A stretch of 63,025 nt of DNA, counting the filler, from Lenisia limosa (Eukaryota; Protista; Breviatea), in NCBI GenBank assembly GCA_001655205.1. It is 11 parts of 11 records of this genome, joined end to end, with 100 filler letters (N's around TTAATTAATTAA, not from the genome) between each part and the next. Parts side by side here need not be neighbours in the genome. Positions count along the whole stretch, not along the records: positions 58,787 to 61,619 come from LPNZ01004215.1; 10 more parts are not named here. The stretch is one strand, 5' to 3'. Position 1 is the first letter of the stretch, and every line of letters begins with the position of its first letter. The position numbers and the translations under genes are program-made. Of the stretch, positions 1 through 63,025 are shown piece after piece. A model generated the notes under the pieces. That model ran no database searches. It was not told the origin of the DNA and saw only the letters and a list, made by a program, of their open reading frames with translations.

Positions 1-1845
1 AGACACTACACAGCCTTTCCAAAATGGTAATCTGCCATGATTAGGGCTTCATTCTGGTTGTAATATATCAATAGTTTTCAACAATTTGTCGAGAAATTCT
101 GTCTTTTTTTTCCAAACAGAAGGGACCGCCAGTCATGAGTAGTCTTTAACATTCCAGTTTTCACGATCTTCTCCGTGAAAAAAGCGTCGACACTCCGCAT
201 CTCCACTGTACGTTTTAATTCACTTGATAATCTTCCTGCTGCTCCCGAACGCAAGGGCTTTGTAGCTGTAGAATGGAGTGGTATGCGCTTCTAATTTACC
301 CAAGGTTTGCTTTTGACACGGTTCTGATGAAGCTGACAGATATTATTTTCTCATCTATTTAGGATCGAATCTTCTCCAACATTCTTTGTAAAATGTTTCG
401 TCTATCTGTTGTATACAAGAATCATCAATGACCTCATTCTGCAATTATGGATGGTGGCTAGTTGTTGATAAGAAAACGATTTTGGGCGCAAATACTACTA
501 CTGTATCTTCCCCTCTGTTCTTTATTCACCAGTTGTCGAAACTGATATTTATCTACATCTACTGTAATAATCAAAATTGTTCTGCAGCCAGCACTTCTTC
601 TACCAATACCACTATTTTTTAAACAGCATAATTTGTTTTCAAACTTTTCGAGCAGGCTTTTTTAAAAAATATCTCAACATCTATGTTGATCGTTCTGACC
701 AAGGCTCCTTGGTTCTAGAGGAGTCAGAGCGTCGAGGTTTGTCCCAAGGCGGGTGTGTCCGTTTGGTCATAGTCATAGAGTTTTAATGCCAAGACATACA
801 TATAAATACATAGCAGATGAAGTTACGGCTTCTGCAGGTGAGTAGGGTTAAAATCCGTACTCTTTTCCTTGCCATACCCCTCTAATACCTCAAACTTTTA
901 GGATCGGAATCTGTAAATGTGAGGGTGGAATGGTATCGCTGCTCTCTGGCAATGAGGTGGGTATTTCAATATTGAATATGTTACATATTTAAAGAACCAT
1001 TAAAAGTGACTAATTGCGTTTCTTTTTTGGCACCACAGACCCTCTGCCGTAAAAGGACATTTATATGTCCCTCTTTCCAACCCGGTAACACCTACTTATA
1101 AGCCCGTAGTTATTCGAGGGGAATAATACACCCATGTTATTTACATCAACAGTGTTCTGATGTGTGGTTAATTTTCGAACATACGTTCACGTGCTAGTAG
1201 TAAATACATCTTATATGATATATAGTACGCATATGATTTATGTATCATATTACTCATTATATTAGAAGATTAGTATCTCTTCTTATTGTTATTTTGATAT
1301 TAATACTAACTCACGCCAACCCTTCACGGACTACATTGGTTTAAACGCACTGCACTGAATGTCTGGAAAACACAGTGACTGAATCCGACGATGCTACTTA
1401 AGCAGAACTTTGTGTCTGTGATGATGTTGGGGGTGTTTTTGATAATAAAAAAATAGCATTCAGATAATCAACTCCCATTACAAAAAAAATTACCCAACAA
1501 AATGCGATTAGTCACATCACTGCAGCTTAATTCAAGAGCGACGATCCTGACAAATGTGTCGTGAGGTTGATTTACTTCGTGTCATATTAGACATGTACCT
1601 CACATCTACTGTTTAAAATTTGTAGTAATATAACATGACGTAGATTTTTGAATTGAGAGATAAGTAATGGCAATTTATTCATTTTGAGTGAAAAAAACAG
1701 CATTTTGCAGAAAAAAAAGTTTTACATTTTACGTCCACGGCTTTCAAATGTGATAATTGACAGGTTATTTCACCTCTGGCCAAAATAAATAAAATGTATA
1801 GTATTTGAAAATAATGGAAAACAGGCAGTACAAATTCCAAAAAAA

Positions 1846-1937
1846 CTAATATTTGATGGGGCACCATTTGAGTTGATAATGGCCTGGCGACGACGTGGCA
1901 TGGAGTTGATTAGATCTTTAATTGCAAATGAAGGTAT
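1846..1937 (-). mobile_element. Tc1-like transposase C-terminal relic
   Basis: Minus strand reads IPSFAIKDLINSMPRRRQAIINSNGAPS, then (one-base slip) K-Y-stop, matching the Tc1 C-terminal pattern IP...LIxSMPRRxxAVIxAxGxxTKY*. No DDE core or TIR found nearby. Confidence 0.55.
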
Positions 1938-2664
1938 CTTAGTGAGATCAAAAGAAATGAAAACGCCAGATTCCACACAGGTATGACGGTATCATAACTG
2001 GCACGTGGTATTGGAAACTAAATTTGTCACAAAGTAGTACATTCTGATGCTTTTGGTTATTGTCGGGCTAGGAGCTCACCTAATTCGTCATGTTTTATGC
2101 AATCGTGAGGGAAATTCTCGAGACTGAGGAGGAGGTATGTGTCAAACCAAAAACTGTTGGTTTAATGTTCTTTTGGGCAACGCTCTGACTCCATTTTCAG
2201 GAAGAATCTGATGGTAAATACCATGGATAACAAGGAAAGTGAGGGACTTTCACACGTATCCAGTGGTGGCTATGCACTCAGGTTGGCTGTTAGAAAGTCA
2301 ATAATAAACTCACTGTTGTAGAGTTTGAAATATGCCATAATGTATACTGATGGTACAGGGTCTTCGTCAAGTAGTTCAGACAACGCTGCAGAAGATCAGG
2401 AGTTCCACACGTCCGAGTTCCCCAGCCGGAATACGGGTTAGTGGGTGGAGGCATAATGTAAATTCATATTACTCTTGAGATTTCTCATCAACACGTCTCC
2501 TTTTCTGACCCATATAGTGAAGTAGAGACCTTTGACGAGGAGGTGATAATTTAGATATGTTATTGTGGTTTTGTAAATAGTATATAGATATGTATAATAG
2601 AAGAAAAATGTGACAAAATTAAGCATTAAATACTAGAAATACATTTCACCATTGGGGCCACAAA

Positions 2665-20665
<18,001 letters not shown>

Positions 20666-20790
20666 CTGAAAATGTTAGGATTGGTTATCTTGAATAAAAC
20701 ACCTCATTGTGACAATACAAATTGCCTTTAAATTACCATCAACCTGAACTACCAAAATAGAAAGTTTCAGAAAAAACAGGCTTAGCCACA

Positions 20791-20890
20791 NNNNNNNNNN
20801 NNNNNNNNNNNNNNNNNNNNNNNNNNNNNNNNNNTTAATTAATTAANNNNNNNNNNNNNNNNNNNNNNNNNNNNNNNNNNNNNNNNNNNN
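20791..20890. other. Artificial 100-bp contig-joining spacer (first of ten)
   Basis: 44 N + TTAATTAATTAA + 44 N; the same 12-mer lies at about 22352, 26130, 29789, 46869, 48160, 54547, 57152, 58731 and 61664; it gives stops in all six frames. Confidence 0.97.
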
Positions 20891-20985
20891 TATTTTGGGC
20901 TTTTTGGGCTTTTTTTGTTTTATAAATTCTCTAATTTCACTCTCACCCCCTCACACACGCGCCTCTTCTCCCTGCACTAATTCAG

Positions 20986-21995
20986 TTTTTAGCATTGCTC
21001 CACTCGCCATTTGCTGGGACGTCTCCGTTCGCTCCATCGCCCCTCAATCCCAACAACCAGGTATTTGCGGTGGTGTTCTTTTCGTAAAGAACAAGGTAGT
21101 ATGAAAAATCCGATATTTTTCTCGCTTTATCGGGAAAGTATAGAAGTCTTATGATTAAGTGAGGGTTATTGAGGGATAAAAATAAAACTACTTATTACTA
21201 TTCACAATTGCTTATTACCTTATTTTGTATGTCTCATTGATATACTATTCATATTTGCTGTTATTACTCACAAATTTTCTATTTGGCCTGCACTTTGTTT
21301 TGTTGTTATCGTGTGTTGTCAGCCAAAGAGTTGATTTGGGCTTTTTTGTTTCAGAAATTGTCCAATCTTNNNNNNNNNNNNNNNNNNNNNNNNNNNNNNN
21401 NNNNNNNNNNNNNNNNNNNNNNNNNNNNNNNNNNNNNNNNNNNNNNNNNNNNNNNNNNNNNNNNNNNNNNNNNNNNNNNNNNNNNNNNNNNNNNNNCTGC
21501 CTCGGGGCTTGAGAAGGACACTCTTTCTGCCGCTCTCCAGGTATAGTTTTTAATTATTTAATTAAAACCTAGAGAATAGTACATGAGAATGGTACAGCAA
21601 ATTCTGTACCTACACTTGAGGTATTATTTGCCTCTTTGGCAGGACAGTTTAGGCACCCTCCATTTCACATTACAGTTATTCCTCTAATCCCCCCTCACCA
21701 TTTAATTCTAATACCCATTTTATTCTACAGTTATGCTTTTTCATTATACTATTAAAGTTCTTTTTCGAATATTACAGTTAACATGTCTTTGTATTCTTTT
21801 AACAACACAGTTAATATGTCTTTGTATTCAAATAACAACACAGTTAATATGCCGTAGTATTCTAATAAGAATGCATTTAGGCCTAATATTAAAGTTATGC
21901 GATTTTTATTCTTATACTATTACAGTTATGCCTGCCATTCGGTAACGCCGCTGTCACGCATGATAATATGCCGTCCACTCCAGGAAGCTCAAGAG
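20986..21995 (+). CDS. Fragments of an unidentified spliced gene
   Basis: GC-richer segments bounded by AG/GT: 20986-21060, about 21498-21541 (ASGLEKDTLSAALQ), about 21926-21994 (LCLPFGNAAVTHDNMPSTPGSSR); family A copies in + orientation precede them. No family recognised. Confidence 0.4.
21772..21850. repeat. Minisatellite, about 3 units of acagttaa(c/t)atgtctttgtattc
   Basis: Direct repeats visible in sequence. Confidence 0.8.
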
Positions 21996-22171
21996 TGGGG
22001 GGGGGGGGGGNNNNNNNNNNNNNNNNNNNNNNNNNNNNNNNNNNNNNNNNNNNNNNNNNNNNNNNNNNNNNNNNNNNNNNNNNNNNNNNNNNNNNNNNNN
22101 NNNNNNNNNNNNNNNNNNNNNNNNNTTCTGATAAATCATAGATATATTCTATTCCGATAAATCATTTACCA

Positions 22172-22292
22172 CGGTGCTGCAAAAGTGACTCGTCTGGGCT
22201 TTGTTTGTTTCGTTGTTATCAACTCTTGTGTTATCTGTTGAATTTGGCTCTTTTTTTTTGTTTCATAAATTTTCCAATTTTCCTACCCCCTC
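22172..22292 (+). mobile_element. Family A element, near full-length copy
   Basis: cggtgctgcaaaagtgactcgtctgggctttgtttg...tttcataaattttccaattttcctaccccctcc matches the consensus from other copies. Confidence 0.8.
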
Positions 22293-22633
22293 CTTGTTTT
22301 GTTTACCNNNNNNNNNNNNNNNNNNNNNNNNNNNNNNNNNNNNNNNNNNNNTTAATTAATTAANNNNNNNNNNNNNNNNNNNNNNNNNNNNNNNNNNNNN
22401 NNNNNNNAGGTTCGTGATCAGTAACTAATTTTCCACAAAATTGTTCATCGGAATTTCCTTCGTTTTCCCCCTCCCCCCCTTCACACAATCCACTCATAAA
22501 TATCATATTACCCAAAAAATTTTTTATGTACTGCATCCATAAATTAGAACCACCATTGCACTTCATCAAAGCTAATACCTCTATCAAGCAGTCTGGGCTT
22601 TGTTTTGTTTAATACTACTACACCCCCCTCCAC

Positions 22634-23584
22634 CTTGCCACCATTGAACGCGAACGCAAGACCGGTCACGTCAAATCGATCCAGCGCAGATACCACCCGC
22701 GATATTGCTGCTGCAGACTGAGGGGAGGAGTGAAATTGGAAAATTTATGAAACAAAAAAAAGCCCAAATCAAATCTGTTGGCTGACAACACACGAGGGTT
22801 GATAACAACAAAACAAACAAGCCCAGGCCAGCCTCATAAAGCGAAGGAAATTTCGTAAAAATGATGAATTTGGTGAGGAGGGGGGGGGGGCAATAAATCA
22901 TCACTAAATCCTCGATAATTCATCTCGATAACGATTTGAGTTGCAATCCTCAGTGCCTATAAAATTCCTCGCACTTTTTCCGCTACCGAAGGGCTCTTGG
23001 CGAAAATGTGGTTGAGCTCTATGAGTGTGGGTGGAACGTGGAAATAACGGCAAAAGACCTGAAACCATGAAAATATTTGAAAATAATATGAATGTAGTAA
23101 AATCATGATGCAAATATTGAAAATATTATGAAAATGGATGTTAAGGAATATATATGCAAAGTGCGTTAAATTTATATAAATGAAAATGGTTTTAATGAGT
23201 ACTTTGCGTGTATGTTGTTATTCCACTCTATCCGTATATTCTGGTTAAAAGTGAACTCCCTCTGTACCCCCTAAAAAATATCTGCAAGACACCACAGTAA
23301 GGGGCAAGGTCAAGGGGAATAATGTTTATTAATCTTAGACATATGAGCCTTCGTGACTAACATCCCTCATGATTATCATTGTTTCATAGGATCATTCGTA
23401 AAACCCCCAACAGATTAATACAATCGATACTCATAACAAACCAGATTTGACCCCTTAGCACCCCTCTTACCCCAGCAGTGTCATCACTCATGCATCCTGC
23501 GGGGGAGATTGGTCGGGATGGCGAGGCAACGAGAGTCGGAGGAAGGTCAGAGGGGATCGTTAAAAGAGGAGGGGCGGCCTTCAT
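22634..23584 (-). CDS. FLAD1: FAD synthase (PAPS-reductase family), 5' fragment truncated by spacer
   Basis: Exons splice in frame to ...SPSVAEK|SAAAISRVVSALDRFDVTGLAFAFNGGK, aligning without gaps to FAD synthase 'KKVAGALQTIETSLAQY...GFNGGKDC'. The continuation exon was not found. Confidence 0.68.
22718..22833 (-). mobile_element. Family A element forming the intron acceptor in the FAD synthase gene
   Basis: ggcctgggcttgtttg...gtcagccaacagatttgatttgggc...cactcctcccctcAG abuts the exon SAAAISR. Confidence 0.85.
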
Positions 23585-24136
23585 GATGTGCCTCCAGCTA
23601 ACGACCAAATAAAGGGTGCAAAGAAGGAGCGTGAGGAAACAGGTGTAGCGAAGCGTCTTGGCGGTCAAAAGAGCTGCTGTAGCAGCCTCAGACACCGATT
23701 ACTCTGAGAGAACAGGAAAGGTAAGACACGGTTTGGGCCGAGCTTTGTTTTCTTAGAATAAATAATTAATAAAATCTTAATTCAGCCCTAATAACACAGA
23801 CGCAAGGCCTGGTCAAAGAAAGAGGGATCCGAAAAGTGGACTCTAATAGGACTTTGGTACCTTTAAACAATATAATTTCGGATTTTAATTAAAACAGGCA
23901 CATATCGAATTAATGAATTTTTTTCCACTTTTCAAAACATACGTATCATATTTTAATTTCGTAATTTTTTAAATATGAACTGAACTGGGTCACCTATTTT
24001 TGCTTTATCTTTGCAAAATTCTTTCGAATGGTCCTTTTCCCGTGACTGTAAGGTTAGTAATGTAGTGCTTTTGGTGTTTTAGAAAGTTTTTATTTCGTCT
24101 AACGTCTTCTATACGACCAAGTGTTTTACATTTCAG

Positions 24137-24761
24137 ATGCCTCACTCATTCGGTTTCCGTGCCCGTACTCGCAAGCTCTTTGCTCGCCCCTTCCGTGCCC
24201 ATGGTCTCCCCAAGGTCTCCACCTACCTTACTCAGTTCAAGATCGGAGACTATGTTGACGTTAAGGGCAACGGTGCCGTCCAGAAGGGTTTGCGGGGGAA
24301 ATAATAGCAGATAGAGCACACTGATGATGTTCTCCATTCATTGTTCTCCAGGTATGCCTTTCAAGTACTACCATGGCCGTACTGGTCGCGTCTGGAACGT
24401 CAGCCAACGTGCTGTCGGTGTTGAGGTCAACAAGCAAGTTGGTGGACGCATCATGAAGAAGCGTTTCCACGTCCGTCTCGAGGTTTGTGGGGACTAGTGA
24501 ACGATTTTCGTTCAATTTTATATTTCGCTTGCTGATTCATATTTCCTCTTTTTTAACCATTTGTAGCACGTTAAGCCTTCTCACTGCCGCTCTGCTTTCC
24601 TTGAGCGCATTAAGAAGAACAACGAGCTTCTTTCCGCTGCCAAGAAGGAGGGCAAGACCATCTGTGTCAAGCGTCTCCCTGCCCAGCCTAAGGAGGGCAA
24701 GTTCGTCAAGGGCCGTGAGGCTGAGATCATCCAGCAGATCCCCTACGAGTTCATCGCATAA
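24137..24761 (+). CDS. RPL21: 60S ribosomal protein L21 (3 exons: 24137-24287, 24352-24482, 24567-24761)
   Basis: [19 protein letters not shown]...[33 protein letters not shown]...[16 protein letters not shown]...PYEFIA*; GT-AG introns; strong codon bias. Confidence 0.98.
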
Positions 24762-24929
24762 ACGTATCCTTCCTCTTGATACACATCCAGTCGCGAACCC
24801 AGAGTTTTTCATTGGGCTTTTTTGTTGTGTTTGAATTATGAAACAGTATTATCATATTCCCCAGGTATTCTCTTAGTTAATAGCGATTGGAATATCCTGT
24901 TGTTCTCGCTGGTTAACTCCTCTTGCGCA

Positions 24930-25830
24930 TGTCTTCATTCATAAAGCTTCTCGCTGTCTCTGCAATCTTTATCATGATGTTTATCATGGACAGTCGGAGT
25001 ATGATCTAGTGATCTGAAATTCTCTTCTTGGCATTTTTTCCTTGCCCCCTCCTCTTATTCACCGTGTCAGAACAGTGTAAATAATTTGATCCCCACTAAG
25101 GACACAGCCAAATTGAGCCAAAGATCTCATCCAACCAAATAACTGTAGATCCGGGGGCATATCCTTCAGCCACAAAGAAAGCCTTTCATCCCTCCCCTTC
25201 CAGTTGCCCTCCCATTCCTGTTTATAGTTATAACCCTGTTGCCTTCTCATCCAACAATGAGGCATTCATGACCCGGAGGAGAAGAATGATTTAAAGGTCG
25301 CCCGAATATACCTTCCCTGCAGAATGGTAGGATCTGCAAAAGTCCGAGTGAAGGACTCGAAGAAACAAGTCTCGGAATCCAAAGTCACGGTACGCTGGTT
25401 TTAGGAAGAATATCATATCACAATGTCCATTTGCTTGTTATAATTGTATTGTCTAAAAAAAGAAATCGAGGTATCGTTGAAGTTCAATAAATGGACACTG
25501 TATAAATCTTAACTAGCTTATGTATCATTGTTTTATTATGGTACGCTTTGTTTTAGGCAAGAAATATTATTTTACAGTGACCGGGATAAGTCTTGACTGA
25601 TTTGCTCTTTGATTTCCAAAGGACAATCGGTCAAGACTTATCCCGATCTCTGTTTGACTCTGTGCAGTTTCAAAAATGTAGTGGGATATATGCACTTGCC
25701 GCATTTCATTTAGTTATTGCTCAGGGGCCTTTCTCAGGTCACCTCTGAATCTTTTCAACGGATCTCGATTATTGTTTCTTTATCAGGAAGACCCGTCGTA
25801 TACCGAGAATTTGAGCCAATTTAGGCTTGT
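24930..25830 (+). CDS. Possible unidentified spliced gene (strand and frame not resolved)
   Basis: GC-richer blocks with plausible splice sites, a signal-peptide-like MSSFIKLLAVSAIFIMMF and HDPEEKNDLKVARIYLPCRMVG; no consistent open exon chain obtained. Confidence 0.25.
25574..25652. mobile_element. Family C Tc1/mariner-type MITE
   Basis: TA|CAGTGACCGGGATAAGTCTTGAC...GTCAAGACTTATCCCG; near-perfect hairpin; similar copies at 50986, 51445, 53964 and 56271. Confidence 0.85.
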
Positions 25831-26184
25831 CTAAAAATGTGGTGGCTCTTTAAAAAAACGTCTGTAGTTGCAAAATTTACCTTTTATTTTTTCATTTTTC
25901 ATAAAAATACCACTTTTACCACTTTTTATTTTTAAACTACAGACGCTACTGCTACCCCCTTTTTAGATGAGCTGGAATTTGTCCTATTCATGAATGTATT
26001 ATATGTAGATACTCGATAGATCTCTCCATATTACCCCTTCTGTTTGTCTAACCCCCTACCCCCAAATAGGCTTTGTTTGTTTTGTNNNNNNNNNNNNNNN
26101 NNNNNNNNNNNNNNNNNNNNNNNNNNNNNTTAATTAATTAANNNNNNNNNNNNNNNNNNNNNNNNNNNNNNNNNNNNNNNNNNN

Positions 26185-29100
26185 NTCAGTCAGATCCGAG
26201 GAGGAAAGAGACATCGAAACGTCCTCGCTCCTATGGGGTTGGTAAGGATTAAATTGACGGGGTAAATGGAAAAGTCATGAAACAAAAGTAATCCAGAATA
26301 CGGTTTCACTCGGTCAGAAAAAAGATTGAATTACTCAAAAAAACCTCTAAAAATAACGATATTTTACTGGTCTTTTTCGGACTAATTTAAGTCCCTTGCT
26401 GTCTGAAAAAGACTAATAAAATATATCGTTATTTATCGAATGTTTTTTCAAACTTATTATACAACAGCACAAATCCCTTGACACCCACGGTGTGATCGGC
26501 AGTTGGATGTGGAAGACCTTCTCCGTACCGGCTTCAGAAGTGACCATTTCAGTGGCAGGGGTCACCAGGGGGTATGGGCAAACCTGATAGTCAGAAGGAA
26601 ATTATTGGCTTAATGCTGTCCTCATATGGAATGTTGTTGAGAATGGTTGACCTTTCATCATAACAACCCATTCCATATCATTGTTAAAGCCCCACACTCC
26701 CTCATTGTTACCACAAAATCGCTAAGCCAATATACTCGTTTTTGGGAGGTCCAAACTTCTTAAAAACAGCACCAAACAACGACCAGGAACATTTAAAAGT
26801 GTCTCAGAGACATTTAATTTTGAACATTGTTGACACAAAGGCAAACAACGGTTGACCAAAGCTCTTGATTTTGGCTCCCCANNNNNNNNNNNNNNNNNNN
26901 NNNNNNNNNNNNNNNNNNNNNNNNNNNNNNNNNNNNNNNNNNNNNNNNNNNNNNNNNNNNNNNNNNNNNNNNNNNNNNNNNNNNNNNNNNNNNNNNNNNN
27001 NNNNNNNNNNNNNNNNNNNNNNNNNNNNNNNNNNNNNNNNNNNNNNNNNNNNNNNNNNNNNNNNNNNNNNNNNNNNNNNNNNNTATTAGAATATGGAGCA
27101 TTTAACCAAAGCCGTATGAGTGACTATCACGTTTTGGAGTTCAAAGAAAGAAGCCGTAAGATTAAACTTGATAGGAGACCGTTAAAGATGATAAAATATA
27201 ATATTACACAGTATTGGGGTACTGTGTAATATTATATTTTATCATCTACCTCCCCCCCCCCCNNNNNNNNNNNNNNNNNNNNNNNNNNNNNNNNNNNNNN
27301 NNNNNNNNNNNNNNNNNNNNNNNNNNNNNNNNNNNNNNNNNNNNNNNNNNNNNNNNNNNNNNNNNNNNNNNNNNNNNNNAGACGAAGAGAAAATCCATAA
27401 TTAAAACTCCTTACCAAGTATAGAATATTCTCTAAAGCTGGGTGCTTCAATTTCTTACTTTCATGAAATAGCAGCGGTTTGAACCAAAACCCACATTGAA
27501 AATGAAGTGGACTGATATGGACCGTCCGTGTCGCCCTCCCAGCAGTATCGACTGCCACTACACCATCCACACCCGCTGGTTGCCTTGCACTGTACACACT
27601 GAGGGGTTAGAGGCAATGTAGATTCACCTGTTCTAGTGTCCATCGTATGACGCTATCATATTATATAAAATAGCAATGAGAAATAAAAAATAAAGTTGAA
27701 TCTAGCCAAAGTCTCCACACCATCACGCATATAAGAGATATTGAACCACAGTAGTTTTAGTAGTAATAGCTACGATTTCTCTTCGGTTACAAAAAGAAAG
27801 ACCGGGTTTAATCAATTATTTAGTTCGATGTCAAAAGTGAATGCAGATGTAGCACAAATACTCTCCATGCTAGGAGTAATAAACCGGAGTGAAACCCTAC
27901 TATCCCCACAGTAGTTTTAGTAGTACATGTCGGGCATGTTGAGCCCTGTCCGAACCAAGTCCCCGTAGGACATGTATGGGAGGCAAGAAGAGGACCACTA
28001 TCGTCGACATTCGCCCGGACACAAGCCTGATGCCCCGAGCACCTAGGGGGGGGGGTAATTGGAAAATTTATGAAAAAAAAAGCCCAAAATCAAAATCAAC
28101 TCTGTTGGCGGACAACATACGAGGGTTGATAACATCAACACAAACAAAGCCNNNNNNNNNNNNNNNNNNNNNNNNNNNNNNNNNNNNNNNNNNNNNNNNN
28201 NNNNNNNNNNNNNNNCATAGTAGTAATGTAGTATTTAATGAAATAATAATAATAAAAAAACTCTTTGCCCCTCTCACCATCCACAAATTGAGTCAGCGAT
28301 GCAAGACGCACAATCAGTGTAAGCACAGAGGGGTCCAACACCCCAGTTGCCGGACACCTTGGAAGTAATTATTGGTGAGATTTGGAAAATCGGCTTTAGA
28401 TTAAGGTCGATGATGGGAAATATCGCTCTATAGTGACCCCCCAAATCATATTATAACATTAGCTCCCAAATCATACCTGGGCAGTGCCCGAGCCAGGAAG
28501 GGACGTTACATCGGCGTTATAGAGGATGGTCCCAGTGACCGTGGCAGATAGGGGATTGGAGCCTCCAATAACGGGTGCAGTTCCTGGGGGTGAGGTGAAA
28601 GAAGAGTAAAGCTGAATATAAGGATCTCTAGAAATGAGAAATATGTATGCTGTAATACCACCACGTTTATGATATGATATAATACATGACAATGTACACA
28701 TGATATGTATTCATGTATATGTGTACAAGGGTAATATGTATATAACATGACACGTTATCATAGAGAAAAGAAAAAGGAGTAATTGACCTGAGCTTACCAA
28801 CAAGTCCTCCGATGGTGATGGTGAGAGATACGCCGTCTGACGCCCACGTGCCTGTGGCAGCTGGGAGGGGGGGGGGATGGTAACTTCGAAAATTTATGAA
28901 GCGTAGTAAATTGGAAACTCAATCTACTGTTTTTGAATTAATAGACAAAGATAAACAGAACCCTAAGATAACACAAAGTATAAGTTGCGCCCTCGCCCAC
29001 ATGTAGCCAAAGGAGACGACCACGAGAACAGAGCGTTGAGTTCGGCGATGTTGGATGCTGCGGGTTTGTTTGTCGCCTCCGAGAACGTCAACACCAGAAG

Positions 29101-29744
29101 GTCCCCTAAATGTTCAGATATTTTATTGCATGCTTATTCCAAAAGAATAAATAAAAAAAATCATATACTTAAAATACACATAGAGCAAAACAAAAAGTTC
29201 ATCCAAATATAAAACAAAAAACAAGACTAGTGTCCTCTCAATGCTATGCTCTCCCGTTTTGTCAAACCCCACTTTTACAGATCCCTCCCCCGACCCTAAC
29301 CAGGTCCCCCGACCCTAACCAAGTACCCACCTGTGCCGTAAGCTGAGTCGAGCTCATCCGGGTCGGACGCCACAATGGTGGTTAGGACCGGTCCGGGCAA
29401 AGTACCGAAATCTCCTGTTAGTGGGGGGGACACGGCAAGTGACACCAGGCTGCAGGGGTAAAAATTATTGAATAGTGTAGTACTGGTCAAGAACTGAAAA
29501 ATAAAACAGATTTTCATGAAAAACACTCTCAAATTAACCAAAGAACATTTTGGTCACATCTATGAACAAAAGAACACTCCACCCCCAACCTGGTGACCGC
29601 GGCGTTCTTCAGGCCCCAAGCCTCATTTACAGTGACAGTGGTGGAGCCGTTGACAAGGGGGTTGCTTGCGTCCAGGGTCACAATCGTAACCGCCAACTGC
29701 GTAACTGACAGCCACGTGCATGCTGAATGGTTATGTTGTCATGG
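26185..29744 (-). CDS. Modular cell-surface protein with PSI domains and beta-rich repeat modules (partial, between spacers)
   Basis: Exons encode CAYTDCASCIADSICGWCSGHQAC and CVQCKATSGCGWCSGSRYCWEGDTDGP (PSI), TTIVASDPDELDSAYGTGDLLVLTFSEATNKP...GTWASDGVSLTITI, and VTSEAGTEKVFHIQLPITPSEDVSMSLSSSDLT. Confidence 0.75.
26293..26399. mobile_element. Family D MITE, diverged copy
   Basis: ggtttcactcggtcagaaaaaagattgaattactc...gatattttactggtctttttcggac resembles 62798-62897. Confidence 0.65.
28043..28151 (-). mobile_element. Family A element forming an acceptor in the PSI-protein gene
   Basis: Consensus match ending ...ttccaattacccccccccctAG directly before exon CSGHQAC. Confidence 0.85.
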
Positions 29745-30524
29745 NNNNNNNNNNNNNNNNNNNNNNNNNNNNNNNNNNNNNNNNNNNNTTAATTAATTAA
29801 NNNNNNNNNNNNNNNNNNNNNNNNNNNNNNNNNNNNNNNNNNNNTGCCGGGGGTGGGGGAGGACAAGACAATTTCGTAAATATAACAGAAAAATAACTAA
29901 TAAAACCTTTTCGAGAGAAAACCTAGCTCCTTCCCTCCTTCTCCCCTAGTAGATTAGTAGTCTGAGATTAGTCAGAGCTGAGTTAGAGAGAAAAGGTGGA
30001 GTGGAGGAACTCAATGAACGTCAAGCATTGGAGTACCATTAAGTTGTGAGTCAAACACCATATCATTTCGTCACCTTATTTTCATGGGGTTCTTTTGGGT
30101 GATTGAAGGAACACTATCGGATTATATTTGTGGTGTTCCCAGAATTTGACTGATTGCCCAAAACCATTCAAAAAATATTGTCAGTCTCAATGTTGTGAGT
30201 TGAATTCTGTCATGTTGTGCATAAATGATAAGTGTGGGTCTATTGGGCGTATTATTGTGTTGCCTGTTTCAAAATACAAAGTGTTAGGCAGAGCTGTATA
30301 TGCGCCCTGGTTCAGGGTCAGCAAAGTTCTTGGCAACGTTGTTATTATTGATTCTCGTGGTAACACATCATTAGATATAAAAAAACACTTGCTTATGAAG
30401 TTATTTCATCCCCTAATATTGTCTTGGTGTAATTTATATTGATATTGATTTTTTAATTCTGAAATTAAACTGGCACATTACTTGCCAGTAACTGTTTTGA
30501 CGCTTTATCTTACCCATTAGGACA

Positions 30525-33500
30525 ATGAATCTCACGACATTCCTCATTTTCCTGTTGTCAATATCGACTGTGTTTGCGCTCGAGCCGTTTTCACAAAGCC
30601 AGTCTATCTTCAGTGAAAGAGAATCTGTAGGCCACTTATCAATTCAATATCTTTATCTTAATTTCTTGGAATGTATTTGGTAGGATTAACACGTGTAGTG
30701 TGAAACATGTCGCTTTGTGGTGAATGTGGTGTTGACGGTTATGGAGACTAACCGAACCGAGGCTGCCCTGGTTAAAGAATGGAACCACTTGTGCCCGAAA
30801 CTGGCCTCCCGCCCTGCTGCGGTGAGCAAAACCGTGTTTTGAACTATAATTTTGTTTTCATTTTCAATTTAGACCTTTTTTTGGATCTGAGGGTTCAGTA
30901 AAAAATTCTTAAGATTTAACACTGTAGTGTCCCCTAATAGCCAACATGTTTGGCCCGGACCTCTTCAAGGTTTTGGATCGCATAGATCTCGATGATAAAC
31001 TCTGTAAGCCTCGGCCTTTTGCATATTATATATATGTATGTTTGGTGCTTTCCAACTTTAACGTCTCAACCAATAACCTTAACCTATAATTAGGCTATGT
31101 TATTGGAGCGTGTCACAACCAGCCAAAGGCACCCTTCTATGTTTCACCCCAACCCCCAATGACAGGTGTGTTGTGACAAATCGAAGTTCACTTTCGTTCA
31201 AGGAAAATGGATTTTGAGAGTTAGTTGTCTTCATTTGGACTTCTGATACCCTGACTTATCCCTTTCAGAAAAGACCCCCTCGAACTTCCTCGCTGACCTT
31301 CCTATTGTCGTTCTTGCTGACCTTCATCTTGATCCGCTTTATGACGTGGGTTCCTACCATCTTGTATCAGTCCTGATATAACCTCCATCTGATGTTCCAT
31401 TTTCCATGTTTCCTTGCTCCTCCCGAGTATCAAGGGCTTTACTTCATATTGAATGAATTGCTAGATAAACCCCCAATAAATATACATATGATCAATATTG
31501 TTCAGACTTTTGCGTACCGGAATGAAAGCCTACTTAAGCCTCAAGGTTGGATCTGATGCTGACTGCAATTGGCATGATTGCTGTCGCTTTGGCCGCCCCA
31601 CCCAAGGTCAGTACCTCAATTCTATTTCGTCATAATTTTTCTAATTAATTGATATTATTCTTTAAGCTGTTTGTCTCAATGTCACTTGTAAATGTGATTT
31701 TGTTATGAATATCAAAAAAATGAATTCTGGTTTAAAGATGGTTACGTCCATGTTTATCACTCAACATTCAGGTAACATACCAGCCTCGCCATGGGGCGAG
31801 TGGCGCTGTGACATTCCCGTCAGAATGGCTGAGGTAGGTCTTCTGTCTGTGGTACTGGTTATCTCAATTCTTCTACCCTTCATCCGAAATTGGGATTTGA
31901 TTTATGATATCAGGCCTTGGTGAAAGAAGCGTCGGTAGAGGCTGGTAAAAGAGTGGATGGAGACTTCAGCAAGCTACACGTTTTTTGGATGGGAGATGCG
32001 GGTCCCCATGATCAAATGAACAATGTTTGTAGGGGTGATCTAATGAACAATGCTTATGAGTTAAAACGATTTTTTTTGTGATTCATCCTCGTTAATGCAT
32101 GTTCTGTATCCATTTTTCCTTTCAAAAATACGTGATATGCAATTTGACAACTTGCAGACTTTGAAAGAGACCTCAGAAGCTACAATCATAGCAATGGATC
32201 TTATTAAACACTATTTCCCTGGTTCATCTATCTATCCTGTCCTTGGTTTGTTGAGAATCAAACTATTGTTTTGAAAATAATAGCATTAATCATTGACGAA
32301 AATGAAGACTTCTCTTACCCCGCAGGAAACCATGAGTACTTCCCGATGTCATTCTTTGACCCGAAAGAGAAGCCTGAGGCTTTGGCACTCTACAGCCAGA
32401 TCATGGATCCCTTGCTGGAGACTGAGGAGGAGAAAGCGTCCTTCCGGGCTGGCGGAATGTTCACCAGGGTAGTGCGTGAAGGCCTGAGGTGGAGGGGGTG
32501 CTGTGTTGCTGTGTGGTACTGATTATCGCCGCTGTGCAGTAGTATTATCTCTGGCCTCTTTTCAGGGTTATATCTGACCCATTTTCAGGGTTATTACGTT
32601 GAACGGCCAACTTGGTGATATATTTAATATTTGGCATCTTACCTGGGAGTTTGAGGATCCACTCCAAATGGTTTGCGTGGTTCTAGTCTGGGTTGCCTGA
32701 ATGTTTTGAGGAAGGGGTATTTGGGAGGGGTCCAAATATTGGGTTGATGTCTTCTATTTTTGGCTTTACTCTTTAGTTCCCCTACCTTCACGACCAACTC
32801 AGCGAATCATGTGCTGCTAATGAGCAAGTAGGATAAACGTTTCAAACTGACCTTTTTTATTGATCTTCATTTTTCAAAATTGAAATACCCACCTGTAATA
32901 CGTCATCAAATCAAAACGAACGGAATTTTGTTACATTGGTGACCCTGTAGGTAATTATCATGACCCACGTCCCCCTTTTCACTACTGAAATTGGCGTGTA
33001 CCCCTACTACTCCACATCCATCGCCAATATAATGGGGGCCTTCCCCTGTGCACAGATCCTTCTTGCCGGCCACACACATAGTGATGCTGTGGGGGGGGGG
33101 GGGCNNNNNNNNNNNNNNNNNNNNNNNNNNNNNNNNNNNNNNNNNNNNNNNNNNNNNNNNAGGATTTATTGAGAAACAAATCACTGAACTAATTTTGATG
33201 TAAGGTCACAATTTATCTTTTTAGATTCAATATGTTGGTCTCCCGTCTTCCCCCTACCCTGTTATTGGTCAGCCTCAATTGGATTTTATCAAATTATTTT
33301 CCTAATAATATGTTGTATTGTGCAGCGAAATGCAATCATTCTGAAATTTTAATTTACGAAATTAGGGCTTGCGGCTCCAAGTGGAACAACCAGTCAAAAT
33401 CGGAATCCTTCTTTCCGAATCATGACTTTTGACCAGGTTTGGAGCCTTACGGCGCTTGGATCATTCGTACTATTTTCTCTATCTCTCGAGTCAAAGTGAC

Positions 33501-34069
33501 ACATTTTAGGAAAACAAGTTGGCAGGCTACGATACATATCGCACAGAAAACCCACACAACGCTGGAAAGGAACTGGAATGGTGCGCGATCGCGGGGGGAG
33601 GGGGGTTTTTTTCGTTGTAATACCATTCTTATTTCCCCAGGAAATTAGCATACACTGCACCTGATGCTTTTGGCATGAAGAACTTCTCGGTTGAGGAGCT
33701 GTTAGCCTTCCATAAAAGGTAAGAATTCTCAAAATCTTCTGATGCTACTCAACCTCTTGTCACTGTTTAGAATGGCCGACAGTGATGAGGAGTTTGAGAA
33801 GTGGTATTCCGTGGTGTTCTCCTCAGGCAATCCCACCAAGAACTTGTTTAATCATAGCAAAGCAGTGGGGGGGGGGGGACGCNNNNNNNNNNNNNNNNNN
33901 NNNNNNNNNNNNNNNNNNNNNNNNNNNNNNNNNNNNNNNNNNNNNNNNNNNNNNNNNNNNNNNNNNNNNNNNNNNACAATTGAGATATCCAAAGAACTAA
34001 CGTGGGCAGAAAAGACTCTGTGAAATGATGTCAGTATCCATTTACGACTATGTCAAGTGTATGGCCTAA
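30525..34069 (+). CDS. Acid sphingomyelinase-like metallophosphoesterase, secreted, multi-exon
   Basis: Signal peptide MNLTTFLIFLLSISTVFA; motifs DLHLD, DCNWHDCCR, WGEWRCDIP, WMGDAGPHD, YPVLGNHE, MTHVP, GHTHSD, APSGTT...NPSFR, in the order of the SMPD1/SMPDL3 family; ends LCEMMSV...YVKCMA*. Confidence 0.9.
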
Positions 34070-34139
34070 CCCCCTCTATTATTTCGGTGTATTTTCTTAT
34101 TGGTTTGCCTTTTAATACAGGCATTTTCTTGTTTCTCGT

Positions 34140-37100
34140 TCAAAGGACAGCTCCGAAGATACTCTTTCTTGATTTGATCCAAATTACATGATACCGTGGT
34201 TCAACAACTACAAATACCAGCTCAAACAAGCGCCCACATACAGCGACAAATTGTGTCCCATATTGAGATGTCAGGGGGTGGGGGGGGTGAGGACTCAGTC
34301 TGCTTTTGAGCAAATGGACTCGTCCAAAGAAACTGTCTTCCAAATCTAAAAACAAATAAGCACTGAGAAAAATTAGAAAACCAGTGGATAAAAGAATATT
34401 CGAAAGCTCAATCTCATAATATGTTGCACCCACCTGTGCAACTCTTCCAAGGACCTCCCTCGGTATTCGACTCTTTTGCGTTTTGTCGGTTTGCGAGGCT
34501 TGTAGAAGCTGTAACCATCAGTCAAAAGAGTTTCATTGGATTATAATAACGGAATGTCGCACTGTTCTGAGTTTATAAAAAACATATGTACAACATGACA
34601 TCCGCCACATGTTCTGATTATGTTTNNNNNNNNNNNNNNNNNNNNNNNNNNNNNNNNNNNNNNNNNNNNNNNNNNNNNNNNNNNNNNNNNNNNNNNNNNN
34701 NNNNNNNNNNNNNNNNNNNNNNNNNNNNAGCACATGGAAGGGGGAATGAAATGAACACATATAAAGAGGACCCCACATGGGAATGAAGGGTTGAGGGGAC
34801 AAAGGATATTGGTACAGAAAGCAGCAGCAATTGGCGTGCAGCAAAAGAGGGCGTGTTCTGGGGGAGGGAGGTAACATTATGTGTAAGACGATTTAAAATA
34901 CTACTCTATGAAGCCACAACGGCTTGAACCACAAACCTCTCCCTCTACAGCATCAGTTTTACTGTTTAGAGACGCCTCGATTAAACGTGTCACCCATTTC
35001 ACTAAAAGGTCAATACAGTAAGATTTAAGGAAGCAAAGAGCAACTCCCGAGTTACCAAGAGGCTGTATGAGGCTTCTGTCGCTCTGGATGATCGCCAGGG
35101 AAATGCCAGCTAAAATGGCGGAAGAGGGGTGGTGCGTGTACATAGCCGGTTGCGAAATGTGATCGAGTGATCTGAAGCATGTAAATTTGTGCTATCAGCA
35201 TGATATTCAAGCTGGTTTAGTTGAAGGAGACAGCTTGTTTATGGCGGAGAATTGAGACTCAAGAAGAACCAATACTACGTCAGACAAAACGCATACGATG
35301 TGGAGATTAGCTGCTTCAGGTCTGGGGTGACTGCACACCGGAAGAAGAGGTCCGAANNNNNNNNNNNNNNNNNNNNNNNNNNNNNNNNNNNNNNNNNNNN
35401 NNNNNNNNNNNNNNNNNNNNNNNNNNNNNNNNNNNNNNNNNNNNNNNNNNNNNNNNNNNNNNNATGCCCCCTACATCAGGCAGGAGAGACTCAGAAAACT
35501 GTGACAGTGCTGCGAGAACGCTATTGTCCCTCAAAAACGTTGAGACACTTTCCCTGGAAGTTGTCTTAGCGAAAGTCTTGGTATGTTTGGCGGTTTCATC
35601 ACACATTCCTTCTCTAACTCAAAATACAATATACTGGTATTATATATGACAGTATGATTTATACACAATATCATATATTATAATCACAGTTAATAATCTG
35701 TTGTAACAGCCCTCACCTCGCCTGTTCATTCTGCTGCACAAGGCCGAAGCTGAGGACCTGAAGAACCGGGGCCATTTGGGCCGGTAGCGAGGACTGCCAA
35801 CAGTGAGAAGGGCAATGCCGGTTAGTGTTCAGGGTTTATCGAGAGTGTATTGACAGACAGAACTCTGTCTAGGGTAGTGGTTATCAAAACGCAACCAGTT
35901 TGTTATTTTGGTTGAGCCAGAAGCCAGCCTCACGCTGAGTAGTCCAGATTTGATGAATTCAATGATGTCATAGCCCCAGATGTTCGGCGTTGTCAAGGCA
36001 GATAGGACTGCCGACGCTACCTTCGGCTCCTGTAATGAGGTTCCTAGGAGGTAAGGAAATAAAACAAGAGCAAAACAAGGAAGGGCTGCCTACCTTTTTC
36101 ATCGTGTGCGGTGAGATGAAGAACAGTATTTATCACGCCACCGATTGCCTCCTCCAAATCAAGCTAACGTGTCATGTGAGCAGAGGGAGATGTAATATAC
36201 CAATTGCGATGCATGTCCCCTCACTTCAGAGATGCCAATTAAGAAATCAAGCAAGTCTGGGACTTCATGGGGGTTCTGAGCCACGCGGAAGGTTACTAGG
36301 TCACAGGCAAGTTGGTGTAAAGATCGGAAGAGAGACTGCAGATAATTATTCGGGGGGGGGGGGGNNNNNNNNNNNNNNNNNNNNNNNNNNNNNNNNNNNN
36401 NNNNNNNNNNNNNNNNNNNNNNNNNNNNNNNNNNNNNNNNNNNNNNNNNNNNNNNNNNNNNNNNNNNNNNNNNNNNNNNNNNNNNNNNNNNNNNNNNNNN
36501 NNNNNNNNNNNNNNNNNNNNNNNNNNNNNNNNNNNNNNNNNNNNNNNNNNNNNNNNNNNNNNNNNNNNNNNNNNNNNNNNNNNNNNNNNNNNNNNNNNNN
36601 NNNNNNNNNNNNNNGACCGCATAGCGGCCGATGATCATGAGGGATTTCGTCAAAGAACTGAGTTCATTAGCTGGGCACTATTGGTAGTATGTATCATCAT
36701 GTCATCTCAAATAGTGTTGCACAATAGCGAATCCAACTATCAAGGCTATTCCTACTTTGGATAAGTCTTCCAAATGTCACAGTTGAGGCAGTCGCCATCA
36801 AGCTCATCTAAGAGCCAGGTAATCTGAAAATGTAAATCCTGGCGAGACACGGCCCCTTCAGTTGTTGTCCAACCTTTTGTGTCACGAGATCCCACGAAGC
36901 CGGTCGTTCATCAATCGCTGCTGGCATGTCCACACCATCATGGTCATATAGAGACGGGGCGGTTGACTCCACATTCCGCACATTCGATTCCGATCTAACT
37001 GACTCTTCTTCTTCGTTTGTAGCGTCAAGGGTCTCATTAGCATCGCCAATGGGGAACTAATCTATTAATGCCCTTTGGCGTTCATTGCAAATCCATCAAA

Positions 37101-38820
37101 ACAGATTTATCAAAGATTATTTCGTGGACCAAGTGACACACAGAAGCTTACAGAGTCCCCAGTATTGGGAGGAATAAGCCGAGAAAGGAGAAAGTGTGCC
37201 AATTCCAGGTTCTTCATTCTGAGAGATAAGATGCGCTAGTTCATATAAACCACTCCAATGCCCACCCCAGTAAGCCAGCACAATAAGCAGGTCCCCAGTG
37301 GATCAGGATTTTTCTACATCCATTGCGGGCCGAGTCCTCCTCCAGGCTCCTTGCCGCCTTTTTGAGGCCTTTCACCACGCCAGCGCTGAGCCAGACGGAG
37401 GGTTGCCAGTCGGAATCTGGGTGGGCAGTCAATCAACAGTCTTCTAAATGATCTCAAAAAGACTCACGAAATATCGACTAACCCCCCCCCCCCTTGATAT
37501 CCCTTAAAGCACATTTACTCAAGATAGTGTCGTTACTTCAGTGACCCCATGTGCCCACCAAGTCCGTTAATTGGATGACCCTCCCATCCATCATGGTCAT
37601 TTTGTGACCCGAGGTCCGCCAAAGAGGTCAGGGGCACCCCAGGGTGCAGCACCGGGTCCAGAAAGAGGGCATCCCTGGATGTTATTACAGGTTCCAAGCC
37701 TTGGCTTCTTGTCTGAGGTATAATACTGAGAATACTGGATCCCCCACTTGGTCTGTTTGAGGCATGATGATGAACCGGAGAAGCTGCGGATATCCCTTCG
37801 AACTGCAGTTTCCAGAGCTATCAGGTCCTCGCGGCAAGCTGGATGATGAATACATGAAAGCAATCAAATAGCAGAAACATTGCATCAGCATGAAGGTCAT
37901 GCAAGAAGACAAACCACAATAGAGTACAGTAATGAATGCCAGACATTACTGTGGTTGTTTAAAACAACAAAGACAATTGGGAAAAGAACCATTGAAAGAA
38001 AAGCCATGTTCAAAAGCCAGTAAGGTTTACATAAGAGCTCCGATACCAATGCGTTAATTGAGCTTCAATAAATATGTAATCATTTACGGTAAGATATCAT
38101 TGAGTGTTTCTGACACCACAGCTTTTGACTTGATATATCATCAAGCATTTCTGTAAAGAAAGTCACGAATGCAGTGAAAATTCCCCTCAAAATGGTCAAA
38201 AAATTAACTTTTATCATATGTAGAAATGAGAAATAAAACCAATAGCTTGGGTTGGAGCAAATAAACAAGTGGAAATAACAAAATATGTTAACATCAAATA
38301 AACAAGTAGAAATTGCAAAATATGTAAATATCAAAAGATAATGTGTTACCAAATAATAAGAGAGCTATCATTATCCAGGGCTTCACTCAGTTCAGATAAT
38401 AAGAGAGCTATCCAGGGCTTCACTCAGTTCAGGGGAAAAATTCATGATTATCGGAGATTCCTTTGAAACTGATCTGATAAGGTGAGCCCATTAGCATGGA
38501 ACATGATTATGCAATCAGCAGACCAGTTGGGTAGGCGCTGTCAAGAAGATTGGCTGCAATGGTGGCATCTCCCCTGGAACATCATTATAATATTCTTCAT
38601 CACTTAAGATGGACTGTGAAAGCAAAATCAAATAGTAATTTCGTTCCCAAAAAAGCTTAAATTGGTAAACCATAAACATTAGTTTAAAACAGCCCAATGC
38701 AGCTAGGAGACGAGCAATATCACTGATCAAACCTTTGTGAGTGCTGGCCAATTGAGGCAGCTGCGGGAAGGGCTCTCAAAAAGGCGCTATACGCTTTTTC
38801 ATCTCCTTTATCAACCATAA
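34140..38820 (-). CDS. Large unidentified multi-exon protein, divergent from WDHD1
   Basis: Several exons join in frame (e.g. CREDLIALETAVRRDIRSF...TK|DALFLDPVLHPG...GWE|DSDWQPSVW; SLFRSLHQLACDLVTFRVAQ); no family recognised; ends approximate. Confidence 0.6.
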
Positions 38821-39038
38821 GGGACAAAAGGGGGACCATAGAGCAGCGCGGGAACCAAGACCATGAGAGATATAGGATTATGTACCAGGGTATCTATATA
38901 GGAGGCAATTTTCAAATGCAGTCCTTTTACGCTAACAAATCGTGAATAAATCTGTTTGTATTTGCTATTTTATCAAGATAAGAGCGGGAGAGAAGACATC
39001 AACACATCCATACATTCCAGGTCGTTTTGGCGCGTAGA

Positions 39039-42000
39039 ATGGAGGCGAAGGTCAACTTCAGCGATGTCCATTCTGTATGAGGACCAAATATCAATATATA
39101 AACAGATTAGCGGCTGCCATCCTTGGTCACTAACTTTGCAGGTTGGATCAGCGTTCGCCGTATTCGCGCCGAAGAGCCTGTTTGTTGGGTGTTATTGCCG
39201 TTTCTTCTCTTCTTCTAATTTTTTTTTATTTGATTTGCATTAAAACCATTAATTTCTTTGATTTCAAAACACATGTTGGTGGAATTCTTCCAATTCATAC
39301 ACTTTCCCCTTTTATAAGCTCTGGGATACATCGCACTTGTTTTTTGTTGGAAACTGCCCTCTGCATGTTGCTGATGTGATTCCCGTAATACAAAGGAATA
39401 AAATTAAATGGATCAGAATCATTGGATTGCTTTAGCTTGAGTGATTTTATGTATTATTTTTGTTTCATACACAATTCCAATTCATCNNNNNNNNNNNNNN
39501 NNNNNNNNNNNNNNNNNNNNNNNNNNNNNNNNNNNNNNNNNNNNNNNNNNNNNNNNNGTCACGAAGTGACCGAAGAAATGGAGTCCCAGTCGGGAATGAC
39601 CCAGACCGAAATGTAGGCGCCGGGACTTAAGGGGAGAGCTTCGTACACTGAATTGCCGATAATTTACCTTTTTTTTTGACAAAACTTTAGTTGCAATGAA
39701 CTATAATATGAGGATCTTTATGATTACACAAATTCTAAACTTGATGGTGTGGTATTCCTTTATTTATTCTGTTTCAATTCATTANNNNNNNNNNNNNNNN
39801 NNNNNNNNNNNNNNNNNNNNNNNNNNNNNNNNNNNNNNNNNNNNNNNNNNNNNNNNNNNNNNNNNNNNNNNNNNNNNNNNNNNNNNNNNNNNNNNNNNNN
39901 NNNNNNNNNNNNNNNNNNNNNNNNNNNNNNNNNNNNNNNNNNNNNNNNNNNNNNNNNNNNNNNNNNNNNNNNNNTGGGAGACTATTCAGAATATGGCCAG
40001 GCTGTGGATACCTGTTATTCTAAGGCCAGGCTGTGGATACCTAATATTCTAAGGCCAGGCTGTGGATATCTATTTTTCTAAGGCCAGGCTGTGGATACCT
40101 ATATTCTAAGGCCAGGCTGTGGATACCTGTTATTCTAAGGACACTAAACAGTTCAGAACGGAGACTATCTTGTTGGCTGCGAAGACGGCTCATGCAGTCG
40201 ATGGAGGTTCTCAAAGAAGGAACTGAAGGTATACTGGGCGATTTATCACCTTTATCCCTTTTGAAATGTTCCCAAATCCATCACTGACACCCCAGAAAGA
40301 GCAGTTGCTTCTTCGTTCAGATAGTGGCATTTCGAGCATCGCTGTTTTAGGCTCCGATATTGCTGTTGGATCTGCGTGGGGGGGGGGGTATTGGAGTTGC
40401 CCATGGTAATGAAAACACTTCTTTATAAATGATTATATCATATATTATATCGATATAGCTCTTATAAATCCTTTTTAGCAGACAGTCCTCCAATGCTAAT
40501 ACTCCAGCAACACCACAGTATACTCCATGTCCCTCAACTCCACAGCCGCTCCGGCCCAATCGGGTATGCTCTCCAACGTCCAGATAAATACATAGTTTTC
40601 TTTATCCTCCTTTTTCTGTTGTATTTTTGCACAGATGAAGTTTATATATTTACCATCAAATTATTTATAATAAAATCAATTACCTACTATATAACATCTG
40701 CTACACTCTTTATTATATACTATGTATTATATTGTACATTTAATGATATTATCATAATTAATATATATATTGTTTTTGATGTAAAGTATGTCATATGTAT
40801 AGTATATGTTGCATGGTGTGGACATATTGTAGTAGTTGTATATTATGCAGATAACTACATGTAGTAGTAGTATCTCATATGATATGGTATAGTATATAAT
40901 TTTAATATTATATATTATATATCGATCATATATTAATAATATGTAAAGATATGTGTTTTAGGGCTTTTCTACTGTCCCTCCCCCGTCATTCCGCTTTTAA
41001 CCTTTCCAGCAATCCATAGCGATTCGATTGTGAAGGTCGCATTTTCCAGAGACGGAAAGAAAAGAGTGGGGGGTCTTGACGGTATCTACATCATTTAAAT
41101 TTACCCTTCCCTTGCTTTAGACTCCCCGTATGTTCAGATAAAAAATTATTGGGAAATTCTACCGATAAGAGCAGAGTGTTCTTGAGAATATTGCCTTTTT
41201 GGAGATTGTTCTTCTGTTTATTCTACAATATTCAGCATCCCAATTGTATTCTTTATTCACCCTCCAAGGCCTCTTCTGACGTTTCCGGTACCTGTCACTT
41301 AGTGGATGTTGAGACTCAGAAAACTCTCCAAACGTTCAATGGACTCAATAAGGAGTGGGGGGGGGGGGGNNNNNNNNNNNNNNNNNNNNNNNNNNNNNNN
41401 NNNNNNNNNNNNNNNNNNNNNNNNNNNNNNNNNNNNNNNNNNNNNNNNNNNNNNNNNNNNNNNNNNNNNNNNNNNNNNNNNNNNNNNNNNNNNNNNNNNN
41501 NNNNNNNNNNNNNNNNNNNNNNNNNNNNNNNNNNNNNNNNNNNNNNNNNNNNNNNNNNNNNNGCTGTCGCTTACGTGTTCAGGGGGTGTTCATTCGACTT
41601 TTCAGACAAGGAGATCTTCATGTGTGGAGAAAATGGTTGGTCCTGAGTTAAGAGACTTTTGTTTGCTTTGGACCATGGAATAGTTGTAGAATCAGCACCA
41701 GCGAGTTTCCTTTAAACGAGGTACCCCTTCTTACTGTTCAGACGTGGATCGTGTCAATATCCACACTGAGCACAAGTCAACAACTCGCCTCCAGCACTCT
41801 GCAGTATGTTCATTGGCGCTTTGATGTCAACTGTCCTTCGTTTCAGTCCCTCTCCCAGGCTGTTGTTTGATAAATCCCACCCTTTTATCTCCAAGTTTAA
41901 ACATGTGCTGGTCAAGTTTATTATCTCTTTTTTTTTTGTTTGTTTGGAGTTTCAGATTACTTGGTTCGTGATTAGAACCTTTACACCAATATTGTTCATC

Positions 42001-45000
42001 GAAAGTTCTTTTGTTTTACCGCAGCCAGGCCCCCACATGTCTCAGCATTTCGCCCTGCAACCGCTACCTGGCTGTTGTGGATCAGGACGGAGAGGTGGAG
42101 CTGCACAATATTAAGAAGAAGGAGATTATTGCAACGTGAGGGTTGCCTGGCATTCACTTCGGTCCCAACCATCTTGATATCTTTATGAACTTTTTTTTAA
42201 TTTTTGGGACGTCCTGAACAAGCCCTTTTTGCCTTAACGCTCTAGGTATCAAAGTATCGACATTGTCACCAACTTCAGCTGGTCTTATGACTCCAGCAGA
42301 ATTGTGATGGTGGGCTCATGCAGTCTTCGCAGAAAGAGAATGAATTATGTACAAGAGTACCAAAGTAAATTGTTGCCGATTTTCTCAGTAATATTCTCTT
42401 TTTCTGATATTTGCACCCCAGATTGACTGGGCTTTTTTCTGTTAAGGGTATGGATTTGCTCTGATCCCCCCCCCCCCAGACCACAGAATCAGGCGCCATT
42501 GGCATTTGGGAGCCAGAAGGCATCGAACAAACCGCTGTGTCAGCTTTTGTAACCGAAGAGGGTTGGGGGGGAGTTGCAAACTGGGAAGTGGATAAAGTTT
42601 TACTTGGATTTGCCCATCACTCTCCAGTTGATGTGGACGATGATGAGGTGACGCCTCCGCCTTCTGAGTATGTCGAGGGGCTGATATTAAAGCGACGGTG
42701 TTGATTATTTGCCAAATGTCTAATTACAGTCATTTTGCCGGCTTTGACAAAGTAGTGATGAGGGAGAGCCTTTGGAAAATGCTGAAATGTCAGAAGACGA
42801 CGACGATGACGTCATCAATAAGGATGATGAGCGACATAGGTGTGTGTGCACATTGTATGCCATATCGTCTCAGATCACGAGATCAGAAAGCAGCAATGGA
42901 GTTATTTAGTTGTTTATCTCAAGGTTATCTTCCTCCTTATTCCAACTGTTTTAGTGATGAAGATGCTGAAACATTTGAACTTCGAATGGCAACACAAGAG
43001 TCAAACAGGTTGAGGAAAGAGAGGTTTGTTCCATCATAATCTTTCACTACCTCATCAACACGATTATCAACATTATTATTCTATTATTATTATGGAGATG
43101 TGACAAATGATAGTGTAGATTACTATTGTTGGAGTATATACATTCATATCATCATATATCTACCATAATGATGTGGACGGCTTTGGCCTGAGAACGCCTT
43201 TCATCTTCTGGAGCTCAACCCTCAGGGAGAGCGGTAATGCAGATGACCCAGACGAGAATGATGATGAGGGTGTGCCTACACGAGATGATCACGACTTTAT
43301 TGAGTTGGGGGGTGGGGGTAATGTGTATGCATATGCATATGCTTTATGCTATATGATACATACATTAGTCTAAGTATTTTCCTTCATCGGCGTTATAAAA
43401 CAGCTTATTTCAAGAAAATCTATCTCTTTATCTTATGAGCTTCTCCATCCCTTGACACAACAGTGACNNNNNNNNNNNNNNNNNNNNNNNNNNNNGGTCG
43501 CAGGAAACGCCGAAAGAAGAAACGCAGCCGTGAGCCCACCGACTGGATTGAAAATGGTGGGGGTGCAGACAGGATAGAAAAGGGGGGTGCAGACAGACCT
43601 TGGTCGAACCTGTTCAGCAGCCATCCTTTTCCTCACTGCGCAGACCGACCTGAGAGGGAAGCAATGGCTGAAACTCTGTTTGACGACATCATTGAAAGTA
43701 GGCTTAGGATGGCAAAGATTATTTACCTGATTGTTGAATTTGGCCTTAAATTCTCTGTTCCCTTCCCATTTCCAACCCCAAGTGGAGAACTTTGAAAAGA
43801 CTAATCTTCCTCCATCATCCTGGATACCTATTTATTTCTTACCGACGCTAACCGTTCAGGCCCCGTGGTGGCGGCTGAATTGCCGAAGCCCGTCACGGCA
43901 TTCATGCCAAGCTCAACTTCTGGCGTGAAGAGGAGGTACAAAGGCTTTCTCAGAATAATGTGCTGAATTAAGACTAGTTTACATACCCTCTACACCTATA
44001 ATCCCCAGGTACCTGGAGTGGAACCACATTGGTATGGTGACGAGTCGCAATGATGGGTCGCACCACACTGTCGAGGCCACCTTCCATGACCCGGACTTCA
44101 ATCGGCCCATCCGTATCACTGACCATGCTGGTTACGACTGCGGCTCTATGAGTGGGGAGTGTTATGATCTCTGTAAAAGGTGGCGAATAATAGCGTATCT
44201 CTAAGCATCTTTCGGAAATGGCACCATTATTCGTTCAAGTTACTGAAACTGAATTGGAATGCCCACTCACACCCCAGGCGAAGCGGGGCTCCTGCTTTCC
44301 TCTCCTCAGAACGCGACCAACCCATCCACTATCTCTTTCCGCCCGTTCAATGCATGGTGGGGGTAAAGCTTCGACATCACCAGATTGTTGTTAGCGTTTA
44401 TATTGGTATTGTTACCCCCCTCCTTTTTTTTGTGTTAGTGCCAATTTTTAAGTTTATTTATTGGTATACCTTGAATAAATATTGATATATTTTGCCATCA
44501 TTTTCTAACCGCATCTTCAGGTCGGCGGGCTCGGACTGGAACATCCAGTTACCGAGAGGCGAGGTTGTGACCCTTCTTGCTGCCGGCGTGGGGTGGCTCG
44601 CCGCTGCCACCAACNNNNNNNNNNNNNNNNNNNNNNNNNNNNNNNNNNNNNNNNNNNNNNNNNNNNNNNNNNNNNNNNNNNNNNNNNAAAATATTATGTG
44701 TTCTGAACCAGGCCTTTTAATTGCATATCAGTTTTCATTTCTTCCCCAGCTCCGCGTGATATCCCCGGGAGGCGTGCAAACGGCCATAGTCAGCTTGCCT
44801 GGAGTACCCGTTTCAATTGCGGGCCATGGCGCAAGGCTGCTCATTGCGTACAGCACTAATATGTCTTTTGAAGGTAGGCAGGGGGACATTGGACATACTC
44901 TGAAAGAGGCAAGTTTTGAGATCAACGCTGAATTGCTGGGTTTTTGCTGAGTTCTTAATACGATGTGTGTGTTGCCATGTTTACTTCATACGCATCGCTG

Positions 45001-46675
45001 GGCAGCCATCTTCATACATTCCATGCATTCTCACCTGCCCAAGGCCACGCGCATCTGCGCTTCCAATACCTTGACATGGAGTCAAAATCGAAGCTCAATC
45101 ACGATGAAGTGCTTGCTTTGAGGTGAGCATAGGTGCTGCCCCTTACAACCTTCTCTACATTCCACCTGCCCATATCTCACGCGGTGCTGNNNNNNNNNNN
45201 NNNNNNNNNNNNNNNNNNNNNNNNNNNNNNNNNNNNNNNNNNNNNNNNNNNNNNNNNNNNNNNNNNNNNNNNNNNNNNNNNNNNNNNNNNNNNNNNNNNN
45301 NNNNNNNNNNNNNNNNTTCATAAATTTTCCCATTTTACCACCCTCCCCCCAGCCCAACGTCGAGTCTCCAGTGGTTCGGCTTCACGAGTGAGGGCATGCC
45401 TGCATCTTACGACAGTGCCGGCGTGGTCAGGGTTGCTACTAAGTGGGTCATATGGTCACGCACAGACGTTATATACAATGTATGGGTCGTATGATTCCGT
45501 GTTAGAATCAAACATAAGGACATATACAGTTTCAGGGCATAGCGATTGAGATTTACATATCGTTTTCAAAGATCCTCTCTCGAAAGAACGCTAACATAGC
45601 AGGGACTTTGGCTGGACATGGACCCCTGTTGGTGACCTCAGCTCCACCCTCTCTTCGGTGGTGGATAAGTACTATGTGGGCTGACAGGCACCTTTATCAA
45701 ATCCCAGTCACATGATATGCACCACTTTTCCCTGTTAACAAATCATCTTATGCTTCCCCCTCCCCCCAGATTGTCAGCGTCTCCTTGGAGAAGGGCGTGA
45801 AGGCCGTGTACTGTAAGGGCGGCCGTGCTCCTCCCGTCTTGCCTAAGCCCTCCCCATGTAGGCTCGGAGCAGAATCGTCTTGTCTTCGGTCCATGCAATT
45901 ATGATATTTGGTCTTCGTCCCCCTTATTAACACGACAGCAACATTTGAACTCTCGCCCCCCGTGATCCAAACGGCAAGTGCCCAGGACGAGGCGAAGTTG
46001 CTCATTTTAGAGACCGTAACATCACACTGCGAACACCTCAGAGACGAGGAAACTGAAAATGGCGACAAGCTCGTAGGGAGAGGGGGGGGGCAATATGCAT
46101 GATAATATTCCCTGACTGTGAGGTCTTGACCAATTTTTCAGAGGTCAAGCCTTATTACTGTCACTCTATCATAAAGTACTATGTATATTAGGGGGAGAAA
46201 GAATAAGATGGAGACAGTAACACCTATCTTGTTCTTGAGCAGCTGTATCTCTGCCTGACAAATAACAGTAATCTGATACTATAGTGGGAGGCCTCCTCCG
46301 TCGCAGCCGATATGGCCAGGGTTCGTCTCTTCGCTGCTGCATGCCAGGTGGGGAGGAGCTAAATGTCAAAATGATGATTATGATAGTGCGCATTTTTGAC
46401 GTATCAGGATGACAAGGGTGTCAAGGCTGTTGACTTGGCTCAGGGTCTCCACCACTCTCGGTTGGGGCTATGCGACGATAATGATAACACTCGCCTTCTA
46501 TCGCTTCAATCAGCGTTTCTCATTTCCTGTCTTCATATGATCATTTGGGTTAATTAGGAGTATTCATTACATACCTTTTCACCCTCCCCTCCCCAGGTCC
46601 ATTGAAGGATGCGCCAACATTGCAAGACAAACAGGGCGTGCACAAGTGGCCGACAGGATTGACATGCTTGCTGAT
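39039..46675 (+). CDS. WDHD1: WDHD1/AND-1/Ctf4 replisome hub (WD40 + SepB), 3'-truncated by spacer
   Basis: WD40 exons (IHSDSIVKVAFSRDG; ASSDVSGTCHLVDV), acidic linker, then SepB motifs AFMPSST...RRYLEWNHIG...VEATFHD, SDWNIQLPRGE...GWLAAATN, GGVQTAIVSLPGVPVSIAGHG, LQWFGFTSEGMPASYDSAG, RVRLFAAAC. Confidence 0.9.
39995..40140. repeat. Minisatellite, 5 units of ~29 bp (aaggccaggctgtggatacctgttattct)
   Basis: Units start near 39995, 40024, 40053, 40082 and 40110; no unique spacers; intronic in WDHD1. Confidence 0.95.
45317..45352 (+). mobile_element. Family A 3' end forming an acceptor in WDHD1
   Basis: ttcataaattttcccattttaccaccctccccccAG directly before exon PTSSLQWFGF; 5' part lost in gap. 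Confidence 0.7.
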
Positions 46676-47299
46676 GTGCGCGGCTGCTTTTGTTGCTTCC
46701 TTCGTATTGAGATTCTCATGATTTTTTTATTTCTCTTTTTAACGGTTTAAACTTACCTTTCGCCTGGGTTGGTTCCCACAAAAGACTTACCTTCTTTACA
46801 ATACCCATTCGGTGCTGCAGAAGCNNNNNNNNNNNNNNNNNNNNNNNNNNNNNNNNNNNNNNNNNNNNTTAATTAATTAANNNNNNNNNNNNNNNNNNNN
46901 NNNNNNNNNNNNNNNNNNNNNNNNGGGTTTGCTATCGTTCGAGACACAAGCTGTCGAATGAGCGGAGTTAACATTGCTGATCGCTTGTGCAACGAGGAAT
47001 CGATTAATTCACCAATGTGAGGGATATAAATATAAGCTAGTTTATTTCCCCTAGGTTTGTGTGGTTTTTTGGTAGTTCAGTGGGCAGCAATCAAGAAATA
47101 AAGAAATATATAATAAACAACAATAACGAGAAATGATTGATTTTGTTTTGGAGAGATGTTTAGTTAAAATAACCAAAAGACCAGTGTTTTTCAGTGTTTT
47201 TCAGGTTGTCACTTTGTTATTTTGTTAATTTCATTTTTTAATATAACTATTAAGTGCACATTAAGTGACTGGGGGCAATTGAAAATTCGCCGCTCTTAC

Positions 47300-47712
47300 A
47301 ATGGTAGGCCCCTACTCGTCTTCTCGTGCTTTCAATAGACGTAACAAGCGTATAATACACGTACTAGTTGCTTCCGATGATTTTGAGTCGACTTCCTCCT
47401 CCCCTCCTTCCTGTTCTAAGGACTTGCCTTTTCGTCTACTCTCTTTCACCCTCTGTCATTGTTAATCCGAAAGCTCATAGTGTGTTTTTCGCAGCACAAT
47501 CATGCTTCCTTCGCTTTTGATCTAGTAAAACCGTCTGTCATATCCCTTCATCATCATAATGGTCTTTTGACATTAATGTTCTTCAGTCACCACTCCCATC
47601 ATCACAAGACGATGACGCAAGTTGGGAGCCTGTCGTATGTGAGTCTGTGCCAACTACAAACGGATACGTTTCGCATTTTGATGACGAAGCTATTGAGCCT
47701 GCAGTGAACGAG
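47300..47712 (+). CDS. 5' fragment of an unidentified gene between spacers
   Basis: Exon SPLPSSQDDDASWEPVVCESVPTTNGYVSHFDDEAIEPAVNE followed by GTAGG donor. Confidence 0.4.
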
Positions 47713-47811
47713 GTAGGGGGATATGAGGGGTGAGTCGGGATTTTTCATGTTTATATCACTTTTTTGGGCGAACTGCCATATTCCGCGTGGTATGAAAATA
47801 CAACCTCATAT

Positions 47812-47930
47812 CCACCCGTATGCTTTGACCGACAAGTCTCAATGACACTCTGATACACTCGGGATGAACCCTCGGTTACCTTCGTTCATCATTTCCACTC
47901 GAAAATCGGCCATATGATCATATCACTAGT
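47812..47930 (-). mobile_element. Family E copy
   Basis: Reverse complement of the 8175-8372 core. Confidence 0.8.
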
Positions 47931-48215
47931 AGTGTGTATGAGATAAATTTGAAGATGTGCACCTCTTTTCCACTTTGAACAAGCTATTTTTATAGCTTAT
48001 ATTCGAATTATCACAAATATAGAACCAATCTATACCTACTTATATCTATCGTAAGGCAATGATTGAGTGATTACTACTAGTTTATTACTTTATTATTATT
48101 ATTATTTATTATTATNNNNNNNNNNNNNNNNNNNNNNNNNNNNNNNNNNNNNNNNNNNNTTAATTAATTAANNNNNNNNNNNNNNNNNNNNNNNNNNNNN
48201 NNNNNNNNNNNNNNN

Positions 48216-50405
48216 CATTCTGACCGAGCCGTCAGCGCCGACAGAGGCGAACACATCCGTGCCTCGCGCAAACCCGATGTCGTATACCTCCTTGTCATGC
48301 GCAATAAGCTGTGTTTTGGCCTGTCCGGTCTGGGGTGGGGGATGGGGGTAAATGGAAAAAACATAATACAAAGGCCCAAATCAACGCTGTTGGCTACCAA
48401 ACAAACAAAGCATAGGCCAGTTACTTCTGCGGGATGGCATCCCATCGGGGTAACACACACAAACAATCCATATCAACTCTGTTGGCAAGCATTTGGGTAA
48501 CACAGAAGGGTAAAACACAACCGTAAAACGGAAGAAATTTGGATGAAGAATATTGGCGTAAAGATACTAACCGAATAATCTGAAACACCAAACAAACATA
48601 AAACAAAAAACAAGATAAAAAACATGAGCAATAGACAAAAACCAGATGACAAAAACACAAAAACAAAGCCTAAACCAGCCTTTGAAGGCTGATTAAGCAC
48701 AAAAGAGAGAAGGAGAATATGAAGCACTAAATCGTTTCCCAATATTCTATTTATTTAACACTGAACACGATAAGCCCTGGTACGATTGACTAAAGAAAAA
48801 GCTCAATATCCGTGTCAGGACTTATCGCGGTCAGTGGTTATTATTCTCTCAAAACCGACCTCCACATTCCAGATGGTGCATGTTGTGTCAATAGAAGAGG
48901 TTCCGATGATGTTGGGGTCGGCCTCATTCCAATCAAAGGAAGTCAGAGGAGCACAGAATTCTGAGTTTTTGTTCTGAAAGGGGGGAGGGAGAGTAAAATT
49001 GGAAATTTTATTAAACAAAAAGCCCAAATCAACTCTACTGGATCAACTCTACTGGCTGACAACACACAAGAAAGGAAATTTCGATGAAGAATATTGGCAT
49101 AAAGGTGCACAACAAACGTGGGGTGAGTGTTGCATAAAAAAAGTAGTCACCCAAAAGAATTCGATACAAAAAAAGAAGCTAACTTACAATAATACGCCCA
49201 CACAAGTTAGTTTCAATAGAGACTTTATCTCTCTGATTCTAGTTTCAATAGAGACTTTATCTCTCTGATTTTAGTCTCAATAGAGACTGTATCTCTATGA
49301 TTCTAGTTTTTTTTAATAGAGACTTTATCTCTATGATTTCTAGTTTCAATAGAGACTTTATCTCTATGATTTCTAGTTTCAATAGAGAGACTTTATCTTT
49401 ATGATCCAATTTTCAATACAAACTTGATCTTTATGCATTTTCAATAGAGACTTTACTGCAATAAAACCAACTAACATTGTTCAATAACGTCCGCAGTGAA
49501 ACGTTGTCGTCATTCACCTGCCAAATCCTCATATAATCACCGGTAGTGGCCAAGAGGTCCGGGTACGATTTGGCCTGTTCGGGGTAACGACGAGGAGAAA
49601 ATAAAAAAAACAGGTGGGGCCTATACAATAAAAAAAAAATACCCAAAAACAGTGATGAATGTTAAAAACAGAGCTTTTGCCTGATGTTAAGTAATAACCT
49701 TGCAGGACCAAAACCTTCCACACCACCACGTTTAATAAGGATATAAACCAGAGAAAAATACATTAACTATTTCTGCAACTCAGAGCACACAGCCTTCTGG
49801 GTGCCTCTCATAATGCATACTGATTAAGTGCTCATCACCCTTCACACATCCTTAACGATACATAAGACCTCAGCTGATTCACCCATACACATCCTTAAAC
49901 ATACATAAGACCTTAGCTGATTCACCCATCATCTGTCCAGACGACCGTTTCTCATTTATGACAAAAAAAAATGGTATTAATCAATAAAATCTCCAAAGAT
50001 CAACCCCTAATATCCCCTCCCTTCATATAGAAGGCAGAATTATGATCAGGCTTCGGGTGTATATTGGGGCATACCTTGTGTGAAGGAAGCCATTTGACTT
50101 TGGTTGCGGGATAGGGGTGGTCAAAAGATCCTAAAGTCACGATTAGCAATACAGAGAAGCCAGGAGAGGCCAACCTTTCGAGACAAACTCTCCTTTCTCT
50201 TCGTCAAGTTCAATGATCTCCACCTTGTTTTTGTATTCTTCCATAAACGATCCAATCGCAAGCCTAAAGAGAGTAATGCGACCCAGACCCGAAGAACCCA
50301 GTACCTATATTTCTTTTCTTCTCTGGCACTCCAGTCGAGGCCATAAACCAGCCATGGTGCCGTGTGACTATAAACCTCTTTCTTCCGTACGTCAGAATCC
50401 CCCAT
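48216..50405 (-). CDS. DCAF7: DCAF7/WDR68 (TTG1/AN11-like WD40 protein), 3'-truncated
   Basis: [119 protein letters not shown]. Confidence 0.96.
48330..48432 (-). mobile_element. Family A element forming an acceptor in DCAF7
   Basis: gcagaagtaactggcctatgctttgtttg...gccaacagcgttgatttgggc...ccccaccccAG before TGQAKTQL. Confidence 0.8.
48974..49068 (-). mobile_element. Family A element forming a second acceptor in DCAF7
   Basis: tgtgttgtcagccagtagagttgat...ttccaattttactctccctcccccccttcAG before NKNSEFCAP. Confidence 0.85.
49207..49456. repeat. Minisatellite, about 8 units of ~31 bp (tagtttcaatagagactttatctctatgattc)
   Basis: Direct repeats in a DCAF7 intron; each unit holds the inverted pair ATAGAGA/TCTCTAT. 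Confidence 0.95.
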
Positions 50406-50842
50406 TCTCAACTAAAAAGAGAGAAACACAAAAAGGCGGGGTTGCTACAAAAATCTAACCCTTCTTCAAATCAAAATATTCCTAAAATAAATAATCCTAT
50501 AATTAATAAATAATCCTATAATCCAATTAAAACCAAATACCTACAATCCTTGATAGTCTTATTTTTTTCCTGGGGGTAGAGGGATTCACTATTGGATCTC
50601 ATGCCACTATTCTTCTGTTAGCCTTGTTGTATCGGTGTGTGCATGATTGCTTGCTGCTGCTTGTAAAGGAGGGCTCTAACATTCACTCATTTCTGTCTTC
50701 GCTCCAGACTAGGAAATATTGACTATTCCTCCTAGCTTCAGCTGTCAAACCTAAAGTCGCAATCGAGTCGTTTATTTGAGTTTCGTTAAGGTAATTAGGA
50801 GGAGTGATATCTTTGCTGAGTTTCAGTAGCGAAATGAGCATC

Positions 50843-50931
50843 TAGAGAGCTTCACTTCAGTTCCAAAAAAGACTGAAATCTCGATAAATCCTCGATACTT
50901 TACACGTGTTTCGGAGCCAAAAGTGAAGCTC
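50843..50931. mobile_element. Family D MITE
   Basis: gagcttcacttcagttcc...aaagtgaagctc inverted termini with shared ctcgataaatcctcga core. Confidence 0.8.
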
Positions 50932-50985
50932 AAGTATATACAGTATATTCTACGAAGCGTATATATTCTATTTTACTATATTATA

Positions 50986-51066
50986 CAGTGACCGAGATAA
51001 GTCTTGGCCGATTTGCTATGTGATAACCCGTGGAAGAAGATAGATCAAGACTAATCCCTGTCACTG
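50986..51066. mobile_element. Family C Tc1/mariner-type MITE with TA target duplication
   Basis: TA|CAGTGAC...GTCACTG|TA. Confidence 0.9.
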
Positions 51067-51444
51067 TATATTCCTCCTAGCTTTGGCTTATCTGTCTTCA
51101 GCTTGGACTAAAGAGGCTTTGGCAATGACTGCCTCTGTTGCTCTCTCTCTTGCAAATGCAAGAATCCAACGCCTGTCGTGGAAATGAATGGTTGACAGTG
51201 GAGTGGCCTATCCCAAATTTACAAAGCCTGAAGCTTCATGTGAAACCTCTAGAGGTAGTATTTGGCCAATATTAATGGTAAAAGAGGAGTCTTTTTTAGA
51301 TTCACAATATTTCACTATTTGTCTGAAATTATTTCGTTTTATGATGTATATAAGACTTTAACAGCGAACGGGCTACTTAGTACTCTCATAACACCGAACG
51401 GGTTACCTATTGCAATCCCCTCAATAGAACTCTTCATTGATGTA

Positions 51445-51522
51445 CAATGACAGGGATAAGTCTTGACCAATTTTTCTTGGAAAATCAGAGAGCAAATTGG
51501 TGAAGACTTATTCAGGTCACTG
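51445..51522. mobile_element. Family C MITE
   Basis: TA|CAATGACAGGGATAAGTCTTGACC...GGTGAAGACTTATTCAGGTCACTG|TA. Confidence 0.85.
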
Positions 51523-52719
51523 TATGTATTGTTATTTGATATGTAACACCAAGTTATTTGGGTATCTGGCCGAAGCACACCGATATTGGATTATTGTATA
51601 ATATTAATCACCCAAACATTTGCCTTACAACTCTGTGAACACAGCTTTCTGCGTGCCTCCCCAGCATAATAGTATTGTATTGTGGATTGACTAAATCTTA
51701 TGATTGAATAAATATTATGAAACAGTTTGGTGATAACTAGAAACAAAATTTTGTATTATGATGAATAAAAATAAATTCTTATTTCTGTAATCTTCCATAT
51801 TTCTTTGGAGCTCATGATTGTTGAATTTTACTACCATGATGAATTGGACAGCTTTTGTCCTGATACTACTAGTTTGAAAGCCACATGCTACTAATTGATG
51901 TTACTTTCCAATATATTTATATTATATATTTCAGAACCGCCAGGCAAACAACTACTGCACACATGATTCACGTGTATGAGTTCCCTTCTCGATTCGACTT
52001 TTATTTTTGAAGGTTCCATTTTGAAGGACAATATTCGGTACAATCTATCCCCCAAAGTATTGTACGTGAAATAATCAAAAGTGTTCTTTATGATACTCTT
52101 TAGATGTCAATGGGTGCGCTTCGTATTTTGAAAGCCGAATTCGGTGCATACAACAAAGAACGTGAACTCTCTGTCCAACAAGCCCGGGGCCAAAATTGAC
52201 AGATTGATCCGCTGAGAGGAGTGTTGCATTAAACTGCTCCATCTAGGAGCATCGACTTGGGTCTCTTGTGAGAACTGTGGAATTCCCATATTTTCATTGG
52301 AAATCCCGAATTTTGGAAATTTGAAGAAATTTATGGGATTCCCAGTACAAGGGAATCCCAAGTAGATGCACCGTGTGGGCATTCCCGATGGAAGCGGATT
52401 GTCGTTATTTGTCTCAGCCTTCTTTGCAACTGTCAACCCGCAGGCCACCAGTGATGTTTCTTGCTTGATGTTTCATTCATCATGTTTGTTTGTTTGTTTC
52501 ATGTTGCATGTTTCATGTTGTAGCGAAAGCGATATAGTATGTTCCTCCTTCAGAAAACGTATCATATTTAGATCGTTGTGAAATAAGAGTTAAATTTCAA
52601 ACACAATCCAAAGAAGAGCTGCTGTAAAAACATAAGATATATTAAACAAAATCATGACAAAATTAAAATTAACACTGATTTAAACAAAAAGATGAGACAT
52701 TAAATTGGGTACCTTTTTA

Positions 52720-54365
52720 GAAGTCAAACTCTTCATCATCGCTCCACCTGAGGGTTTGAGCCTTGTGATATACTACAATAGTTGCAGTTTTTCGATTGGG
52801 TGAATCAGTATCATATATGTACTATAATCCAATATCTCTATTAGCGTGATGGTGACGGCTCTGCTTGTTTTATTTAGGGCTTCACTTTGGTTCGCACTGA
52901 ATTACTCGATATATCCCCAAAAACTACCGATATTTTACAGTCTTTTTCAAAAAAAAGAAAGAAAAGAAAAAGAACCCTCCCCCCACTGGTCTGCTAGGGT
53001 TGCTGATGCCACCACATTATCCTTCATTTTGGGGGCTGCAAATCGAATAGCATCCGGCCTGGTGTCAGTTATTAAAAGAATAAAGTGTTGATAATATGTG
53101 ATAAAGCACCAACGAATTGTAAAAACGTATTAATAATGTAGAAGAAGCACAAACTGATGCCCCTCCTTGGTATTACCAACTTTTTTGCTTGTGGCTTGGA
53201 GTCGGATGAGGAATCTGATGATATTCGCAGAGCTGATTTTTTCGGCTGGGGAGATTCATCCTCCTAAAAAGTTAACTGTATTTAGTTTCTACATAATTAT
53301 CCTCTGAAAGTTAACTGGGTTTTGTAGATAAAATAATTATCCTCAAAAACTTGCTACTATGTTTAGTTAAAGAAATATATGTTTCTCGGGTGTGTATATC
53401 AATAAGTCAAAGTATATCATAGTAATATATCAGATGCATATGATATGATGAACAATAGTGATTATACGCGCAAATATTTCAAGAAAGGCATACCGGAACA
53501 GAAGGCGACATTTTCAATGAAGACTTTTTAGGCTGTGGGGAGTCTTCAGCCTGAAGAGGTAAAAAATCTCAGAAAGCTGTTTGCACAGAGGTGTAAGGCA
53601 AATGATTGGGTGAATTAATATTACATATCATACGCATCATATACTATAGTCTATCTCTGATCAATACTTGGAATTATATCATATACTATATGTTTATTCA
53701 CTTGTAATATACTCATATAACCGAGTTTTAAGTCGAAATGATGAACGAAGATAACACGAGGCTTCATTCCGCATGTATCAGAGTTCCTTGAGACTTGTCG
53801 GTCAATTATCATACGAGTGAATAGGAGGTATCATTTTCAAGTAAGACAGTATATAGTATCCTTTTCAACAAAGACAGCAAACCGGCACTGAAGCTGGCAT
53901 TTTCAATGAAGACTTTTTTGGCTGTGGGGAGTCGTCAGTCTGAAGAGGTGAAAGATATGTATACAGTGACCAGGAAAAGACTTAACCGATTTGCTCTATG
54001 ATTTACCAAGGAAAATCGGTTAAGGCTTCCCATATCCCGAAAAATTCTCGATAACTATCGATAATACAACGGTGTTTATCGGACCGCAAAGAATCCCTAA
54101 CTATAATCCAATATCTTTGATGATGTGGAAGGCTTCGGCCAGAGACTCCCTTTTATTCCCTACTACCATTTATTCCTCATCCCTTGTGAAAAAGACCGTA
54201 AATATCGATAGTTTTCGAGGATTTATCGATAAATTCAGTCTTTTTTCGAATCGATGTGAAGCCCTCCCTTACTGCAGAAGGCGATTTCAAGGCAGATTTC
54301 AAGGGCTGGGGGGAATCAGCGGGAGAGTCTCCCAAACTCGGGCTTTTTAATACGGACTTCTGGGG
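52720..54365 (-). CDS. Fragment of a low-complexity protein with repeated DSPQPKKSxLK exons
   Basis: Phase-0 exons PQKSVLK...DSPQPLKSALK (about 54279-54365), TDDSPQPKKSSLKMPASVP (53883-53939), AEDSPQPKKSSLKMSPSVP (53494-53550), EDESPQPKKSALR (about 53180-53263); 3' end not resolved. Confidence 0.7.
53714..53833 (+). mobile_element. Family E copy
   Basis: Matches 8205-8330 and 58262-58380. Confidence 0.8.
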
Positions 54366-54649
54366 CTGCGGAGAGTAAGCGGGGAGTGAGCGGAGGGGGG
54401 GTGCACAATTTATGAAACAAAAACGCCCAAAATCAACTCTGTTGGCTTGTTTGGAAACAAAAGTGAGAACAAAACTACGATATAATACAAAGTATCAAAC
54501 ANNNNNNNNNNNNNNNNNNNNNNNNNNNNNNNNNNNNNNNNNNNNTTAATTAATTAANNNNNNNNNNNNNNNNNNNNNNNNNNNNNNNNNNNNNNNNNNN
54601 NGGGGGGTTGGTACATATGCACCTTAAGCCTAATCTGCGAAATAACAAG

Positions 54650-57107
54650 CCATGAACCTTTCAATAAGGTCCGGAGGTCCGCAGCTCGTCTCAGACTTCG
54701 ATCCAACTGATCTACGGCGTGCACGTATTGGACCTAATCAGTGGTTACCTCCATATTCTAAAAATATATGTATAGCAATGAGAAATAAAAAATAAGGCCG
54801 AAGCCGTCCACAGCATCACGCTGATCAACTTTGTGCTTCCCAGTAGGTTCACTTCAGTTCAAAAAAAACACTGAATTTCTCGATAAATCCTCGAAAACTA
54901 TCGATATTTCACCGATCGTTTTCGGACCGAAGTGAAGCCCTGCCCAATCCTTCCCCAGCCGCACCTGTTTTTCCGCCAATTGCTCCTTAGCCAGCTCCAG
55001 ATCGTCATATAGCGTTGCCGCTTGTAAACGCCTGGTTCCATCACCCTGTGATACCACTGTCGTCATGTCCGTATTGAGGCTTGAAACCTTGGCTTGGAGT
55101 TGTTGCATTTCTGCCGTGTGAGATATAATGGTATCCCTATGTATTTATTTGTTTCCCCTAGATTTCTAATGGAAAAGCTATATATCATATGATATATCAT
55201 ATATTATTCCTCTTTTTCAAAAAAGATATTTAGGGGTGGGGAGTTGATTAAGTTTTCTTTATTAATTTCATAAACTCCCTATATTCACCACACACACACA
55301 CACATCAATATCCCCCCAGACCGGACTGAATTGCGCCGGCGCGATCCTTGACGTCGCCGGCCTCGACCATTGTCGTCTCAAGCTCGCGAGCTACGTCCGT
55401 CCTGGGGGTAAATGGATAAGTATATTTTATATTTTTTTGATATGTGGGTCCTCAAAAGCTCCGGATACATCAAAACTCCCGGACAGCTTGAAGTTGACCT
55501 CTTGCATGGGTCAACGGTAGTGTTTAATACAAAACTGTTTCGACAGATATATAGAGAAAATGAACTCTTCATGTTCCCCAACTTATTTTTTTAATTTTGA
55601 GCAAGTGTCAAAAATCCGTGGATTTGATCTCCCGGGGGTGGCCCCTTTTGCCTTTTCACGGGATTTTTTTCAAAATCTATCCCTCGTTTAGTGTTAAGAA
55701 ACAAAAATTTGTACCCCTCGGAGTAATTGGTTATGGATTCCCTCTAGCTTTGGCTATGTAATGGTGAATTTGAGAGAAAATGTTCATAATAGGGCTTTCT
55801 ACAAGGTCAAACTTTCCCAGATAGTTTCCATTTATTCCTTGAATGTAGCCGATTACGGTTTTGGTTGTTTGTGGCAGTTTAAGGGCCGCAAACGGGTAAC
55901 CAAGTGAAATTTGGGTTTGAGCCAAGAATATGTAAAATTTTGCATTCTATCCTGTGATTATGACTGAAATTACTTTAGAAAATAACGAGGAAATGAGTAC
56001 TTTTATAGGGAAAATTCAAGCCGTCCGGGGTTCTGATGTGTCCGAAGATTTTGAATGATGTCCGGAGCTTTGACTATAGATATATCATATTATATATTTT
56101 ATGGGGAGCCCTTCCCCGTTTCAGATAACTCTGTCCTGGGACTGTCCATCAATATTCTTCATCGATATTTCCTTTATTTTACCCTGCCCCCATATGCACA
56201 AACTACTCCCCAAAAACTATAAAATATAATACTTGTATAGTATATCATACGTCGATATATGCTACATATACAGTGACCGGGATAAACCTTGACCTATTTT
56301 CCTTGGGAATCACATAGCAAATCGGTGAAGACGTCTCCGGTCACTGTAACAATATATAGCTAGATACAAATCATATACATTATATACTATATATCGATAT
56401 ACTACTATATATACTATTAACAAATATATTATATTTTGTAGTAAATATGTAATGTAGTATATGATATATCAGTACCCCCCCCCCCCCNNNNNNNNNNNNN
56501 NNNNNNNNNNNNNNNNNNNNNNNNNNNNNNNNNNNNNNNNNNNNNNNNNNNNNNNNNNNNNNNNNNNNNNNNNNNNNNNNNNNNNNNNNNNAGGAATGAC
56601 AAATAGTGTGTGAGGGAGGAAATGCAATATGGGAAAAGAAAAATGGAGAGGGAATGAGAAATGGGCAAAAAAAATGAGAAATGAAAGAGGCGAGGCAGAT
56701 TTCTTGACCAATTGAGAGTACCTTTTTCTTCAAGCCTCTTTAACTCCTGACACTTCTGGTCATTTTCAGGCCCGAAATCCTAGGATTGTAAAACTAAATT
56801 CTTTAAGATGTCATGTAGGTGGTTTCACTTCTGTCTGAATTTATCGATAAATCCTCGAAAACTATCGATATTTTATCGGTCACTTTTTCAGACCAGAGTA
56901 AAGCCCTTGGCCAAAGTTTGCACCTCGTAGCATTTGTTTGCAGTAAAGTCTCTATTGAAACTATCATAAAGATCCGGCGGTTAACTGTATACAAAGATGA
57001 CACACGCAGCATTGCAAACCTTTTCGATCATTCGGAAGTTCCTCTCCAGCTCCAAGGCCTGGAGTAGGCCTGATGTGGAGGCTAGCTGCTGGGTTTGGCT
57101 TGAGAGC
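54650..57107 (-). CDS. Coiled-coil protein fragment between spacers
   Basis: Exons LLQALELERNFRMIEK, DFGPENDQKCQELKRLEEK, TDVARELETTMVEAG, MQQLQAKVSSLNTD...DLELAKEQLAEKQ, VQYVHAVDQLDRSLRR; heptad-like composition. Confidence 0.65.
54844..54942. mobile_element. Family D MITE
   Basis: taggttcacttcagttc...ggaccgaagtgaagccctg. Further copies near 52865-52950, 54180-54266, 56816-56910 and 60054-60125. Confidence 0.85.
56271..56346. mobile_element. Family C Tc1/mariner-type MITE with TA target duplication
   Basis: TA|CAGTGACCGG...CCGGTCACTG|TA. Confidence 0.9.
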
Positions 57108-57207
57108 NNNNNNNNNNNNNNNNNNNNNNNNNNNNNNNNNNNNNNNNNNNNTTAATTAATTAANNNNNNNNNNNNNNNNNNNNNNNNNNNNNNNNNNNNN
57201 NNNNNNN

Positions 57208-58537
57208 GAACTTCTTCTCAAACATCTCGACAAGGGGGATGGCGTCCTTATGGGGCACGGAGATCTGCAAAGTGAGAAATTAGGCCTCTGTTTTCCTAAT
57301 TGTGTCATTAATGTCGGATGTAGAGTGACATATTTCAGACATTTTCATTCAAATTTTGAAAAATATTTCTCCAACATTATTTACGCGGAGATCTAAAAAT
57401 GCAAGCTCAAGGGATGGAAAAAATATTTCGTCTTCAGCAGGTGTATAATAATACTCAGCAGTCCTGCATTTTGAAGACGACTGATATTCCCAATTATAAT
57501 TCTTTTGCTTAGCCACACGCAAAATTGAATTTCCCCAATATGACACAGATAATTGTGGTATTCTGGTTCTTTTTGACCGGATCAAAACCAGGAAGGCACA
57601 AAAAAGGCCAACCTCAAAGCCGTCTTCACCAGTGTAGCCGCAGCGAGAAATCTGGGCATCCTTGGAGGGTACCTGGGGTGGGGGTGAGAGTGTTACAATT
57701 ATTATTATATTTACATGTATATTGAAGAAAGCAACATTAAATTCATATTAAATTCATAATCAGTCATATTTAAGTCAAATTACATTCACCCCNNNNNNNN
57801 NNNNNNNNNNNNNNNNNNNNNNNNNNNNNNNNNNNNNNNNNNNNNNNNNNNNNNNNNNNNNNNNNNNNNNNNNNNNNNNNGAAGGCGGAGATAGCCTCGC
57901 GAGCGCGGGGCCCTGGGTTTTTATTAATAAAAAGTGGTAATCTACAAAAGAACTTCACTTAATGTGATAATAAAAGACTATCACATGGGCTTGAAAACCA
58001 AAATAAGACTGAAGTCCTATTTATTTTTTTATTCCATGCTCAAGTATTCAAGGCGAAAATTGCCTGTAACCCCCCCACCCTGAAGAGCAACAAGCGAATG
58101 TCCCTCCATGACTTCGAGATGAGCGTCACCCTTGAAGTCCTCAAGATTGGCTCGGATGTGCTTCAAGTCCTTCTCGGTGCAGCCTGGGGGGGTGGGGTGG
58201 GGTTATATGTTCTACATATCAAATGATTGTATATGTTGACCCATATTCACAAGTGATACGATCATATGACCGACTTTTAAGTCGAAATGATGAACGAAGA
58301 TAACACGAGGGTTCATCCCGAGTGTATCATTGAGACTTGTCGGTCAATTATCATACGAGTGGATATGAGGTACCATATCACTGCGTGGAAAATGATGTGA
58401 AAATGATCCAAAAAGTGATACGATGACCCCTTCACACCAGTATCCAATATGACCCCTTCACACCAGCGTTGAGAACGATGTAGAGGTGGTCGTCATAACA
58501 GGAAATCATGGTATCATCAATGATGCCTCCCTCCTAA
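57208..58537 (-). CDS. AMT: Glycine cleavage system T protein (aminomethyltransferase), internal fragment
   Basis: EGGIIDDTMI...LYIVLNAGCTEKDLKHI...SLVALQGP, ISRCGYTGEDGFEISVP: GcvT signature motifs across GT-AG introns. Confidence 0.92.
58232..58410 (+). mobile_element. Family E copy in a GcvT intron
   Basis: Matches 8175-8372 including both inverted ends. Confidence 0.85.
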
Positions 58538-58785
58538 GACATTAATGATGTTGACATGAATGATGTTGTTTTGCAATCCCAATTCCCATATTTATTCCCT
58601 CGGTTTATACAGGGTTATTGCCCTATCAAAGGCACATAACGTACTACTTTGGTTGTTTCGATTTGAAATGCAGTCATATCACATTGNNNNNNNNNNNNNN
58701 NNNNNNNNNNNNNNNNNNNNNNNNNNNNNNTTAATTAATTAANNNNNNNNNNNNNNNNNNNNNNNNNNNNNNNNNNNNNNNNNNN

Positions 58786-61619
58786 NTAGTGGGCAGCTTG
58801 TTGTCGAAAATGTCCTGCCAAGGTAACACAAAGCTGAAAAGAAGGTTCCAATTGAGGCTCGGACGAGAATTACTTGGACTCCGCACAAATAATTTAAGTG
58901 AGTCATATTGTGATGAGAACGTAATTTCAGCCACTGTACTTTCAAATTTTGGCAACCAATCCTCAAAAAATTAACTGCACGGGGTCGGTTATTATTGCCC
59001 ATTGAATGCCCACAGCTCTCTTGGCTAGAAGATCGATGGTGTTGATGGCGACTTGGCGCACGGACTGGTCTGGATCGGATGACAAGCATGCGGCCGGCTC
59101 CACGCACTGAGGGGGGGGGGAGAGTAAAATTAGAAAATGGATGAAACAAAAACAAAAACAAAAAAAGCCCAAATCGACTCTGTTGGCTGACAGCACACGG
59201 CTGATAACAACAAAACAAACAAAGCCAGGCCAGTCGCGTCTGCAGCACCGCATCACTCCAGCGTACAGGGTGGGGTAAGGATTGGGGGTGACGGGGTGAG
59301 ATAGAGTGAAACACAAAATTGACTTTAACTATATCTCAGAGCTCATATGCAAAATTGACCCCAACTGAATCACGTGTATCAGAGCTTATTAACACCTGTC
59401 GCTCACATTGGGAGGGAAGAGCATGCCTTCACGATGAGCGATGTAGATGAGCCGAATAGCCTCCAACCGGACCTATAGCAGTGAATACAGGCAAAAGTAC
59501 CGGCATATTAAAAGCATGAGTTGGTAAGAGGACTTCACTCCGGTCGTAAAAAAAAGACCGGTGAAATATTATTTCTCGAGGATTTAATGAGAATTTAGAC
59601 TTTTTTATCGGATTGAAGTGAAGCCACAGTTGGTAAACAGAAGAGTTGCAAGTAGCCTGTCACCTTAGAATCCCTGTATGGCCAACCTTAGAATCCCTAT
59701 GGGCACACGCCTTGACAACAAGGTCGAAATTGTCCCTCACGACGCCGTCCACAATGGAGTCTTCGTGTCCAGACGCGGCAATTTCAGCCTGGCTGATGTT
59801 TTTGGTTGCTGGGGGGGGGGGGGTAAANNNNNNNNNNNNNNNNNNNNNNNNNNNNNNNNNNNNNNNNNNNNNNNNNNNNNNNNNNNNNNNNNNNNNNNNN
59901 NNNNNNNNNNTGGCTGACGACACACGAGGGTTGATAACATCAAAACAAACAAAGCCCAGCCAGTCGCTTCTGAAGCAACGCATCTCGTGAACATGAAAAA
60001 AGAAGCAAACCTACATCCCTTAGTAAAGATCTCTTATATCCCTCATATCTAGTAGGGCTTCCCCACTGTCCGAAAAAAGACCGTCAAAATATCGAAAATA
60101 TTCGAGGATTTAACGACAGATTCACCCATACCAACAACATCCTCTTTTAGCCTTTATTCCAACAACACTCCTCTTTTAGCCCTGATGCCAACAACACTCC
60201 TCTTATAGCCCTCATACCGACAGCGGTCTTCTGTCGGCGTATCACAGCCCTTTGGTTGTTTTCAATAAAGCGTGACAGGGACAACAACAACGCACGCTAG
60301 ATGGTCAGAACGCTATGAAACTGTACTTTGCTGGAAGTGGCAGTATTTCGAGTTAGATGCAGTATTTCGAGGTTTACTTGTAATATATCGCATATTTCAA
60401 GAATTAGTTGATAAGTCCCTCTCAATGCCCACCTGGACCTCAGCGGTGCTAGAGAGACAGGCCTCAATTGCAGCCTTGGCTGGTGGCTGGTTCAGCAGCA
60501 GGGGTTGGAGGTAGGCTGAGGAGCAGAGCGATTTCACAGCGCTGGGAGGGGGGGGATGAAGAATGGACAACTTTTGAAACAGAATAAAAGACAATCAACT
60601 TTTTTAAGCAAAACAAAAAGAGCTGAGATGAGGATGCAATTAAAGAAGGCCGGGTAAACTTGCCAGTGGCGTACTGAGATTTAATGGATTCGTTGGGATG
60701 TCTGACATAGGGCAAAATGGCGGCAAAAGTGCGAGCCGTTACCTCAGCCTGAAGAAGGGGGGGGAGTTAAATTGGATTTAAATTTATGAAACAAAAAAAA
60801 AGCCCGAAATCAACTCTGTTGGATGANNNNNNNNNNNNNNNNNNNNNNNNNNNNNNNNNNNNNNNNNNNNNNNNNNNNNNNNNNNNNNNNNNNNNNNNNN
60901 NNNNNNNNGTATTATTTAGGCTTCTTATTTCAAACTTGACAGACTCCCTGCAATTTTTTTTTGAGGAAATCTATTGCCAAAATTTGAAACTAAAGTGGCT
61001 GGCTGAATAACGTTCTCGTTAAAATATGACTCACTTGAAATTTTGAAATTAATTTCTCAATTATTTGCAGTCCTACTTGAAACCCCAGCTCTAAGCCTAC
61101 GAATGGAAGGGCATGTGACACGACCCCATCGTCCTCTTGAATGCGAAGGTTTGAGGCTTGCGAAAAATCCAACTCGGAGACAAGATGGGAAGCCGTGAGT
61201 AATGACCTGAGATGTCAGAAAAAAACTGATGGTAAAAGTGGCCTTGCTTCAACTTGCCCCATATGGTAAGCTATCTTTCCACATTTGGTAAGTCAAGGCC
61301 AACCTGAGAATGCGGCCTGCGATGGCGGGGTTTTTCAAATCCTTGCTTTTGGCCAGGGTGATGAGAGAGTCTAAAAAGTCAAGCTCGTACATTTGCTGGT
61401 AGTGCAATGATTGAAATGACCCAATTGAATAAGTCTAAACCCTCCAGAAAAATTATCACAGATCTATTTGTGATTTATCCAAGACAGTTACTGGGTGACA
61501 CCCTTATATCAGTCTAAACCCCCCAGACTTGTGAAGAGATGGAGCACCCTGCGAGCGCCTCGGTAGTTGTTGCTTTGCGCCACAACGCGCGCGAAACACA
61601 GCGACGTCGACCGGATAAG
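58786..61619 (-). CDS. NIPBL: NIPBL/Scc2 cohesin loader, C-terminal HEAT fragment
   Basis: ILRSLLTASHLVSELDF and VVRDNFDLVVKACAHRDSKVRLEAIRLIYIAHREGMLFPPNCVEPAACLSSDPDQSVRQVA align by eye, ungapped in the latter part, with NIPBL 'LLRSLFTVGALCRHFDF' and 'FFHTQSSVRHFALNVIALTLNQGLIHPVQCVPYLIAMGTDPEPAMR'. Confidence 0.8.
59107..59250 (-). mobile_element. Family A element, full-length reference copy, forming an acceptor in NIPBL
   Basis: cggtgctgcagacgcgactggcctggctttgtttg...gtcagccaacagagtcgatttgggc...aattttactctcccccccccctcAG before CVEPAAC. Further NIPBL copies at 59809-59984, 60542-60602 (diverged) and 60749-60826. Confidence 0.9.
59528..59628. mobile_element. Family D hAT-type MITE with perfect 8-bp target duplication
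   Basis: gttggtaa|GAGGACTTCAC...GTGAAGCCACA|gttggtaa. Confidence 0.88.
60132..60212. repeat. Minisatellite, 3 units of ccaacaacactcctcttttagcc
   Basis: Direct repeats visible in a NIPBL intron. Confidence 0.85.
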
Positions 61620-61719
61620 NNNNNNNNNNNNNNNNNNNNNNNNNNNNNNNNNNNNNNNNNNNNTTAATTAATTAANNNNNNNNNNNNNNNNNNNNNNNNN
61701 NNNNNNNNNNNNNNNNNNN

Positions 61720-63025
61720 TCTGTTGGCTAGCAACACACGAAAGTATAGTTATACAATGGAGGAGCGGGTGGGGCATTATATCGGCAAGTTCACAAACCC
61801 CTTCCATCTGAATCCCTTCAATCTGCCCTGCTATGTCTTCATTATACCCTATATGAGGTATACAGTATTGTTTTGTATTTCACTTTGCTATATGATGTAC
61901 CATTTACATCTCTTAAAACCCCCATCTTATTCCCAAGTCTTTCACTGACCATGTTATTTAAATCCCTTCAAAAGACAACCCCGAACCAGTTTCCATGATA
62001 GCGCCTCTTTCGTTAGGCGAATTGGGCACGTCAAAAAGATGGGCTCCTGCGGGGAGTAAAAATGGAAAATGTAGGAAAATGGAAAATTTATGAATTTGGT
62101 CAAAAGAGAAAAAATACACTAAAAACAACACCTCATGCCATCAATTAGCATTGCAGCCCCAATTAGCCTTACACAATTATCCTTACACCTAGGACTTCAC
62201 TTTGGTTAAAAAACAGACTGAATTTCTTGATAAATCCTCGATAAATATCGATATTTCATCGGTATTTTTCGAACCAAAGTGCAGCCCTTCTCACACCCCC
62301 TCACCAAAGGCCTCGCAGATTTTGGTGACTTTCCTTTTTGATAGAGCGCCCTGGAAGAAGACCACAAAAACTGTCTTCGATTGGGCTGGCTGAGGGGGTG
62401 AGTTCTTACGAGGTTGGGGGGGGGGGNNNNNNNNNNNNNNNNNNNNNNNNNNNNNNNNNNNNNNNNNNNNNNNNNNNNNNNNNNNNNNNNNNNNNNNNNN
62501 NNNNNNNNNNNNNNNNNNNNNNNNNNNNNNNNNNNNNNNNNNNNNNNNNNNNNNNNNNNNNNNNNNNNNNNNNNNNNNNNNNNNNNNNNNNNNNNNNNNN
62601 NNNNNNNCCCCTTCCTTGTCATTTGTGAACTGATTTGTGACACGAAATATTCTGATTCAATAATCATGGAGCCGAGTGAGTGTATGTTGAAATGAAAGTA
62701 ATGTGGAGTCTTCAAAAGCCTCAAAAACAAACAATCTTAACATTATTCAATATCCCCCCAACACAACACACACACCTATAATAACACCACCTCCAACTAG
62801 GGCTTCACTTCGGTTCGAAAAAAGTCTGAATATCTCGATAAATCTCCGAAAACTATCGATATTTTACCGGTCTTTTTCGAACCGAAGTGAAGCCCAACAC
62901 ACCCAGAATAACAACCCTCCCCTCCCCACGAATTCGTCGTTATCGATATGGACCTGGTGGAGCACGTAGTTGCCTCTAATCGCACGGTGCAGGATACTTT
63001 CGAAGGAAAGCATGGACAAACGAGG
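61720..63025 (-). CDS. ATP6V0A: V-ATPase V0 subunit a, N-terminal domain fragment
   Basis: FESILHRAIRGNYVLHQ and KTVFVVFFQGALSKRKVTKICEAFGAHLFDVP match subunit a 'FERMLWRVCRGN' and 'KSVFIIFFQG...KKICEGF'. Confidence 0.9.
62047..62098 (-). mobile_element. Family A 3' portion forming an acceptor in the V-ATPase gene
   Basis: ttcataaattttccattttcc...tttactccccgcAG before exon GAHLFDVP. Confidence 0.65.
62190..62289. mobile_element. Family D MITE with 7/8 target duplication
   Basis: cttacacc|TAGGACTTCAC...GTGCAGCCCTT|ctcacacc. Confidence 0.85.
62798..62897. mobile_element. Family D MITE, best-preserved TIRs
   Basis: GGGCTTCACTTCGGTTCGAAAAAAG...CTTTTTCGAACCGAAGTGAAGCCC. Confidence 0.9.

Follow-up and report, generated by a model that had tools for sequence, protein, structure and literature searches.

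Short interspersed elements (SINEs) and other non-autonomous non-LTR retroposons, such as the Alu/L1 pair, spread by target-primed reverse transcription and insert into the tails of older copies. Non-LTR retrotransposons of the R4/Dong type target microsatellites; they are autonomous, carry their own endonuclease and reverse transcriptase and are not tied to splice sites. In the case of Alu, the antisense poly-U creates new exons, which are mostly alternative.

Bursts of intron gain are currently explained mainly by introners, intron-generating transposable elements described in Micromonas, Aureococcus, dinoflagellates and fungi (Gozashti et al. 2022, PMC9860276; 2025, PMC12130899). Introners can bring one splice site and take the other from the target, and for about 72% of the 1,093 catalogued families a transposition mechanism was not assignable (PMC9860276; PMC12130899). 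A preprint from the Ares lab (PMC10996645) deals with intron transposition through excised intron RNA, involving reverse splicing and circular intron RNAs.

Here we analyze a repeat, Family A, in a window of 63,025 nucleotides (filler included) from Lenisia limosa, composed of 11 joined parts of assembly GCA_001655205.1, concentrating on the piece derived from record LPNZ01004215.1 (positions 58,787 to 61,619). Family A adds to the introners a different behaviour, in that introns already in place seem to be sought out at their pyrimidine tracts, where the repeat overwrites branch point and tract. The pattern of its copies suggests that it spreads by copying that starts at its tail and enters C-rich intron ends, an unusual way for a mobile element to remodel splice sites.

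Family A in a minus-strand HEAT-repeat gene

The minus strand of the piece carries a gene in which four introns end in Family A (Table 1). Together with the copies in related contigs, this confirmed the proposal of a sequence-only reading of the window that the repeat forms the 3' end of unrelated introns. The label NIPBL given to the gene in that reading is backed only by a weak Pfam HEAT match (E 0.003).

Each of the four acceptors named in the same reading (59107, 59809, 60542 and 60749) coincides with the G of an AG. An RNA contig (run X2, record 8) joins 60296-60218, 59808-59687, 59472-59407 and 59106-59016, and the joins at 59106 and 59808 show that 59107 and 59809 are the acceptors used, exactly as had been claimed. 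The same contig revealed two small exons, 60296-60218 and 59472-59407, missed in the earlier exon set. The support for acceptor 60542 is the unbroken reading frame across the predicted junction, and at 60749 the RNA depth was about 0 and the frame to the upstream exon could not be closed.

Copy 1 makes up the 3' half of intron 59406-59107, where it is inserted directly behind the C-rich end (59268-59300) of about 140 nt of older intron. The donor in use is GTGAGCG at 59406, and the GTACG belonging to the copy is unused. Copy 2 starts near consensus position 15-20. Intron 60674-60542 appears to be a whole copy: it opens with GTACGCC, continues through ...GTTGATTG...TTTCAAAAGTTGTCCA... and closes with C8TCCCAG, and its global alignment to the consensus gave z = 6.9 against shuffles, whereas the other introns of the gene gave values below 0. 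Copy 4 ends in C8 TTCTTCAG and is cut upstream by an N gap (60827-60908). Since intron 59473-59686 lacks a C-run, a C-tract is not universal among the introns of this gene.

Table 1. Features of the HEAT-repeat gene, in coordinates of the window.
Feature	Position	Strand	Evidence
Family A copy 1, full length	59107..59266	-	Sequence; nhmmer E about 1e-40; acceptor used in RNA contig
Parts of copy 1	GTACG 59266-59262; TTTTAC 59129-59124; C10 59120-59111; TCAG to 59107, AG 59108-59107	-	
Older 5' half of intron 59406-59107, not Family A	59267..59406	-	RNA contig joins 59407 to 59106
Family A copy 2, 3' end of intron 60217-59809	59809..59988	-	nhmmer; acceptor 59809 used in RNA contig
Parts of copy 2	5' part 59988-59911; N gap 59910-59828; TTTAC + C12 + AG 59827-59809	-	
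Intron apparently wholly one diverged Family A copy (copy 3)	60542..60674	-	Global alignment; frame continuous; no RNA coverage
Family A copy 4, 3' part only	60749..60826	-	nhmmer; predicted acceptor 60749
Exon downstream of copy 1, HEAT-repeat protein	59014..59106	-	RNA contig covers 59016-59106; weak Pfam HEAT
Exon downstream of copy 2	59687..59808	-	RNA contig; continuous ORF
Small exon	59407..59472	-	RNA contig
Small exon	60218..60296	-	RNA contig
Control intron, no Family A and no C-run, ends ...ctatag	59473..59686	-	RNA contig; no nhmmer match
Second intron, no Family A and no C-run, ends ...ccatctag	60297..60432	-	RNA contig acceptor; frame-inferred donor

Anatomy of the repeat

The full unit of Family A has about 155-165 nt. 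It is some 25 nt longer than the earlier consensus, so that the previous estimate of ~140 nt must be extended in the 5' direction as far as GTAYG. This donor-like motif is the 5' terminus of full-length copies, and the 3' terminus consists of a branch-point-like TTTTAC followed by a C-run of 4-24 nt. The earlier description of a 3' cassette holds insofar as the repeat supplies introns with their 3' part, but it overlooked the 5' splice-site motif at the head of full-length copies, so that Family A is not only such a cassette. In at least nine copies the first base is precisely the G of GTACG, their upstream flanks being unrelated.

Two size forms were observed, a short one of about 155 nt and a long one of about 300-365 nt, the latter with an extra linker and an "E" module. 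The TTTTAC-C(n) end is common to the long form and to Family E, both of which also occur in 5'-truncated form, and the copies containing E alone are long forms truncated at the 5' end. Partial tandem copies are found at L009:7927/8017, L011:19425/19525 and L007:5-292 in the related contigs.

Terminal inverted repeats (TIRs) were not found: a repeat search of the piece gave no inverted pair for Family A, and alignment by eye of its 5' end (GTACGCTGGAGTG...) with the reverse complement of its 3' end gave an imperfect match of at most 6-7 nt. Poly-A is likewise absent, the tail base being C. The description of the repeat as lacking TIRs and poly-A and ending at or just before a functional AG was borne out. 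An Rfam scan of the piece with E values up to 1 matched zero families, indicating that the piece contains no tRNA, 7SL, 5S, hammerhead or group II signal, and inspection of Family A by eye gave no convincing Pol III A/B boxes.

Several known element types were compared with this anatomy. A Helitron has 5' TC ... CTRR 3' ends, a subterminal hairpin and an A/T insertion site, whereas Family A has the ends GTACG... and ...TTTTAC-C(n) and no significant fold. A structured RNA is not indicated, as a full-length copy folded no more stably than its shuffles (z = +1.2). The hammerhead motif of a Penelope-like element or retrozyme was not found in the Rfam scan of the piece, and Family A showed neither the TIRs nor the fixed-length target duplication of a TIR DNA transposon or MITE.

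Abundance and sample of copies

The summed read depth of the DNA run was about 100,000 over the Family A core against about 30 in single-copy flanks, a ratio of about 3,000 that serves as a rough indicator only. Mapping of reads on Family A alone was affected by the low-complexity filter, which masked 59085-59173. At least 523 called ORFs carry a translation of Family A. The genome contains hundreds to thousands of copies, well beyond chance.

To these data a sample of individual copies was added from related contigs (about 137 kb) of the same public assembly as the piece. In about 140 kb, nhmmer gave 66 matches, of which 59 came from the piece together with 126 kb of related contigs and 7 from another two contigs. 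The host genes include a HEAT-repeat gene (in the window), a D-lactate-dehydrogenase-like gene (contig L002), an ankyrin gene (L005) and an EGF-laminin gene (L008). In a comparison of exons with protein clusters, a V-ATPase c exon lay closest to clusters in which Streptophyta predominate, a weak hint as to the organism, and the D-LDH exon was uninformative. The contigs had been located by means of ORFs running through sense copies, which biases both the density of copies and the orientation of the seeds; for this reason only non-seed copies were counted for orientation. The median identity to the consensus of the 59 measured copies was only 89%, indicating that Family A is not very young.

Scans for exact matches to two patterns in JGI metagenome contigs, and also in IMG/VR viral contigs, gave 0 matches, and so provided no evidence that Family A occurs elsewhere or has a viral vector. 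Literature searches for the element sequence gave nothing relevant, and this sequence is absent from the supplements of the 2022 introner paper. As separate observations, Family A causes assembly gaps, is the source of hundreds of spurious "proteins" listed in metagenomic catalogues, and flags a public bacterial MAG as contaminated with eukaryotic sequence.

Truncation, tail and orientation

The copies are anchored at their 3' end: 48/59 reach the TTTTAC end, while 42/59 are truncated at the 5' end with breakpoints scattered from position 10 to position 113. The remaining 11/59 are 3'-truncated, and at least 3 of these are cut by the end of a contig or by a gap. In 16/44 copies no base separates the C-run from the first AG, and in 33/44 the distance is at most 7 nt, the AG usually being part of YAG; in 17/44 copies 1-8 nt of resident YAG sequence separate the C-run from the AG. 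Copies lacking a tail also occur in the middle of introns.

Non-seed copies had the orientation of the seed of the same contig in 38 cases and the opposite one in 6. Four of these six lie where called ORFs occupy that other strand, and the only one whose context was examined, in L009, is an antisense fragment with G-runs on both sides. In four genes whose strand is independently known every copy is sense. Further evidence of acceptor use comes from L002, where Pfam-collinear FAD-oxidase_C exons begin directly after C13-AG (1743) and 40 nt after a copy (2762), and from L005, where an ankyrin exon begins directly after the copy at 2677. The counts of truncation and orientation agree with the earlier description of the repeat as sense-oriented, 3'-anchored and variably 5'-truncated.

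Most copies form the 3' part of larger introns. An arrangement like that of intron 59406-59107 was found at L005:248-493, where the real donor is borne by an older stretch of intron and is followed by an intact copy that has a GTAYG of its own.

Apparent insertion target

A C-tract was present at the 5' junction of 19/57 copies, compared with 4.3% of random positions on the same strand (p = 1.3e-12), and such preceding tracts were found for full and truncated copies alike. C-tracts thus bound copies on both sides. At L013:5347, L011:10313 and L005:54 the junction is exactly TTTTAC followed by the new copy. Runs of C or G of at least 6 nt, at about 1.5 per kb, are some nine times as frequent as expected by chance.

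A 13-nt target duplication, CCCAGGAGCTGAG, flanks a 5'-truncated copy in L002 (520-532 and 628-640) and covers the old AG plus 8 exon bases. In a scan of the paired flanks of 42 copies the mean longest match was 4.1 nt against 4.25 nt in the shuffled-pair control; the 13-nt match was the one exception, and it is borderline, about 0.07 such cases being expected by chance among 42 copies. Elsewhere the two flanks share only C-runs, which are indistinguishable from the tail, and duplications consisting only of C would be invisible. In L004 an antisense piece (3077-3105) is followed by a sense 3' part (3106-3150), resembling a 5' inversion by twin priming.

Proposed mechanism

We propose, with roughly an even chance of being right, that Family A is a non-autonomous, SINE-like retroposon with an oligo-C tail that enters intronic C-tracts and takes over the acceptor region. 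Synthesis of a copy would start at the 3' tail and proceed inwards, the most likely process being target-primed reverse transcription with an RNA as template, and most copies would for that reason be 5'-truncated. Priming would occur at a pre-existing C-run of the sense strand, which is a G-run on the other strand. The commonest such target would be an intron's 3'-terminal pyrimidine tract, in many cases provided by the tail of an earlier copy, and the new copy would land at the resident AG or a few bases upstream of it. Insertion would split the old C-tract and make the copy the new branch point and pyrimidine tract of the intron, the AG itself usually being supplied by the target. Such strand-specific targets would lead copies to build up in the sense direction and to stack head-to-tail. 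We observed the anatomy and abundance of Family A, its sense orientation and 3' anchoring, the flanking C-tracts and the use of two acceptors, and we infer the RNA intermediate, the priming and the enzyme.

A full-length copy placed beside an exonic AG would yield a complete new intron. Full-length copies are intron-shaped, and new introns may also have been created in this way. Two candidates are available, intron 60674-60542 and L001:8947-9100; the latter was rejected as a clean case of intron creation since its flanks look non-coding.

Several points weigh against this proposal: within about 140 kb of the genome neither a reverse transcriptase nor an autonomous partner was seen, a single long target duplication was found among 42 copies, the oligo-C tail matches no retroposon tail found in literature searches, neither a Pol III-type head nor a known RNA family was detected, and the 3' parts could have been kept through selection.

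If this reading of Family A is true, a large share of the 3' splice regions of one genome would be recent, near-identical insertions. Copying from the tail would moreover allow a retroposon to stay harmless in genes because it lands where it is spliced out, and would offer a route to the genome-wide homogenization of splice-signal sequences.

A bolder form of the proposal, which we consider unlikely, is that what moves is the intron RNA itself after its excision. The 5' end of this RNA would be the G of GTAYG, the first base of the intron, and its tail would begin at TTTTAC. The genomic G-run opposite an intronic C-tract would prime on the C-tail of the RNA, reverse transcription would follow, and introns would in this way spread, by their 3' halves or at times in full, to other introns as well as to exonic C(n)AG sites. 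This would amount to direct genomic evidence of RNA-mediated intron transposition with a preference for homing to 3' splice sites. As the 5' end of Family A is exactly a 5' splice site, the old idea of transposition by intron RNA becomes directly testable in Lenisia limosa.

Alternative explanations

Family A could instead be a non-autonomous DNA element, like most catalogued introners, integrating at C-rich sites without an RNA step, its truncation resulting from abortive or repair-mediated integration. The many introner families with no assigned transposition mechanism leave room for such an element, and the unit, which begins with GTAYG and stops just short of the AG, resembles known introners that bring one splice site and recruit the other; the lack of a reverse transcriptase partner in the ~140 kb also fits. 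On the other hand, Family A lacks TIRs as well as a fixed target duplication, and the predominance of 5' truncation (42/59) over 3' truncation (11/59), the variable homopolymer tail and the 5' inversion are hallmarks of copying from the 3' end and not of cut-and-paste. We consider this explanation unlikely.

Of the two origins offered by the sequence-only reading, insertion at existing 3' splice sites fits the data much better than an aged introner family, the preference being founded on the C-tract junctions, intron 59406-59107 and the duplication in L002. An aged classical introner would have inserted into exons as a whole element, with later decay, internal deletions and upstream insertions, selection keeping the functional 3' part. 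Internal deletions would retain the 5' end of the element itself, whereas truncated copies adjoin unrelated sequence, often a C-run, at many internal positions. Intron 59406-59107 and L005:248-493 each have an intact GTAYG copy behind an older segment bearing the donor, and the 13-nt duplication places an insertion at an existing acceptor. The intron shape of full-length copies, the resemblance of intron 60674-60542 to one whole diverged copy and the modest median identity to the consensus are in line with ageing, but overall this origin is quite improbable.

Partial reverse splicing, the route suggested earlier for insertion at acceptors, was not favoured by the data and is very doubtful. In this process the spliceosome would ligate an excised intron RNA to the 5' end of a downstream exon in another transcript, followed by reverse transcription and recombination into the gene. 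It would explain the exact 5' splice site with which the unit opens, the AG at its 3' end, found directly after the C-run in part of the copies, and the lack of a general target duplication. Not predicted by it are C-runs at the 5' junction, the resident YAG sequence between tail and AG, the duplicated AG with 8 exon bases in L002, the tail-less copies in mid-intron and the antisense fragment between G-runs in L009.

Templated DNA repair, in which fragile C-runs would be repaired from other C-run loci to leave 3'-anchored patches of variable length with no transposition machinery, agrees with the excess of C/G runs and their presence on both sides of copies, but is highly improbable, as copying from a chromosomal donor should continue into the donor flanks, whereas nine or more copies share the exact 5' base with unrelated upstream flanks and the hundreds to thousands of dispersed, near-consensus copies point to a discrete template.

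Comparison with known systems

The retroposon that we propose shares with SINEs the 3' anchoring, the scattered 5' truncation, the variable homopolymer tail and the nested head-to-tail insertion into older tails, as well as one 5' inversion of the twin-priming type; its single, borderline target duplication would be of the variable-length kind. Families A and E have only their 3' end in common, as do SINE families that share a LINE-type tail. Unlike SINEs, Family A has an oligo-C tail in place of an A-rich or microsatellite one, no detected Pol III head (tRNA, 7SL or 5S) and no LINE partner in the ~140 kb; its 5' end coincides with a splice donor, and its copies are almost exclusively sense and intronic. 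As with elements of the R4/Dong type, the apparent target is a simple sequence that matches the tail of the element, so that insertion would recreate the target; a literature search found no description of a poly-C target for such elements. As in the exonization of Alu, a retroposon contributes the polypyrimidine tract used at a 3' splice site, but in Family A it is the sense-strand tail that takes over a constitutive acceptor region, leaving the exon unchanged.

Like introners, Family A is multi-copy, sense-oriented, non-autonomous and located in introns of unrelated genes. Its full unit opens with a donor motif and closes with a branch point and pyrimidine tract, the AG often belonging to the target, and one intron of the piece appears to be a whole copy. 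In contrast to introners, most copies have lost their 5' portion and continue an older intron of unrelated sequence, the C-tracts of existing introns are apparently preferred to exons, and an oligo-C tail is present where TIRs and a fixed target duplication are not. With the transposition of intron RNA (PMC10996645), Family A shares a 5' end that is exactly that of an intron, a tail starting from a branch-point-like motif and head-to-tail junctions lacking an AG; it differs in that the upstream partner at such junctions is often not Family A. The C-runs of the target account for the head-to-tail junctions more simply than lariat or circle templates.

Splice sites of the host gene

The host gene is encoded by the minus strand of the piece (the part of the window studied, about 59-61 kb). 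A poly-A RNA contig from a run that contains this locus joins four of its exons and verifies three GT-AG introns; at one junction an ambiguity of the GT was resolved before the intron ends were assigned. Spliced together with two predicted upstream exons, the RNA-joined exons form a single ORF. The sequence-only reading, whose gene model lacked two small exons, had labelled the gene NIPBL; the last exon gave a weak HEAT-repeat match, and nothing in that label more specific than a HEAT-repeat protein was confirmed. The four acceptors that it had assigned to Family A, a repeat of about 140 nt at the 3' end of introns, are each the G of an AG after the C-run that ends a copy: 59107 and 59809 were proven by the RNA contig, 60542 is supported by reading-frame continuity and 60749 is a predicted acceptor.

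Several repeat families contribute to the introns of this gene, giving them a mosaic make-up. Family B has copies in two different introns, one per orientation, and unlike Family A is not strand-restricted, and block C occurs in one intron with and one without Family A. Extended donor strings are common to unrelated introns, GTTGGCC occurring three times and GTGGGCATT(g/c)A..GGG twice, once at a predicted donor just past the end of the RNA contig; they may correspond, on the 5' side, to the acceptor cassette, or may just reflect which donors are preferred locally.

Coordinates of gene features, Family A and E copies, and other repeats (window positions; related contigs as Lxxx:position)
Feature	Location	Remarks
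RNA-joined exons	60296-60218, 59808-59687, 59472-59407, 59106-59016
Predicted upstream exons	60748-60675, 60541-60433
RNA-verified introns	60217-59809, 59686-59473, 59406-59107	GT-AG
Introns of the gene with neither Family A nor C-run	59686-59473, 60432-60297
Long form	L005:3471-3823, L011:19525-19808	tail-less Family A body, then linker, E, C-run and AG
E-only copies (examples)	L005:3171-3257, L011:19710-19795, L003:4398-4473, L008:9776-9866
Junctions TTTTAC / new copy, exact or after few C	L013:5347, L011:10313, L011:19525, L005:54, L012:11774, L009:11677
Family B	58888-58955, 60974-61044	inverted pair, 82-93% complementary
Block C	59550-59590, 60073-60116	about 40 nt, 85-93% identical
Shared donor strings	61303, 59686 (GTTGGCC); 60432, 59013 (GTGGGCATT); L002:741
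Intronic tandem array	60140-60226	29-nt unit, three times
Intronic tandem array at contig start	L002:1-175	20-nt unit, eight times
Intronic tandem repeats of Family A 5' part	L007:5-154	three of 50 nt, directly before a full copy

Structure and abundance of Family A

Full-length copies open with GTACG or GTATG and continue straight into CTGGAGTGATGGGATGCGG; nine of them start at exactly the G of this donor-like motif, the bases upstream being unrelated. They end in ...CCAATTTTAC(T) and a C-run of 4-24 nt; TTTAC matches the generic branch-point pattern yUnAy. The element has no terminal inverted repeats (TIR), matched no Rfam family and showed an unremarkable RNA fold (z = +1.2). A long form, collinear at two unrelated loci, shares the same 5' 145 nt and continues through a T/G-rich linker into a second repeat module, E (...TTCAGATTATTCGGTT...CATCGAAATTTCCTTCGTTTTAC, then C-run and AG), which has the same TTTTAC-C(n) end. 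Thirteen copies consist of E alone and resemble long forms that have lost their 5' part.

In the DNA run with the locus, summed contig depth was about 100,000 over the repeat core against about 30 in the flanks, indicating that the repeat exceeds chance; as a crude indicator, this depth suggests roughly a thousand copies or more. The element's one open frame was translated and used as bait in a large metagenomic protein catalogue, where it matched 7 called ORFs in a first search and at least 523 in a profile search, all from one public assembly. These at least 523 catalogue entries (P0001-P0122 and about 400 more, with the motif ...GLGFVCFVVINP.VLSANRVDLGFF...) are prokaryote-style ORF calls through Family A and constitute a spurious protein family. 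A profile scan of the piece and 12 of the contigs with these ORFs (126 kb) gave 59 matches in all, the piece's own included, and 7 further copies were obtained in two contigs found by exact DNA pattern. These two, L013 and L014 (CBDLPA010000039.1 and CBDLPA010000069.1) of the same assembly, carry the 7 Family A copies and one E copy and are filed in a public MAG, 'uncultured Colwellia sp.'; they are intron-rich eukaryotic contigs contaminating a bacterial bin.

The consensus of the recovered copies was the same as that of the sequence-only reading, with full-length copies extending about 25 nt further 5', and the contigs were therefore assumed to come from this organism or a very close relative. 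Each of the two N gaps of the piece begins inside a Family A copy beside a C/G run, indicating that the assembly breaks because of the repeat.

Truncation, orientation and insertion sites

Against a 141-nt consensus, 42 of the 59 matches were 5'-truncated, at breakpoints scattered from position 10 to 113, and 48 extended to the 3' end; contig ends or an N gap cut short at least three of the other 11. Two copies (L012:10290 and L012:15140) are truncated at the same internal position with the same 5-nt junction (C-run + ACCC / CTGCAGAAGCG) and unrelated sequence further upstream; the explanation may be a sub-family that has a 5' end of its own, or microhomology.

Among 44 copies, the first AG followed the C-run immediately (0 nt) in 16 and at no more than 7 nt in 33, usually as TCAG, ACAG, GCAG or TAG, the chance expectation being about one position in sixteen. 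Exons defined independently of Family A begin at AGs behind its C-runs: in a D-lactate-dehydrogenase-like gene (L002), where FAD-oxidase_C profile positions are collinear, exons start at 1743 and 2762, and in an ankyrin gene (L005) an ankyrin repeat starts at 2677.

When the copy by which each contig was found was left out, 38 non-seed copies had the orientation of their contig's seed copy and six the opposite one. Of these six, three come from one half of L002, in which every called ORF is on the opposite strand, and one from a part of L012 with minus-strand ORF calls; a fifth is an antisense fragment between G-runs at the 5' end of an intron, and the sixth is L004:177-89. Contigs found by DNA pattern had 5/5 and 2/2 copies in one orientation, and every copy in four genes of independently known strand was sense.

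The most informative result on where copies land is the C-tract at the 5' junction, present directly upstream of 19 of 57 copies, whether complete or truncated, compared with 4.3% of random same-strand positions (p = 1.3e-12). Often this tract was the tail left by an earlier copy of Family A or E; in other cases it was the point where an older, unrelated intron ends in C-rich sequence. In the RNA-verified intron 59406-59107, about 140 nt of older intron with the real donor and a C-rich end precede an intact copy, whose own GTACG is unused, followed by C10 and TCAG; L005:248-493 is arranged in the same way. In L002, a truncated copy lies between perfect 13-nt duplicates (CCCAGGAGCTGAG) consisting of the old acceptor AG and 8 exon bases, with C's before, indicating that this insertion occurred at an existing acceptor and that splicing must now use the downstream AG. 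This single duplication was borderline against the control, and a paired-flank scan revealed no other exceeding a C-run. In another copy, the sense 3' part is immediately preceded by a piece in antisense, an arrangement that twin priming produces. Over all loci, C or G runs of at least 6 occurred about 1.5 times per kb, roughly nine times chance, and half had an AG within 8 nt downstream.

Most sampled copies are 3' parts of larger introns. Intron 60674-60542, however, could be aligned end to end with the consensus, GTACGC through C8TCCCAG (z = 6.9 versus shuffles), whereas the gene's other introns scored below zero. Since the full-length unit is also intron-shaped, the alignment suggests that Family A may create introns as well. 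A clean full-length copy in L001 was rejected as a case of intron creation, the surrounding sequence looking non-coding.

Origin of Family A

Several concordant patterns fit a discrete template copied from its 3' end and primed on a genomic run complementary to its tail. The 3' anchoring, scattered 5' truncation, variable homopolymer tail and nesting into older tails all fit copying from the tail, as do the rare long duplication, the 5' inversion and the sister families having only the tail in common. We infer an RNA intermediate, its priming and the enzyme involved. Given the frequency of C-runs and their proximity to AGs, the element would home to 3' splice regions and accumulate in the sense direction, and a resident AG, or its duplicate, would be left just behind the element's own branch-point-like motif and C-tract; this predicted pattern matches the observations. 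No RT gene was seen in the piece and related contigs, and no precedent for an oligo-C-tailed retroposon was found in the literature.

A DNA introner of unassigned mechanism is unlikely: most catalogued introner families are unclassified, but the truncation asymmetry and the absent TIR and TSD count against cut-and-paste. That the copied template is the excised intron RNA itself, as would be suggested by a 5' end coinciding with the opening base of a splice donor and by a tail starting at a branch-point-like motif, we consider rather unlikely; head-to-tail junctions without AG are compatible with it, although tail-targeting explains them more simply. The repeat is real, abundant and partly RNA-verified. 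The sequence-only reading described it correctly, and of its two interpretations insertion at existing acceptors is favoured. The aged introner of that reading is improbable, leaving unexplained both the truncated copies adjoining C-runs at many internal positions and the intact copies behind older intron segments. The partial reverse splicing that it invoked for insertion is very improbable, as it predicts neither upstream C-runs and resident YAG remnants nor the 13-nt duplication and the G-run-flanked antisense copy. Templated break repair at C-runs, to which we give the least credence, does not account for the many copies whose 5' ends coincide to the base.

Family A behaves like an element of the introner type that, as far as is visible, mainly remodels acceptors, and is of clear interest for work on intron gain and splice-site evolution. 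Copying from the tail would follow the same logic as target-primed reverse transcription and as SINEs nesting in older tails, with a tail of C instead of A.
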